Source: an uncultured virus (IMG/VR IMGVR_UViG_2049941000_000254)
Taxonomy: Duplodnaviria > Heunggongvirae > Uroviricota > Caudoviricetes
Virus record (IMG/VR): IMGVR_UViG_2049941000_000254
Strand: one strand, 5' to 3'
Length of the DNA: 51,212 nt
Shown: positions 1-51,212 of the stretch, piece by piece
Position numbering within the stretch: the first letter of the stretch is position 1
Layout: every line of letters starts with the position of its first letter
The notes under the pieces: model-generated
Database searches by the model: none
The model's input: only the letters and a program-made list of their open reading frames with translations
Told to the model about the DNA's origin: nothing
Made by a program: the position numbers and the translations under genes

Positions 1-271
1 GGTCTGTCCAGCTTCGGTTCGTGAGCCTTCCTTCCACGTAGAGCGTGGTTCCCTTGCGGATGCCGAGCTGTTCGACAACATCCGCAATCTTGCCCCAGCC
101 TACGATGTTGTGCCACTGCGTGTCTTCCTTCTGTTCGCCGTTGTTGTCGCGGTAGCGGCGGGAGGTTGCGAGGGAGAAGGAAACGACCTTCTTTCCGCTT
201 GCCTGGTTCACGCGGATTTCGGGGTCCTTGCCGATATTACCGATAAGCATCACTTTGTTTAGGTATGCCAT
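1..271 (-). CDS. ssb: Single-stranded DNA-binding protein (3'-truncated by window edge)
   Basis: Manual translation MAYLNKVMLIGNIGKDPEIR...FSLATSRRYRDNNGEQKEDTQWHNIVGWGK...YVEGRLTNRSW is a canonical SSB OB-fold; not in the ORF track because it is truncated. Confidence 0.95.
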   Translation of the reverse strand, partial: MAYLNKVMLIGNIGKDPEIRVNQASGKKVVSFSLATSRRYRDNNGEQKEDTQWHNIVGWGKIADVVEQLGIRKGTTLYVEGRLTNRSWTD

Positions 272-279
272 AATTTGTT

Positions 280-471
280 TTATCCTCTGAAAAAATTGAT
301 TTCAGTCTGTTGGGCCTTTTCCTTTTTCGTCTTGCGCTGTATTGCCTTGTACCCGTCGTATCCGTGGGATACTGCCCACTTCTCCAGCGCGTAGATGCGA
401 TTTGCTATCTTGCTTCCTGCACCTAGCTTGTCGCGCACAATCGCCGTGGACGGGTACTTGACAGCCTTCAT
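280..471 (-). CDS. Hypothetical protein (MKAVKYPSTA...)
   Basis: Fills the gap between ssb and the upstream gene in the same orientation. Confidence 0.5.
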   Translation of the reverse strand: MKAVKYPSTAIVRDKLGAGSKIANRIYALEKWAVSHGYDGYKAIQRKTKKEKAQQTEINFFRG

Positions 472-479
472 GCCTTTCC

Positions 480-923
480 CTAGTACATCATGTAGATGTG
501 TCTTAGCTTGTTGAGACGTAACAGTTCGATGACCTTGTCGGCCTTCGATCCGTCGATCCCGCATATCTTCACGAGGTCTTCCCTGGCTTCCTTTCGGCAC
601 TGACTGTCAAAGAAGTAGTTGTCCCTTTCCTTGAGTGCGCATCGGGTTTCCTCGCTGTCCTTCTGCACGTTACGCATCGAGCCACAGAAAAGCTTGAATT
701 TCCCGTTGATTTTCTCGTATGCCTTGACGCGCAAATCGTCGAGGGTTACACCGTCCTTTTTCTCCGACTTGTCGATGAACGTTTTGCAGTTCACGGCGGA
801 ATCCGAAGGCTTCCAGTATCCGGCGTGGTTGTCCACGTAGCATCCGTACAGGGTTTCGCCAGTTCCTGCTCTAGCGTGGTTGTAGTTGTCGCAGAAGGCG
901 CATTCAAGGCATGACTTGCACAT
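480..923 (-). CDS. Hypothetical protein with N-terminal Cys cluster (CKSCLECAFC)
   Basis: ATG at 923 has a GGAG SD overlapping the bet stop. Confidence 0.65.
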   Translation of the reverse strand: MCKSCLECAFCDNYNHARAGTGETLYGCYVDNHAGYWKPSDSAVNCKTFIDKSEKKDGVTLDDLRVKAYEKINGKFKLFCGSMRNVQKDSEETRCALKERDNYFFDSQCRKEAREDLVKICGIDGSKADKVIELLRLNKLRHIYMMY

Positions 924-927
924 TGTT

Positions 928-1713
928 CTACTCCTTTTGCGCTGCCGCGTTGATCGAGTCGTTGATGGCTCCGAACACGTCGCGGCGCTTGTCGGCGGGT
1001 ACGTCCTCGGGCTTGTCATACGCGTAGATTTTCATCGCGTCCTCGTACACCTTGGGATTCGCTTCGTGGAGCTTGTTCATGGCCAGCACGAAATTCTCTT
1101 TTTTCTGTTTTTCGCTCGTCGCCTGTTTCGCTTCCGTCTGCGGTTCCTGCGGCACTTCGGTGTAGCCTTGCTGTTCGAGCTTGTCCGCGCCTGTCATGTG
1201 TTCGGGGAGTTCGTCTGTCGTGTACGGCATGCCTCCGAAGTCGCACGGAAAAGCGCGTCTGAAAGCCGTTGCAATCGCTACCTTCTCCAGCATCATGCGC
1301 GGCTTGCTTGCCCAGAGCGAACGACCTGTAGAGTATTCGCTCATCCATACGGTTGACGTTACCGGCATGGTGCGGTCCTTGCGGTACACCTTGCACGTGC
1401 ATCCCATTTCGCCGTTCACTACCTGGAAATTTGTTTCGAATCCGTTGTAGTTCGGGTTCATTTCGGCGCGCTTGAGATAAACCTCGTATCCGGTGACGAT
1501 CGACATTACAGTCTGTCCGTCCTTGTTGCGGTACGTCGTGGCGTAGATTTCACGCTTGAAGGGGTTGAGGCCGAAAGCCTGCGCGACGGCTGCAAACTGG
1601 TTGCGCTGAACGTCCGTAAGCTTGTCCGTGAGCGTTGCGAAGTAGTCGCTCAACAGCTTCGATGTGATTTGGTTCTGTTCGGTGACTGTGGTCACTGCGT
1701 TTTCGTTTGCCAT
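928..1713 (-). CDS. bet: Phage ssDNA-annealing recombinase, Bet/RecT family
   Basis: GLNPFKREIY, IVTGYEVYLKRAE, W..KPRMMLEKVAIATAFRRAFP motifs; adjacent to ssb. Confidence 0.9.
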   Translation of the reverse strand: MANENAVTTVTEQNQITSKLLSDYFATLTDKLTDVQRNQFAAVAQAFGLNPFKREIYATTYRNKDGQTVMSIVTGYEVYLKRAEMNPNYNGFETNFQVVNGEMGCTCKVYRKDRTMPVTSTVWMSEYSTGRSLWASKPRMMLEKVAIATAFRRAFPCDFGGMPYTTDELPEHMTGADKLEQQGYTEVPQEPQTEAKQATSEKQKKENFVLAMNKLHEANPKVYEDAMKIYAYDKPEDVPADKRRDVFGAINDSINAAAQKE

Positions 1714-1965
1714 TTTGGTATTCTCCTGTTAAAAGTATTTCCAGAGGATTAAGATTGCTCGTTCAAGCGGTTTCATCTTACTTTCTCCGTAAGTAGTTTG
1801 TTAAAGGTTCAAATTCTAGCAAGGCGTGGTCGTGAGCGAAACCCCATGCTAAGGCGTCCCTCATTGTCATTACGCCAAGCGGCTCTCCGTTCGCCTCGAC
1901 ATAGAATAGCAGCTTCGCATCCATGCGCTACACCCGGTCAAGATACGACGCAAGGGCAAAGAGCT

Positions 1966-2015
1966 TGACAAAGAGGTACATGCAGCCCATTCCGACAGCC
2001 ATTATTCCGGCAAAT
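1966..2015. repeat. 50-nt duplicated contig end (reverse complement of 3128-3177 and of 51163-51212)
   Basis: Exact match, each copy abutting an N gap or the window end; assembly overlap. Confidence 0.9.
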
Positions 2016-2212
2016 NNNNNNNNNNCCTTGCGCCGATGAACGACGAAATCAACCTTTTGCGCAACTTCGCGCAAGGCGTAAGCCAGCGACTAGAAAAGGC
2101 CGAACGATCAGCGCGTGAGCAGGATAACCACCACTACTACAAGATTTTCGCCGACGGCGTTAAAACGCTGCTGGAGGCGCTTTAGCGAAGCGGATTTTTC
2201 AAAAAAAAAGCC

Positions 2213-2240
2213 AAAATAGCGTCAGCAATGACGCTATTTT
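2213..2240. terminator. Hairpin terminator, probably bidirectional
   Basis: AAAATAGCGTCA-GCAA-TGACGCTATTTT with flanking A/T tracts. Confidence 0.65.
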
Positions 2241-2291
2241 CGTGTTAATAAATATTTTACAAAAAAAATCAAGTTTTTTATAAAAAATATC

Positions 2292-2320
2292 TTGACAACA
2301 TGGGAGAATTAAGGTATATT
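2292..2320 (+). promoter_or_regulatory. sigma70-type promoter
   Basis: TTGACA-N17-TATATT upstream of the 2346 ORF (SD GAGG). Confidence 0.75.
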
Positions 2321-2345
2321 TACACATGTAAACAAGAGGTAAAAA

Positions 2346-2588
2346 ATGGCAAAAGAACATAAAAAGATGGTGGCTTGGATTGACTACGAACACGATCCTA
2401 ACAGAATCCCCAAGCCGAACATGACGGTTCTCATGATTGTCGATTACGAGGTCTGCATCGGGTATTACGATGTAAAGCTCGGCTTCCAGATGCTCCCGCT
2501 CGAACATAGGCTGTCAAACCATTTCAACGCAAAAAGCGTGACCCCGACATTCTGGGCTTACTTGCCAAGACACCCATTCGAAGTTTAG
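2346..2588 (+). CDS. Hypothetical phage protein
   Basis: ORF with SD, first gene after the promoter. Confidence 0.7.
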   Translation: MAKEHKKMVAWIDYEHDPNRIPKPNMTVLMIVDYEVCIGYYDVKLGFQMLPLEHRLSNHFNAKSVTPTFWAYLPRHPFEV

Positions 2589-2611
2589 TCAAAAAAAAAG
2601 GAAGAAAAAAA

Positions 2612-2878
2612 ATGGCAACAGAAACCACTACACTCAAGAGCGTGGCGATTACGGCGAAGGCTTACGAAATCGCCACCGCCGAATCCAGGCGCCGCAAGGA
2701 TAGCGGAATCCCCGCTTCCCTCACCAACGTAATCAGCGAGGCCGTTGTGCGCTCTTTCTCGCGTGATAGCGACCTCCAGACAATAGCGAAGGCCGAAGAA
2801 CTCGGCTTCAAGGTGGACTCAACAGCCACCATTGGCGAAACTTTGCGCGACGCGAAAAACTTTATCGAAGGGGCGTAA
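2612..2878 (+). CDS. Small putative DNA-binding (ribbon-helix-helix-like) protein
   Basis: KSVAITAKAYEI...SLTNVISEAV pattern; early operon position. Confidence 0.5.
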   Translation: MATETTTLKSVAITAKAYEIATAESRRRKDSGIPASLTNVISEAVVRSFSRDSDLQTIAKAEELGFKVDSTATIGETLRDAKNFIEGA

Positions 2879-2879
2879 A

Positions 2880-3086
2880 ATGTCATTTTCCGACAACATT
2901 ATACGTTCCAAGGATGGGAGCTGGCAGATCGTCATAGACGAAGATGCCGAAGGCGCCCACATCCGATGCACAGGCAATGTTCCGAAGTCCGTCAAGGATG
3001 CCGTCGAACAGCGCGAAAGTAACGGCAAGTGCAACGGTGCCAAGGAGCTCCGCTTCTTCGCCCGCCTGCTGGTAATCAACGCATAG
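2880..3086 (+). CDS. Hypothetical protein (MSFSDNIIR...)
   Basis: Translationally coupled to the upstream stop. Confidence 0.55.
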   Translation: MSFSDNIIRSKDGSWQIVIDEDAEGAHIRCTGNVPKSVKDAVEQRESNGKCNGAKELRFFARLLVINA

Positions 3087-3187
3087 GAGCCGACGATGAA
3101 AAAAGATGATGTAAAGCATATCGCCGGATTTGCCGGAATAATGGCTGTCGGAATGGGCTGCATGTACCTCTTTGTCANNNNNNNNNN

Positions 3188-3272
3188 GGAGTTTCCTCCC
3201 TTCACTGAGTCTAATCAACTATGAGTCTGAGTTACCCCAAACTCACGGGTATTTAGCCCGTGGGTAGTTGAT
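3188..3272 (-). ncRNA. IscB omegaRNA (HEARO-like) 5' part, cut by a gap
   Basis: Reverse complement ATCAACTACCCACGGGCTAAATACCCGTGAGTTTGGGGTAACTCAGACTCATAGTTGATTAGACTCAGTGAAG is near-identical to 50710-50782, which precedes an IscB PLMP N-terminus. Confidence 0.85.
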
Positions 3273-3352
3273 CCGCCAGTATTTAGTCATTCCTGACGTG
3301 ACATTTGGCTCAGGAGCACCGGGAATGACCCGTACTCACATGCATGCAATAG

Positions 3353-3711
3353 TGGAGGTGAGGGGAGTCGAACCCCTGTCCTAAACGTCATTCCAGTTCA
3401 ACCGTATCACAATCCATCGTTTTGGGCCCTGTCCTGTTGCCCTGGGAGATGTATCCTTGAGGGGTCCTGATCCAGTATAAGATAGCCGATCTACGACCAG
3501 TAACTCACGGCTAAATTTGAGAGATATGCACTTGGTCCCCGGCTTTATTCCTCTCGCTTGGCCGGGGCAACGGCGTGCTACCGGTTAAGCAGCAGCGCTG
3601 TAGGCGAATGCATTGTCAGCATTTATTGTTTTAGTCCGTTTTTACGAAGCCACAGACCAACTTCGTGTGAGGTCTCCACGGTCTGATGCCCAGTCGAAAC
3701 CAAGCACCCCC
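3353..3711 (-). ncRNA. ssrA: tmRNA; tag ORF 3620-3585 encodes (A)ADNAFAYSAAA*
   Basis: 5' GGGGGUG pairs with 3' CACCUCC including the G3.U Ala determinant; GGUUUCGAC after the acceptor strand; T-arm AGGGGUUCGACUCCCCU; resume context AAUAAAU-GCU; tag ends in AAA; 359 nt. Confidence 0.95.
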
Positions 3712-3719
3712 AAAGAGCA

Positions 3720-3908
3720 TGGGGCTAGTTGTCTATCGCCCCAAGGAACCGATCGAATGAATATCCAGACAACTCATTCACCCAACCGGCGACATTCTAA
3801 GGAACAAGGGGAATCCCGATTCGCTACCCCTCATGGGTCGTCCTCCCGTAAGGGAGCCAAGCTACTAAAACCCATGGACCACTTAATTGATCGTCCAGAC
3901 TGTTCCTG
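3720..3908 (-). ncRNA. Unrecognised structured RNA(s) between tRNA-Pro and tmRNA
   Basis: Multi-branch unit closed by AGGAACA/UGUUCCU, then two hairpins with complementary loops (AGUUGUCU / AGACAACU). Confidence 0.6.
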
Positions 3909-3916
3909 TTTTGTAG

Positions 3917-3990
3917 TCGGAGTGACTGGATTTAAACCAGCGACCTCCGGATCCCAAATCCGGCGCTCTATCAGCCTGAGCTACACTCCG
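3917..3990 (-). tRNA. tRNA-Pro (UGG)
   Basis: Full cloverleaf: CGGAGUG/CACUCCG acceptor, GCUC/GAGC D stem, CCGGA-UUUGGGA-UCCGG anticodon arm, GCUGG-UUUAAAU-CCAGU T arm; CCA not encoded. Confidence 0.93.
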
Positions 3991-4413
3991 ATGTGCCCCT
4001 TTGCCTCACGGCGCCTTTGACGGCAAGATCTCCCAGAGGGGGCTGACTCTTCCTACTTCTACGATCGTCCCCTTCCCAACGTACTACGGTCAGTCCAGGA
4101 ACAACGCCCCAACCCAATGGGGCTTAGGTCGTTACGTCGGCGTACAGTTTGCACGCCCAGCACATGGGGAGAATACCCGGATCGCATGCGACCCTGTACT
4201 CTTTACTATCAAGACCATGCCATGTTTTGGTACGACGAGGAACTACGATGCCGCTGCAGGCGGCCACTTTTCAAACTTTTCGGCGGTACGGGCAGGTAAA
4301 ATCATAGGGGAGTTAACCACTTAAATACCCGTACCGCCGCTGCACAATTAAAACGCTTCCGAACTGTCAATCTTCTGATATGGCTCTCGGCCACATCGCC
4401 GTTCTTCCCGGCT
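3991..4413 (-). ncRNA. Unrecognised highly structured RNA region (~420 nt) at the head of the tRNA/tmRNA operon
   Basis: No credible minus-strand ORF; many stems with G.U pairs on the minus strand; begins at the predicted TSS. Confidence 0.6.
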
Positions 4414-4419
4414 GTCCTT

Positions 4420-4448
4420 AATGTAGCAAATTACATCGCGAATGTCAA
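4420..4448 (-). promoter_or_regulatory. Promoter of the ncRNA operon
   Basis: TTGACA-N17-TACATT with TGC extension; TSS ~4413. Confidence 0.8.
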
Positions 4449-4506
4449 CCAAAAAGAGCGAAATTTATTGCAGCTTATATTCTTTGTCAAGCTGCTNNNN
4501 NNNNNN

Positions 4507-5439
4507 AGCATGTTTTTCCACATACCCAAGCAAATCTTCCCATTCGACGATGCAAAGTTCGCTCAGACCCTTGGAGAGATCCGTCAAGTTTGACCAGAAC
4601 ATGCCTTCTGCATATTTGCACTCGTCCTTGAAATCCCAACGCAATGGCGCGACACATGGCCCATGCAAGAATACCTCGCCATGGCCATACTTATCCAGGG
4701 TAACGTCGTCGATACGCATTATCTTACTCCACTCAACATCGCCGTCATACCAGAAAACATACTTGCCTTTCAGACAGCCAGTGAGTACCCCAATAACCTG
4801 CTTCTCGATACCGTTATAGCTTTTGACAATCTCGGAAACATGCGCGGTGGCATCCGCGATGGTGTCGGTCAGCAGGGAGGTGAGGTCATCCTTTTTACCC
4901 CTGAGACCTTTGGCCACTTCCTGCATCTTCTTGTACACATCAAGGTCATATCGTACATTCACGGCATCCCAGTATTTCCTTATCATGTTGTCCACCATCG
5001 GGCCAAGGCGGTCATCCCCTATCACGGACGGCAACCTAACAAGTGCACCAAACAGTGCCTTGAACGCTGCCTTGTCTTCGGCATTCTGTTTGAGCGTGGC
5101 CGCAATTTCGTCGATGTATTTGAGGACGACCTCCACCAGCAGTTCGAACTCGAGTTGGCGTTCGGCTTCCATTGAATCCGTTTCTTCTCTTGCCCGTTTC
5201 AATGCATTGTCCACGTCAGCCTGCCGGTCACTATGGAGAGTAAGGACTTCATATTTCTTACGTTCTTCCCTGGTTTTCTGACAAAGAAGAGCAAGCAGGT
5301 AGTTAATGGCCGTACCACACCTTCCGATATAATGGTAGATTGACCGCTTAAACTCCTCCACGGTAAAATTGGAAAAGTCCACCTTGTAGTTTTCCGAGTA
5401 TGCTTCCTTGGCTTCTTTGAGGAATTGCTTTCCGTCCAT
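4507..5439 (-). CDS. Hypothetical protein, helical/coiled-coil N-half; C-terminus in gap
   Basis: Long ORF with coding-like composition. Confidence 0.75.
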
Positions 5440-5523
5440 AATACCTGTCCTATATGCTCACGCGCTGACTTTTCATTTCTGCGGTTGCCATGATTACTCG
5501 TTTACGCATTACGTTTCATGCCC

Positions 5524-5751
5524 TCATCTCTCCCAGCCGATGAGTTGATCTGCATTGACTAACGGTTTTTTCTTCTCTGGAATCAGCATTGACGGATAGT
5601 CGTAGAATTTCATGGGATGTGTCCGAAAGAAATCAATATTCTCTTTCCACGTTCTCAAATCTTCTAGGAGATCTTCTACTGAGGGAAGATCCTTGGCATG
5701 CTTCTTCACATCTTCTGCCGTTGTGCATTGTGAGTCTGCTATCAATATCAT
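5524..5751 (-). CDS. Hypothetical protein
   Basis: ATG at 5751 with a GGGG SD-like sequence. Confidence 0.55.
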   Translation of the reverse strand: MILIADSQCTTAEDVKKHAKDLPSVEDLLEDLRTWKENIDFFRTHPMKFYDYPSMLIPEKKKPLVNADQLIGWER

Positions 5752-5847
5752 TTTAGCCCCTGTCGTTTCATTTCTGCGGTTCGAATCCTTTTCCACGTTT
5801 TAAACATGTCTTTCGCCCGTTCCGATACGAGAAGCTGCAATTCATTG

Positions 5848-6060
5848 TCACCGTTTGGCATCCCATATACGGACATGGCCGTCCTCGAAGCGCATCTTGT
5901 ACACTTTCACGTCCCAGGTCCCGGTGCCCGTTTTCCAATACTTGGCCCATACTTCGCAGGTCTCACCGAGATGGAGACCGGGGGAACATTTTGCCACGTA
6001 ATGGACCGGATGGCCGAACTCGTCCATCTCCGGCTTCATAAAAGGATCAATCTTGTCCAT
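5848..6060 (-). CDS. Hypothetical protein
   Basis: GGAG SD, tightly packed operon. Confidence 0.65.
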   Translation of the reverse strand: MDKIDPFMKPEMDEFGHPVHYVAKCSPGLHLGETCEVWAKYWKTGTGTWDVKVYKMRFEDGHVRIWDAKR

Positions 6061-6062
6061 TC

Positions 6063-6377
6063 TTATCTCCTCGGGCTGTCGAGTACATAGCTGTAATCGT
6101 GGATGAGGGTGTCAACCAGGACACCCCACTTGTAAGATTCCCCGAACGGAAGGGCATCCATGCGGAATGCCCCCAGGTCAGGGTCATAGTTGCAATCCTT
6201 TTCCAGGCGCAGATGGCACGACTCGTTCGGGAAGGTGTGGAACATCTCCTCGAACTGCAACATCTTGGCAAAGATTGCGCCAAGTGTGTTCAGGTCGGTG
6301 GAAGCGAACACGGTATATTGCGTCTTGTGCTCGTCCTGGAACAGGATCGCGTAGTGGTCTACCCGTTTTTTACTCAT
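6063..6377 (-). CDS. Hypothetical protein
   Basis: ATGA overlap with the upstream gene. Confidence 0.7.
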   Translation of the reverse strand: MSKKRVDHYAILFQDEHKTQYTVFASTDLNTLGAIFAKMLQFEEMFHTFPNESCHLRLEKDCNYDPDLGAFRMDALPFGESYKWGVLVDTLIHDYSYVLDSPRR

Positions 6378-6718
6378 ATAGCGAACGCCTTCTCGTTAAA
6401 TTTTGCACAGGCATGCTTGACGGCTTCCTCGTCTTCAGCATCCACAATGAACCCACGGTAGAAATCTGCTATCGGGAAGAGGTCCTGCTCGGCCNNNNNN
6501 NNNNAAAGCAGGGTCTTACCCTGGTAGCCGTCCACCTGGCATTCAACGCCGCCACGACCTTCATTGGAGGCAGCCCGCAATTCATCAAGGTCGTCCTTGG
6601 CCACGGCCACGATGTCATATCCGAAGAAATCCTCTACCTTTCCATGAAGGTAGATACCACCGATGCCATGCCAATTCTGGTCACCGTCTTCAATCTTTTC
6701 AACACTAGCGAACAGCAT
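6374..6718 (-). CDS. Hypothetical protein (spans a gap)
   Basis: TAATG coupling to the CoaD-like gene. Confidence 0.55.
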   Translation of the reverse strand: MLFASVEKIEDGDQNWHGIGGIYLHGKVEDFFGYDIVAVAKDDLDELRAASNEGRGGVECQVDGYQGKTLLXXXXAEQDLFPIADFYRGFIVDAEDEEAVKHACAKFNEKAFAI

Positions 6719-7187
6719 TACTTGCCCTCCTTGCTCATTAATACTGCAACCGATTCAGGGACCGGGATTTCATCCAGCGGGAGATACTTGACCATCTCCC
6801 GCACCAACGAACTTGATACGCTCCGGTATTTCGGTTTCGCAATCAGCGGGATGAACTCGAAACGGATCATGTGGCTGAACCACTTGTACTGGTCAGCCAG
6901 GTTCAGTTCATCGGTAGCATCGGTTGCATTACGGATACCTCGGATGATGTTCATGCAGTTGTCGAGATATTCGCGGTGGTTGCTCATGTAGTCGAGAACA
7001 GTATGTTCCGGCTTCAGGATGTCAACATAGAACTCCGTACGGGGACAACGGCCCTTGGCGCCCTCGATTGCAAGCGCGGAATAGATGGCCTTCTGCATTT
7101 CCTCAGCGGGAAGGAAGCGTTCCCCCTTGCCGGGGTTCTGGGAAATCAGGATGACCACCTTGTCAAACAGGTCGCCCGCACGGAGTG
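6718..7187 (-). CDS. Phosphopantetheine adenylyltransferase (CoaD)-like nucleotidyltransferase; N-terminus lost in gap
   Basis: LFDKVVILISQNPGK, IIRGIRNATD..DE and YRSVSSSLVREM match the PPAT pattern. Confidence 0.7.
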
Positions 7188-7197
7188 NNNNNNNNNN

Positions 7198-7506
7198 GGT
7201 AAGACGGTCATACGCCTCGCCGCGCTCCCATGTGTTGAGCATTTCGGAATTGAGGCGCTTGCGCCTACGGCATTCCGGCTTCACCTGGTCATTTTCAAGA
7301 GCATGCTTCATCGCGTCCTCGCGGTTAAGGAACACGATTTCGTCACCGACCGATGCGGCAAACCCGTCCGCACGGCTTTCCAGTATATTATAGAACCTCA
7401 GGAGGGTCGCGTATGCCTCCCCGTGGTCATGGCCCTTGCCGAACGGGACATTGATTGGCTGCCCGGACGGAATAAACTTGCCAAGGCAAACTGCTGCGAT
7501 AATCAT
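7198..7506 (-). CDS. Hypothetical phage protein, partial (MIIAAVCLG...)
   Basis: GGAGAAGGA SD; fused to the CoaD-like ORF only through an N gap. Confidence 0.6.
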
Positions 7507-7514
7507 TCCTTCTC

Positions 7515-7652
7515 CTAGTAGAACACCTGGGTCAACTGGTCGGCCAGACGGTACAGGTTGTTCAGTTCCTGTTCCGTCATGGCGCCGAGTTCGCCCTCGG
7601 TAAAGATTTGCTGCAAGCAGAAGAACGGATCGTACCACGATTCGCTACATCC
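7515..7652 (-). pseudogene. 3' half of a small gene interrupted by IS607 element 1 (GCSESWYDPFF...QVFY*)
   Basis: Joins in frame to the 5' half at 10924-10839 (MAESEHF...GRNSM) when the element is removed at the GG core. Confidence 0.75.
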
Positions 7653-7768
7653 GATAAATCATTTCTACACATTTCTACCAATTAAATATGTATTGGTGAT
7701 TTCTTGCTTCATCGCCATGCACTGCTCTTGTGTTTCAAAGAACTGCAACCTCATGTCTNNNNNNNNNN

Positions 7769-7973
7769 GAGGGTTTACCCATATCCTCTTAAACTGTGTC
7801 CAATCTCTAAAAAGACCGTCACTTTCGATAGTGTCAAAATTCGGGATTCCTAAATCTTTTGCTTTTTCAGAGGTTGTCGCGGGATCGTAATCAAATGACC
7901 CAAATCTCGAAACAACGCTTTTTGGCGTATAGTATTCGTTGTCGCTAGAAAAATTTATTGAACCTTTGCTCAT
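7769..7973 (-). CDS. Phage DNA N6-adenine methyltransferase (Dam-like), partial
   Basis: DNEYYTPK, FDYDPA, DGL..DW and IWVNP(P) motifs. Confidence 0.8.
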
Positions 7974-8103
7974 CGTCTTTCTCCTTTTTCCGTTATCTAC
8001 AATTTTCGATCCGTTCCACTATTTACCCATTCACGTCCAGTCTGTGCATCATGCGGATAGCCACAGCGCACACCTGCGCAAGTTCCTGCTTGGCGTGGTC
8101 CTT

Positions 8104-8150
8104 GTGAACTACCCACACCCTAAAGGGTGTGAGCTTGCGACCGCCTATTT
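8104..8150 (-). mobile_element. Minimal IS200/IS605-derived palindromic element (PATE-like)
   Basis: TGAC|AAATAGGCGGTCGCAAGCTCACACCCTTTAGGGTGTGGGTAGTTCAC; same end architecture as 28995-29027. Confidence 0.65.
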
Positions 8151-8419
8151 GTCATACGTGCCCCGCGTTCTCGTACCCGAACATCTTGCGGAAGTCGTCA
8201 ACGGTTGCCGGGATAAGTGCGAGCGATATAGGTCCGCTTGCCGGGTATCCGTTGGCTATCGGCATCTTTCGCCAGTACTTGAGATATAGCCTGTAGATGG
8301 CCTTCTTTATTGGCAGCGTGTATGTCCTGTAGTAACCCGGCCCGTTCGAGCGCGCTGTGCAAAGGTCGAAGTAGGCGTTGCCGCCGCATGCAATGGTGTA
8401 GTTCCTGACNNNNNNNNNN

Positions 8420-9323
8420 GGTTGGCGTAAACGATACCGTCGCTCGTGATTGCGAGGTCCTTGACGCCGAAATCGACACCCACGATGTCCTGTTCCTCGA
8501 ACGAGGATATGGATTCATGGACTGGAACAATGTCGGCTACATAGGCGAAGGAGACATACCACTTACCAGCAGCATCAACGGAAACCGTAGCCATAGCGAG
8601 CGGTATCTTCTCGGAGTCCTTCGGTATCTTGATGTAGTCCTTCTCACGGAGCTTGATTCTACCGAGGGTAGGTATCTGAACGAAATCACGACCGATGAAC
8701 ACACCACCGGAGCAGCGGAACGAGTTATCCTGGTTGTAGCGGTGGAAGCGTGGGTGCTTGGCTAGACCCTTGAAGAANNNNNNNNNNCACATACCACTTA
8801 CCAGCTGCATCGACAGATACTGTCGCCATAGCAAGCGGTATCTTTTCAGAATCCTTCGGTATCTTGATGTAGTCCTTCTCACGGAGCTTGATTCTACCGA
8901 GTGTAGGTATCTGGACGAAATCACGACCGATGAACACACCACCGGAGCAGCGGAACGAGTTGTCTTGGCTATACTTGTGGAAGCGGGGGTGCTTGGCTTG
9001 ACCCTTGAAGAACCGCTTCCACGCAGCACCCAAATCTATCAAGGCTTCCTGTCCACAGAACTTGCTGACTTCGGTCATCCATCTGTTACGGGGTTCCTTC
9101 TTGAACCTGCACCAATCCCTGTGCCAATCAATCGGAGTGCCGAACTTGCACTTTACCTTCTCGTCTTCGGGCGTATTGGCTTTTGCTAATTCGTAAGCCT
9201 TGTTCTGTTCTGCGAGTTTCCAATTATAAGCACGGCGGGAAACGGCACACATGCGGTACATCGTCCGTACCTGTGCCTTGCTCGGCTTTAAGCATATCTT
9301 CCTTCCGCACTGCTGGTCCATAC
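8420..9323 (-). CDS. tnpB: Fragments of additional TnpB alleles (N-terminal HTH/wedge and RuvC-I)
   Basis: MDQQCGRKICLKPSKAQ... and VGVDFGVKDLA; overlapping near-duplicates separated by gaps. Confidence 0.8.
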
Positions 9324-9437
9324 NNNNNNNNNNAGCCTCGTTGCAGTTAATTGCCTTCTTTACGGGATCGTCCGGAAGCCACGTGGAGCATGGGTTCTTC
9401 CACACCGTCTGCTCCGGCTTCGGCGGNNNNNNNNNNA

Positions 9438-10602
9438 ACGCACTGGGCGTTGCCGTGGGGGCAAGCATTCGCAACGGAATTGTCGCTTACGGTGTATCTC
9501 ACCGCATTGGTTTCAGTCGGGACTACTAGGTTTAGTAGCCACAGGCCATAGAACTGCAAGTTCCTGGCTGCATTGTAATCTCTGTCGTGGTGATGCCCGC
9601 ATACGGGGCATACCCATTCCCTATCATCCAGGGTCAAATCCTTGTTGTAGTATTGCCCACAGTGCGAGCAGTAACGGCTAGAAGCGTAGAACTGCGGGGC
9701 GAAGAATAGCAGTATGCCTAGCCAAGCACACTTATACTCCAGGAACTGTCGCATCCTTCCGAAGTTGGCATCGAGGATAGCGGAAGCCAGCTTGTGGTTC
9801 TTATACATGTTTTTCGGCTTCAAGTCCTCAATAACGATAGCCTTCGGCTTCGTATGCTTCGTAATGTCAGCAGTGAACTGGTGAGCCGCATTGACTCGGA
9901 TGTTGGTTATCCTTCTGTGGATTCTACCAAGTATCCTCTTGCACCGCTCCCTGTTCTTGGAGTGTTTTTTCTTGCGGGATAAAGCTCTCTGGAATCTGCG
10001 TAGCCTAGCCTTGGCATGCTGGTAGGCTTTCGGGTTGGCGTAAACGATACCGTCGCTCGTGATTGCAAGGTCCTTGACTCCAAAATCGACACCCACTATG
10101 TCCTGTTCCTCGAACGAGGATATGGATTCGTGGACTGGAACGATGTCGGCTACATAGGCGAAGGAAACATACCACTTGCCAACAGCATCGACCGATACGG
10201 TCGCCATTGCAAGCGGTATCTTCTCGGAATCCTTCGGTATCTTGATGTAGTCCTTCTCTCGGAGCTTGATTCTACCAAGCGTANNNNNNNNNNACGCTTC
10301 CATGCGGAACCGAGGTCGATTAGGGCTTCTTGACCGCAGAACTTGGAGACTTCCGTCATCCACTTGTTATCGGACAGTTTCTTGAAGATGCACCATTCCT
10401 TGTGCCAATCTCTCGGTGTACCGAGGGTGCATTTGACCTTCTCGCCTTCCGGTGTGTTGGCCTTGGCTTCCTCGTAAGCCTTGTTCTGCTCGGCTAGTTT
10501 CCAGTTGTAGGCACGGCGGGAAACGGCACACATACGGTACATCGTCCGCACCTGTGCCTTGCTCGGCTTCAAGCATATCTTCCTTCCGCACTGCTGTTCC
10601 AT
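9438..10602 (-). CDS. tnpB: TnpB RNA-guided nuclease (spans gap 10284-10293; C-terminal tail continues at ~7665-7758)
   Basis: RuvC D (GVDFG), E (VIEDL) and D (DRDYNAA) intact; Zn finger CSHC...CPVC. Confidence 0.9.
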
Positions 10603-10615
10603 AGTCTATATAGCA

Positions 10616-10710
10616 AATGCCCGATGAACACTTATTGTGGAAGTTAGCGTCCATCGGGCATTCAAAAGTCCGTTATAATGTCTTATGCAAGAACTTCCAC
10701 CTACTTGCAT
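10616..10710 (-). promoter_or_regulatory. Kissing-loop 5' leader RNA of tnpB (element 1)
   Basis: 7-bp hairpin with loop UAGGUGGAAGUU; 17-bp hairpin with loop AACUUCCACAAUA; 9-nt loop complementarity. Confidence 0.7.
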
Positions 10711-10719
10711 CTATCATTA

Positions 10720-10727
10720 AGTTTATA
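10720..10727 (-). promoter_or_regulatory. Late-type promoter motif TATAAACT
   Basis: Same 8-mer at 14534(+), 19472(-), 20310(-) and 50301(-), each just upstream of a gene or leader. Confidence 0.55.
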
Positions 10728-10838
10728 ACAATCTACAATTATTTTCATTAAAAATCAAGGTATTATTGCAAGAAAATGTATATAGAAACTGGTTAAAGTT
10801 GGTAATTGTTGGTAGAAATGATGCTATCTGTTGTCATC

Positions 10839-10924
10839 CCCATGCTGTTGCGTCCCGGAATGGGCTTCGCGTTCTTGCACTGTTCAAGGAGCTGTTCCTT
10901 GGTGAAATGTTCACTTTCTGCCAT
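10839..10924 (-). pseudogene. 5' half of the gene interrupted by IS607 element 1
   Basis: MAESEHFTKEQLLEQCKNAKPIPGRNSM ends at the CATGGG target. Confidence 0.7.
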
Positions 10925-10926
10925 GA

Positions 10927-11949
10927 TTACCAACCTGTTATATGTTTAGCGAGGCTATGTTCAAATGCCATTAGTGCCAGACTGTCGGCGATTACGCCAT
11001 CGCACAATAATTTTCCGCCATGCGCATCCTTATCGGAGAATACTACCTTGTAATTCCCGTCATCGTGCTTTTCGAAATAGATGGTGTATTCTACATCGCC
11101 CTTCTTGAAACGCAGGTAGAGGATATTTTCGTCGCCCTGCCGTTCAAACTTGACACCAAAGTTTTCCAGGACCTTTTCAATCTTATCCATCGGGCGCTTC
11201 CACAAGGGATAGCCATCGGGGTCAAGTTGCGTCGTTTCGCGCTTCGGTTCTTCCACTTTCTCCTCGGGCTCAGCTTTCGGCCGTTCAATAGGAAATTCGA
11301 GTTTCTTGGCAACCCTCTTCTGCTGTTCGCGGATCTTTTCGATAACGGGAATATCGAATTTCTTGACAACCCTCTTCTGCTGTTCATGATTCTGTTCGAT
11401 ATCGGCGCACGAGCGAGGGCACTCCTCATTGGAGTCGCAGACCCGGCATTGTTCCGGGGTAGCCTTTATGCAGGCTTCAATCGTTTCGGGCACGGCGGAA
11501 TCATCCTTACTCGGTTCCTCGGGTTCACTTTCAGTGGTATGTTCCTCGGCAAACTTCTTGGCCTCGTCCGGACTCATATCAAGCGGGACTGTCGCAAGAA
11601 AATTCTTGACATCCTCGCGCAGTTTTTCGGTTTCCTTCTTACCCGGCGCCTTCTGCACCGCGGTAATTACAGGAAGGCCATTCTTCATGCACATTTCCAT
11701 GACGGAATGGGTATCTTCCTCGTAACCGCTGTCAAGACGGGCACCCTCGATGAGATTGGCGAACTCGTCGTCGATACGGCTAATGAGGAGACGGTAGAAT
11801 GCCGCACCTTCCTGGAAACCTTCATAGAAGGCGCGTCTGGCCTCCTTGTCGCCTTCATGTTCCCCCATTGGCTGGAACATCTTGGCCATGCGGGAACCCG
11901 CTGCGCGGATTGCGGCATTTTCAACCTTGATTAAGTCTTTCTTTTCCAT
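10927..11949 (-). CDS. Hypothetical protein with acidic linker and internal duplication (EQQKRVVKKFDIP/EQQKRVAKKLEFP)
   Basis: Start at MEKKDL with AAGGA SD. Confidence 0.75.
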   Translation of the reverse strand: MEKKDLIKVENAAIRAAGSRMAKMFQPMGEHEGDKEARRAFYEGFQEGAAFYRLLISRIDDEFANLIEGARLDSGYEEDTHSVMEMCMKNGLPVITAVQKAPGKKETEKLREDVKNFLATVPLDMSPDEAKKFAEEHTTESEPEEPSKDDSAVPETIEACIKATPEQCRVCDSNEECPRSCADIEQNHEQQKRVVKKFDIPVIEKIREQQKRVAKKLEFPIERPKAEPEEKVEEPKRETTQLDPDGYPLWKRPMDKIEKVLENFGVKFERQGDENILYLRFKKGDVEYTIYFEKHDDGNYKVVFSDKDAHGGKLLCDGVIADSLALMAFEHSLAKHITGW

Positions 11950-11950
11950 G

Positions 11951-12178
11951 TTATACATCCTTGTCGGTGCAGCTTCCCAACATGCGGGATGCCATGTGAT
12001 TGTTGATGATGTCAATTGCGTACTTGATACCTTCTCGGAAACCTGCCTGTGCGCCCGTCTTGAATTCGAATTCTTCGGAAATATCGTCGAACATTTTGCC
12101 ATCGGCAAGATACTCAGCAACCCCACGTGCATCCCTGGCAAGTTGTTCTTCATTACTGAAGAAACCTTCAATGTTCAT
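11951..12178 (-). CDS. Hypothetical protein
   Basis: AGGAGG SD. Confidence 0.7.
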   Translation of the reverse strand: MNIEGFFSNEEQLARDARGVAEYLADGKMFDDISEEFEFKTGAQAGFREGIKYAIDIINNHMASRMLGSCTDKDV

Positions 12179-12488
12179 GTGAATCCTCCTTCAGCCACAT
12201 CCAGAAAGTATTTGATGCCCAGGCCTCTATTGATTCCGGTTCAACTTCCGAAACAATAAAGCCATTGAACAAACCGGGTTCATACAGGTCCTCAAAAATT
12301 TCCCTTGACGATTTCTCGCTCTTGACAAACGAGTACATAGCTGTAATCGTGGANNNNNNNNNNNNNNNNNNNNNNNNNNNNNNNNNATGATGCCAGTCGT
12401 ATGACCCTTTGATTTTATGGAGAAACTTGAGCCACTTCTCGATTTCAGTCTCCTCTTTGAGACCATATGACACTGAATACAATTTCAT
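12168..12488 (-). CDS. Hypothetical protein, leaderless (spans gap)
   Basis: TTGCCG-N17-TACATT-N6-ATG (12523-12486). Confidence 0.65.
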   Translation of the reverse strand: MKLYSVSYGLKEETEIEKWLKFLHKIKGSYDWHHXXXXXXXXXXXSTITAMYSFVKSEKSSREIFEDLYEPGLFNGFIVSEVEPESIEAWASNTFWMWLKEDSHEH

Positions 12489-12509
12489 AACACAAATGTA
12501 GCAAACAGC

Positions 12510-13457
12510 TCAGTTACCGGCAACCGTATTGGCAGTATTCTTTATCAACTCTATAATAGCATGTCCGATGATAAATACAACAACCATTGCAATCACGATT
12601 ACAACATATCGCTGAACCGTTTCCTTAAATCCCTGAGAGGTATCGCTCTGAGAGGTATCGCTACTAGTGAAAGACAATGGCGGGAGAGACTTGATGAAAC
12701 TGTCATATTCGTGTTTTTGCTTCAACTCGGCAAGCTGCGCATCGTGGTCAGCATCGATCTTTTCCTGTACATTGTTCAACCAATTAGCCACCCATCCATT
12801 AAGACCAACATTGCGGTCGTGGTTGGCATATCCCATCAGTTGCAACACCGCTTCCTTCAGGTCATGATACACGATGATTCTGGCATTCAATGCATCACCG
12901 ATATGTTCAATGATATCAATCGCTTCCAGTTTGTCATTGAATGCAATATGGTCCTTGACGGGAATTGGAAGATTAATATACCCATCACTAGCTGCAGTCA
13001 AGTTGAATACAGCAAGTGAGGACGGGACGGGCACCTTTACACCTTCAGGAGTAACCTTAACCTTACGCAGGTATTTGCGATTGGGGGTAAGGTAAACCAC
13101 AAAGACATACGGGACTTCGATATTATCATCCTCGCCAGCCATCCAGAAGATCTTTTTGAGATCGCTCGGATCGGCAAGGTATTCGTGTTCCATTAATACG
13201 CTGTAAGACTCGTTGCCCGATGACGGTACTGAGGAAACATACGCAGTGACCAACGAAGATAGATTGTCGGGATACTGGTCCGGATGGACAGCAACTGCCT
13301 CGGCAACCATGATGGAATTAAACATATAGTCATCGCGCAGTTTGAAAGACCGCTTGTCAGCTATACCAAGATATGGCGCAATTTCAGTCTTGGTTGCCCA
13401 TCGAGCAACCGGCATATATGATAATTTGAAACGAATTTTTGGCGTTATTGCAATCAT
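12510..13457 (-). CDS. Hypothetical protein with C-terminal TM helix, leaderless
   Basis: Promoter TTGCCG-N17-TACATT-N6-ATG fixes the start at MIAITPK; YVVIVIAMVVVFIIGHAII hydrophobic segment. Confidence 0.75.
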   Translation of the reverse strand: MIAITPKIRFKLSYMPVARWATKTEIAPYLGIADKRSFKLRDDYMFNSIMVAEAVAVHPDQYPDNLSSLVTAYVSSVPSSGNESYSVLMEHEYLADPSDLKKIFWMAGEDDNIEVPYVFVVYLTPNRKYLRKVKVTPEGVKVPVPSSLAVFNLTAASDGYINLPIPVKDHIAFNDKLEAIDIIEHIGDALNARIIVYHDLKEAVLQLMGYANHDRNVGLNGWVANWLNNVQEKIDADHDAQLAELKQKHEYDSFIKSLPPLSFTSSDTSQSDTSQGFKETVQRYVVIVIAMVVVFIIGHAIIELIKNTANTVAGN

Positions 13458-13492
13458 ACACCAAATGTAGCAAATTGTGTAGTGGACGGCAA

Positions 13493-14050
13493 CTAGGTGA
13501 CACTTTCCACGTGTAGACGGTTCTTGAACTCCTTGACCTCGATGCGCTTGCGGAGTTCCTTGCTTACCGCCTTGTACAGCCATTCATCCTTGTAGTGCTT
13601 CACGAAATACCTCATGTTCTTATAGGCACTCTCGCGGCACGATGAGCGATACGGGATTAGATCACCATGACACTCCGGCGTAAATAGGCCGAACCCGTCG
13701 CCATTGGGACATATGACACAGCTGGCGAAGTAGGCCCATCCATTTTCAGTCCGCTGGTACAAGGTGAACCCTATGCCATTACTGAAATGGTTTTTCAGTT
13801 CCAGGTAGACATTATGCCACCAACTAAGCCGGAAAAACGCCTCACTACCCGCAAGGTTGTCCCTGCGCGGATAGTCCAGCATCTCCTTCATGAGGGTATA
13901 GTATTTCTCGCATGCGCCAATCATTTGACACATGAAGGCATCGTCCAGGGCGCCGATACGCAGTTTTTTGGTCAGCTTCGCATCCTTTTCATGAAGATAT
14001 GCGTTCCGGCTAATTTCCAGGAGTTTGTCGATTTCTTCGGTTTCAGTCAT
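13493..14050 (-). CDS. Hypothetical protein, leaderless
   Basis: TTGCCA-N17-TACATT-N6-ATG. Confidence 0.75.
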   Translation of the reverse strand: MTETEEIDKLLEISRNAYLHEKDAKLTKKLRIGALDDAFMCQMIGACEKYYTLMKEMLDYPRRDNLAGSEAFFRLSWWHNVYLELKNHFSNGIGFTLYQRTENGWAYFASCVICPNGDGFGLFTPECHGDLIPYRSSCRESAYKNMRYFVKHYKDEWLYKAVSKELRKRIEVKEFKNRLHVESVT

Positions 14051-14212
14051 GCAACAAATGTAGCAAAAGGGGGCCAAAATGGCAATATGAACTATCGTGA
14101 ACTACCTATGTCCGAACGGACATATGGGAGTCTCGCCTGACTTGGTGTACTGTGCGACTCGTGCGTCTGAAATAATCATGGCTACTCTTTTTTCAAGATT
14201 TCNNNNNNNNNN

Positions 14213-14451
14213 CCACCCTTGAGTGACTTGATGATGATGAAGTCGCCTTCATCAGCATCCCACCTCTGCCCACCAGCATCCCATGTGACTACGCAGATAT
14301 CCTTGCTCCCGCCCTCGGTGCCGACGATAGTATTCCAGAACTCGGGTGTTTCACCCCTACTCGTCAGGAAATCAGAGACTTCCTCCCGGTTGCCGCCGGT
14401 CCATTGTACGCACTTGACCGTAATCGGCCGCATTCTTGCAGTGATAATCAT
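14213..14451 (-). CDS. Conserved small phage protein (MIITARMRPITVKCVQWTGGN...), partial
   Basis: AAGGAG SD; V.AVQW.G.N / GDFII pattern common in phages. Confidence 0.65.
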
Positions 14452-14559
14452 CTGTACTACTCCTTGTCCTTGTAATGTTGTTCTTTTCGCCCATGCCGAT
14501 AATGTAGCAAAAGCCGGCTGCGCTGACAACCGGTATAAACTGCGGATGGAGGTAAATTC

Positions 14560-15093
14560 ATGAACAGCCCGCTCGTCGTCCACACCAACTTTTCCCCTAA
14601 CAAGACCACCAAGCGCACCCGTGCAATCGACACGATTACGATCCACTGCACGGCCAGTCAGGTGACCGCCGAACAGCTTGGAAAAATGTTCGAGAAGAAG
14701 GAAAAGAAGGCCTCATCCAACTACGGGGTGGACAAGGATGGGCGCATCGGCCTCTATGTGAACGAGGAATCCAGGAGCTGGTGCAGCAGCAACGCTGCCA
14801 ACGACCACCGCGCAGTGACCATCGAGGTATCAAGTGACGCCAAGGCGCCCTATGCCGTGTCCGATGCGGCCTATGCGTCACTCATATACCTGGTAGCCGA
14901 CATCTGCCGCAGGAACGGCATCAAGAAGCTGCTCTGGAAACACGACAAGACCCTCGTGGGCAAGACCGATGCCGACGGAAACCTGGTGCAGAACATGACC
15001 CTGCACAAGTGGTTCGCCAACAAGGCATGCCCAGGGGCCTATCTTGAAGAACGCATGTTCGACATTGCCGCGAAGGTCAATGCGTTGCTTTAA
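14560..15093 (+). CDS. N-acetylmuramoyl-L-alanine amidase (Amidase_2), endolysin-like
   Basis: ITIHCTA, ASSNY, SWCSS, VTIEV and LHKWFANKACPG Zn-amidase motifs; preceded by TATAAACT and GGAGG. Confidence 0.92.
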   Translation: MNSPLVVHTNFSPNKTTKRTRAIDTITIHCTASQVTAEQLGKMFEKKEKKASSNYGVDKDGRIGLYVNEESRSWCSSNAANDHRAVTIEVSSDAKAPYAVSDAAYASLIYLVADICRRNGIKKLLWKHDKTLVGKTDADGNLVQNMTLHKWFANKACPGAYLEERMFDIAAKVNALL

Positions 15094-15487
15094 TTGGCGG
15101 TAATGAAAACATTGCCCGCATTAGCGGCATGTACGCCGGTTTCGGCATTCTTGCAGCAAATATCTTGATATTTTGAATTTCGCCGGATCGAAACTGTTCC
15201 ATGAAGGTTTCACGCATCATTTCCCGGCTGGAATCAAAAAACTTGCAATCTATATAGAAATTTGGCGCGATGTCAGGGTGATTCCGTTCCAGGTAATAGC
15301 AAACCCTACGGGCAATTATAGCGTTACGGGCCACGCCACACCATATATCCGCGTACCCATAACGCATCATTAACGCGCATGGCTCGATTTGCGCAGGAAC
15401 AAATTTCCCAAAAGACATTGTGAAACGTTCGGCAAGTTTCATAAGGAAGCTGCCGACCACGGCACCATATATGACATGTCTTACCAT
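15077..15487 (-). CDS. Hypothetical protein
   Basis: ORF between gaps, convergent with the amidase. Confidence 0.45.
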   Translation of the reverse strand: MVRHVIYGAVVGSFLMKLAERFTMSFGKFVPAQIEPCALMMRYGYADIWCGVARNAIIARRVCYYLERNHPDIAPNFYIDCKFFDSSREMMRETFMEQFRSGEIQNIKIFAARMPKPAYMPLMRAMFSLPPIKATH

Positions 15488-15907
15488 GATTANNNNNNNN
15501 NNGAAACGACATTATCCGCACTGAAGGCGTATTGCACTGTTCCGGGTGTTCTTCCATCCACTTGAGGCACGCTTCTTCATCGAAACCGCCATCAAACAGG
15601 ATGTGAACTCTCCCCGTGGGGATAGGGAGGCCGTCAGCATCGAATTCATCGCTAAGGATGTCTTCCACCACACAATATGAGTATTGCTCAGCCATAGATC
15701 CCCCTAGCAGTAGGTTCCGTAGAAGTACCGGTCCTTGTGGGCTTCCACCCACTTGAACATTTCCAGCAACTCTTTGTCATGCTGGATGGAAATGTTCCCG
15801 TCCACATCTTCGCCTCTCTGCTTCAATAACTCGGTAAGGTCCTCGATGCGGCGTTTGACCCTTGCGACTTCTTCCTCATGACGCCCCGAAGGCCGCANNN
15901 NNNNNNN

Positions 15908-16339
15908 CCAGTCCACCTTCTCGATTTCGTCGATATTGTTCCACCTGAACAGGAACTGGGAAGTACATGCCACCGGGGCGACGATCCGGTCAGGACCCCA
16001 ACTCGCCGATACGCTGAGATGCTTTCCACATGACTTGAACTCGAAATGGCAATCAATCCAACTGTCGAAATTACGCCCGATATCATCGTCAATCGCCTTG
16101 AGTGCTGCAATGAACTTTTCGGTATCGTAGAGTATCTTATGCTGGATGCGGTAATTGACGCACAGAACGGCCCCTAGTTCCTTGTCGAAGGACATGAAAT
16201 AGTTGCTGCCCTCGACACCCTTGGGGAGCTCGTAGTACGGAGCATCGACCGCCTGGTACGAATGGGTAAATGCGGACATCAGGTCGGCGAAAATGGGCGC
16301 CTGGGTTTCCGGGTCGTAGTAGATATCCCCGTCATAGTC
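15908..16339 (-). CDS. Hypothetical protein fragment, paralog of the gene at 16521-16880/20396-20610
   Basis: Shared LPKGVE...F.....K..G..LCV.Y.I...I..DT..F...L and IVAPVAC motifs. Confidence 0.65.
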
Positions 16340-16520
16340 NNNNNNNNNNACGCAACAATGGCATACCTTTATACATGTCGCCATGTTTTTCCAATAATTT
16401 TGTACATAAGTCAACTACTTCATCTTCATCAAGCTCATCCACTGGCCGCTTTGACAATGGTTCTAGTTCTTTAATTAGTTCAGCTCGGTATTCATCTGGA
16501 TTATGTTCAANNNNNNNNNN

Positions 16521-16880
16521 ACCGATTTCCACTTTACCATGAAATTTTCATAGCAGGCAACCGGGGCCACGATGGCAATGACATCGGACTGGGCCTGGGG
16601 CGCATAACGGGTACGTCCGACCTTGAAATCGCGCTGCTCAAAGCCTTCGCCCCATCCGTCCGAGAACTGGCCCTCGGCATCGTCGATAATCTTGGCCAAG
16701 GTTTCCTTGAAATCATCGGTATCGTCAATGATGTCCTGGTCAATGTAGTACCCGACACAAAGGCAGATACCCTTCTTCTTGTCCCATGTGAGGAAATGCT
16801 GTGCGGGCTCGACACCCTTCGGCAAGTCGTCCTCGTTGTGCGGAAAGTTACGTGCGAACCATGTGGGTCCGAACCAGGTA
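16521..16880 (-). CDS. Uninterrupted (empty-site) allele of the gene hit by IS607 element 2
   Basis: Reads CTCACATGGGACAAGAAGAAGGG (16763-16790) continuously through the insertion point. Confidence 0.8.
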
Positions 16881-17082
16881 NNNNNNNNNNNNNNNNNNNN
16901 NNNNNNNNNNNNNNNNNNNNNNNNNNNNNNNNNNNNNNNNNNNNNNNNNNNNNNNNNNNNNNNNNNNNNNNNNNNNNNNNNNNNNNNNNNNNNNNNNNNN
17001 NNNNNNNNNNNNNNNNNNNNNNNNNNNNNNNNNNNNNNNNNNNNNNNNNNNNNNNNNNNNNNNNNNNNNNNNNNNNNNNNAG

Positions 17083-17300
17083 GCAGATACCCTTCTTCTT
17101 GTCCGATAACTCATTTCTATGAATTTCTATGAATGATAGCAAAAGTTGCATATTATGTCAAGGAGTTCATAGAGCTGAGTTCTTGCTTCATAGCCCGGCA
17201 CGATTCATCCGCTAGGAAGAATTGCAACCTCCGGTCTCTGGGGCTGACAAAAGTCACGCCTTCCTTCTGATATACAGAAGGGCAAGCATCGGCGGAACAA
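17083..17300 (-). ncRNA. TnpB omegaRNA/reRNA overlapping the tnpB 3' end; predicted guide ACAAGAAGAAGGGUAUCUGC (17102-17083); 5' boundary approximate
   Basis: GAGGTTGCA.TTCTT...GTGC.....ATGAAGCAAGAA conserved with 7700-7758; known TnpB guide geometry. Confidence 0.65.
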
Positions 17301-18517
17301 CCGCCTACGGCTAATCGCGCCGCAACATTTTCGTCGGTCTGGACGAGTCCAGCCAACCACTGTCCGTAGAATTTGAGGTTGACCGCCGCATTAGCGTCAC
17401 GGTCATGGTGACAGCCACATACCGGGCATGTCCATTCACGGTCAGCGAGAGTTAAATTGTCATTATGATAGCATCCGCAGTGCGAGCAGTAACGACTACT
17501 TGCATAGAACTGAGGAGCAAATATGAGCTTGATGCCAAGCCATTGACACTTGTATTTAAGAAATTCCTTGATTCTGCCGAAATTGGCATCTAGGATACTG
17601 GATGCAAGATTGTGATTCTTCGCCATATTACCGGGTCGAAGAGTCTCCATCACAATCATCTTTGGCTTCAACTTGTAGGTCAGGTCGGAAGTCATCTGGT
17701 GAGCATGGTTCACTCGGATACAGGTGACCTTGTGCCAAGCCTTTGCCAACCGCTTCCTAGCCTTCTTGCGGTTCTTTGACTTCTTGTGTTTCCTAGATAC
17801 CGCCTTCTGCAATCGATTGATGCGAGTTATATAGCGTCGGTATGCTTTCGGATTGGAATAGACAATGCCGCTAGAAGTGATTCCAGAATCCTTCACGCCG
17901 AGGTCGATACCCTCGATGTCATCGGAAGCAATTTCGGTATCTGGCGAATAAAGTGGTTCTACATCGACATGGTAGGCGAACGACACCGACCAGTGACCCG
18001 TAGGGTCTACCGATACGGTAGCCATCGCAATAGGCGTCTTCTCCACGCCGTCCGGTATCTTTATGTAATCCTTCTCGGCTAGACGGACACGACCGAGCGT
18101 GGGGAGCTGGACGAAATCACGACCGATGAATACACCGCCCGAACACCGGAATGATTCGTCTACGCCGTACTTATGGAACCGTGGATGCTTGGCTAGACCC
18201 TTGAAGAATCGCTTCCAGGCGGAACCGAGGTCGATAAGTGCCTCCTGACCGCAGAACTTGGAAACTTCCGTCATCCATTTGTTCTCCGGTAGCTTTTTAT
18301 GGATGCACCATTCCTTATGCCAGTCGATGGGCGTACCGAGCTTGCACTTGACCTTCTCGCCTTCTGGTGTGTTCTTCTTGGCTTCCTCGTAGGCTTGATT
18401 CTGGACAGCGAGCTTCCAGTTGTATGCACGACGAGAGACAGCGCACATACGGTACATCGTCCGTATCTGAGCCTTAGTCGGCAGTAAGCCTATCTTTCGT
18501 CCGCACTGTTGTTCCAT
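17153..18517 (-). CDS. tnpB: TnpB RNA-guided nuclease, 454 aa, complete
   Basis: HTH N-terminus; GIDLGVK / VMETL / DRDANAA catalytic D-E-D; Zn finger. Confidence 0.95.
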   Translation of the reverse strand: MEQQCGRKIGLLPTKAQIRTMYRMCAVSRRAYNWKLAVQNQAYEEAKKNTPEGEKVKCKLGTPIDWHKEWCIHKKLPENKWMTEVSKFCGQEALIDLGSAWKRFFKGLAKHPRFHKYGVDESFRCSGGVFIGRDFVQLPTLGRVRLAEKDYIKIPDGVEKTPIAMATVSVDPTGHWSVSFAYHVDVEPLYSPDTEIASDDIEGIDLGVKDSGITSSGIVYSNPKAYRRYITRINRLQKAVSRKHKKSKNRKKARKRLAKAWHKVTCIRVNHAHQMTSDLTYKLKPKMIVMETLRPGNMAKNHNLASSILDANFGRIKEFLKYKCQWLGIKLIFAPQFYASSRYCSHCGCYHNDNLTLADREWTCPVCGCHHDRDANAAVNLKFYGQWLAGLVQTDENVAARLAVGGCSADACPSVYQKEGVTFVSPRDRRLQFFLADESCRAMKQELSSMNSLT

Positions 18518-18525
18518 ACAAAAAG

Positions 18526-18620
18526 AGACGCCTCGCAAGGAACTAAATCGCCATTCATTTCCTCACAAGGCATCTAAAGGTTTCTTTCGGTTCTACCGGA
18601 GAATGGCGATAATCCGGTAG
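18526..18620 (-). promoter_or_regulatory. Kissing-loop 5' leader RNA of tnpB (element 2)
   Basis: 8-bp hairpin with loop UUAUCGCCAUUC; 17-bp hairpin (4 G.U) with loop containing GAAUGGCGAU; 10-nt complementarity; own promoter TTGCAA-N17-TATATT at 18661-18633. Confidence 0.75.
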
Positions 18621-18661
18621 TTCTTTATGTCAAATATAGTAAACAGTAAACAAGATTGCAA

Positions 18662-19441
18662 CTAATCATCTGACCATCTGGATAATCCGACTGCATCACC
18701 AAGTCTAGTATTTTTCTTAGGCAAAATCTTATTCCATTCTTCGTTGGTATGTTGTTCTTCTGGCATGTTTTTATGCAGCCAGGTTGTTGCTCGCTGAGAT
18801 GGGTGACTAGAAGACACCCTATTACGATTCATACTTATATTACCACCAGACCAGTTTTCAGTCCAATCGTTAATAATATCATCTAAGGTACGCCGCCATG
18901 AGCCACTCCAGCTCACTAATTTTTTTAAAGAATTCAAATAATGCTTAACTCTAGCATCATTTTTCATAATAAGTCCGCTAAATAAACCAATCAGCATTGC
19001 GGGTACCGTTCGTATCGCATCAAATGCCCTATTTTGATATACACGAACGAATTTGGCGTTGGGATTATCTTGGTCATACCCAGTGCCTTCATAATGCTTA
19101 AATTGATTCAATAAATAATAATTAGAACCGGGTTCCACTGGTTGTGCATCCGGTTTCAATTNNNNNNNNNNGCCAAATAGGATATTCCCTAATGATTGGA
19201 TAACGCTTTTATACAATTTGTATGTTACATATACTGAAACCGGTGCCGCTAAAAAAGTCGAAATGTCACCATCAAATAACGACGCTTCTGTTAAACAAGA
19301 TGCTGTTTGATGTGCAACATCATGTTGTGCTTCAATCAGTGCTTTATACCCCTTGACCAGCGGTTCTGCTGCATCCGGCACATTATACATCTTACAGACG
19401 CTTTCAATGAAATTGGCGTAAGTCATTTCCAACTGGTTCAT
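18662..19441 (-). CDS. Cargo protein of unknown function inside IS607 element 2 (spans gap 19162-19171)
   Basis: AT-rich ORF between tnpA and tnpB; TATAAACT at 19479-19472; N-terminal FIES-x16-GYKALIEA motif. Confidence 0.7.
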   Translation of the reverse strand: MNQLEMTYANFIESVCKMYNVPDAAEPLVKGYKALIEAQHDVAHQTASCLTEASLFDGDISTFLAAPVSVYVTYKLYKSVIQSLGNILFGXXXXLKPDAQPVEPGSNYYLLNQFKHYEGTGYDQDNPNAKFVRVYQNRAFDAIRTVPAMLIGLFSGLIMKNDARVKHYLNSLKKLVSWSGSWRRTLDDIINDWTENWSGGNISMNRNRVSSSHPSQRATTWLHKNMPEEQHTNEEWNKILPKKNTRLGDAVGLSRWSDD

Positions 19442-19474
19442 GGTATATTCTCTCAACTAATGTATATCCATAGT

Positions 19475-20131
19475 TTATACTTTTGCCCCAGCATCGGCTG
19501 ACTTCTTTTCGGCTCGTTTCTTCCTGTTCTCCTTACCTCGTTTGCTGTACAGCTTGGCAGAGAATACAGCAATCAGTGATAGCATATCCTTTACCAAGTC
19601 AGCCTCGAACGACTCACTCAGCACGGATTCGACATACTCCACCTCGACGCCATGTGACCGGAAGTATTCCACAACCAGCTTGAAGTTGAACCTCGTAAGG
19701 CGGTCGTAATGCTCGATGACAACCTTATCGAACTTGTGTTCGCAAGCCAGTCGCATCATCTGCAACAGCTTCTTTCGGTTGTCATTCAAGCCGCTACCGA
19801 CCTCCTCGAATACATACTCAACTGCGTACTTCTTCTCAGCACAGTATTCTAGCAACCGGAGCTTCTGTCGGTCTAGGTCGCCATGCGACTTCTGGTCGGA
19901 AGTGGATACACGGCAATACACCGCTACTCGGTTGCCCTTACTGGCTGTGTTGGTCTGGTCTGGTTTGATTTCTCCGAGGTAAGCTCTGAGTTCGTCCTCG
20001 TCCCAGCGTCGGTTTCCCTTTTCGCTGGCACGGTAGGCGGTCAGTTTGCCTTCCTCCGTCCATCTGCGTAGCGTGTCTGGGCAACAGCCCAGAATCTCAC
20101 ACGCCTTCTTCGTTCTTACTTTCTTGCCCAT
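19475..20131 (-). CDS. tnpA: IS607 TnpA serine recombinase (MerR-like HTH plus resolvase domain)
   Basis: ACEILGCCPDTLRRW..EGKL; VYCRVSTSDQ; EEVGSGLN; HYDRLTRF; DMLSLIAVFSAKLY. Confidence 0.95.
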   Translation of the reverse strand: MGKKVRTKKACEILGCCPDTLRRWTEEGKLTAYRASEKGNRRWDEDELRAYLGEIKPDQTNTASKGNRVAVYCRVSTSDQKSHGDLDRQKLRLLEYCAEKKYAVEYVFEEVGSGLNDNRKKLLQMMRLACEHKFDKVVIEHYDRLTRFNFKLVVEYFRSHGVEVEYVESVLSESFEADLVKDMLSLIAVFSAKLYSKRGKENRKKRAEKKSADAGAKV

Positions 20132-20291
20132 TCTCAACCTCTATTCCGAGCATATCGGCACTGCGGTCGAGCATCGTCTGGAACTCTTCCAGGGTAGGCA
20201 AGGGGTCGATGTCGAACATCATGGGCTGGATAGTTCCGTCCTCAAGTTCGAACTCTTCCTTGGTGATGCGTACTACTTTCATGCGTTTCAT
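20097..20291 (-). CDS. Small acidic ORF inside the left end of IS607 element 2
   Basis: AAGGAG SD and TATAAACT upstream; overlaps the tnpA start. Confidence 0.6.
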   Translation of the reverse strand: MKRMKVVRITKEEFELEDGTIQPMMFDIDPLPTLEEFQTMLDRSADMLGIEVENGQESKNEEGV

Positions 20292-20395
20292 CTCGTTATA
20301 TCTCCTTTAAGTTTATAACGCAGCGCATAAAATATACATAATAATTCATAGAAACTCGTAGAAATTCATAGAAATCTAGTTGTCAGTTACTGTCC

Positions 20396-20610
20396 CATGT
20401 GAGGAAATGCTGTGCGGGCTCAACACCCTTCGGCAAGTCATCCTCGTTGTGCGGAAAGTTACGTGCGAACCATGTGGGTCCGAACCAAGTAAGCATTTCC
20501 GGGAAAATTTTCCGTTCATCCTCGAGGTCGATGTCATCGTAGTGTTCGCCTGTACGGACGGTCACCTTGTAGTAAATCTGGACGATGTCTGCATCGTATG
20601 TTTCTTTCAT
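20396..20610 (-). pseudogene. 5' half of the gene interrupted by IS607 element 2
   Basis: MKETYDAD...QHFLTW matches 16786-16880. Confidence 0.8.
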
Positions 20611-20611
20611 G

Positions 20612-21274
20612 TTACTTTTCCTTTACCTTTAAGTAATCCTTGACTTGGTTATCTGCCAGTTGCTTAAAATCCTTATCGAAATCACGTTTCCATTCCGCAT
20701 AGCCGTTATCACGCTGGCACAACATGATGTGCTTGCCACCGCAATAGACATTGAAATAGGAATATCCATCACGGCCATCCAATACCTTCTCGACCTTGGT
20801 TGCCCACGGGTACTTGATGCCGATAGCCTCTTCGGAGTTCTTGGGAAGATTTGCGATGCGCTTCTTTTCTTCCTCCTTGGCCTTGCGTATGGCTTCCGCT
20901 TTCGCCTTGGCATCCAGGTGCTGGATAATCGCATCGGCAATCTCGTTTTCATCCATGGGCCGCCTTGTTCGCGGATCCGGTTCATAGCCATCAGTGGTAT
21001 CTTCATAGGGCCAGTAGTTGCACCCGCCCTTGTAGTGCCCCTGGAACAGACCGGTCTCGCAAATGGATGACAGGATGTCGCACATGTGACGGAAATCGCC
21101 AGGTTTGTATCCTTCCTCGTAAAACATCCTTGTCCGTTTCGGCTTGTTCGCCTCGCCAAGGAGGAATTCCGGCGTAATGTCCATGGCGGCAGCTCGTATC
21201 TCATTTACGCTGTTTACGTCACGATACTCATCATCGCGGTCTCGGGCACATATATAGAAGTTCGAGAACGACAA
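20612..21274 (-). CDS. Hypothetical protein (start uncertain, near gap)
   Basis: Long ORF, coupled to the downstream ATG. Confidence 0.65.
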   Translation of the reverse strand: MSFSNFYICARDRDDEYRDVNSVNEIRAAAMDITPEFLLGEANKPKRTRMFYEEGYKPGDFRHMCDILSSICETGLFQGHYKGGCNYWPYEDTTDGYEPDPRTRRPMDENEIADAIIQHLDAKAKAEAIRKAKEEEKKRIANLPKNSEEAIGIKYPWATKVEKVLDGRDGYSYFNVYCGGKHIMLCQRDNGYAEWKRDFDKDFKQLADNQVKDYLKVKEK

Positions 21275-21864
21275 CGGTCGAANNNNNNNNNNNNNNNNNN
21301 NNNNNNNNNNNNNNNNNNNNGGGGCGTGACATCGTTAAGGAGTGTCGGATGGTAAAATAGGAACCAGTGTATTGTGTGGTCAGGACTCCACTGGGTTCCT
21401 CGCCAGTTGTTTGTGACACGCGGTTCGCATGTCACCCCACAAAGGAACGTATCGTCCAAATATAACGCCCCGAACTGATAGTCTCCGAACTTTCCACGCC
21501 ATTCCTCATCCAGGTCGGGATACTCCATTGTGTTCTTTTCGATACGCCAGTCACGGTTACTCATCCAATGGTTCTTACCATTGCTCTCATTCGGACGAAA
21601 CTCGATTTTCCAGTCGGGCTTCTTCTTTTCCAACGCGGCCTTGATGCGCATAAGTAACGGAAACTTTACAAAGTACGACTTTAACCGCCAGAAACGTTTG
21701 GCAATCTCGACTCTTNNNNNNNNNNNNNNNNNNNNNNNNNNNNNNNNNNNNNNNNNNNNNNNNNNNNNNNNNNNNNNNNNNNNNNNNNNNNNNNNNNNNN
21801 NNNNNNNNNNNNNNNNNNNNNNNNNNNNNNNNNNNNNNNNNNNNNNNNNNNNNNNNNNNNNNNN

Positions 21865-22172
21865 ATTGTGGAATGGTTCGAACGGATCTGCCTGAGCTCA
21901 ATCATGAGCTTGGTGACATCCTCTCGGTCATACTTGGGGAGTTTCAGGTCCACCTTGATTTCATTGTCGATGAACTCCTTAGCAATTTTGAGACGGTCGG
22001 AAATCCTGGTTTTCTTTGCATTCTTCAATGCACCCAAGGCACTGCTATGTGCCGCTTCGGCCTTCCCCATGGCCTCCTTGGTTTCCAGTTCCGTATTGGT
22101 GCAATCTTTTATTTGCTGCTCATGTTCAGCATCGCACTCGTCAAGCTGTTTCTTAAAATCCTTTACTGACAT
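21865..22172 (-). CDS. Hypothetical coiled-coil protein, partial
   Basis: AAGGA SD. Confidence 0.6.
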
Positions 22173-22182
22173 GGGTATTTCC

Positions 22183-22659
22183 TTACACGAAATTTGTCGG
22201 GTTGGTTTCCTTGCTCTTCTGGAACAGCGGTGTCATGAACACCTTGCACGGCTTGCCCAGCTTCTTGCAGCGGTCGATGTTGGCCTTGGTGCCCCGTGAC
22301 GTGCCATCCCAGAACCCAATGGCAATGTCGCATTCCTCTGTCATGGCCACGTCCTTCACCTGCTGGAACTCTTCGCCGCGCTTACCGGCTGTATCCTTCC
22401 ACAATGATACGACGTTGGCAAAATGCGCATGGCGCGGTTCCTTGCCGGAGCAGAATATCCGGACATTGGGATAGTCGATATCCTCCAGGAATGACTGTGC
22501 CAGGTTGTCAGCACCGTAGCAGTCACCGATGAGGAATTCAGGTTGATATGTCTTGATGAGTTCATGCAGTGCATCGAGCATTTCTGCTGTCAGCATGTCT
22601 AGGGTTGAACTGCCGAACACGAACACTTTCATTGGATGTTCCGGACTAAACGTTTTCAT
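22183..22659 (-). CDS. SLOG-superfamily (YspA/DprA-like) nucleotide-binding protein
   Basis: VFVFGS, FLIGDCYGADNLAQ, KDVAMTEECDIAIGFWDGTSRGTKANI. Confidence 0.8.
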   Translation of the reverse strand: MKTFSPEHPMKVFVFGSSTLDMLTAEMLDALHELIKTYQPEFLIGDCYGADNLAQSFLEDIDYPNVRIFCSGKEPRHAHFANVVSLWKDTAGKRGEEFQQVKDVAMTEECDIAIGFWDGTSRGTKANIDRCKKLGKPCKVFMTPLFQKSKETNPTNFV

Positions 22660-22765
22660 CTTTTCCAACCACGCCTTTCAGCGATTCAATCCGCTTGTTG
22701 ATTTTGTCGATTTCCGCATTAAGCGGTTTGCTTGTCTGGGTATTATTTTCTTTGCTCATGCCACA

Positions 22766-22827
22766 AATGTAGCAAATGACAAACCGAACGGCAACCGGTT
22801 GCCAACAGTCGCATTCTTTGCTACATT
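22766..22827. promoter_or_regulatory. Back-to-back divergent promoters
   Basis: TTGCCG-N17-TACATT (minus) and TTGCCA-N17-TACATT (plus) around the palindrome GGCAACCGGTTGCC. Confidence 0.8.
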
Positions 22828-22833
22828 TGGAAT

Positions 22834-23018
22834 ACTCGCAGGGATATCACCTTGCGTTACGGGGAATAACGCTTTTCGAGTTTCGATAACTACGCCATCG
22901 CGATGTCCCGATGTAAACCCGTGGAACTTGCAACGACCAGGTTATCCCCTGCGGGGGCGCCGAGTGGTGCAGCGTAACCCGCTACGCTTAGCCTCATCAG
23001 CAGCGGGTATTTCTTTTT
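22834..23018 (+). ncRNA. Unrecognised structured RNA or attenuator leader ending in an intrinsic terminator
   Basis: Closing stem 22835-22846/22943-22955 starts at the predicted TSS; inner hairpins; ACCCGCT/AGCGGGT followed by a U tract. Confidence 0.6.
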
Positions 23019-23027
23019 ATAGAGGAA

Positions 23028-23426
23028 ATGTCTATGTACAACTATCTGAAAGGCGGTGAGCAGTACAAGTACGCCACCCATCCGATTATTGTCACAATTC
23101 CATCTGGTGACCCCCTCTACGCGGACCACTGCACAGACTATAATTATATTTCCCAAACCAAGATTAACCTGTCGAAGAAGCTGTACGAACTGTTCGGCAT
23201 CCATCTCGACTGGCACACTTTTACACAAAGGGTCAAAGGCCAAACATGCTGGGCAAGTTCGGAAGTAAAGTTCTGGCTTCCGTGCGAGAATATCAGCGAA
23301 TTTGCTGCCACGCATACACTTGCCTTCTCTCGTCCGTTCAGCAAATATCTGCAGAAACGCCCGAAGATCGAGCTTTTCCAAGACGAGTTGGGCATCTACT
23401 GGCTAAAAGTAAATGGCGACATCTAA
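23028..23426 (+). CDS. Hypothetical protein
   Basis: GAGGA SD directly after the terminator. Confidence 0.65.
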   Translation: MSMYNYLKGGEQYKYATHPIIVTIPSGDPLYADHCTDYNYISQTKINLSKKLYELFGIHLDWHTFTQRVKGQTCWASSEVKFWLPCENISEFAATHTLAFSRPFSKYLQKRPKIELFQDELGIYWLKVNGDI

Positions 23427-23438
23427 GGAGAAAATACT

Positions 23439-23612
23439 ATGCTCGCATCAATCAACACCAATCTCAATGTCTACATCGAGCCCAACGAGCTCACATGGAA
23501 AATCATCCGCGACAACAAGAAGAAGTATTACAGTCCCAAGGAGCTCGATGAACGCATCGCTGAAATGAAGGAACATATGACCACGGTAAATGTCCGGGGA
23601 GAGATCAAGAAG
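23439..23612 (+). CDS. Hypothetical protein, partial
   Basis: TAAGGAG SD. Confidence 0.6.
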
Positions 23613-23807
23613 NNNNNNNNNNGCGGCCTACCAGGGGCTTACCACAGCGTTCACATGTCCCTTTCATAAGAACCCCAGCATGGTCAACACGTTAGGTGGG
23701 CATGGCCTTATTTTTTAAGGCTGTTGTTTTCTTTCAGAATGGCGGCAATTTTGCAGAAAAGGATTCCGCCAACAAATCCTAGGCAAAGAGCGAACAGAAC
23801 GAACATG

Positions 23808-24262
23808 TTATTCCACCTTGCTCAGGTTTATTCCCGAGAAATTCGGGGTAATTGTGTTGGCATCCGCGCCGGGCATTTTGCCGTTCCACTTTTCGAGACG
23901 GGCCATGGTTTCTTCATGCTTCCATGCACTCTGCTGGATTGCATAGTTGGATGCAATCGCCTTGTTTTTTGCGGTCATTGCCTTTGCTTCGGCCTCTGCT
24001 GCAACGACGATTGCTTCGGCCTTCTTCTTTGCGATTTCAAGCTCGTTTTCGGCCTTGTTGAGGGCGTTGCGATAGGTTGCGGAGTCTGCCTGCAGCTGGG
24101 CCTGTGCGGCGACTACCTTCTTTTCGTTGATAGCCCTTTCGATTTCCACGTCAGCCTTGGCCGTCTTTTCCTTCTGGGTCTTAATCATGGTTTCCTTAAT
24201 CTGGTTGTCAAAATCGAGTGTCCAGTCCCAGTTGGAAATGTTGACATCCTGAATGACGATAG
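23808..24262 (-). CDS. SPFH/band-7 (prohibitin-like) protein, C-terminal part
   Basis: IQDVNISNWDW..DFDNQI, AEAEAKA coiled coil, LEKWNGKMP. Confidence 0.75.
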
Positions 24263-24451
24263 NNNNNNNNNNGTATTACTGTTCATTGATTTCTCCTTTG
24301 AGATGTTAATTTAAGTTAAACTATCGAATGCACCGAGTCGGCATCGTATATGTGGAAATCAGAGTTGACGACCATCCTGCCGACTACTCAAATATAGCAA
24401 AAATATCCACCGGAAGCCTACCGGTGGCAGTTTTTTTGCTATATTTGGAAT

Positions 24452-24633
24452 ACCCACCGGGCTATTACCTGGTGTGGCCGGGAATAATCGCGTGGATGGC
24501 GCGAGAATACCGGTCCGTGCGTCCACGAGCGATGCGTGGAGGGTCGGAGCTCGACCTTAAGGGGCCAAGGTTATCCCGTTCTCCTAGAAATGCGGGCAGT
24601 AAAACTTATCTGGTTTCAAAAACTACGCCTTCG
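24452..24633 (+). ncRNA. Unrecognised multi-hairpin RNA
   Basis: Starts 7 nt after TGCTATATT; five consecutive GC-rich stems; no credible ORF. Confidence 0.55.
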
Positions 24634-24758
24634 NNNNNNNNNNGCTGCATCCGGTAGAAGAATGTCACGATTTCCGGTTCGGCATCCTTGTTCCCGATGC
24701 AGTCAATCATGTCCTGGCAGATGCCTGCCAATGGTGGTTCGATAACTTTCATGGCCAA

Positions 24759-24801
24759 AATGTAGTAAAGTATTGACAAGATGGCAACAAAAGGCTAGTT
24801 T
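24759..24801. promoter_or_regulatory. Overlapping divergent promoters
   Basis: Minus TTGCCA-N17-TACATT-N6-ATG(24752); plus TTGACA-N17-TAGTTT. Confidence 0.7.
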
Positions 24802-24822
24802 TATGGCAACGGAGACAATCTT

Positions 24823-25191
24823 ATGACAGTCGAAGCAATCGTTTTTATCGTCATCGCCATCCTGCTAGTTGGGGTACCGGCATTCTTAACGTTTTGGGAC
24901 TACAAGCACTACAATCCTTATACGGAAGTGGTATGCCTGAACAACAACTCCTTCATCGTGGAGACCAGGTTCCTAAGCACCCTGGACAAGCTGGAAAACG
25001 GCGAGCCGTCCCTATTTTCGGGAACATCCCATGTCCTGTACGAGAAGTTCCGCGACGAGGTCATGAGTGCGGCCATGAAGGAGAAGCCCAGGGAAACCAA
25101 GACCTACTTCCTGGTCAATGCCGTGTTCCGGGGCAACAAGATTATCATCGACTACGCGCCGGTGGATATCAATTCTCTCTACAACGGGTAA
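24823..25191 (+). CDS. Hypothetical membrane-anchored protein
   Basis: GGAG SD; N-terminal TM segment. Confidence 0.75.
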   Translation: MTVEAIVFIVIAILLVGVPAFLTFWDYKHYNPYTEVVCLNNNSFIVETRFLSTLDKLENGEPSLFSGTSHVLYEKFRDEVMSAAMKEKPRETKTYFLVNAVFRGNKIIIDYAPVDINSLYNG

Positions 25192-25194
25192 GCG

Positions 25195-25515
25195 ATGCCA
25201 AGATTTTCGTTTGATGTGCAGCCTAATACCGTCCAGATAATCAGGAACAGTATGGACAACGGCACTGACGTATTTGTCAATGTCCGTGCGAAGGGCGAAA
25301 CCCGGATTTTCTGGGCATCCGACTGGGATATAGAGCGGGGTGAGGGTTCATCGGCCTACGAGCTCCGTTTCGGCGAGCAGGAATATACTGTAAACGAAAT
25401 GAAACAAAACATCGTCATACTCAACAAGTACGACAAGCCGCAGCACGTACTCATCGAGCTGCAGGAAATTGAATATGTCAGGCCGTTCCCGGTCACCGCA
25501 ACCACAGGATTTTGA
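25195..25515 (+). CDS. Hypothetical protein
   Basis: Tight operon packing. Confidence 0.7.
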   Translation: MPRFSFDVQPNTVQIIRNSMDNGTDVFVNVRAKGETRIFWASDWDIERGEGSSAYELRFGEQEYTVNEMKQNIVILNKYDKPQHVLIELQEIEYVRPFPVTATTGF

Positions 25516-25518
25516 TGT

Positions 25519-26025
25519 ATGGGCCCGTTTGTTTTTATCGGTTTCTTCTTTGTGATTGCCGTGCTGTTGTTCATCGGACTTTATAAGCACGGCAAGGAAC
25601 ACCCGGAATTAGGGACCGTCGAGATCGTAGAGATCGACGGCAAGTATGCAGTCCGCCAGTATGGATACTATGCTGGATATGGCAAGGCTATGCAAGTAGA
25701 TATCGACAAAGGAAAGAAACCGTTTGCCGATGGATTGCTTCGGTGGCGTTATGCTAACGGAATGACAAGAACAATTCATTTCGACAAGGAACCCGAATGG
25801 AGTTACTTGGATAAGTATGGACACTCGACTGGTTTCTTAGTTGTTGCGAAAGAACCGGCACCAGACTGCCTGTGGTCTTACGAAAATGCCGAACGGATTG
25901 CAAATAAAGTTAAACAATGTGTCGATAATTTACTGAAAGAGCTTGATGTCAAGAATAGTAAGAAGGTCAAACGAGAAGCTTGGTCAAACAAGTGTGCGAA
26001 AGCCAAGTCCGTCAAGCGCCTCTAG
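25519..26025 (+). CDS. Hypothetical membrane-anchored protein
   Basis: N-terminal TM segment. Confidence 0.7.
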   Translation: MGPFVFIGFFFVIAVLLFIGLYKHGKEHPELGTVEIVEIDGKYAVRQYGYYAGYGKAMQVDIDKGKKPFADGLLRWRYANGMTRTIHFDKEPEWSYLDKYGHSTGFLVVAKEPAPDCLWSYENAERIANKVKQCVDNLLKELDVKNSKKVKREAWSNKCAKAKSVKRL

Positions 26026-26177
26026 GAAACGTAGTAGTCGTATGGAGAGACAAATGATTGAAGCGCCATTGAAAACATGGGTACTCTGCTGGATTCCCAG
26101 TCCTGACCGAAACGACACGGATATACATTACTGGGGAGGTAAGGGCTGTGGCCGATGGGAAACCGATNNNNNNNNNN

Positions 26178-26610
26178 ATTCCCACGAGGGAACCATATAC
26201 AACAGGCTAGGCTGCCCCAACAATGCACTCTGGGCATCTCCATATATCGAATACGCGATAGAGTACGCTTCGCAGTTCGGCAAGGATGGCCGTGTAGCCA
26301 AGATTATGGTTTTCGATGACAAGATGACGGTCGCATGCTGTGATGACCTTGAGGAAGTCGGCTACGAAGCTGTGGATGCAGTAGACATTGGTAGCGACCC
26401 GGAAACAATCGGACAGCTGCTTGCTATGGGAATAAATACGGTCAATAATTACCTTGACGATTCAGAGGACGGATACTGCATAATGGACCCGGACATAGTA
26501 GCCGATATCCACGTGATGACCCCCGAGGAACTGGCTAGTTCTGGGGCAGACCAGTCAGACCTGGAATACCTTGGATGCGACGGGTGGTTCAAGATGGCTA
26601 CTTCCCGGTA
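26178..26610 (+). CDS. Acidic protein fragment, possibly ADP-ribosyltransferase-like fold
   Basis: LWASP..EYA.EYA...G..G.V and final E-Y-C-I-M-D-P strand loosely resemble ART-fold motifs; both ends in gaps. Confidence 0.3.
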
Positions 26611-27697
26611 NNNNNNNNNNNNNNNNNNNNNNNNNNNNNNNNNNNNNNNNNNNNNNNNNNNNNNNNNNNNNNNNNNNNNNNNNNNNNNNNNNNNNNNNNN
26701 NNNNNNNNNNNNNNNNNNNNNNNNNNNNNNNNNNNNNNNNNNNNNNNNNNNNNNNNNNNNNNNNNNNNNNNNNNNNNNNNNNNNNNNNNNNNNNNNNNNN
26801 NNNNNNNNNNNNNNNNNNNNNNNNNNNNNNNNNNNNNNNNNNNNNNNNNNNNNNNNNNNNNNNNNNNNNNNNNNNNNNNNNNNNNNNNNNNNNNNNNNNN
26901 NNNNNNNNNNNNNNNNNNNNNNNNNNNNNNNNNNNNNNNNNNNNNNNNNNNNNNNNNNNNNNNNNNNNNNNNNNNNNNNNNNNNNNNNNNNNNNNNNNNN
27001 NNNNNNNNNNNNNNNNNNNNNNNNNNNNNNTACCCACTTTGCCACTATCGGGGCCGCAAAGGCCAAGATGACCGCAAACAGGAAATCTATGACCGGCCGC
27101 GGCTGGTGGAGTTTCACCGATGAGGACAGGATGTTCATCGGGCAGATAGATACCATTATTCAAATTAACGAGACAGGATTCGAAGGATGAGACAGGAAAC
27201 GGAATTCAACGAAAGCGATTTCCTTGCAGAACTTAAGTCGGTTGTTGACGAGATAGGCGGGGAGTTGTACATTACGCTCAATAACGACGACATGTCATAT
27301 ATCGTGAACTATTCCAGGGGCGGAATTCCCTTCAAGATTAGCCTTGAAGCACTGGAAGCGGTGTGCAGCACGAATGGACCGGNNNNNNNNNNTGCGGGAA
27401 ACCTTGCTGGACGCGACATCGCCCGAAGTGACGAAGAAGGACAAGCAGAATGCGCTGATATGCGATCTGATAAACGTAAGCAATGAGATTTCGAAGCATA
27501 CTGAGACAAACCAGGAACGTGCTGAGAAGTTGAAGGACATTGTCCAGAAGATAATGCCGGAAAAGATGGAATCGTATTTTCATATGAGCGAGGATATGTC
27601 CGCGGACCCGTTTAACAGATTCGATACGGACGATGTGTACAATCTTCTGGTCACAGGCATGAAGTATGACCTTATTCAGTACATCGCGAATATATAG

Positions 27698-28339
27698 GTG
27701 GTGGATATGAGCGAAATAGTTGTAGAGAAGTTTGACGATAACGTCCTGTGGCCCGGAAAGATTTGCTACGCCCTGTACAAGCGTTACCCCAACGGTTTCC
27801 GGTTCTTCCTTGGTCACTTCCGCGCCAAGTACGACTACGATGCCGAGGTGGAATGGCTCGACGCGCACGAGAAGGATCCGGAACCGGTCTACTATGTCGC
27901 CAAGGAAGTGAGCGACTGGAAGCTGAAAAACATCTGTGATTCAGCGAAATATGCCGAGAAGTTGAAAGCGCGTGTCAAGGAGCGTTGGGAAGCGAAGCAG
28001 AAGGCCAGCAAGGAATACAAGGAATGGAAGGCCGAACTTGTTGCCAAGGGCATGACCGAGGGAGACCTCCCGCTGTCCAAGCGCAAAATGCCCCCACTGC
28101 TGGGTGAACCCACCCTTGCTGACATGTATCACTACTGCATGTTCGATGCCGACGAGGTAGGCGCAATCAACGCCAACCTCCACTCGGAAGGCCTGCCCGA
28201 CTGCAGTCATGCACTCGTATTCACGTGGAAGCTGCACAAGAAGTCCGGGTTCTTCTGGACCAAGGAAGGCTTCTTCGATGAAAAAGGAAATCCAATTTCC
28301 GTGGTCGGGAGTTCACAGTCCCCGACAGGCCAAAAATAA
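27698..28339 (+). CDS. Hypothetical protein
   Basis: Long ORF with phage-like codon use. Confidence 0.75.
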   Translation: MVDMSEIVVEKFDDNVLWPGKICYALYKRYPNGFRFFLGHFRAKYDYDAEVEWLDAHEKDPEPVYYVAKEVSDWKLKNICDSAKYAEKLKARVKERWEAKQKASKEYKEWKAELVAKGMTEGDLPLSKRKMPPLLGEPTLADMYHYCMFDADEVGAINANLHSEGLPDCSHALVFTWKLHKKSGFFWTKEGFFDEKGNPISVVGSSQSPTGQK

Positions 28340-28796
28340 CTGAATTCATTTTATATGATTTCTAGTAACTGTATCTCAACGTTAAGATAACATCGGAGAT
28401 TAAGCATGACGAAGAAGTGGAATAGGATACTCGCCGAGCAGAAACGGAAGGAGCAGTCCCATGTACTCACCATACCGGAGTATGAACGACTGAAACTTTC
28501 GGTGGCTGACGAGAAACGGTACAGAGAAGAATATCTTGGAGAGGTAATATGCAAGTAACAAAGGTAAAGAAGTTCAAGCTCAAAAGGCGTTGGCCCTGGC
28601 AGAAGAAATGCCGCTGGCTCGTGGAAGACAAGGTAAAGGAACTGCATGAATTCATTCTCAAAGAGGCAGTCAGAAACGGAGCCGCGTGGATCATCATGTC
28701 CCCGGACCTTGTTGCCATGCTGTCAACATTGCCCACTACGTTCCTCATTCCGGTAAAGGATACCCTGGGCGAGTACACGATGGAACNNNNNNNNNN

Positions 28797-29011
28797 TATC
28801 ACTGGACGACCGCATCTATAAATGCGACTGCGGCTACGAGATGGATAGGGATACACATTCTGCCCGTGTAGTCTTGATGATTGGCTCATCAAAAAGAGCT
28901 GAGTGCCTGGAACAGGCCTCGCCGGAGCAGGGCCCTATACCGAAGTGCAATCCGATTGCACCTAGGCAAGACTCGGTGTTGATGGCAAGACAAGAAGCTC
29001 ACCGCCTTTAG
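28797..29011 (+). CDS. tnpB: C-terminus of an IS200/IS605-family TnpB
   Basis: Manual translation SLDDRIYKCDCGYEMDRDTHSARVVL...QEAHRL* (Zn finger plus RuvC-III). Confidence 0.8.
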
Positions 29012-29027
29012 GCGGTGGGTAGTTCAC
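28895..29027 (+). mobile_element. IS200/IS605 right end / omegaRNA scaffold; guide starts at 29028 (AAUGAACACGGACUGG)
   Basis: GAAGCTCACCGCCTTTAGGCGGTGGGTAGTTCAC hairpin ending in TCAC. Confidence 0.75.
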
Positions 29028-29955
29028 AATGAACACGGACTGGTTCTCTGTGTCAACTTCTTCATCGACTACGACTATATACACGATACGAACACAATCA
29101 AGGAAATCCTTCATAAGCTGAACAGAGAACTGGACGGACAGTTTTGTGATGGGTGGGGCGAAANNNNNNNNNNGAAGTTCGACGAGATTTTCCTGGACAT
29201 GCTCAGGAAGTCGAGCAAGGTTGTATGGCGCAACTATGCCGGTGATAAATCTGACGTTCCTACATGCAGTTTCACACTGAGCAATGCCGATGACAAGTTT
29301 ATGTTTGACATCAGTCTTGGTTCAAAACCTATATTCTATTACTCATATTACCGAGTCTATAAGGTTTTTAATGAGCAATACGATTTGAATGAGGCTGATA
29401 TTAAACGACTTATGAAGAAACAGCTGAAGCTCCTATTCAATATGGATGGAGTTACGCCATTGTTTGGAAGTGTTTTAGACACTCCATAGTTGGAACTTCT
29501 ATTCAATATGAATGGGGCTGCACTNNNNNNNNNNGTAGAGTATCAATATCACACCGAGCATCCCTGCCATCCACAGTACCGGGTCCCACGTGCCGTCATC
29601 GTTCGGTTCCGGCTTGTCCCCATCGTCATCATCGTCCCGCCATTCCTTGTGGTAGTCGTCGGGAAAGTCGGCATCTGCGTCCGGGTCCATGAAGGCCTTC
29701 TCTGAGTGCCATCCGTCGCCGTATTCCACCCAGATGTCATTGTCCTCGTCCTCGCACTTCTCCCATTCCCAGATGTCGTCATCTTCGTCCAGGTTGTCCT
29801 TGTACTCGTACTCGGGCTCCCGGTCGTCTTCCNNNNNNNNNNNNNNNNNNNNNNNNNNNNNNNNNNNNNNNNNNNNNNNNNNNNNNNNNNNNNNNNNNNN
29901 NNNNNNNNNNNNNNNNNNNNNNNNNNNNNNNNNNNNNNNNNNNNNNNNNNNNNNN

Positions 29956-30343
29956 CGAATTATATAATATATGGAAAACCCATCAAACGGCAGTTATTGC
30001 CGAAACCACTGATTGTAATATATGGGGTTATGCCGCATTATATCCACCAAATATATTACAAAATAGGCATGATATATCTGGAATTATAGACGAGTGTTTA
30101 TCACTTGATTTTAGTCATGATGATTTATTTATGACTTCTTATTGTCGTTCAATGAATATTAGCATCATATCATTACATAAGCCAATGAGTAGTGTTGCGG
30201 CAATACACAGTCATGTTGAAACACTTGGTGAAAAGCGAGCGCAATTCCGAACAGAAGGTATAAATGAAAATTATTTAATGTATCGAATTTTTAAGTCTCA
30301 TAACATTGAACATGTTCCAGTAAGACCACATCAAATAATATAA
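29956..30343 (+). CDS. Glycosyltransferase C-terminal fragment (paralog of 43504-44241), AT-rich
   Basis: Manual translation ELYNIWKTHQTAVI...GYAALYPP...HDDLFM parallels TLWELHRKNPDRVI...GVALYPA...MDDEFM. Confidence 0.55.
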
Positions 30344-31616
30344 GCAACATTTATTATATTTATAGTTTAAGCATATTACCTAATTCAAAATCAGAAAAAT
30401 CNNNNNNNNNNTAGGCCCCTATTTTACGGATATACCCCTGTCCTCTCAGGTAGTCATCGACGCTGCCGGGGAAGAACGGGTCGATGGCGAGGTATTCCCA
30501 ATTCTCGTTTATCTTGGCGACCCTGCAGCATACCAGGTCCTTCAGCTGGGTATCGTTCCATGTAGTCCAGTAGGCGTCATAGGATACCTTTTCGTATTCG
30601 ANNNNNNNNNNTGACTTCCCGGATTACCTTGCGATATGTTGTCTTGTAGATATCCGGGACTTTGCCCCATGCCTTTTCAAGTACCTGCTCTGCGGTCTCA
30701 TGGACTAAAGAGACGCCGACATCGAATATCGTGCCGTCGAGCCTGATAATCATGGGGATGAACAGGGTTTTGAACGCCGTGAGGTCATGCTTGGCGTCAT
30801 TTGCCGGTTCAATCGGGTTATTTGTTGACAGCCATGGCGGGGGATTCTGTGCATAGTATACCACCAAGTTACCGTCATCCTTGCTCACGGTACAATCCAT
30901 GCCGCTCATGCGGAATGCGCGGATTACGTCCGGGAGGGCATTCGGCGACACCTTTACACTATCTGAACCGTTGGTATTGTNNNNNNNNNNNNNNNNNNNN
31001 NNNNNNNNNNNNNNNNNNNNNNNNNNNNNNNNNNNNNNNNNNNNNNNNNNNNNNNNNNNNNNNNNNNNNNNNNNNNNNNNNNNNNNNNNNNNNNNNNNNN
31101 NNNNNNNNNNNNNNNTGGGTACTGTCATGGTATGATTCTCCGATGTTTGGCTTGAATGCTGTTCTTTCTTGTTCTCTGCCAGGTCGACTATTTCTAACGC
31201 GTTCTTGACAAGGTATGACCATTCGGGGAAATATGCGTACCTATGCCATCCGGCCTTTGATGTCAGTATGACCCTATATGCATCACGCTCCTTTACATAG
31301 CAATATGCGATACTCTCCGGAGAACAGCGCAGAAGTACGTTGTGGGCGCACAGGAAGAATTTTACCGGGTGGCCATTTTGGNNNNNNNNNNTGTCGTATT
31401 CGCGAGTTACGCCATCAAGCCCGAGTTCGCGGTATATGGGTTTCCCGTCTTTCATGACCACTATTGCGTATGAGTACCCGGATGCCCGGGCGTTGGGCGG
31501 CAACCCTGGTGGGCGTGCCCCGGTTGCAATCGATTCATTGCCCAGGGCAATACAGTAGGAATCTGCTCCCGATGTGGTAATTTTGTTCAACAATTTGTTC
31601 CCGGATGGCGTCATAT

Positions 31617-31937
31617 TTATTTCGCTTTGCAGAAGAAAGTATAAGGATTCAGCGACGATGAGCCGTTGTGTACCGTCTTAGTGGCCTTGCCATCCTTAAT
31701 CTTGTATATGTGGTTGCATTCCCATGTGACAATCTTGGCTGTCCATCCTGTATTGTAAGTACAGATGCCATCCCAGTAGGTACTTTTGAGCTCGGGGAGG
31801 CCGGGTGCTTTGGTGCTGAAATGCACAAGTGTATCCTTGGTGGCTGGGTTCCATACCATGAACTCAGTACAGTATCCGTTTGCCGCGCATGCGATGCCGG
31901 CAACCATCGCATTCAGAATGATAATTCGTTTAAGCAT
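31617..31937 (-). CDS. Hypothetical secreted Cys-containing protein
   Basis: Signal-peptide-like MLKRIIILNAMVAGIACA; GAGGA SD. Confidence 0.65.
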   Translation of the reverse strand: MLKRIIILNAMVAGIACAANGYCTEFMVWNPATKDTLVHFSTKAPGLPELKSTYWDGICTYNTGWTAKIVTWECNHIYKIKDGKATKTVHNGSSSLNPYTFFCKAK

Positions 31938-32522
31938 TGGTTATTCCTCGGAATGATAAAGTTAATTTGCTATCCAACTTGCTTNNNNNNNNNNNNNNNN
32001 NNNNNNNNNNNNNNNNNNNNNNNNNNNNNNNNNNNNNNNNNNNNNNNNNNNNNNNNNNNNNNNNNNNNNNNNNNNNNNNNNNNNNNNNNNNNNNNNNNNN
32101 NNNNNNNNNNNNNNNNNNNNNNNNNNNNNNNNNNNNNNNNNNNNNNNNNNNNNNNNNNNNNNNNNNNNNNNNNNNNNNNNNNNNNNNNNNNNNNNNNNNN
32201 NNNNNNNNNNNNNNNNNNNNNNNNNNNNNNNNNNNNNNNTCAATAAAATTGACTCTTTCGCATGGCATATCATGTGTCGCCAGCTTGTAGTTAATTGCCT
32301 GCAGCACCGCTTGTCCGGCATTATCTACTGTAAGCGGAATGTCATATTCCGCATCCGGGATATGTAATGTATCATCATGACCCAACGTGAACACTGGAGT
32401 TCTGGCCAGTTCATTGCACCATGGCGGTTGAATAATTTTTGAATGATTGGCCATCCAAACTTCCAGTTNNNNNNNNNNGGGTATTACGATGTTGCTCATG
32501 ATTACTCCTTGTACATGTCCCA

Positions 32523-32573
32523 AATGTAGCAAAAATGTTCCCGGTTGCCAACGGCAGGGAACAATGCTACATT
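32523..32573. promoter_or_regulatory. Overlapping divergent promoters, both leaderless
   Basis: TACATT-N6-ATG on both strands (ATGs at 32516 and 32580). Confidence 0.75.
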
Positions 32574-32579
32574 TGGAGT

Positions 32580-32957
32580 ATGAAGATTAGTATCCGATAC
32601 GAAAACAAGACTACGTTCACAGGCGAGATAGATGCAATCGAATACTCGGTTAGCAAAAACATAGTCATTCTATGGTGCGGTAGACGGAAGATAGAGCTAT
32701 GCCATTACAAAGAGACCGGCGACGACTGGGTACACATGGACGTCAGGTTCAGGGGAAGAATTGTTGAGTTTCGCAATGACTGTGATGACATCAAGCTGCC
32801 CGTAGACTACGATAAGACCTATAATGACCCTGATCTGTCCGACCGGCTCAGCTACCACATGCGTGCCAAACAATACATCAGTGATGTTCTCCACGAGACC
32901 ATAACCGAGGAAGCTGCACTTGGGAAGATTCTCGCCGACATGTTCATGAAAGGATAG
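32580..32957 (+). CDS. Hypothetical protein, leaderless
   Basis: TTGCCA-N17-TACATT-N6-ATG. Confidence 0.75.
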   Translation: MKISIRYENKTTFTGEIDAIEYSVSKNIVILWCGRRKIELCHYKETGDDWVHMDVRFRGRIVEFRNDCDDIKLPVDYDKTYNDPDLSDRLSYHMRAKQYISDVLHETITEEAALGKILADMFMKG

Positions 32958-33416
32958 GCCGCATGCAATCTAATAAAGAATATGATCGAGACGACTTTTA
33001 CCCGCTCGATGCGGTAGAGGACGCTATCCAGACGACCGTCTGCCATGATGAACGGCATTACCTTAACGCGCCATTCTGCATATATGAGGACGAGTGTTGC
33101 CGGAANNNNNNNNNNGAGGCTGAGATGGAAACCAGCCGTAGGAACTACGATAATGACAATCGACTTCAATCCAATGTCAGACGACCGCTACTGGAACCAG
33201 GAACCAGTACTCCTGCTTATCGGCAACACGGTGCACGAGGCGTCATTCGAGTCCAGCCGTGGCTGGTTTTACCTGTACAACCAGAGCCACTTCACCGATT
33301 CCGGCGATATCGAGCAACTGCCTAAGTTCCTGTACGAAGATGACGAACGCATTCTCGGATGGGTGTTCGCCCGAATCGACAATGTACCCGGTTGCCGGTA
33401 GACTTATTGGTTAAAC

Positions 33417-33674
33417 ATGAAACGTACTATCAACCATATCCGCGCATATACGGCAGCGATTCTTGCCATTCCGTTCATAGTCATCGTGTTTATAATTTCG
33501 CTGGTGAGTCTTATGCTATTCGCGATTGCCATGGCACTTGTAAAGATTCCACAGTTCATGTTCCGGGTAGTGGGGCCGAGGCCAAAGACTGATGACGAGC
33601 TGCGCCGGTACCACAACGGCTTGACCCGTATCCTACAGCGCATAGTCGATTGTGCCGTCTGGCCAAACAGATAA
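33417..33674 (+). CDS. Hypothetical membrane protein
   Basis: Long hydrophobic segment. Confidence 0.6.
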   Translation: MKRTINHIRAYTAAILAIPFIVIVFIISLVSLMLFAIAMALVKIPQFMFRVVGPRPKTDDELRRYHNGLTRILQRIVDCAVWPNR

Positions 33675-33721
33675 GCGGCATGCTCGGCCCAGTACCGGTG
33701 CATTTTTGCTATATTTGTGGC

Positions 33722-34099
33722 ATGGAATCTAACAAAGAATACAACAGGGAAGACTTCTACCCGCTCGATGCGGTAGAGGACGCTATCCAGACGAACGTCT
33801 GTCATGATGAGCGCCATTACCTTAACGCGCCATTCTGCATATATGAGGACGAGTGTTGCCGGAACATGGACGACAAATACTTGCTTAGGGTCGACGGAGT
33901 GGACTACATCCTTAAGAGCTACGCCGAACAGCTAATCAGCAAGGTTAGCGAGAATGCCGTACGCAGATGGGCGTACTTTCGGGAAAAGTACGGCATAGAG
34001 CTTGACCGGCGGACGCCACGGTATGTGGTCGGCCAACCGATGCACCCGGTGGAGAAGGATGTCAACTATCGGCAAAAGCACAAGAAGTCACACCGCTGA
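33722..34099 (+). CDS. Hypothetical protein, leaderless; 5' part near-duplicated at 32963-33105
   Basis: TGCTATATT-N6-ATG; near-identical copy upstream. Confidence 0.7.
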   Translation: MESNKEYNREDFYPLDAVEDAIQTNVCHDERHYLNAPFCIYEDECCRNMDDKYLLRVDGVDYILKSYAEQLISKVSENAVRRWAYFREKYGIELDRRTPRYVVGQPMHPVEKDVNYRQKHKKSHR

Positions 34100-34232
34100 C
34101 CGGCATGATATGTTGGCACGTCAATGACGAGGAACTGTTCCCAATCAGATAAGGAACCGATGGCGAAAGACGGACAGCTCCCCAGTGAATGTGCCGGTTG
34201 CCAGCTGGTGCCTGTTTTGCTACATTTTGGAC

Positions 34233-34927
34233 ATGGATTTGCAAACGAAGACATTATCTATTTTTGAAAAGGAATACCGCGTGTATTCGGGGGCATGTTG
34301 TTCATCGGTTTCCCCGAAACGTACGCTTTATGTCGAATTTACCAAAAAATGCAATGCGCATTGCCCGTTCTGCTCGGCGCATAGGGGCCTTGGTGACCTA
34401 GATCCAGTGATATTGAAGGAGTGCGTTGACGAACTGGTCGATGCTGGTGCGGTTGATCGGGTGTCGATTACAGGCGGTGAGCCATTAATAGTGGGTGATT
34501 TCTTGCGCCTTGGTAGACTGTTCGACACATTGGAACAGAGTGGGTTGGACTATTACGCGCTCACTACAAACGGAAGGTACCTGGCCAGGAATTTCGTTAT
34601 GCTCGATACGCTTTCTAAGCTGAAATACCTAAATGTCAGCCGGCATCATTACGACGATGAGGAAAACCGGCGCGTCTTTGGTGACAGANNNNNNNNNNTG
34701 ACATGTTCAGAAACCTACTGAATGGACGCAAGGAATCGACCAAGTGCAGGTGTGTGTACGGTAACGTTTCCGGTGTTAAAGTCGAATACCGTGAGGTGGA
34801 TGGTGCCCTGGAACATCGGTTGGAAATGGAAGGCGAGTACATACGGAACCTGGTACTACATGCGGATGGAAGGCTGACTGGTGGTTGGTCGGATGAATCC
34901 ATCCTGATACGGGATTTCTCCAAGTAA
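34233..34927 (+). CDS. Radical SAM protein (spans gap 34689-34698), leaderless
   Basis: CNAHCPFC (CxxxCxxC), SITGGEP, LTTNG, LNVSRHH. Confidence 0.85.
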
Positions 34928-34990
34928 CCTTGTTGCCGGGTGGCGGGCAATATGCTACATTTGGGTTAAACAGTAAACAAGAGGAAAACA

Positions 34991-35669
34991 ATGCAACATA
35001 CCGGCTACACCAGCTACATCATCGATAATAATCTGAAGGCTTCCGAATTTCTTAAACTCTGCCTGCGTGCGTTCGACATATTCGTTGAATACCGCGACGA
35101 GCCGTTGAGTCCCAACATCCCCAAGGAACTCCCGAAGGACGACTGGCACGAGAAGGAACTCGTGAAGGCCAAGGAAAAACTGGCCCGCCGTCTCGCCATG
35201 ACCGACGATGAATGGAGAAAGGAACTGGAAAGCGACCTCGAAACCAAGATTGTCGAGCACAAGGAGGTCGTCGAGAAGGAAAATGCCGAAATGGCACGTC
35301 TGAATGCGGTCAAGGAGGCAATCGAGGGATGGAAGTGCAGCGAGGCGTATGACAGGGTGAAGAACTTCGCCCTCGAACAGATTGCAAAGTCCGAGCCCTA
35401 TGGCTACAAGTGGTACACCGAATCCGAAGAGTGCCTGAGGAAGGCCCTCGAANNNNNNNNNNNNNNNNNNNNNNNNNNNNNNNNNNNNNNNNNNNNNNNN
35501 NNNNNNNNNNNNNNNNNNNNNNNNNNNTGAGCTCATCCAGTGCTACCGCGAAGATGTCGCCTACCATGAAAAGGGCGCCGCGGAGAACGAGGCCAACTGG
35601 AAGAAGGCTAACGAGTTCCTTTCCGGCTTCTGGAAGGAAATTGAACTCCTCGAAAAGGAAGGGAAGTAA
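34991..35669 (+). CDS. Hypothetical coiled-coil phage protein (spans gap)
   Basis: Promoter 34933-34961 and GAGGA SD; M.TGYT...F...C.RAF pattern. Confidence 0.65.
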
Positions 35670-36690
35670 TGAAAAAGTCATCCAAGAGCCTGCTGCTCTG
35701 CGTCATCATCCTCATACTCATCATCATATTTTATGCGTGGCTCCTCAAGGCCCGCGTGAGTACCGGTGTCCTGTACCTGGCGGGCAACGACCAGCCGATA
35801 TGCGCCGGCACCCTCCGTACCTATCACCGTCCATACGGAATTACGGAATCGACATTCACCTGTACTGACGGGCGAGTGCTCAGAAACCTCACCAGCTTTA
35901 TCCTGAAAGAGGAATAATCATGAAGAACCTGATTGTTACCCGAAGGGACATGGTTGCCTGGTCGTCAATGCTGTTGTGGATACTAACCGCGCTTATCGTA
36001 TATCTGGCGGCAGACAAGGATTGGATTTTGGCGGTAGACATATTCTACTGTGTGGTGTTTGGCTTACTGGCGAAATACTGCCCGAAATGGCTTAATGACT
36101 GGATGAACAAGAAGGTATAACATGTGTAAAACTGAACAGCCTATCGGCATAAGGGATGAGAAGGGGAGAAAGTGCAAGGTCCCCTTCACCATCATGCGCC
36201 ACTCCAACGGCGGGTTCGTGGTCGTGCTGAACGACTACCTCGTCAAGGGGTCGTTCCCCAGTTCGGCCTCGACCGTGCTTGAAACCGACGTGGCCCTGAA
36301 AGACCTTGCGGATGCCCTCGCAATCACCGAATTGAGGGACATGCTTGACTACCGTCTCGCCAAGATCAAGAAGGACCAGGAGAGCAGACCATGAAGCCGC
36401 TGCCGTTCATAATTTTCGGGGTGTATATCCTACTGTATGTCCTCGCCGGGTTCATCTTCGGCGCCATGCCTGTCGTGAATGCACTGGTTGTCATGTTCAT
36501 CCTGGCCACCATCATCTACATCTGGATCCTCGTCGAGGAGAAACCGTGGAAATTCGCATTCGTCGGCGAGAATTTGGCCGCGTATGCGATAATGGCCTAC
36601 GGGATTACATTCTTCCTCATTCCAATCATCGTGTTGAATATCCTTGCCGACTTGAAGGACGAGGGCAAGATTACCTGGAGATGGCTGTAA
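35669..36690 (+). CDS. Cluster of four small hypothetical genes (35669-35917, 35920-36120, 36122-36394, 36391-36690), three with TM segments
   Basis: Tightly coupled ORFs with SD sites. Confidence 0.65.
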
Positions 36691-36715
36691 GCAAACTTTA
36701 ACAATCGGAACCAAT

Positions 36716-38116
36716 ATGGCTAAAACAACTAAAAAATACGACAAGAAATTCTATGAACAGGTATGTACGGAAATCGACCGTATCTTCGACCTGTATGGAA
36801 AGCCGACCGACAACTGCATCGTCCTGGGTGCATACTATGACACCGAAGACCGTGACAATAGTACATGGCAGAAAGGCCATTCCTTTATCTGCGAAGACTC
36901 GGTGGCTTTGGTTGCTGCCGGCGATTTCCGCTATTTCAGTCCATATTATGACTGGGATTACGAGTACAACCCGTATGTAAGGCCGGTCATGCACGACATA
37001 TCCGCATTTACCAATGTCATTAGCGATGATTATGACTGGGAAGAACCTGATGAGGATGATGAATCCGATACATACAAGATCCGCCGTGGCCTTACGGTCA
37101 GCCCGGTCAGCAAGAATTCCGTCATGCCGAAGGATGTTGACAAAATCCCGTACGGCGTGCAGGTTGAAAAGCTCCGCGACTACTTCGTCGATGCCCAGAA
37201 GCTGGTGACCATGATTAAGCCGTTCATGCACCACGTTTGCGGCTCCGCATCGTCCTACTGCGACGATTCCACGAACTGTTTCTGGCGAAACTACATTGTC
37301 ATCGGCAGGGATTACAAGTTCCGTACGTTCACGATGCGCTATGATGCCATGATGCAAAGCAAGAGCACAAAGTTTGATGACATGGTCGTCGATGACACCT
37401 TGGCGAAATGCGGCCATGTCAAACAGGATTTCAAGCCGACCAAGGACTATGGGCCGACCGAGGATGCCAGGGTCCGTGAACCGGTTCCGTATATCGAATG
37501 GAAGGAATGGGAAAAATATGTCAAGTCGATTGACTGTCGCAACCATTACGAGATTGGCGTGGAAAGCCTGGATGTCGTTCCGTTCTCCAAGATGAAGCTG
37601 AAAGAATTGCCGATTTCGATGATTACTGACATCTTCATTCAATTCTATGACCGCGGCAGTGATCCTAAGTTGCTGAACATGTTCTATTACGAGTCCGAGA
37701 ATAAGGACGAGGATATATATGCCCTCTGCCAGAATAGCGTATATGAATACGATTATTTCGGTAGGCGACAGATCGGATTTAACTGGAATACCCTGTGCTG
37801 CCTGCATAGTGACACAAATTCCCGCAAGGAAAAGTCAACAAAGGTTGTAGAGACCTACATTGGCGACATGACCCCGGATGAATTCATCAAGTTCATTCGC
37901 GAGACCTTCTGGTCTAAGGACATGGAATATACCGGCAGCAGGGACCTGCTCCACTATGGCCTTGTTAAAAAATTGACCCACCCGTCGTACAAGAACTTCG
38001 GCAACTATGAAAACGGTACGCAGTATTGCTGGTCGCATATCCATAAGAAGCCGTGGTATCTTACCATCAAGCAGTACGAAGCGGCTAAGGAAAAACTGAA
38101 AAAGAACAACTGGTAG
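36716..38116 (+). CDS. Hypothetical protein, 466 aa
   Basis: Uninterrupted long ORF; no motif recognised. Confidence 0.85.
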   Translation: MAKTTKKYDKKFYEQVCTEIDRIFDLYGKPTDNCIVLGAYYDTEDRDNSTWQKGHSFICEDSVALVAAGDFRYFSPYYDWDYEYNPYVRPVMHDISAFTNVISDDYDWEEPDEDDESDTYKIRRGLTVSPVSKNSVMPKDVDKIPYGVQVEKLRDYFVDAQKLVTMIKPFMHHVCGSASSYCDDSTNCFWRNYIVIGRDYKFRTFTMRYDAMMQSKSTKFDDMVVDDTLAKCGHVKQDFKPTKDYGPTEDARVREPVPYIEWKEWEKYVKSIDCRNHYEIGVESLDVVPFSKMKLKELPISMITDIFIQFYDRGSDPKLLNMFYYESENKDEDIYALCQNSVYEYDYFGRRQIGFNWNTLCCLHSDTNSRKEKSTKVVETYIGDMTPDEFIKFIRETFWSKDMEYTGSRDLLHYGLVKKLTHPSYKNFGNYENGTQYCWSHIHKKPWYLTIKQYEAAKEKLKKNNW

Positions 38117-38120
38117 ATGC

Positions 38121-38558
38121 ATGAAAAAAGTTAAACTCATTTTTCAAGTTATACATTCGGAACTGTCGGACTGCCTGGCTGAATTCCCGGCAATGATGTG
38201 GATAGCACTGTTCCTCGACTGCCTCCTTGTACTCTACATGTTGCTACTTGGCATTGACGGTATCCTGTTCCCGTCCAGGATGACCACGTTACGCATGGTG
38301 ATAGGGGGATACGGTGTCGTAAACGCCATATTCTTCCTAATCGCCGCGTACATCACATGTAGTGATTTCAACCTTGAACACGAGCCTCCAAGGGATGACC
38401 GCCTGGAAAGGTACGGGAATATCATCGCCCCTATGCTGGTCCTGTTCCCCCTCTTGGCGCCCATGTGGGCCGGTTTCATTGTGACGCTGATACTGGCCTT
38501 CATCTGCGGTGTAATCTACTGGGTATACAAGAAGCTGGAAGACAGGGTTCTTAAATAG
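38121..38558 (+). CDS. Hypothetical multi-pass membrane protein
   Basis: Three to four hydrophobic segments. Confidence 0.7.
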   Translation: MKKVKLIFQVIHSELSDCLAEFPAMMWIALFLDCLLVLYMLLLGIDGILFPSRMTTLRMVIGGYGVVNAIFFLIAAYITCSDFNLEHEPPRDDRLERYGNIIAPMLVLFPLLAPMWAGFIVTLILAFICGVIYWVYKKLEDRVLK

Positions 38559-38869
38559 GAGATAACATGCTCGAAGTTTACAAGGATTGCCTGGAATACG
38601 TCTGGAAGTTGAGGTAGACATGAAACGCTATTCATGGTACGCAGATACAAATTTCATCTATAACAATGATGGCAAGTATGAAGAGGTGGTCATATACAAG
38701 GATAGCGACGGTACCGTTAGGAGCCGTATAGTATTCCATGAGCACTACAGGCCGAACCTGAAAGGTGGCCATCGTCATAACCATATCGACAACAGGTTGC
38801 GCTACTGGAGCCCGTCCAAAAGATGCAGACAGGCGACTCGTAGGGCCCTGCGTACGGAGGAAGAAGAAA

Positions 38870-39380
38870 ATGATTGAAATCTATAAGGAATTCATCGGAG
38901 CCGTCTGGAACTTGATGAAACAGTTCATGATTGGGATTGCCGTGCTCCTGCCGGGAATTATTTTTCTTGCATACATGTTTGTGGCAAACATGCCGGATGT
39001 AGGCTGGTTTCCAGCAATCCTAGTGTTGGCCGCGATTGTCCTGTGGTCCCCGGTGCCCCTGAGGCCTGTATTCTTCAAGGACAAGACATGGGCGGAATCC
39101 TATGCCGCGCTTATGGCAGGACTTGGCATGGCCCTCTTANNNNNNNNNNNNNNNNNNNNNNNNNNNNNNNNNNNNNNNNNNNNNCTTAATCTGCATTCTC
39201 CTGGTACTCTACTTCACCTGGGTGGGCCTCCCCATCATAGCGGGAATGACATACTGTTCATTGACGGCTCAAGAACCGGCGAAGTGGGGGATTATTGGTA
39301 CAGGCGTATTCAATACGGCATGGGGCCCCGGTGCCCACTACCTGTTCTTCAAGGTTCTCGACAAGGTGTTCCCCGGTTAG
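38870..39380 (+). CDS. Hypothetical membrane protein (spans gap)
   Basis: GGAGG SD; TM segments. Confidence 0.55.
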
Positions 39381-39432
39381 CCAGGTTGCCATGTGTGTCC
39401 CCGAATGCTACATTTGCAATAAAGGTATAGCT

Positions 39433-39921
39433 ATGAAGAAGACGGTACGCCAGAAACTTGACGACATTGACCATCAGATTCAGGACCTGCGCAACAAACG
39501 GGCCAAGCTCAGAGCCTCGGTTGATGCCGAGGACACGAATGCGCTCAAAGCCAAGTTCGTTGGCAAGTGGGTGACGCTTGGTGGATGGGGTACCCATGAC
39601 GAGCATACCTACGACAAGGAAGCCGGCGGTCATTACAGGATATTCAGGATCGACAACTTGCGGAAATTCGCTCCCGGCGAGTACCGTCTGGATCGTGATT
39701 GCGATTACCGTCTCACCGTGTCCGATGAACTGGACATGCGTTCTGACGACATGCTATTCTGCAGGACCAAGAAAGACACGAAGTTCGACATCAAGGACAT
39801 GGATCACCTTACGGTAATATCCAATAAGGCACTAGCAAGGGTGCTCCATAGGGTAAACAAGAACATGGGCGCCATGCTGTCCGAACTTACCACGCTTGAA
39901 CATGAATTCACCCATGGCTAA
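39433..39921 (+). CDS. Hypothetical protein
   Basis: Promoter TTGCCA-N17-TACATT at 39386-39414. Confidence 0.75.
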   Translation: MKKTVRQKLDDIDHQIQDLRNKRAKLRASVDAEDTNALKAKFVGKWVTLGGWGTHDEHTYDKEAGGHYRIFRIDNLRKFAPGEYRLDRDCDYRLTVSDELDMRSDDMLFCRTKKDTKFDIKDMDHLTVISNKALARVLHRVNKNMGAMLSELTTLEHEFTHG

Positions 39922-39933
39922 AAGGAAAAATAC

Positions 39934-40218
39934 ATGGTATTTTTAATTCGTGACAACTACATTCTTGCCCATGGCACAAAATGGGACGATGATGATATCA
40001 TCAAGATGTTCCGCGACGAGGCTGAACGACTCTTGTCTACATCGTGCACTGTCTACATTGACGACCAACCGATTAATGCTACACTGCCGAAAACATTCCC
40101 GGAGAAGGTTGATGCGTTGGTTTACTATCTCCTTCAAGGAACTATCGTTTTTAAGTTCAGATGGAACGGAGAGATTTCATCGGAATCCGTGATTAATTTA
40201 CAGACCTACTCTATTTGA
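39934..40218 (+). CDS. Hypothetical protein
   Basis: AAGGA SD. Confidence 0.65.
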   Translation: MVFLIRDNYILAHGTKWDDDDIIKMFRDEAERLLSTSCTVYIDDQPINATLPKTFPEKVDALVYYLLQGTIVFKFRWNGEISSESVINLQTYSI

Positions 40219-40229
40219 GGGAGTTTTTA

Positions 40230-41353
40230 ATGGCAACTACCAAAAAGACAGCAAATTCTAAGACAGTCACAAAGGAAAAAACTATCGATGAGAATATCTT
40301 CGAAAATTTCCCGGCTGATGTCATCAACAAGGCGTTCCCCGTCTTCGCGTCTCAGAAAGTCGATGAAAAATCCTATGAAACGTTGTTTACGCGAGTCACA
40401 AAGTTGACACCGGCTGAAAATCGTGTTTTTAAGGCGATTGTGAAGGAAATTGATGAACGCTGCATGTATGAATGGGCCCTTCCGCTTGATCATACACCGG
40501 AGCAGCGCGAGATTATCAAGAGTCTGGCTGAAAAACTCCCTATGGACAAACTTTGTGATGCTGTGGAGAAGCTGTATGGGATAGGCTATTCCATAAGTCC
40601 GCCGTTTAATTATCCGGGCCAGTGCTCGTTCAAGGAAGATGAAGTCAACCAGCATTACTATCGNNNNNNNNNNNNNNNNNNNNNNNNNNNNNNNNNNNNN
40701 NNNNNNNNNNNNNNNNNNNNNNNNNNNNNNNNNNNNNNNNNNNNNNNNNNNNNNNNNNNNNNNNNNNNNNNNNNNTATGAATCCATATCCGAGCGGAAAG
40801 AAGTTTGATGATTACTGGATGCTCCGACAGGAATTTACCTATCCATCCAGGGATTTTATCTTTGGTATCGAAAATCACCGTGATTACTATGAAACTGATA
40901 ACTTCTTTGCGCGTAGCCTCATGGCGATTACTCATTTCCTCCATATCGGAAGAAATCTTGATGCAAAGATTATTAGCCGCAAGGTAACCATTGATGACCC
41001 TAATGGTAATCTCAAGACTAGGTTCGAAGGATTGAACCATGACATGAATTGCTATGGTAAGTTTGAATTTACAATCCGCTATAAAAAGCTTGGAAAGGAC
41101 CTTACGGTTGTCATCAACCGGGGAAATATCAGCTTGGATACAAGCGGGGTGATGAGGGCATGGTCCAAGATTAAGCAAAGCGGTCTTCGCGATTATGTCT
41201 TCATGCCGGAAAATACTGAAGTTGACCCGGATGTCAAGTACCTTACTGACATCAACAAGCAGAAACTGGATGAGTACCGTAAGCTCATTGACAACCTTCA
41301 TGCTGAAATGACTGGTGATATCGTGACCCTCATGCAGGTATATGAGTCCATTT
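40230..41353 (+). CDS. Hypothetical protein(s), broken by gaps
   Basis: GAGGGAG SD at MATTKK; open frames on both sides of the gap. Confidence 0.55.
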
Positions 41354-41374
41354 NNNNNNNNNNCCCGCAGAGGT

Positions 41375-42301
41375 ATGAACGAAAATACCATGGACCTGTA
41401 CAAGAACGGGCTGTCGCTTGCACCGCACTTCATGAGTCTTGAAGAGGCGAACAGGAAGGTGCGTGATGCCGGTAACGAATATCGCAAGAGAAAGGCGGAA
41501 GAAAAGGCCCGTCAGGAGCAGGAGGACCGCGAGGAACGCATCAGGCGCCAAAAGGATAAGGAGTTCATCGCATATTGTCGCAGTGGCTCATGGCGAGATA
41601 ATGACTATTGCCGTGCGCCATCGATTCAGGATGAACCTGAGGTTGAATCGGAAGATGCCGACCTCGAACAGTTCGATGAGCATGACTTCGAGTATTATCT
41701 CACCCCGATTGAGAAGAAACGCATGGAAGAGGGTGTGCCATACAATATCTTCTGCTGTGGTCTTGTCTTCGTGTGCTCATGGAACCAGATGCTGACCAGT
41801 TCTGCACAGTATATTACCGATGCGTTCAATATCATCGAGAACGGTTGGGAAGTGTACCGTAGCAAGCATGCGCAACTCTACTCTCCAAATGAGCTTACTG
41901 GAGACGAAGGATGTACTTTCAAGGAATTCCTTGCCATCAAGGGCTATACTGAGAAGCAGTTCTTCGACAAGTGGCTCACTTTCATCAACCCTAAGCTTAC
42001 TGGCATGGATGTTGTTTCCTTCCCGGAAGCCAAGGCATATCTTGCTTCGCAGCATAGCGGTAACCCGGATGCTTGGGTGGGTATTCTTCCGGAAGATAAG
42101 GCTAGGTTCTCGAAGGATGAAATCATCGACAATTTCCGTAATGCCGTGTATGTCCGTGGTATTCAGCATGACGCTATCAAGCGTGGTACCCCGTACACTA
42201 GGGAACTCCGTAATGGCACCGAGGAAGATGTAAATAACTATTACAAGTTCCGCAAGGAAAATCCTGGATTCCATCCGATTGTGGTTCAGTATGGAGGTTA
42301 A
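41375..42301 (+). CDS. Hypothetical protein
   Basis: GAGGT SD; long ORF. Confidence 0.75.
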   Translation: MNENTMDLYKNGLSLAPHFMSLEEANRKVRDAGNEYRKRKAEEKARQEQEDREERIRRQKDKEFIAYCRSGSWRDNDYCRAPSIQDEPEVESEDADLEQFDEHDFEYYLTPIEKKRMEEGVPYNIFCCGLVFVCSWNQMLTSSAQYITDAFNIIENGWEVYRSKHAQLYSPNELTGDEGCTFKEFLAIKGYTEKQFFDKWLTFINPKLTGMDVVSFPEAKAYLASQHSGNPDAWVGILPEDKARFSKDEIIDNFRNAVYVRGIQHDAIKRGTPYTRELRNGTEEDVNNYYKFRKENPGFHPIVVQYGG

Positions 42302-42302
42302 A

Positions 42303-42617
42303 ATGGTATCGGAACAAGATGTAAGGAACAGTCTCGACATTTCCAGTGAATATGATGTGGAACTGGACGATGATGTCAAGTTCAACGAGATCCGCCACGG
42401 TGTAGAGTTCAAGTGCAAACATTGCCAGGCCGCATTCATGTCCGGGTTCGACCAGGTGTGGGTCTACAAATGCACCCCCATGCGCGGGAGGGCCCGATGG
42501 TACAACCCGGAACGGAAGGCCAGGTTCATCTTGGCCACCGAGTGCCCGTCCTGCAAGGAACACATTGCCACATGGGCCGCAAACTCCGACACTTTCATGT
42601 ACCTGGGGCGCCAGTAA
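42303..42617 (+). CDS. Hypothetical Zn-ribbon protein (CKHC...CPSC)
   Basis: GGAGG SD; two CxxC motifs. Confidence 0.7.
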   Translation: MVSEQDVRNSLDISSEYDVELDDDVKFNEIRHGVEFKCKHCQAAFMSGFDQVWVYKCTPMRGRARWYNPERKARFILATECPSCKEHIATWAANSDTFMYLGRQ

Positions 42618-43073
42618 TGCACGGTCCCGTGGTCACGAAGGCGGATTTCTACGAGGCATGCGAACGGTACTTTCCCGAGCATGATATCGTGTTTACGCAC
42701 AGCCGCATCAGCGACCGGCGGTTCACCGACTGCATGGTGGGCGAGAAGCTAGTCATGCGGTTCTGTCCACCGGACAAGTACGACGTGCCACAGACGGTCA
42801 TCCTCTTTCCCGAGGGGATGGAACCGTTGCGTTGCATGCTGCAGGAAGAACTGTGGGATATTCTCAAAAACTTACAGGAGCCATAGGATGAACGAAAAGG
42901 AATACATGAAAAGGGCGATGAAAGGTTTCACCGATAATGGATTTCAACCGATTGCCCTTATTGCAACCGGCATTGAATTTTTGATTCACGAAAAATATCT
43001 CGAAGGTGCCGCGCCGGAAACCGTGGTTGACACCTACAAGCAGGAACATGGTATTAGCTAATAGGAAGCTATC

Positions 43074-43511
43074 ATGTCACAGGATCCAGCATTTGACAGA
43101 TACAGGGCCGACCTGGAAAAATATGCCTCCGAAATGGTACGCGAGGGGCATATTACTCACGACTGGGTAGCTGAACGGCGTAGGCTCGCGACTTCCGATG
43201 CGGACCTATGGGTACGCAACTACGGCGACCGTATTCCCGAGAGCGCAAAGGAAGATTTGCACAAATATGTGTACCTCCTGCACTTCGGGGGCGCTGTCCG
43301 TACCATTCGGATAAAGGCCGCCATGTTAAAAATGGATATGCCGAACTGGTTCTACTATGCGAAACCGATACTTCAGCATGACGGAACGGTAGTCCTGTGC
43401 GCCGATGCAACAATCGAACGCATAAGTAAGATAAACAGCATGCTCGATGCCCGTATCGGGAAAATCATAGAGATGACAGACTCTGGGCCCGAGTATTTGG
43501 CGCTCAGTTAG
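43074..43511 (+). CDS. Hypothetical protein
   Basis: AGGA SD. Confidence 0.7.
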   Translation: MSQDPAFDRYRADLEKYASEMVREGHITHDWVAERRRLATSDADLWVRNYGDRIPESAKEDLHKYVYLLHFGGAVRTIRIKAAMLKMDMPNWFYYAKPILQHDGTVVLCADATIERISKINSMLDARIGKIIEMTDSGPEYLALS

Positions 43512-44241
43512 GAATTTTGCGGTTCTCCACCCAGATTTTCTTCAATTCCGGGTGCTCATATTCCAGACGGCCCCACATTTCACTGATTTCCTTGAATTCT
43601 CGCCCGTGAACACGCCCGATTGCCTTGTCCTGGGCGAAAGCGTTTATGATGAGGACCGAGTTGGCATCTATGGACACGTAGTGCGTCCTGTTCAGTAGGC
43701 ACAGGAGCCGCATGAACTCGTCGTCCATGAACTTGAAATACTTGATGCCGAACTGTTCATCCAGGTCATAGGTGGAACCCGCCGGATAGAGGGCGACACC
43801 GTACCTCACACAGTCGATGGAGCGCTTCCCGATCCAGGAATAGGGTTTCCCGTCGCACCCGTAGATTACCCGGTCCGGGTTCTTGCGGTGGAGTTCCCAT
43901 AGGGTCTTCATGAAGTGCGGGTAGGCGGTGGAATCGTCGTCCACGGTGATTATCGGCAAGTCCGGGTACTTCTTCCTCACAGGGAAGAATTTTTTGTATG
44001 GCCCGGTATTTTCTTTGGTCCAGAGGATTTCGAAGTTGTCGCATCCCCTGGCCATTTTCAGGATGCACTCGGGGACTTCCTTCTCTTTCTTGGTAAANNN
44101 NNNNNNNGATGACAGCACCAGTACCACCTTGAACGGTACCGGGGATTCCTGGGATATGTATGAGAAGATAACGGGGCCGGTGAGCTCGTTGTAGATGCGC
44201 CCTTTCCAGCTTGTAAGCGAGACAATGACTTGCGGTTCCAT
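43504..44241 (-). CDS. GT-A fold glycosyltransferase (GT2-like)
   Basis: VIVSLTSWKGRI, EILW...NTGPYKK, IITVDDD (DxD). Confidence 0.8.
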   Translation of the reverse strand: MEPQVIVSLTSWKGRIYNELTGPVIFSYISQESPVPFKVVLVLSXXXXFTKKEKEVPECILKMARGCDNFEILWTKENTGPYKKFFPVRKKYPDLPIITVDDDSTAYPHFMKTLWELHRKNPDRVIYGCDGKPYSWIGKRSIDCVRYGVALYPAGSTYDLDEQFGIKYFKFMDDEFMRLLCLLNRTHYVSIDANSVLIINAFAQDKAIGRVHGREFKEISEMWGRLEYEHPELKKIWVENRKIPN

Positions 44242-44296
44242 ACCCGAAAACTACTCTACTGTTGCCATGCGGTCGCGAAAATGCTACATTTTGAGC

Positions 44297-44599
44297 ATGA
44301 GTGAAAATACCGCATACGAACAGAAAGACCTGACTATGGTCGTCTCGGAACCGATCCGCAATCCCTGGGTCGAAATGACCCTCAATGCCAAGGCGTACTT
44401 CGAGGCCTACCGTGGCCTGTGCCGTCTCCGTATCGAGGTAGCCAGGCTTTACGAGGACAAGGCGTGGGACGAGGTGGACTGGAAGCCGTACGAGGAGTGC
44501 AAGAAGCGTGCCGAGTTCTGGGTTCGTTCCGGTGAATACTGGAAAAAGAAACTGGAAGAATCCTTCCAGCGCGAGAAGGACTACATGGAGGGCAAGTAG
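44297..44599 (+). CDS. Hypothetical protein, leaderless
   Basis: TTGCCA-N17-TACATT-N6-ATG. Confidence 0.75.
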   Translation: MSENTAYEQKDLTMVVSEPIRNPWVEMTLNAKAYFEAYRGLCRLRIEVARLYEDKAWDEVDWKPYEECKKRAEFWVRSGEYWKKKLEESFQREKDYMEGK

Positions 44600-45514
44600 A
44601 TGGAACCGTTTAGCAAAAATTACGATACGGATTGGATTGAGACCAAGGAAGTCGGCGGTGGGTTCTTCAGTACCGAAGACCGTCATACGGTATATAATAC
44701 GCATGTGATACCGGTAAAATTCAGTTTTCTGAAAGAACTTTCAAACGGATATCTTATTTTTGAAATGAGCAAGCCGAATGCAAATCTTGGTAATTCGTTC
44801 GATGAACGGTTTTCCAATGCGTCCTATGCTATTATTCACNNNNNNNNNNTCGAGTGGATTTACCAGCAGTATATGTATGAGCAGGCTGGTGAAACTGGGT
44901 TTGAACATCCGTTGTGGGGATATTATCAATCCCCGAAAACTCTGACTAACCACATCTTCCTGAAACTCAAGGAAACGATTCCGTCCAAGCGGTGGTATGG
45001 CCATACTGATGTCTGCATTAACAATGTGACCAAGATTAAGAAGACTTGCATGGTGAAGGATGATTTCCTTGCCACCTTGGAACGCATCCTTGATTACGAA
45101 ATCAACAAGGTTACCAAGACGACAGCCAAGCAGTTGAACAAGGGTCTTTCTATGGACGACTTGTTCAAGCGGGATATCCTTCCCATTTGCGAAAAGGCTA
45201 TGAACAAGTTGGAATCATTTGGGTTACCGAAGATGTCAATTCACAAATTGAATGGCGACCATACATACGTGGAATATGTCATCCGAGAGGAATCGTACAA
45301 TATCAACCGGGTATTCATCTCGTATTATCCCGATAAGAAACGAAAGGTGTTGGTGTATAACAACGATGTAAGTGTGTTCAATGATAAATATCATGAACAT
45401 GTCAGCGACTTTGGATACCAGTCTGGTATCGTATCCGAGATTGAAATCTTTGGCGCCATACTGGCCGCGTATTTTGCTGACCGTTTCACTGCTTTACAGG
45501 AGTTGATGAAGTGA
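44600..45514 (+). CDS. Hypothetical protein (spans gap)
   Basis: TAGATG coupling. Confidence 0.6.
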   Translation: MEPFSKNYDTDWIETKEVGGGFFSTEDRHTVYNTHVIPVKFSFLKELSNGYLIFEMSKPNANLGNSFDERFSNASYAIIHXXXXEWIYQQYMYEQAGETGFEHPLWGYYQSPKTLTNHIFLKLKETIPSKRWYGHTDVCINNVTKIKKTCMVKDDFLATLERILDYEINKVTKTTAKQLNKGLSMDDLFKRDILPICEKAMNKLESFGLPKMSIHKLNGDHTYVEYVIREESYNINRVFISYYPDKKRKVLVYNNDVSVFNDKYHEHVSDFGYQSGIVSEIEIFGAILAAYFADRFTALQELMK

Positions 45515-45990
45515 ACGATACCGAACTCAAAACAATCCTCGCCATGCGATGCAAGGAATACAACGAGGAAATCCATAAGCAGCTGATAGACCGCATGGCC
45601 CACATGTCCGATGACCCGGATGCCCTCTTGAAGCACTTCGCACACCTGGTCGAGGTGTTCAACAACCAGGTATGGCTCATCCATATCTATCGCGAGTACA
45701 TCACGGCAATCAACCGCGAGCTCGATGCCCAGTGCAATGCCGCGAAGGAACAGGGCGCCAAGCTCAACACCGGGAACTTCGCCAAGATTATGGACCAGTT
45801 CAACCAGCGTATCAACGAGGCCAGGGAACTGTGCACCCGTTGCGAACCGGACTCCTTCCTGAAAACGGGCATTTTCAAGATTACTCAGTTGAATAAGGAC
45901 GAACCTGCCGATGCTCCAGTGTTCAAGACCCCCAGGAACGTGCCCAAGAAGCCGGATTTCGACGATGACCTGGGTACTATGATGGTATGA
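45511..45990 (+). CDS. Hypothetical protein
   Basis: GTGA overlap, GGAG SD. Confidence 0.65.
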   Translation: MNDTELKTILAMRCKEYNEEIHKQLIDRMAHMSDDPDALLKHFAHLVEVFNNQVWLIHIYREYITAINRELDAQCNAAKEQGAKLNTGNFAKIMDQFNQRINEARELCTRCEPDSFLKTGIFKITQLNKDEPADAPVFKTPRNVPKKPDFDDDLGTMMV

Positions 45991-46015
45991 NNNNNNNNNN
46001 TCGATTTGGGGGTTC

Positions 46016-46468
46016 ATGGCGGAATTCGGTGCACACATGCACATGGGAATGCCCGGCCCCTGCTTCGAGGACAACCAGGTATTCTTCGAGACCGACGAAC
46101 TCTGTCCCATCTACGACGTGGCACCCAAGGTACCGGATCCGGTTACCTATTCAGTCACCAAGGGAAGTGACGTTGTCATCGAGACCGATTTCAAGGATGG
46201 CGAAACGGTTCGGGTTAACTTCGAGAACCTGGAAGAGGAAGGGCTCGACCTGCAACAGAAATTGAATAGACTGGAAGAAGGACCCCATCACGTGTTCGCC
46301 TACTGGGGAATCCCCGGCGAACCGTTGTCGATATGGAATGACAAGATCGTAGACGGTGAGCAGGACTACATCATACACGAAGGAAAGAACAAGATTATCA
46401 TTCACAACCAGTATGATGGGGTACTCAAATGCAAGCTCAGTTTCGCCGCATACAAGACGGGGAAATAA
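46016..46468 (+). CDS. Hypothetical acidic protein (start may lie in gap)
   Basis: Open frame coupled by TAATG to the next gene (46468-46686). Confidence 0.6.
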   Translation: MAEFGAHMHMGMPGPCFEDNQVFFETDELCPIYDVAPKVPDPVTYSVTKGSDVVIETDFKDGETVRVNFENLEEEGLDLQQKLNRLEEGPHHVFAYWGIPGEPLSIWNDKIVDGEQDYIIHEGKNKIIIHNQYDGVLKCKLSFAAYKTGK

Positions 46469-46672
46469 TGATTACCTGGACACTGCTTATCATCTACGCG
46501 ACCACCAATACCCCACAGTTGGGTATGGTGGGTTCCGGCCTCAGCGGCATCGGAGCCACCTCCATTCCGGGCTTCACATCGGAAAAGACCTGTCTTGAAG
46601 CAAAAGAAAAGGTCCTCGAAATGAAGGACCTTTGGAAGAATAACAAGATTAAGCCGTTCGGTATCGACTGCA

Positions 46673-47433
46673 TCAAGGTGCAGTAACCGGATCCTTCCAG
46701 AAGCAATACAAGCAGCCGTGCGGGCATCTGCCAGGTTTCGTTCCAAGAATCTGTTTCTTGGCGAGACATTTACAGTCCCCACGCTGCTTTTTGTCTGGAG
46801 CCCCATATTCTTGCCGGACATTAAAGTCAATTCCGAGNNNNNNNNNNCACATCCACGGCTCTCAAAATTATACGGGAACAGTTTCGGCTCGGCACAGCAT
46901 TCGAACTGGAACGTATGGTAATATGGACAGAAAATCGAATCAATGCGCCTGAATACGGCATCCGGCGCAGTGAAAGTATCGTAGAAGACCTTGTAGCCTA
47001 CCGCTGCAAGTCGTTCTTTTACATGGGGATACAGGTCCACCACGGACACTCGGCACCTGATATACCTCTGATACTCCTCGACCACGGGCTTCCACAGTTC
47101 CAATACCTTGATGATGTTGTCCTGTGTTTCCTTTGACCACAGGATAATCGGATCGAGCCGGAGGACATAGTGGGTCAGCGGGAAACCTCGGGACAGCAGC
47201 TTCCTAAACTGTGCAAATTCATGTTCCGGGGTCTGGACATTGGGTTCGAGGATAGTACCGCCCTGCCCGGTGACGGTATGATGGAAGATTACACGGTCCT
47301 GGACAAGAAGGAGCTTCTCAATCATCTCGTCGTTGAGTTCCTTGGAGATGACGATGTTTGCTTCCAGGAGCTTCGTTTCCCAGTCAGGAACAAAGCACGG
47401 GTCATATGTCTCAGTTATCCCTATCTTTTTCAT
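46673..47433 (-). CDS. DUF1848 / spore-photoproduct-lyase-like Fe-S protein (spans gap)
   Basis: TVTG.GGT.LEPNV, RLDPII, CCAE; manually read C-terminus QRGDCKC...RCPHGCLYCFW. Confidence 0.75.
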
Positions 47434-47665
47434 CACCTGCCTCCCTGTGACAAGTAAGGACAATCTTCTCGCCGGTCTCGCTGTTGATCCATGTAATCTC
47501 GTAAGCCTTGCCGCCTGGTTTAATCTTCCCAAGCATGAACTCGGCGACAGACCTCAGGGCCTCGCCAGTCACTTCGCTCTTGTTCTTCCATTCGCCAGGT
47601 TTCTTGATGGTACCGGCATAGATACCGGCCAGTCCGCATCCCACATGATACTCAGTCATTTTCAT
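47411..47665 (-). CDS. Hypothetical phage protein (YHVGCGLAGIYAGT...)
   Basis: Overlaps the next gene; starts at the IscB element boundary. Confidence 0.7.
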   Translation of the reverse strand: MKMTEYHVGCGLAGIYAGTIKKPGEWKNKSEVTGEALRSVAEFMLGKIKPGGKAYEITWINSETGEKIVLTCHREAGDEKDRDN

Positions 47666-47720
47666 AAATGTATGCAGTGCGGAAACTCACCCATCTTTAG
47701 TGGGTATGAGGAGCGCTGCT
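47666..47720 (-). mobile_element. 3' end of the IscB IS200/605 element, followed by ATGAAA (candidate TAM)
   Basis: Hairpin CTCATACCCACTAAAGATGGGTGAG then TTTCCGC..., typical of IscB ends. Confidence 0.55.
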
Positions 47721-48834
47721 TCCTCCATAATGTAGGTGTTGTTGTGATGTTTTAGGGTCAGCTTCTTGTAACTGACCGAATCTGCTAGAACTTTTCCGGT
47801 GATATCAGCAACCGAAAACGATCCCGACATCCTACGTCCGCTCAGAAAGCACTCCCTGTATGCATACCTGACGGAATCCATCAGCCGGAATCCCCTTACT
47901 TCACGTGGTGCCTGGTTGTTTCTACGCTTGCCGCCCCGAAGAATGGTTGCATGGTGCAGTTGCCTGTTGTTCACATGCAACTTGCGGATAATCCAGTACT
48001 TGCCATCTGAACATGCACACGGATTGCCGCTGATGCAGCGGGCATCTATCACATGTTCCTTCGGAAGTCCATGGCTAGTGCGGGTATGTTTGGTGATGTA
48101 ACCATATGTATCGTAACAAGGAATTACCTCACCGATTTCCTCCTTCAGCCTGTTGAATAGCGCTTTCCGCATGATACCCATCTGTGCCGCGTCACGCAGC
48201 GATGTACCACGTCTTGCAGTCTTCGACAGATCGATTTCTCCACGGTGGTACTTAGCATGGCATTCCGAGCACAACGTGATAATGTTGTTAGGTGCATCAC
48301 CGCCTGTCTTCCGACTCTCGATGTGGTGGACATGCAGCTTCTTGTCCTTGGACTTTCCCTTGCAGCACTGGCATTTGTGCCCGTCTCGACACAGCACGTA
48401 TTCCCGCACATTAGAGAATCCGAGCTGTTCGCCCTTCTGGTAGTCGGTACCCTGAGGCAACGGAAGCCCCTGTGTCTGGGCCTTCAACAGCTGGGTATCG
48501 AACTGCGCAGTTTCCACCGTTATCTTCTTGATAGGCAAGAACTTGCAGATTCTCGAAATCCAGTGGATATGACAATCCACCTTCTGTCTTACGGAAGGTG
48601 CAATCCATCCCGGCTTCTTGGACCCAGTCCTGTTCAGGAACCGAGGCTTGCGGTAGCGAGTTTTCCTGTTCCTTCTGGTCCGACGGAACTCCCTTCGTGC
48701 AGCCAGCTTGGCTACGATATCCGACCTCAGCAATAATTCTGCTTCGAAAAGTACCTTCTTCTTGGTAGTCGCGGAAAAGCCTACATGCTTCGTACCCGCG
48801 TCTACGCCTAGACTGACCCCCTGGACGCCGTTTG
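47687..48834 (-). CDS. iscB: IscB RNA-guided nuclease (N-terminus in gap)
   Basis: RuvC-I GVDAGTK, Arg-rich bridge RREFRRTRRNRKTRYRKPRF, RuvC-II VETAQFD, HNH HVHHIESR...NIITLCSECH, RuvC-III HVIDA. Confidence 0.95.
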
Positions 48835-49232
48835 GNNNNNNNNNNNNNNNNNNNNNNNNNNNNNNNNNNNNNNNNNNNNNNNNNNNNNNNNNNNNNNNNN
48901 NNNNNNNNNNNNNNNNNNNNNNNNNNNNNNNNNNNNNNNNNNNNNATCAGGGCGTACCTGCTACTGAGGTTCCCTTGGCTCATGACGGGCCCGGAGCCGG
49001 TGGACTTTTACTATATCGGGGTTAACGCGGCCAAGTTCAAGGTGTTCCGCGCAGAAACCAAGCGTGGCAGCTTCGTGGACTTCATGTACAACCAGTACCA
49101 GGAAGTCCAGTGGTTGAAGGATCGGCTTACCTGGCCGTTCCCCGAGGAACATCCGGAACTCGAGCATGAGATGTACAATGTCTTGTACGGGGGTGTTCCC
49201 GAGGAGAATATCGGGAAGGTTCTGGACCTGAT

Positions 49233-50294
49233 CTAACCCTTGTGCTTGTAGTATTCCATTTGCCGCAGATGTTCCTCTGCGGCCTTTTTGCTCTTATGGG
49301 ACGAAAGTATTTCGCCAGTCTTGTGCGACACGATTGTCCAGGGAGCGTCTTCGCCCTTGGAATCCTTGTGTCCCTTCACATACTTGACCGATTCCACAAT
49401 AGGCACACCCTTCGAAAAGGAAACCCACCGGACCAGCTTCTCGGCGTCCGGACAGTTGGTGAAATGCACATAGTTGGCGGGCTTGTTCGAGCTGTCCTCG
49501 GGTATATGTGATGTAATCTTGTACTGGTAATAAATTGGCTCAGGTTCTTCCGGATCGGTCGGCCACCTGAACGGCTTGTACTCGAAATTTCCCTTCTCCG
49601 CACCGTCCACAATCACTTCCACCTTCCCGCGGATTCCAATGGGAAACCCGTCAACAACGGTGCCGTCGGACAGGTGCAGTGCATGGCCGCTGTAGGTCGC
49701 ACGGACCTGATTCCTCGGGACGATCTTGTAGGTGTTGTACTGGCTTTCGACCAGGGGTGCCGGTTTTTGGTAGTTGGACTTCGAGACGCTGCTGTCCCTC
49801 CGGTTCCATATGTCGGCCAGTACACTCTTTGGGAGATGTTCTGGCAGAAGCGAGATGAGCCTTTCCACGTCCTTGTCTGTATGGCCGTCGAATTTCCTGG
49901 CCTTGTCGATTTCCTTGCACTTGAACATGTCCCAGTCCTCTAAAGGATAATGGTAGGAATACGGTCCCTTCGGCGTCTCTATGCACACCAGGAAGTTCTT
50001 CCCGTCATGGCATGGCTTCCCATCCTCGTGTTTCTTGGTCTTCCACGAAATCGACGGGAACAGGTTTACCAATGTGGCGAACAGGATGCAGCGCTGATGG
50101 TACAGGCTGTTGAAGGTGTGGTTCCCGTCGGACAGGTCGCCCTCGTCCTTCACGCCGGCAATCTTGCATGCCGTCTTGATGGCCTTCTCCATCTTGGTTT
50201 CCTTGGCTTCGAATATGGCGGTATAGCCGGAAGCGCATGCCTCCATGAATGGACGCGGTATGTCGAGATGCGGTAGGGATTCTAGGAAATTCAT
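49233..50294 (-). CDS. Multidomain late protein with a WDGH-type domain; probable virion/internal head protein
   Basis: SDGNHTFNSLYHQR...SWKTKKHEDG...SYHY...FDGHT; TATAAACT-N6-ATG; FLES-x16-GYTAIFEA N-terminus; repeated P[LI]VES. Confidence 0.7.
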   Translation of the reverse strand: MNFLESLPHLDIPRPFMEACASGYTAIFEAKETKMEKAIKTACKIAGVKDEGDLSDGNHTFNSLYHQRCILFATLVNLFPSISWKTKKHEDGKPCHDGKNFLVCIETPKGPYSYHYPLEDWDMFKCKEIDKARKFDGHTDKDVERLISLLPEHLPKSVLADIWNRRDSSVSKSNYQKPAPLVESQYNTYKIVPRNQVRATYSGHALHLSDGTVVDGFPIGIRGKVEVIVDGAEKGNFEYKPFRWPTDPEEPEPIYYQYKITSHIPEDSSNKPANYVHFTNCPDAEKLVRWVSFSKGVPIVESVKYVKGHKDSKGEDAPWTIVSHKTGEILSSHKSKKAAEEHLRQMEYYKHKG

Positions 50295-50351
50295 GCCTGT
50301 AGTTTATATGGTTTGGTTGCCACCGGGTGGCGTATTTGCTACATTTGTTGC

Positions 50352-50609
50352 ATGAGCTACGAACCTATCAAGATTAGAATGGATCCTGTCCGCGATGGGA
50401 TTTTAGATGGAATTAACTCCGCGAACTCCAGGTTGCGGGAAGTACGCGATGGCATCAGTGCATACATGCAGGAACACAACCTCACGCTGGTGCAAGTCAT
50501 GGAAATGGACGAGAAACCGGAAGAACTGGTCGAGTTTCTTGAGGACGAGTTCGCGTGCGATAGGGTTCGCAAGCGCTATACGAAAGAACTATTGGTTCTA
50601 GGAGAATGA
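50352..50609 (+). CDS. Hypothetical protein, leaderless
   Basis: TTGCCA-N17-TACATT-N6-ATG. Confidence 0.7.
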   Translation: MSYEPIKIRMDPVRDGILDGINSANSRLREVRDGISAYMQEHNLTLVQVMEMDEKPEELVEFLEDEFACDRVRKRYTKELLVLGE

Positions 50610-50709
50610 AATGGAATTTCCGCAAGCAAATCAAGAATTGACTGTCGGCGCCATGAAGGAGATGTGCGAGCACATCGAGAAGCAGGCCCGGTTTCCATTC
50701 CACAAGAAG

Positions 50710-50975
50710 ATCAACTACCCACGGGCTAAAGACCCGTGAGTTTGGGGTAACCCGGACTCATAGTTGATTAGACTCAGTGAAGCATAGCAATATGCTGAAC
50801 TACGTTAGGAAGGCCATAACACCTACGGATGTACGGTCAAGTCTGTAGCTCTGTTGAATGTCATTAAACAGTCCTGATGGGTAGGGACAGTGTGGCGTTC
50901 ACGACAAGCCTCCCTAACATTGTCGATGACCACCCACAGGGAGCAATCCCTGCATTACCTATTAAGTTAGGTTCA
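50710..50975 (+). ncRNA. IscB omegaRNA (HEARO-like); guide is the flank ~50692-50709
   Basis: ATCAACTACCC...GTTGATTAGACTCAG...CTACGTT...CACCTACGGATG...AGTCTGTAGCTCTG...AACATTGTCGATG, directly upstream of the iscB ATG. Confidence 0.9.
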
Positions 50976-51000
50976 AAAACAAAGAAAGGACAACGACTAG

Positions 51001-51085
51001 ATGGTCTATGTACTGAGGAAATACGGAGAGCCACTGATGCCTACCACCAGGTACGGCAGGGTCCGCCGTCTGCTCAGGAAAGGCT
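51001..51085 (+). CDS. iscB: IscB N-terminus (PLMP domain), partial
   Basis: MVYVLRKYGEPLMPTTRYGRVRRLLRKG. Confidence 0.9.
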
Positions 51086-51096
51086 NNNNNNNNNNG

Positions 51097-51146
51097 TGCT
51101 TCGTACCCGCGTCTACGCCTAGACTGACCCCCTGGACGCCGTTTGG
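51097..51146. repeat. 50-nt duplicate of 48785-48834
   Basis: Exact match between gaps; assembly overlap. Confidence 0.85.
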
Positions 51147-51212
51147 NNNNNNNNNNTGCAAAATTTGCCGGAATAATGGCTGTCGGAATGGGCTGCATGT
51201 ACCTCTTTGTCA

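Follow-up and report, generated by a model that had tools for sequence, protein, structure and literature searches.

On the minus strand of the window, by which we mean the whole 51,212-nt stretch of viral DNA analysed here (IMG/VR IMGVR_UViG_2049941000_000254), a predicted promoter is followed by a 423-nt RNA, tRNA-Pro(UGG), a 204-nt spacer and a tmRNA, in that order. The features of this stable-RNA operon are as follows.

4420..4448, minus strand: predicted sigma-70-type promoter (−35 TTGACA at 4448–4443, 17-nt spacer, TG-extended −10 TACATT at 4425–4420)
3991..4413, minus strand: structured non-coding RNA, long form, 423 nt, without a gene call and without an Rfam match
3916..3990, minus strand: tRNA-Pro(UGG) (ARAGORN; Rfam, 64.5 bits)
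3712..3915, minus strand: spacer of 204 nt, outside the conserved RNA (fold z −1.0)
3350..3711, minus strand: tmRNA with tag ADNAFAYSAAA, the last gene of the operon (ARAGORN; Rfam, 99.2 bits)

The surrounding DNA is mobile-element-rich, phage-like and mostly unannotatable, with RecT, several TnpB, an IS607-type recombinase, an IscB-like protein and a HEARO RNA. The contigs related to it come from IMG/VR viral records and measure 203–355 kb, and the public runs that contain the stretch are mostly labelled bovine gut metagenome. Fifty masked runs of N (2075 bases in all) break many frames, including that of the upstream gene at 4497–4506, and the gene calls in the window are incomplete.

The initial annotation had described 4448–4420 as a consensus promoter, a description that the comparison bears out. 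The pattern formed by TTGACA, a 17-nt spacer and the TG-extended TACATT has a single exact occurrence in 51 kb, where 0.03 would be expected by chance, and the −35 and extended −10 are retained in 6/6 homologues (as TTGCCA for the −35 of L027, in which the spacer has diverged). Two hexamers at 17 ± 1 nt that are kept while the spacer varies mark the site as a predicted promoter, from which transcription would start near 4413. Directly upstream of the −35, at 4449–4460 on the minus strand, every homologue conserves CGCUCUUUUUGG. This sequence is similar to the boxA core, CGCUCUU, of lambdoid nut sites, but may be no more than an UP element; only if transcription entered from upstream would it be present in the RNA.

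The gene upstream of the operon (4465–5439, minus strand) encodes a 324-aa protein for which neither Pfam nor PHROG gives a match. With the IMG/VR contig of locus L001 it shares no more than its first 106 residues, and with the genes that lie upstream of the RNA in L004, L012 and L027 no more than its last few codons (YKLQ stop); from these partial matches it looks like a mosaic gene. A search of viral contigs with the protein returned the relatives L001 and L002, both of which lack the 423-nt RNA. In L001, an array of 13 tRNAs lies ~660 nt downstream of the start of the upstream-gene homologue, after two small ORFs. SmpB was found in 0/5 phage records.

The spacer at 3712–3915 is 91% identical in L005, partly alignable in L011 and unalignable in L004 and L012; in these last three, identity is 47–73% over the aligned letters, with 118–243 gapped positions. 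At 3200–3273 (minus strand), just past the tmRNA, the initial part of the HEARO RNA is repeated over 74 nt at 96% identity; in L004, L011 and L012 this HEARO-derived piece lies between tRNA-Pro and tmRNA instead. Because its position differs in this way, the operon has been rearranged around it. The full HEARO RNA, of the IscB guide type (131.5 bits), is at 50710–50937 on the plus strand, near the window end, and a partner gene downstream of it, if any, would run off the window; a frame with RRXRR and HNH domains (IscB-like; 47687–48733, minus strand) lies 2 kb away on the opposite strand. Several TnpB-type transposase frames, some of them split by masked stretches or frame changes, and the IS607-type serine recombinase are found at 8307–10363, 17153–18538 and 19475–20137 (minus strand). 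Together they make up an IS200/605–607 load that is unusually dense for a phage stretch. Finally, tRNA-Pro(UGG) occurs as three alleles among the homologues, 76–81% identical, whose anticodon and T stems carry compensatory changes; the presence of such alleles beside a nearly invariant RNA suggests exchange of alleles by recombination.

Conservation of the RNA and fate of its reading frames

An exact search with a 19-nt hairpin of the RNA, H (placed in the fold below), returned the viral contig L004 and the metagenome contigs L005, L009, L011 and L012, along with chance matches. A more diverged viral copy, L027, was reached through one of 12 'proteins' from other contigs that a protein-database search with an antisense frame had returned. 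The homologues, all from rumen phage or metagenome contigs, number five full-length copies (L004, L005, L011, L012 and L027) and one partial copy (L009). Three other contigs (L008, L010 and L013) are GC-rich, lack a tRNA and have nothing but the H 19-mer in common with the window, and these were taken as chance. The sole H match in the genome collection, L014 (an Isosphaeraceae MAG), gave no match to R1, the covariance model of the 3′ terminal domain described below, and further exact patterns returned only contigs already found. A blastn search against 50,697 phage records matched tRNA-Pro only; T4-type phages match tRNA-Pro alone. Identity to the window, region by region, is as follows.

3′ 270 nt of the RNA: 259/268 to 267/270 in L004, L005, L011 and L012; 247/269 in L027
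5′ 153 nt of the RNA: 136/152 to 149/153 in L004, L005, L011 and L012; 112/138 in L027
tRNA-Pro: 57–61 of 75 in L004, L005, L011 and L012; 61/75 in L027
tmRNA: 291/360 to 320/362 in L004, L005 and L012 (L011 too short); 291/361 in L027
Upstream gene: 698/826 in L011 and 731/823 in L005; unalignable in L004, L012 and L027

In the same pairs of sequences, therefore, identity is 92–99% over the 3′ 270 nt of the RNA, 76–81% over the tRNA and 81–88% over the tmRNA. Between the window and L005, the leader is identical at 416/423 positions, as against 320/362 for the tmRNA and 731/823 for the upstream gene (Fisher p = 7e-9 and 8e-11, respectively); between the window and L027, the 3′ core is identical at 247/269 positions, as against 291/361 for the tmRNA (p = 6e-5). 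Across six sequences, 90/106 unpaired and 154/172 paired positions of the core are invariant. Because unpaired core positions are conserved like paired ones, selection acts on the sequence as well as on the pairing. Conservation is graded by domain, a pattern that a simple block of recent transfer does not fit.

The initial annotation had named two antisense frames, 4001–4324 and 4117–4299, whose conservation as coding sequence would speak against an RNA; we looked for it, and neither frame is conserved. The 107-aa frame at 4001–4324 is whole in the window only (1/6 copies), and the 60-aa frame at 4117–4299 is whole only in the window and L005 (2/6 copies). A 47-aa sense frame (4267–4124) survives in the near-identical copies and is frameshifted in L027 and, at its C terminus, in L004. 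Single-base indels are dispersed across the alignment of homologues and break the frames, and no frame of 3991–4413 is kept open and in frame across the homologues. Moreover, among the 12 database 'proteins' returned by the antisense frame, the frame changes from contig to contig.

Two metatranscriptome contigs from different studies match the RNA: X15 (536 nt, depth 65) covers 3987–4495, and X20 (255 nt, depth 13.9) covers 3998–4252. X15 spans the promoter and about 50 nt beyond, and so extends upstream past the predicted start by at least 82 nt (4414–4495); its ends coincide with the points at which homologues diverge and may be assembly breaks. In RNA run X16 the window's tmRNA is present and the leader has no cover, and RNA runs give no cover of 3718–3981; strain divergence and the 85% threshold can explain both observations. 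One DNA run covers everything. Such contigs carry no strand and no true RNA ends, and DNA carry-over in RNA libraries is possible; X15 and X20 represent presence in RNA libraries, no more.

Consensus fold and modular family

A consensus structure was computed with RNAalifold from six sequences and comprises 117 pairs in 19 helices. It pairs 234/423 nucleotides, and the earlier description of the RNA as paired almost end to end was overstated. The single-sequence fold of the minus strand (−158.1 kcal/mol, z −2.06, with 2/100 shuffles equally good) is modestly above chance, whereas that of the plus strand is weaker (−129.9, z −0.70). These z-scores and the count of G.U pairs favour the minus strand; 13/117 consensus pairs are G.U in the window, which fits the initial claim that such pairs favour this strand. 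The main elements are listed from 5′ to 3′.

4269..4413, minus strand: 5′ domain, less conserved (81–98% identity to homologues)
4412–4398 and 4397–4377, minus strand: 5′-domain hairpins (consensus fold)
4339–4326 / 4294–4281, minus strand: 14-bp hairpin with a variable loop (helix 5; covariation)
3991..4268, minus strand: 3′ core, highly conserved (247/269 to 267/270 identical to homologues)
4243..4249, minus strand: first AUCGUAG motif, read from the sequence; putative 5′ edge of the central part exchanged between forms
4170..4202, minus strand: nested hairpin AGAGUAC/GUAUUCU around GGGUCG-CAUG-CGAUCC (helix 11; covariation)
4139..4157, minus strand: hairpin H, GGCGUGCAAACUGUACGCC, the family signature; exact 19-mer in window-type and L003-type loci
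3993..4065, minus strand: 3′ terminal domain, which begins with the second AUCGUAG (4065–4059)

Eight of the nine stems proposed earlier recur in this consensus: GCCG/CGGC, GAUGUGGC/GCCAUAUC, GCCGC/GCGGC, GGCGUGCA/UGUACGCC, CAUGG/CCAUG enclosing AGAGUAC/GUAUUCU, GCCCC/GGGGC (4123–4106), the long-range UUCCUC/GUAGGA and the terminal GCCCC/GGGGC (4043–3995). The ninth, CCGACGUA/UACGUUGG, is absent; it shares 2 nt with the GGCGUGCA hairpin and is in competition with two further helices. The terminal helix (4043–4039 / 3999–3995) had been described as a junction abutting the tRNA. It is part of the consensus and ends 4 nt before the tRNA, which begins at 3990. It encloses three small hairpins, one of which has a GNRA loop (GUGA, 4009–4006) that is GUGA or GCGA among the homologues.

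When only the five near-identical copies are considered, covariation is not significant (185/500 shuffles). With L027 added, five pairs in two helices are changed on both sides. In this six-sequence alignment 99.1% of 702 cells are paired, compared with 34–42% in slid controls, and 0/500 shuffles reached the observed value on four of five measures, figures to be read with the structure derived from the same alignment and most of the signal coming from one diverged sequence, L027. In the 14-bp helix, two pairs are changed on both sides and a third pair has three pair types in L027, in which the hairpin loop has been replaced outright. In the nested hairpin at 4170–4202, three pairs are changed on both sides and four more on one side, and all are still paired except for one cell. 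The other helices have one-sided, pair-keeping changes or none. Variants of H in L027 and L026 preserve its pairing.

H also occurs in a different RNA, of ~200 nt, which directly precedes tRNA-Thr(UGU) in L003, L006 and L007 (L006 is identical to L003 over this short-form stretch), and a variant of H precedes tRNA-Glu(CUC) in L026. A plain alignment of the long and short forms found nothing in common beyond H. R1, a 73-nt covariance model of the window-type 3′ terminal domain only, without H, nevertheless matched L007 (29.7 bits, E 7e-6) and L003 (27.0 bits, E 4e-5) over its full length and directly upstream of tRNA-Thr, whereas the best unrelated match in 54 kb scored 10.6 bits; in L026 it scored 9.2 bits at the expected place, which is not significant. 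In the model-fitted alignment of the two forms, 4/5 pairs of the terminal helix are compensatory, and in both forms this helix surrounds a UCUGGG(G)AGAU core with a GNRA hairpin. The order of elements, read by eye, is also the same in both forms: AUCGUAG, a hairpin, H, AUCGUAG, the terminal helix, 4–5 nt and the tRNA. The motif appears as AUCGUAG or AUCGUAU in L003, L007 and L026, and the antisense frames of the short form suggest that its first copy marks a module boundary. Because R1 finds the short form and H is common to both, and with the elements found in one order in each, we regard the long and short forms as one modular family. From translations only, we infer a possible third arrangement in P0014–P0017, four of the antisense 'proteins', in which window-type ends would flank a short-form-like centre with a variant of H.

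Each phage record in which the RNA was found has one copy, of the long form in G002 and G006 and of the short form in G001 (93% complete) and G005. Neither form was found in G003 or G004, there are no paralogues in G001–G006, and the 13-tRNA array of G002 has no such leader. A search with a tmRNA pattern led to L024, a jumbo-phage contig with the same tmRNA type and a dissimilar leader of about 260 nt before tRNA-Thr(CGU). The non-coding stretch before that tRNA (1904–2277, about 370 nt) contains two diverged tandem copies of a ~75-nt unit, a promoter-like site, TTGACATT, and CGUAG and AUCGUAU motifs; R1 gave no match on L024.

A candidate trans-acting RNA and its relation to known systems

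The initial annotation had proposed an undescribed structured non-coding RNA at the head of a phage stable-RNA operon, and both parts of this proposal are supported. The RNA keeps no reading frame among the homologues and has diverged less than the tRNA and tmRNA beside it; two helices have compensatory changes, and contigs from RNA libraries contain it. None of the 4227 models of Rfam 15, GOLLD, ROOL, RNase P RNA and 6S among them, matched 3991–4413, either at gathering thresholds or, with permissive filters, at E ≤ 10, whether the query was 1401 nt or just 436 nt (3985–4420, both strands). For tRNA, tmRNA, RNase P RNA, 6S, SRP RNA, known ribozymes and riboswitches, there were 0 matches at E ≤ 10 in 3985–4420, and a plus-strand match to RNase MRP (11.2 bits) was set aside as noise. 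On the best reading, the locus is a genuine RNA gene that belongs to a new family in cattle-rumen jumbo phages, although 3991–4413 may hold several non-coding RNAs rather than one. Literature searches, most of them not aimed at this RNA and one aimed at the T4 RNAs, returned no description of it, and the H string is absent from the searched part of the Fremin 2023 supplements.

The reading that we prefer, and to which we give about an even chance, is that of a new, stable, structured phage RNA that acts in trans and is released by RNase P at the tRNA that follows it. Host RNA polymerase would start near 4413, and the RNA would be made early in infection along with the phage tRNA and tmRNA. RNase P should cut any accessible pre-tRNA, and for this reason it would be expected to cut at the 5′ end of tRNA-Pro (3991|3990) and release the RNA. 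The new 3′ end would be tucked behind the terminal GCCCC/GGGGC helix, 4 nt away, and the released RNA could then persist and act in trans as a folded RNA or an RNA–protein particle.

The strongest competing explanation, which we consider possible and about half as probable, is that the RNA is a cis-acting operon leader that serves its own transcript and is then discarded. It might guide folding and processing of the tRNA–tmRNA precursor, protect the 5′ end or keep RNA polymerase from terminating on an untranslated transcript, in the manner of rRNA leaders and of phage nut or put sites. In every case the RNA has a promoter or upstream gene on one side and the first tRNA of its unit on the other, as a leader would, and H is identical in otherwise dissimilar leaders, in which it resembles the boxB hairpins of lambdoid nut sites. 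However, the RNA was never found more than once in a phage record and is absent from the array of 13 tRNAs in G002; the genes downstream differ (Pro and tmRNA, Thr then an ORF, or Glu); and conservation of the core exceeds that of the tmRNA, unpaired positions included. A trans-acting RNA is preferred to a leader in cis because its copies number one for each genome and not one for each tRNA unit, because the downstream genes vary and because the constraint on the core sequence is tighter than that on the tmRNA. The depths of the RNA-library contigs are comparable to that of the tmRNA, a weak measure that also disfavours a discarded leader, and pairing of the two ends of the operon is not conserved. 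A closing stem like that of rRNA operons, 8–12 bp in the window (4412–4405 with 3325–3318), was rejected for this reason: L005 lacks one of its pairs, L012 has a disrupted helix and L004 has no trailer segment. Likewise rejected was a pairing between an arm of H and the tmRNA (3585–3572), which is not conserved in other tmRNAs. By eye, no enrichment of GGA motifs or of anti-Shine–Dalgarno-like stretches was apparent in the RNA.

It is improbable that the RNA does its work while still attached to its tRNA. All full-length members (9/9) end 4–5 nt before a tRNA, which the terminal helix abuts, and the linker of GOLLD holds tRNAs (Kretsch et al., bioRxiv 10.1101/2024.12.08.627333), so that a tRNA-carrying molecule would have a model among the GOLLD members. 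Against this, the identity of the tRNA varies (Pro, Thr or Glu), the tRNA-Pro alleles drift to 76–81% identity while the RNA stays at 92–99%, and the same cleavage by RNase P that would release the RNA would separate the two. The related suggestion in the initial annotation, of one large RNA with an embedded tRNA, is not supported: the spacer past the tRNA is unalignable in L004 and L012, and there is no leader–spacer pairing of at least 10 nt.

Slightly less probable again is that the stretch has no function at the RNA level and consists of decayed tRNA genes or of a recently spread DNA cassette of promoter and filler. In favour are the array of 13 tRNAs in L001, ~660 nt past the start of the upstream-gene homologue, the exchange of the central part between forms and the different flanking genes of L004 and L012. 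However, the leader contains no tRNA-like match at E ≤ 10, its conservation is graded by domain with no sharp block, substitutions keep the helices, and two forms that differ almost everywhere nevertheless retain the terminal helix, H and the order of motifs. The weakest alternative, that 3991–4413 codes for a small protein, is very improbable: the 47-aa sense frame is open in 5/6 copies and 3/5 of its substitutions are synonymous, but it has no visible ribosome-binding site and is frameshifted as described above, the antisense frames are intact in one or two copies, and the strongest conservation (4065–3991) lies outside every shared frame.

Large, intricately folded RNAs of bacteria and phages are rare, and those that have been studied are ribozymes, guide RNAs or, in the case of GOLLD and ROOL, self-assembling cages of open purpose. 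The new family, unrelated to those two in sequence, offers an independent case in which to ask why phages place big structured RNAs beside tRNAs. At the nucleotide level it is better conserved than the tmRNA of its operon, which points to contacts that constrain the sequence and not the pairing alone. The family also lends itself to experiment: its core is of a size that can be transcribed and imaged, the ~200-nt short form is a natural comparison, and the invariant 19-nt hairpin H could be used as bait for partners.

Several known systems resemble the trans-acting RNA proposed here in part. The stable RNAs C and D (species 1 and 2) of the T4 tRNA cluster are small RNAs of unknown function, about 120–140 nt, that are co-transcribed with phage tRNAs and released by tRNA-processing enzymes. 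They have no sequence likeness to the 423-nt RNA, and they lie at the far end of their cluster whereas it lies at the head of its operon. In the eukaryotic MALAT1/mascRNA system, the 3′ end of a long non-coding RNA is made by RNase P at the tRNA-like fold that follows. The phage RNA would share with it an RNase P-made 3′ end and a terminal helix near that end, but here a true tRNA is downstream. A bacterial Y RNA of the YrlA type is unlikely, with no Rfam match and TROVE (Ro60) in 0/5 phage records, whereas control genomes matched.

The closest parallels are ROOL and GOLLD. ROOL, a large RNA of many helices, was first found in cow-rumen metagenomes (PMC5737381) and is described as occurring in phages and prophages, often beside tRNAs, with function unknown (PMC5737381; bioRxiv 10.1101/2024.12.08.627333). 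The 423-nt RNA is similarly of phage and rumen origin and directly precedes tRNA-Pro in jumbo-phage contigs. However, ROOL averages 581 nt, and the ROOL model (RF03087; gathering score, 99.1 bits) gave no match at E ≤ 10 on 1401 or 436 nt, nor did it match in five related phage records; control genomes likewise gave none. GOLLD is described as having a conserved 3′ half and a variable 5′ half (PMC5737381; bioRxiv 10.1101/2024.12.08.627333), and the 423-nt RNA has the same asymmetry and also lies beside phage tRNAs; there is no Rfam match, and GOLLD is usually over 800 nt, about twice its length. In context and build, with a conserved 3′ part, a variable 5′ part and phage tRNAs alongside, the RNA resembles GOLLD and ROOL while belonging to neither; judged by its sequence, it is a new family among the large structured phage RNAs that lie beside tRNAs. 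More tentatively, it may, next to GOLLD and ROOL, stand for a third class among the large ornate RNAs of phages: a modular RNA-only or RNA–protein particle of rumen jumbo phages. Such a particle would rely on its built-in tRNA to signal 3′-end processing, reserve a nearly invariant 270-nt core for contacts with some conserved machine of the cell (the ribosome and the tRNA-processing apparatus are candidates) and swap its central module between phages by recombination at the two AUCGUAG motifs.

What the first reader, a model, noticed from the sequence alone, without database searches (positions are those of the whole stretch)
10603..10727. Kissing-loop leader in front of SD-less tnpB (copy 1)
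Seen: TATAAACT, then a 7-bp hairpin with 12-nt loop UAGGUGGAAGUU, a 22-nt spacer, a 17-bp hairpin whose loop begins AACUUCCAC, and 13 nt to the AUG. There is no SD. The loops pair over 9 bp. The sequence is unrelated to copy 2 while the architecture matches, which amounts to whole-structure covariation.
Basis: seen in the sequence. Interest (0 to 1): 0.7.

Follow-up and report, generated by a model that had tools for sequence, protein, structure and literature searches.

The report
Kissing-loop RNA leader before phage nuclease genes
A roughly 115-base stretch in front of a phage-borne tnpB nuclease gene folds into two hairpins whose loops pair with each other, and this design recurs with many different but always matching loop sequences in front of selfish nuclease genes in related phages, so it is most likely an undescribed RNA control element.

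Summary
On the minus strand, 10727-10603 holds TATAAACT, a 7-bp hairpin (H1) with a 12-nt loop, a 17-bp hairpin (H2) with a 13-nt loop, 9 perfectly complementary loop bases, and no Shine-Dalgarno before the ATG at 10602.

It is not chance:
- 38 of 67 upstream regions of related tnpB genes carry the same design.
- In 32 distinct leaders aligned by a model that does not contain the loop-loop helix, all 9 loop-loop pairs covary. 288 of 288 cells are Watson-Crick, with 11 loop variants.
- Three further types were read directly. One lower-scoring copy has a shorter 7-bp loop match.

New points:
- TATAAACT is a promoter-like box of this phage group.
- The leader is not specific to one tnpB family. 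It also precedes three other TnpB families and a PD-(D/E)XK homing-endonuclease-like gene.
- No Rfam family matches it, and four literature searches found no description.

Best reading: a portable, cis-acting 5' leader RNA, pseudoknotted by kissing loops. Its long hairpin and U-rich tail abut an SD-less start codon and throttle nuclease expression. The structure is well supported. The mechanism is inferred.

The parts
10720..10727 (-). TATAAACT promoter-like box (-10 type) at the head of leader copy 1
   Evidence: Found 5 times in the window against 0.85 expected; 0 of 100 shuffles reach 5. The other 4 sit 6-32 nt upstream of ORF starts, one of them the amidase/endolysin gene. It is the most conserved block of the leader, diversity 0.034.
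10685..10710 (-). Hairpin H1: 7-bp stem ATGCAAG/CTTGCAT with 12-nt loop TAGGTGGAAGTT
   Evidence: All 7 stem pairs show double-sided changes across 32 leaders.
10692..10700 (-). Loop-1 strand of the kissing helix (GTGGAAGTT)
   Evidence: I6. 9 of 9 pairs covary and 288 of 288 cells are Watson-Crick.
10663..10684 (-). 22-nt spacer between the hairpins, ending in a U-rich run
   Evidence: Its diversity (0.37) is higher than that of the stems.
10616..10662 (-). Hairpin H2: 17-bp stem with G-U pairs and 13-nt loop AACTTCCACAATA
   Evidence: (I1). All 16 modelled pairs show double-sided changes. The G-U pairs hold only on the tnpB sense strand.
10637..10645 (-). Loop-2 strand of the kissing helix (AACTTCCAC)
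   Evidence: (I6).
10603..10615 (-). U-rich, SD-less linker between H2 and the tnpB start codon
   Evidence: Across 32 leaders a mean of 5.25 of the first 8 nt after H2 are T, against a T frequency of 0.32.
9437..10602 (-). tnpB copy 1, ATG at 10602, interrupted by the N gap at 10284-10293
   Evidence: It is a homologue of copy 2, which carries HTH_OrfB_IS605, OrfB_IS605 and Cas12f1-like_TNB.
18518..18638 (-). Leader copy 2: -10-like TATATT (18638-18633); H1 18620-18593 with loop TTATCGCCATTC; H2 18574-18527 with loop ATGAATGGCGATTTAG; kissing strands 18610-18601 and 18556-18547; linker TCTTTTTGT
   Evidence: (I3).
17156..18517 (-). tnpB copy 2, intact, 454 aa
17103..17300 (-). 3' end of tnpB copy 2 with the omega-RNA region and the right end of the element (...TTATCGGA)
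   Evidence: Contigs from RNA libraries cover only 17102-17488 and diverge at 17102/17103. This region is not part of the leader; it marks the element's end.

Best explanation
The stretch is the transcribed 5' leader of a nuclease gene cassette. It belongs to an RNA motif that no Rfam family matched and that my four literature searches did not find.

Inferred course of events:
- Transcription starts a few bases after the phage-type promoter box TATAAACT.
- The RNA folds into a short hairpin H1 and a long hairpin H2.
- Nine to ten loop bases of H1 pair with the loop of H2 (a kissing or pseudoknot helix K), which locks the leader into one compact fold.
- H2 ends 5-14 nt before the start codon. 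It is followed only by a U-rich tract and no Shine-Dalgarno.
- The fold therefore throttles expression of the nuclease. It occupies the ribosome landing zone and probably also acts as a partial intrinsic terminator.
- It also makes expression independent of whatever lies upstream of the inserted cassette.

Shown: the three helices, their covariation, the sense-strand polarity, the promoter-like box, the lack of an SD, the U-rich tail, and the association with selfish nuclease genes.

Inferred: that the leader is transcribed from TATAAACT, that it represses rather than activates, and the level at which it acts.
For: Structure:
- H1 and H2 are predicted in both window copies and independently by RNAalifold on 22 leaders.
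- On 22 leaders, 97.9% of cells pair, against 34-43% when the partners are slid. K is 100% paired and 5 of its 9 pairs show double changes.
- On 32 distinct leaders aligned by a covariance model that does not contain K, 98.1% of cells pair and all 32 pairs show double-sided changes. K is 288 of 288 Watson-Crick, 0 of 500 shuffles reach the observed values, and slid controls give 35-41%.
- That alignment holds 11 K variants. Three more perfect types were read: a 7-nt type and two 9-nt types. A fourth, from a lower-scoring copy, has a 7-bp match.
- The geometry is constant. There are 2-3 unpaired nt 5' of K in loop 1 and about 4 unpaired nt 3' of K in loop 2, as expected for linkers that cross the grooves of a pseudoknot helix (inference).
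- Strand: the many G-U pairs in H1 and H2 hold only on the gene's sense strand.

Promoter:
- TATAAACT is enriched in the window, 5 against 0.85 expected.
- In a 99%-complete 253-kb relative there are 26 copies against 9 for the control pattern.
- It lies just upstream of other ORFs, including an amidase/endolysin gene.

Repressor-like anatomy:
- In 38 of 67 tnpB upstreams the script's H2 (which counts up to 19 pairs) ends 7-13 nt before the ATG.
- After H2, 4-7 of the next 8 nt are T.
- There is no SD, while other genes in the window have AAGGAG or GGAGG.
- tnpB copies that directly follow another ORF have no leader, and several of them have an AAGGA or GAAGG run instead.

Association:
- A whole-record search of 10 viral records (1.376 Mb) gave 15 hits, 13 of them directly upstream of nuclease genes: 8 tnpB of this family, 4 other TnpB-like genes and 1 DUF7487/PD-(D/E)XK gene.

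Precedent:
- T-even phage homing-endonuclease genes are controlled by late promoters combined with stable RNA hairpins at the start of the gene (PMC2988022, passages read).
Against: - There is no expression evidence for the leader. RNA-library contigs covered only the 3' end of tnpB, and contigs cannot show RNA ends.
- The simple terminator scan did not call H2, because its loop exceeds the scan's 8-nt limit. The sigma-70 scan did not call TATAAACT.
- The promoter lies upstream of both hairpins, so the T4 logic, in which late transcripts escape the hairpin, does not apply. How the nuclease is ever translated is unexplained.
- Three leaders precede ORFs that do have an SD 22-37 nt after H2: orf132 in L009/L010, orf285 in L091 and an nrdG-like gene in L098. 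Occlusion of the start site therefore cannot be the only role.
- A purely cis-acting fold does not obviously explain why K varies so much and never shows G-U.
Confidence: 0.5

Rival explanations
1. The module is a small RNA gene in its own right. The TATAAACT promoter, H1 and H2 with its U-tract as terminator would give an RNA of about 100 nt with a function of its own. The nuclease genes would merely sit behind its terminator and be expressed by read-through, or would use the site as a landing pad.
For: - H2 followed by a U-rich tail resembles an intrinsic terminator in every type.
- The module also occurs in front of unrelated ORFs that have their own SD, and once alone between nrdD and an nrdG-like gene.
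- The same leader type is combined with tnpB genes of three different clades, at 95%, 68% and 59% identity to copy 2. This shows modular exchange.
Against: - 13 of 15 hits in whole records abut a nuclease start codon at a narrow distance with no SD. That argues for coupling to the downstream gene.
- The two copies not followed by a nuclease gene score lowest and have an imperfect loop match of 7 bp, as expected for decaying remnants.
- If the loops pair with each other, they are not free to find targets.
- No RNA contig covered the leader. This is weak, because a 100-nt RNA may not assemble.
Confidence: 0.2
2. The kissing loops act between molecules, not within one. This would give copy-specific or multicopy control, with loop diversification keeping co-resident cassettes orthogonal.
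For: - K is strictly Watson-Crick (288 of 288 cells), while H1 and H2 tolerate G-U.
- K evolves faster than the stems: diversity 0.28 against 0.19-0.21.
- In all 7 records or windows with two or more leaders, the K sequences differ. These are the window, G001, G002, G003, G006, G009 and G010.
Against: - The constant short linkers fit an intramolecular pseudoknot.
- With about 15 types in circulation, distinct loops within a genome are expected by chance. My rough estimate puts that probability at about 0.3, so the result is not significant.
- There is no evidence for dimers.
Confidence: 0.12
3. The helices create a processing or stability signal. Coaxial stacking of K on H2 would give a quasi-continuous helix of about 25-27 bp, which could be an RNase III site, or a 5' structure that protects the mRNA. 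Cleavage or protection, rather than occlusion, would set the nuclease level.
For: - H2 (16-19 bp) plus K (9-10 bp) share one continuous strand, because the paired part of loop 2 directly abuts the 5' arm of H2.
- H1 lies within a few nt of the expected transcript start (inference from the position of TATAAACT).
Against: This is purely structural reasoning. No cleavage data exist. No conserved internal loops of the kind seen in known RNase III sites were looked for.
Confidence: 0.1
4. The hairpins are single-stranded DNA signals of the transposon's left end, as in IS200/IS605 elements, and are not an RNA.
For: The leader lies inside the repeat-bounded element, and IS200/IS605 ends carry subterminal hairpins (recalled knowledge).
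Against: - The associated transposase is a serine recombinase of the IS607 type, which acts on double-stranded DNA (established knowledge).
- The element's real end repeats (TTTCTAYG) lie elsewhere.
- No similar hairpin is seen at the right end.
- The same leader precedes a homing-endonuclease-like gene that is not a transposon.
- It always has the orientation and position of a 5' UTR behind a promoter-like box.
Confidence: 0.04

Closest known systems
Regulatory hairpins with late promoters in front of T-even phage homing-endonuclease genes (I-TevI/II/III, segB, Aeh1 mobE, seg43 of phage 25); PMC2988022, passages read
   Same: - A phage setting and a selfish DNA-nuclease gene.
- A phage promoter box directly upstream.
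- A very stable RNA hairpin at the start of the gene that limits translation.
- In seg43(25) the hairpin sits just upstream of the ribosome site without covering it.
   Different: - Here there are two hairpins joined by a covarying loop-loop helix.
- There is no SD to sequester.
- The promoter lies upstream of the whole structure, so its transcripts cannot escape the fold.
- The genes are mostly TnpB.
IS200 tnpA 5' region: a terminator hairpin plus a ribosome-site-sequestering hairpin, whose 5' UTR also yields a small RNA
   Same: Two hairpins at the left end of a TnpB-related transposon family keep the element's own gene quiet and insulate it from outside transcription.
   Different: - The gene is different (tnpA), as is the family.
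- The loops are not complementary.
- There is no sequence or model match; Rfam gave nothing.
   Same: Two hairpins whose loops pair. In pRNA the loop pair covaries between related phages while the sequence changes.
   Different: - No closing P1 helix is supported.
- There is no conserved ligand-binding core.
- K is 9-10 bp, far longer than in those RNAs.
- The genomic role is different.
TnpB omega-RNA (right-end RNA) and the IscB omega-RNA HEARO
   Same: Structured non-coding RNA linked to the same nuclease family. A HEARO copy lies in this window at 50710-50937.
   Different: - The omega-RNA of these tnpB genes is at the 3' end (RNA contigs cover 17102-17488).
- The leader has no flank-derived guide.
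- It also occurs with a nuclease that uses no guide RNA.

Membership tests
Any Rfam 15 family | Match to a curated covariance model | tested here: not met
   The gathering-threshold scan of the whole window found only HEARO, tmRNA and tRNA. Permissive scans of 10560-10960 and 17081-18760 gave only chance-level hits with E above 3.
T4-type homing-endonuclease translational hairpin | Phage promoter box immediately upstream of the nuclease gene | tested here: met
   TATAAACT is enriched and lies upstream of other ORFs, including the endolysin gene. Whether it is a late promoter was not tested.
T4-type homing-endonuclease translational hairpin | Hairpin sequesters a Shine-Dalgarno sequence | tested here: not met
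   No SD is present. H2 ends 5-14 nt upstream of the ATG and is followed by a U-rich linker.
T4-type homing-endonuclease translational hairpin | Promoter placed so that its own transcripts lack the 5' arm of the hairpin | tested here: not met
   TATAAACT lies 9-13 nt upstream of H1, so both hairpins are downstream of it.
Intrinsic terminator / attenuator | G+C-rich stem directly followed by a U-tract | tested here: inconclusive
   The stem is 16-19 bp and 4-7 of the next 8 nt are T in 32 of 32 leaders. The loop is 13-16 nt, however, and the consensus scan called nothing. No termination assay was possible.
Purine-riboswitch-like tuning fork | P1 helix closing a three-way junction, plus a conserved junction core | tested here: not met
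   RNAalifold predicts no enclosing helix. The flanks and spacer are the least conserved parts, with diversity 0.36-0.54.
IS607-family element (setting of the leader) | Serine-recombinase TnpA (MerR-type HTH plus Resolvase domain) upstream of tnpB, with subterminal repeats at both ends | tested here: met
   - Copy 2: the ORF 20137-19478 has HTH_17/MerR plus Resolvase.
- Left-end repeats ATTTCTATGA/ATTTCTACGA/GTTTCTATGA are inverted relative to the right-end repeats CATAGAAAT.
- Relatives L057 and L030 have the same tnpA.
- Copy 1 has the repeat words (CATTTCTACC, AGTTTCTATA) but no tnpA.
TnpB omega-RNA | Scaffold at the 3' end of tnpB, running into a flank-derived guide | tested here: not met
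   The leader is at the 5' end. The expressed 3' RNA maps to 17102-17488. The leader also precedes a non-TnpB nuclease gene.

The most novel reading that the evidence does not exclude
The leader may be a portable, self-contained 'governor' RNA for selfish nuclease genes, with the kissing helix serving as a programmable address. Under this reading, strict Watson-Crick pairing and rapid turnover of the loop pair reflect selection for orthogonality between cassettes in one genome. Leaders would then sense each other in trans, for instance to shut off the nuclease when an identical cassette is already present. This would be an RNA-based self-recognition system for homing elements, shared by TnpB and protein-only homing endonucleases.
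Probability: 0.1. Interest if true: 0.9.

Novelty: new variant of a known kind. Interest (0 to 1): 0.68.

Why it matters
- How tnpB expression is controlled is little explored to my knowledge. Work I know of concentrates on the 3' omega-RNA, and four full-text searches found no description of a structured 5' leader.
- A conserved leader would show that these nucleases are under tight, portable post-transcriptional control. It is supported by covariation as clean as this (288 of 288 loop-loop cells paired across 11 variants) and is shared between several TnpB families and a classical homing-endonuclease-like gene.
- It would link TnpB elements in large phages to the regulatory logic known for T4 homing endonucleases.
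- The motif is a ready candidate for a new RNA family.
- It is a compact natural example of a long intramolecular kissing helix.
- It could serve as a tunable insulator for expressing TnpB-type editors.

Tried and rejected
- Whole-genome search of the window's own genome: no genome is held.
- RNA evidence: one run search and one lay of contigs from 4 RNA-labelled runs (X1, X5, X9, X10). They covered only 17102-17488 and nothing on the leader. Contigs cannot show ends, so this says nothing for or against transcription of the leader.
- Rfam at gathering and at permissive thresholds: nothing relevant.
- Consensus promoter and terminator scans: they called neither TATAAACT nor H2. For copy 2 they called TTGCAA-17-TATATT.
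- Group I intron (IStron) idea: no Intron_gpI hit even at E up to 10, and the leader is only about 115 nt.
- Omega-RNA or guide-related role of the loops: rejected, because the same design precedes a nuclease that uses no guide RNA.
- Conserved leader peptide: ORFs starting in H1 or H2 of copy 1 are not kept in relatives; indels in the spacer shift the frame (read).
- Enclosing P1 helix: seen in single-sequence folds but not in the alignment fold.
- Alternative nested folds that use K as a long-range helix appear in the single-sequence folds of L048, L087 and L089. They are not shared between types.
- Loop similarity to the tnpB start region: no consistent relation.
- Leader upstream of tnpA in complete IS607-like copies (L042, L057, L079): no hit at E up to 1.
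- Earlier findings of this scan: none on record.
- Literature: 'TnpB' with 'kissing' gave 4 irrelevant papers. 'TATAAACT' with promoter and phage gave 1 irrelevant paper. Kissing loop with homing endonuclease gave nothing pertinent in the 10 papers listed. The TnpB/IS607/UTR/stem-loop/left-end search was read as a listing only.

Full report
**1. What is in the window**

The window is a phage-like scaffold with 50 runs of N. It encodes a RecT-like protein, an endolysin/amidase, HNH proteins, a tmRNA and a HEARO RNA. No whole genome is held for it.

The gene of interest lies on the minus strand. Its ATG is at 10602 and the product begins MEQQCGRK. The ORF is cut by N gaps, and the stretch 9321-8421 holds redundant tnpB pieces that look like assembly variants.

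A second, intact copy of 454 aa runs 18517-17156. It carries HTH_OrfB_IS605, OrfB_IS605 and Cas12f1-like_TNB domains.

**2.

Reading 10727 to 10603 on the minus strand:

| Feature | Sequence | Coordinates |
|---|---|---|
| Box | TATAAACT | 10727-10720 |
| H1 5' arm | ATGCAAG | 10710-10704 |
| Loop 1 | TAGGTGGAAGTT | 10703-10692 |
| H1 3' arm | CTTGCAT | 10691-10685 |
| Spacer | 22 nt | 10684-10663 |
| H2 arms | 17 nt each | 10662-10646 and 10632-10616 |
| Loop 2 | AACTTCCACAATA | 10645-10633 |
| Linker to ATG | 13 nt, no SD-like run | 10615-10603 |

- GTGGAAGTT in loop 1 is the exact complement of AACTTCCAC in loop 2 (I6).
- Copy 2 has the same layout with other letters. Loop 1 is TTATCGCCATTC, loop 2 is ATGAATGGCGATTTAG, and the match is 10 nt (I3).
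- Both regions fold far better than shuffles, with z of -3.9 and -5.7.
- Shuffling the loops alone reproduces the match in 223 and in 7 of 200,000 trials.

**3. Relatives**

TnpB-based scans gave 6 and then 12 viral loci and 65 metagenome loci.

- I extracted 170 nt upstream of every tnpB whose match began at residue 1, plus the two window copies. That gave 67 regions, 58 of them distinct.
- A script searching for two successive hairpins with complementary loops flagged 44 of the 67.
- In 38 of these, H2 ends 7-13 nt before the ATG and the loops match over 7-10 nt.
- The other 6 lie in coding DNA 24-90 nt from the ATG, and I count them as spurious.
- 23 regions had nothing. One of them, L026, is truncated.
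- After removing identical sequences, 31 leaders remain.

**4. Covariation**

On 22 copy-1-like leaders (alignment A3):
- 97.9% of cells pair, against 34-43% with slid partners.
- The loop-loop helix K is 100% paired, and 5 of its 9 pairs change on both sides.
- RNAalifold independently recovers H1 and H2.

A covariance model of H1 and H2 only (R1) was used to align 32 distinct leaders, including copy-2 types and three new loci (A4). K is not part of that model, so its columns give an independent test:
- All 9 K pairs covary.
- 288 of 288 cells are Watson-Crick, with no G-U and no mismatch.
- All 7 H1 pairs and all 16 H2 pairs also show double-sided changes.
- 0 of 500 shuffles reach the observed values.

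Further points:
- A4 holds 11 K variants, with duplex energies of -11.5 to -15.5 kcal/mol.
- Three more perfect types were read directly. L048 has 7-nt loops CTGGTCC/GGACCAG that are complementary throughout. L096 has GTGGTATTC/GAATACCAC. L097 has GTGGATTTC/GAAATCCAC. The low-scoring copy L091 has a fourth type with a 7-bp match.
- G-U pairs are frequent in H1 and H2 and hold only on the sense strand. The structure therefore belongs to the RNA, or at least to that single strand.
- Loop 1 always has 2-3 free bases 5' of K, and loop 2 has about 4 free bases 3' of K. This fits an intramolecular pseudoknot (inference).

**5. What TATAAACT is**

- The box is the most conserved part of the leader, with diversity 0.034.
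- It occurs 5 times in the window against 0.85 expected.
- The other four copies lie 6-32 nt upstream of ORF starts. One of these is the amidase/endolysin gene, and two have clear SDs.
- A 99%-complete 253-kb relative has 26 copies, against 9 of a control pattern.
- In copy 2 the aligned position reads TATATT, behind a TTGCAA -35-like hexamer.

I read the box as a promoter of these phages. It resembles the T4 late box as I recall it. The transcription start itself is not shown.

**6. Setting**

Copy 2 lies inside a complete IS607-like element. In order, the element holds:
- left-end repeats near 20381-20350;
- TATAAACT, an SD and a small ORF;
- a MerR-HTH/Resolvase tnpA at 20137-19478;
- a second TATAAACT and a passenger ORF;
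- the leader, then tnpB;
- the right end at 17103, where contigs from RNA libraries diverge.

Copy 1 keeps the end-repeat words (CATTTCTACC, AGTTTCTATA) but has no tnpA.

Where tnpB directly follows tnpA (L042, L057, L079) or a NUMOD1 ORF (L030 and others), the leader is absent, and an AAGGA or GAAGG run precedes the ATG. L020 and L043/L044 share copy 1's upstream context but run straight into the ATG. The leader is therefore a module that is present or absent, and it is exchanged. The same loop type is found with tnpB genes at 95%, 68% and 59% identity to copy 2 (L002, L075, L051).

**7. Not only this tnpB**

Models R1 and R2 were searched over 10 whole viral records, 1.376 Mb in total. They gave 15 hits at E up to 0.1.

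| Downstream gene | Hits | Loci |
|---|---|---|
| tnpB of this family | 8 | already known loci |
| 501+ aa TnpB-like ORF (Cas12f1-like_TNB just under cutoff; PHROG transposase) | 2 | L087, L097 |
| 404-aa TnpB | 1 | L089 |
| 376-aa TnpB | 1 | L096 |
| 363-aa DUF7487 plus weak PD-(D/E)XK protein, between NrdD and an NrdG-like gene (a classic homing-endonuclease position) | 1 | L090 |
| Non-nuclease ORFs | 2 | L091, L098 |

- The two lowest-scoring hits are the exceptions. L091 precedes an SD-bearing 285-aa ORF, and L098 lies alone between nrdD and the nrdG-like gene.
- Both have only a 7-bp loop match and a degenerate box, as expected of remnants.
- In L009/L010 a 132-aa ORF with its own SD sits between the leader and tnpB.

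**8. Mechanism**

The facts point to a transcribed 5' leader. Its compact three-helix fold sits against an SD-less start codon and ends in a U-rich tail; 4-7 of the first 8 nt after H2 are T in all 32 aligned leaders.

The closest precedent is the control of T-even homing-endonuclease genes by late promoters combined with very stable hairpins (PMC2988022, passages read). Two defining features of that scheme are not met here. There is no SD to sequester, and the promoter lies upstream of the whole structure.

I therefore propose a constitutive throttle and insulator: occlusion of the ribosome landing zone, probably with partial termination at H2. K would pre-organise or lock the fold.

Rival readings are a separate small RNA gene, trans-acting kissing between copies, an RNase III or stability element, and a DNA-level signal. 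The DNA-level reading is disfavoured by the serine recombinase, by the sense-strand G-U pairs and by the non-transposon case. No expression data for the leader could be obtained.

**9. Novelty**

No Rfam family matches. Four full-text searches found no description. Earlier notes of this scan hold nothing for this place.

The kind of element, a regulatory RNA structure in front of a phage nuclease gene, is known. This architecture, its covarying kissing helix and its link to TnpB did not turn up in the libraries searched.

Noticed in passing
window 17103-20381 (minus strand): A complete IS607-like element. It has left-end repeats ATTTCTATGA/ATTTCTACGA/GTTTCTATGA, a TATAAACT box with an SD and a small ORF (MKRMKVV...), a MerR-HTH/Resolvase tnpA at 20137-19478, a second TATAAACT at 19479-19472, a passenger ORF, leader copy 2, tnpB, and right-end repeats CATAGAAAT x2 ending ...TTATCGGA at 17103.
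   Followed up: partly
window 17102-17488: Contigs from four RNA-labelled runs cover only the 3' end of tnpB copy 2. Three of them break off into unrelated sequence at 17102/17103. This is as expected for an omega-RNA with different guides in different copies, and it fixes the right-end boundary.
   Followed up: partly
window 8421-9321 and N runs throughout: The scaffold has 50 N runs. It also carries redundant, slightly different pieces of tnpB, including a second start at 9321. These look like collapsed strain variants placed in series, so 'copies' in this stretch should not be counted as genomic copies.
   Followed up: partly
window 50710-50937 (+) and 47690-48733 (-): A full-length HEARO (IscB omega-RNA) match at 131.5 bits lies near the window end. 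A separate 348-aa RRXRR plus HNH ORF lies on the other strand. A TATAAACT box at 50308-50301 precedes the ORF 50294-49236.
   Followed up: no
window 3350-3711 (-) and 3917-3990 (-): A tmRNA (99 bits, full model) and a tRNA are encoded in what otherwise looks like phage DNA.
   Followed up: no
L090 and L098: The same intergenic site between nrdD and an nrdG-like gene holds leader plus a homing-endonuclease-like gene in one phage (L090). In another (L098) it holds only a degenerate leader. This looks like a cassette gain or loss that left the leader behind.
   Followed up: partly
L020, L043, L044 (upstream of tnpB): These loci share copy 1's upstream context (AAATAAATGTAGATTGT) but go straight to the ATG within 4-6 nt. 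They have neither TATAAACT nor the leader, a clean presence/absence polymorphism of about 115 nt.
   Followed up: partly
L030 162-1487: A 442-aa NUMOD1/I-HmuI-NUMOD-like ORF sits between a serine-recombinase tnpA and tnpB. The motif ...KWAYADAA* followed by CATAAGGACTAGGCTATG recurs in about a dozen loci. This is a three-gene IS607-like arrangement.
   Followed up: partly
window 10796-10924 (-) and about 7515-7640 (-): A 43-aa ORF ends just upstream of copy 1's left end, and its C-terminus is conserved at the protein level in L003 and L004. An ORF tail (...WYDPFFCLQQIFTEGELGAMTEQELNNLYRLADQLTQVFY*) follows a right end at about 7660. The element may split a small phage gene.
   Followed up: no
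L048 1385-1503: In this leader type both loops are 7 nt and complementary throughout. H1 is also nearly the full antisense of the top of H2, so the two hairpins could merge into one long duplex (seen in the minimum-energy fold).
   Followed up: partly

Follow-up and report, generated by a model that had tools for sequence, protein, structure and literature searches.

TnpB, the ancestor of Cas12, is encoded by one of the most abundant genes in prokaryotes and is a compact genome-editing tool. To our knowledge, the control of its own expression has been little studied. In the IS200/IS605 family, the left end of IS200 has a terminator hairpin, a stem-loop which sequesters the ribosome binding site (RBS) and the antisense RNA art200. 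Its accepted role is to hold the element's protein at a very low level of expression and to shield the element from transcription coming from outside. In T-even phages, the genes for homing endonucleases (I-TevI and its relatives) have a hairpin which hides the RBS in early transcripts, and an internal late promoter frees it. In the antisense attenuation of plasmids pT181, pIP501 and pAMbeta1, as in the RNA-OUT/RNA-IN pair of IS10, the second loop lies on a separate antisense transcript from the opposite strand. The leader described here is compared below with these systems (IS200, the T4 homing endonucleases, the plasmid antisense RNAs) and with HK022 put.

The window we have analyzed is a whole stretch of 51,212 nt from an uncultured virus (IMG/VR IMGVR_UViG_2049941000_000254). 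It is phage-like, most of its ORFs have no known family, and it contains 50 runs of N (2075 bases), mostly of exactly 10 N, several of them inside ORFs. About 110 bases on the 5' side of a tnpB gene on the minus strand (copy 2) correspond to a cis-encoded, self-contained structured 5' leader RNA, which is transcribed from its own promoter just 5' of a first hairpin. An earlier note on this DNA had listed a promoter, hairpin 1, a 17-nt spacer, a 17-bp hairpin 2, a tail and the ATG, and all of them are present on the minus strand. The promoter (18631..18661) has a -35-like AGTTGCA/TTGCAA and a -10/-7 box TTTACTATATTTG. In a promoter scan, TTGCAA (18661-18656) and TATATT (18638-18633), separated by 17 nt, give 9 of 12 matches. 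Hairpin 1 (18593..18620) has an 8-bp stem, with arms CUACCGGA (18620-18613) and UCCGGUAG (18600-18593), and a 12-nt loop (18612-18601). After the spacer of 17 nt (18576..18592), hairpin 2 (18526..18575) has a 17-bp stem with four G.U pairs (18575-18559 paired with 18542-18526) and a 16-nt loop (18558-18543). The U-rich tail CUUUUUGU (18518..18525) separates hairpin 2 from the tnpB start codon (ATG, 18517-18515), and no free Shine-Dalgarno (SD) core is found between hairpin 2 and this ATG.

The two loops contain exact reverse complements of 10 nt, as had been claimed: AUCGCCAUUC (18610-18601) in hairpin 1 and GAAUGGCGAU (18556-18547) in hairpin 2, the sole exact pair of that 10-mer in the window. 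Judging from the leader sequences, the paired strand of hairpin 1 directly abuts the 3' arm, and a linker of 2-3 nt is left on its 5' side. That of hairpin 2 abuts the 5' arm, or very nearly so, and 4 nt are left as a linker on its 3' side. The topology would thus be that of an H-type pseudoknot (kissing hairpins). The 141-nt leader stretch folds at -45.1 kcal/mol, compared with -29.8 +/- 3.8 for shuffled sequences (z = -4.0; 1 of 200 shuffles is equal).

We have gathered relatives of tnpB from one genome locus, 22 viral loci and 74 metagenome loci. The two-hairpin leader is found in 27 of the 50 distinct upstream regions, those with a match from residue 1. The total is 35 distinct leaders from rumen phage and metagenome contigs, with 15 versions of the loop-loop helix, 7-10 bp long and all of them complementary. 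In our first alignment of 27 rows, the copy-2 class was off by one column and L059 was misaligned, and its figure of 87% for the loop helix is an underestimate. We have re-counted the classes separately, with L059 excluded from the counts and examined by eye and by script.

The main class contains 21 distinct aligned leaders, and its loop-loop helix is Watson-Crick in 189 of 189 cells. Both sides have changed in five of the nine pairs (42 cells). None of 500 shuffles matches this score, and control helices slid along the alignment are 21-59% paired. The stems of this class are 96.4% paired, with double changes at nine pairs, and RNAalifold recovers hairpins 1 and 2 unaided. The copy-2 class (six leaders) is 98.6% paired; its loop helix is invariant inside the class and wholly unlike that of the main class. 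The strand can also be assigned, as had been proposed from the G.U pairs of copy 2. In the main-class stems (525 cells) there are 76 G.U against 2 A.C, and 96.4% of the cells are paired in the sense strand against 82.3% in the antisense strand, so the sense RNA is the strand that folds. Cognate loops pair with a mean energy of -14.9 kcal/mol, compared with -6.1 for non-cognate loops. The alignments thus point to a leader RNA fold which almost certainly exists: The class of structured RNA 5' of tnpB proposed in the earlier note is genuine and strand-specific, and its loop pairing is proven by covariation. We have rejected a further idea, that the loops are a hypervariable "address code". The loop columns change at about the rate of the unpaired spacer (0.295 against 0.356), and several loop variants cross-pair at -13 to -14.5 kcal/mol.

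The window contains a second leader of this type, which belongs to the main class. This copy 1 leader (10603..10732, minus strand) has a -10 box TATAAAC, a hairpin 1 (10710-10685) with a 12-nt loop and a hairpin 2 (10663-10615) of 18 bp. Its kissing strands are GUGGAAGUU (10700-10692) and AACUUCCAC (10645-10637). Hairpin 2 is followed by a tail and by a second tnpB, which has its ATG at 10602. The architecture is that of copy 2, with other sequence. The first loop had been said to be the same in both copies, which is correct for its length (12 nt), but the sequences differ. The second stem measures 18 bp and not the 17 bp given for it. The loops of the two copies are orthogonal, with cross duplexes of -4.2 and +1.5 kcal/mol. 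Tandem tnpB copies or fragments are found in this region of the minus strand (8421-9321, 9458-10602 and 7692-7757). The copy starting at 10602 is interrupted by a run of 10 N and a frame change, the copy starting at 9321 has only residues 1-222 and N mask the sequence directly 5' of its ATG, and a remnant of 22 amino acids is also present.

A covariance model built on the nested part of the leader matches 35 places in 91 sources, and 11 places in four of five whole phage records. A pattern scan of viral contigs with 16-mers gave 23 loci, four of which are leaders according to the covariance model, three of them on contigs already found; the remaining loci are probably chance matches. Every match of the model lies directly 5' of an ORF. 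Four lineages of TnpB are found downstream: 454 amino acids, 371-376 amino acids (27% identical), 404 amino acids and at least 502 amino acids. The leader is not specific for tnpB. It also precedes a gene for a DUF7487/PD-(D/E)XK-like protein and two ORFs with no known family, of 285 and 132 amino acids (the latter in L026). Two loci (L003 and L028) have a TnpB which is 95-97% identical to that of copy 2 and yet have leaders of the main class, so leaders and genes have been reshuffled by recombination. Leader, tnpB and guide RNA are each a module of their own, and promoter and leader form a portable cassette placed before selfish nuclease genes in rumen jumbo phages. The leader is absent where tnpB directly follows tnpA (TAATG overlap) or follows a NUMOD-domain gene with an SD.

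Close relatives of this TnpB are found in IMG/VR contigs of up to 279 kb and in metagenome contigs (up to 433 kb) whose samples are recorded as bovine gut. In front of distant TnpB (35-47% identity) the covariance model found no leader. A loose detector for analogous leaders before these distant genes gave only AT-rich chance matches or single long hairpins. No blastn match to the copy 1 leader and the 5' end of its tnpB was found in records of cultured phages.

The tnpB gene of copy 2 (17153..18517, minus strand) codes for 454 amino acids, with HTH_OrfB_IS605, OrfB_IS605 and Cas12f1-like TNB domains (Pfam). Residues D205, E291 and D374 are invariant in seven homologues, and we take them to be the RuvC catalytic residues. 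The gene is part of an IS607-like element of about 3.3 kb (~17102-20392, minus strand). Its order on this strand is left-end repeats TTTCTAYGA (three copies, 20374-20345), an ORF of 64 amino acids (20291-20097), a serine-recombinase tnpA (20137-19475; Pfam Resolvase and HTH_17/MerR), an ORF of 264 amino acids with no known family (19456-18662), the leader, tnpB, and two inverted right-end repeats TTCATAGAAA (17133-17114). A serine-recombinase TnpA with a MerR-type HTH, together with TnpB, between subterminal repeats corresponds to the IS607 family.

An uninterrupted copy of the target, an empty site at 16761-16880 beyond a gap of 200 N, defines the junctions of the element, and GGACA is common to both of them. 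When 16761-16880 is compared with 17081-17107 and 20391-20491, the element is seen to split a phage ORF between …HFLTWD and KKKGICL…. Either the assembly joins occupied and empty alleles or the segment is duplicated. An IStron or group I intron was considered and rejected: There is no Rfam intron match and the bases at the junctions are unsuitable. At the right end of the element, a strong promoter-like site faces outward (17133-17161, minus strand; TTGACA, 17 nt, TATCAT, 11 of 12 matches, with TG). Transcription of the downstream half of the split phage gene, or of a short guide RNA, could start from it.

The scaffold of the guide RNA (omegaRNA) lies at 17102..17315 (minus strand), overlapping the 3' end of tnpB, and is found in contigs from RNA libraries. 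Such contigs, from four libraries and three studies, span 17102-17434, which includes the tnpB 3' end and the right end of the element; they indicate presence only, not level, ends or absence. Three of them diverge at 17102, the right end of the element, and continue with different sequence, the pattern that guide RNAs from sister copies would give if their guides differ. One contig of 151 nt from the RNA libraries spans 18399-18527, and none covers the hairpins, which is uninformative for the leader because contigs indicate presence only.

The L026 element has the same order (tnpA, a homologue of the 264-aa ORF, leader, tnpB), with the additional ORF of 132 amino acids between leader and tnpB. 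The L036 element has tnpA, a NUMOD-domain gene and tnpB, without a leader. The passenger ORF of 264/294 amino acids (18662-19456, minus strand, in the window; 1574-2458 in L026) is kept in two IS607-like elements, and neither the 264-aa ORF nor its L026 homologue gave a lead in Pfam, PHROG or Atlas. At the same position L036 has a NUMOD1/I-HmuI-like gene of 442 amino acids.

The phage has a recurrent, strongly over-represented motif, GGTTGCC followed after 13 nt by TTTGCTAYATTTG. TTTGCTAYA alone occurs 14 times, against 0.48 expected. TAYATTTG in this motif fits the -7 box of Bacteroidota. In nine cases the motif is followed by an ATG after exactly 4 nt, and from this constant distance the phage's own mRNAs appear to be leaderless. 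Sites of the motif are found at 12497-12505, 13466-13474, 14059-14067, 14503-14511, 22768-22825 and 24393-24443, and also at 32525-32533, 33705-33713, 34216-34224, 50335-50343 and 4422-4430. In two cases, a pair of motifs points in divergent directions from a palindromic GGCAACCGGTTGCC. The enrichment of SD cores in the phage is very slight (20 of the 135 long ORFs, against a background of 10%, the ORF set being noisy). The tnpB of copy 2 does lack an SD, as noted earlier, but this is unremarkable here, since the phage's mRNAs appear to be leaderless and SD cores are hardly enriched. The promoter of the copy 2 leader matches TTTGCTAYATTTG in 12 of 13 positions. Every class of leader has a conserved -10 box about 10-12 nt 5' of hairpin 1, either TATAAAC or TATATTTG (copy 2 and L131), so hairpin 1 should be at the extreme 5' end of the RNA. 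We have also considered a leaderless tnpB mRNA from a promoter in the tail, and rejected it: The match of the tail to the phage motif is only partial, and the ATG comes 2-6 nt too soon after it.

We consider that the leader most likely keeps the expression of the selfish nuclease gene in check. Hairpin 1 would offer a sequence of 9-10 nt in its 12-nt loop, which would pair with the loop of the long hairpin 2. Hairpin 2 and the conserved U-rich tail would act as a leaky intrinsic terminator, or as a roadblock, right before the SD-less start codon. The loop-loop helix would lock or tune the fold of hairpin 2, and the expression of the downstream nuclease would be damped. We prefer this mechanism of termination tentatively, as a serious possibility which falls somewhat short of an even chance. 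In all classes, hairpin 2 is long, with a G+C-rich core and a U-rich stretch after it. The 16 nt before the start codon have 48% T and 17% A (35 leaders, all classes), although the tail sequences are unrelated between classes. The first U's of the tract pair with the base of the hairpin 2 stem. A free SD after hairpin 2 is found in only two of the 35 leaders (L026 and L130), in both cases outside the hairpin and beyond the U-rich stretch, so the conserved feature is the hairpin with its U-tract, and not the masking of an RBS. The absence of the leader where tnpB directly follows another ORF, with a TAATG overlap or with an SD after the NUMOD gene, is also consistent with a damper.

Other features fit a terminator less well. 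The loops of hairpin 2, with 13-16 nt, are unusual for intrinsic terminators and fall outside the short-loop range (about 3-8 nt). For this reason hairpin 2 is missed by a simple terminator scan, which accepts loops of at most 8 nt. A terminator discriminant of the d'Aubenton-Carafa type is negative in 25 of 27 leaders, and copy 2 is borderline (-4.8). The U-tract of L026 is weak. An antiterminator helix that would compete with the two hairpins is not predicted: The consensus fold has only the two hairpins and single folds show no conserved alternative, so nothing suggests a switch. Attenuation, which had been proposed for this leader, agrees with the U-rich tract found after hairpin 2 in all classes, but the large loops, the lack of an antiterminator and the mostly negative discriminant do not agree with it. 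We regard attenuation by the leader as plausible but weak. There is also a natural variant, L049, in which the left end and the promoter are joined straight to tnpB and the whole leader is missing (~130 nt before tnpB), which argues against a damper.

A hairpin at the extreme 5' end would suit an mRNA stabilizer equally well. The pseudoknotted hairpins may protect the precursor of tnpB and the guide RNA from decay dependent on the 5' end, or direct its cleavage at a defined point, an explanation which is rather unlikely. Hairpin 1 should be within a few bases of the transcript 5' end in every class, and the ORFs that follow the leader are unrelated, some having an SD and others none. Yet one hairpin would be enough for protection, which leaves the loop-loop helix and the conserved U-tract unexplained. 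As a variant of processing, sharing the same rather low likelihood, cleavage could leave an mRNA which starts at the AUG, like the phage mRNAs which appear to be leaderless. The constant 4 nt between the promoter motif and the ATG of the phage's own genes favours it. The tail resembles the phage promoter only in part, with the wrong spacing, which does not.

The same anatomy may act on translation. A rigid fold which ends 8-12 nt before an SD-less AUG could limit the access of the 30S subunit, and little TnpB would be made from the full-length mRNA. Most leaders do have 8-12 nt between the end of hairpin 2 and the ATG, a free SD is missing from 33 of 35, and no leader is needed in elements where tnpB is coupled to the ORF before it. 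Nevertheless, L026 and L130 have a normal, unmasked SD outside hairpin 2, and the base of this hairpin consists of weak A-U and G.U pairs. Since SD use is low in the whole phage, a gene without an SD is not necessarily translated poorly. We consider such a throttle on translation possible, if on balance doubtful. Both explanations, stabilizer or processing and throttle, fit the anatomy of the leader about as well as a leaky terminator or roadblock.

A more specific form of termination would be a new type of attenuator, in which the outcome is decided by the loop-loop pseudoknot and not by competing stems. The loop of the promoter-proximal hairpin would capture the loop of the emerging terminator and set the read-through into the toxic nuclease gene. 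Loops that are free to change would let copies with the same loop act in trans, as a multicopy inhibition among sister elements in one phage. If so, the cassette would be a portable and programmable dose controller for selfish nucleases. We consider this proposal, taken as a whole, unlikely.

A regulated switch appears to be quite improbable. The loops could be sensed by an antisense RNA, by a protein (TnpB or TnpA) or by sister leaders, or else the terminated leader could act as a small RNA which controls copy number or timing. The orthogonal loops of the two copies in the window agree with this, as do those of two leader-bearing copies on one IMG/VR contig, which also differ. The sequence of the hairpin 2 stem is also conserved beyond what pairing demands. 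In the elements, on the other hand, no third copy of the loop sequence recurs: A search for further copies of the loop 9-mer on either strand of 22 loci gave only two stray matches, none recurrent. Exact 9-mer complements between the leader and the guide RNA or tnpB show no conserved site; RNAduplex on long pieces of leader and guide RNA gave meaningless full-length duplexes. The loop columns change no faster than the spacer, with no sign of diversifying selection, and the cross-pairing of several variants also counts against a switch. The antisense sensing suggested in the earlier note is not supported, because the loops pair with each other and a third complementary site is not recurrent in the elements.

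Processive antitermination of the put type, in which two promoter-proximal hairpins would modify RNA polymerase to read through the guide-RNA region and the end of the element, seems very improbable. It would suit the phage setting, the two hairpins right after the promoter, a transcript which must cross a highly structured 3' region, and the presence of the guide-RNA part in RNA libraries. However, the leader has no likeness in sequence or structure to any antiterminator RNA in Rfam, and the U-tract directly after hairpin 2 points in the opposite way. Finally, an inverted repeat acting as DNA in recombination or replication is hardly credible: The strictly Watson-Crick loop-loop helix (no G.U in 189 cells) agrees with it, but the stems have the G.U excess and the sense-strand bias given above, and the copy 2 leader is 1.8 kb from the left end of the element, outside any terminal site.

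The leader is a small RNA module with unusually clean covariation. Since it moves between unrelated nuclease genes in rumen jumbo phages, it lends itself to a study of the way in which mobile elements control the dose of an enzyme that cuts DNA. The leader is a candidate for a new Rfam family, and possibly a portable part for the control of expression.

We have compared the leader with known RNAs. In the whole window, Rfam 15 at the gathering score gave only HEARO, tmRNA and tRNA, all away from the leader, and no family reaches its threshold in the leader. Permissive Rfam scans (16500-20500, 9300-11000, 10560-10860 and 11 leader loci) gave only noise. The HEARO RNA (131.5 bits) is at the end of the window (50710-50937, plus strand), and an HNH-endonuclease ORF (47687-48733, minus strand) is found near it. 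The minus strand also has a phage-borne tmRNA with the tag ADNAFAYSAAA (3350-3711) and a tRNA-Pro (3916-3990). The best Rfam match to a leader is RAGATH-7 (RF03159), a motif with no assigned function, in copy 1 only: 13.7 bits against a gathering score of 111.8, for a model of 208 positions, with E 0.81-4.6. It is not listed for the 11 other leader loci, where a match of such strength would not be expected within the E-value limit. The likeness is weak and local, in the loop of leader hairpin 2 (…CUAAC…ACAAUAAG…) and near hairpin 1, and the aligned helices do not correspond to leader hairpin 1. We found no paper on RAGATH-7 in the literature searched. According to PMC11061315, RAGATH-18 is the 3' guide scaffold of IS607 TnpB, and 33 RAGATH motifs are still without a function. 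None of the papers listed in our literature search connects TnpB or IS607 with a leader of the kissing-loop type, and a search for leaders and terminators gave nothing relevant.

The omegaRNA (reRNA) of TnpB and HEARO resemble the leader as structured non-coding RNAs of the same mobile elements. The omegaRNA is at the 3' end of tnpB (17102-17315) and carries a guide; the leader is 5' of tnpB and has no guide. Like the present locus, the plasmid antisense systems and IS10 have a kissing contact beside a terminator-like hairpin in a gene's leader, and the dose of that gene must be limited. The difference is that a single sense RNA here carries both loops, separated by 40-47 nt, so that a change in one must be compensated in the other.

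The T-even homing-endonuclease genes have in common with this locus a phage, a selfish nuclease gene and a leader hairpin just 5' of the start which limits expression. In our leaders, however, neither an SD nor the start codon is inside hairpin 2: In most of them, 8-12 nt separate the stem from the ATG, the SDs, where present, are also outside, and no internal promoter with the right spacing is found. The left end of IS200 is also a structured RNA before a gene of the same transposon superfamily. Its structures precede tnpA and not tnpB, they mask an SD and use an antisense RNA in trans, with no loop-loop pairing, whereas our leader has no SD to mask and its pairing takes place within one RNA. 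In summary, this leader is conserved and, according to Rfam and the literature searched, undescribed so far; it would belong among the structured leaders which restrain a mobile element's own gene.
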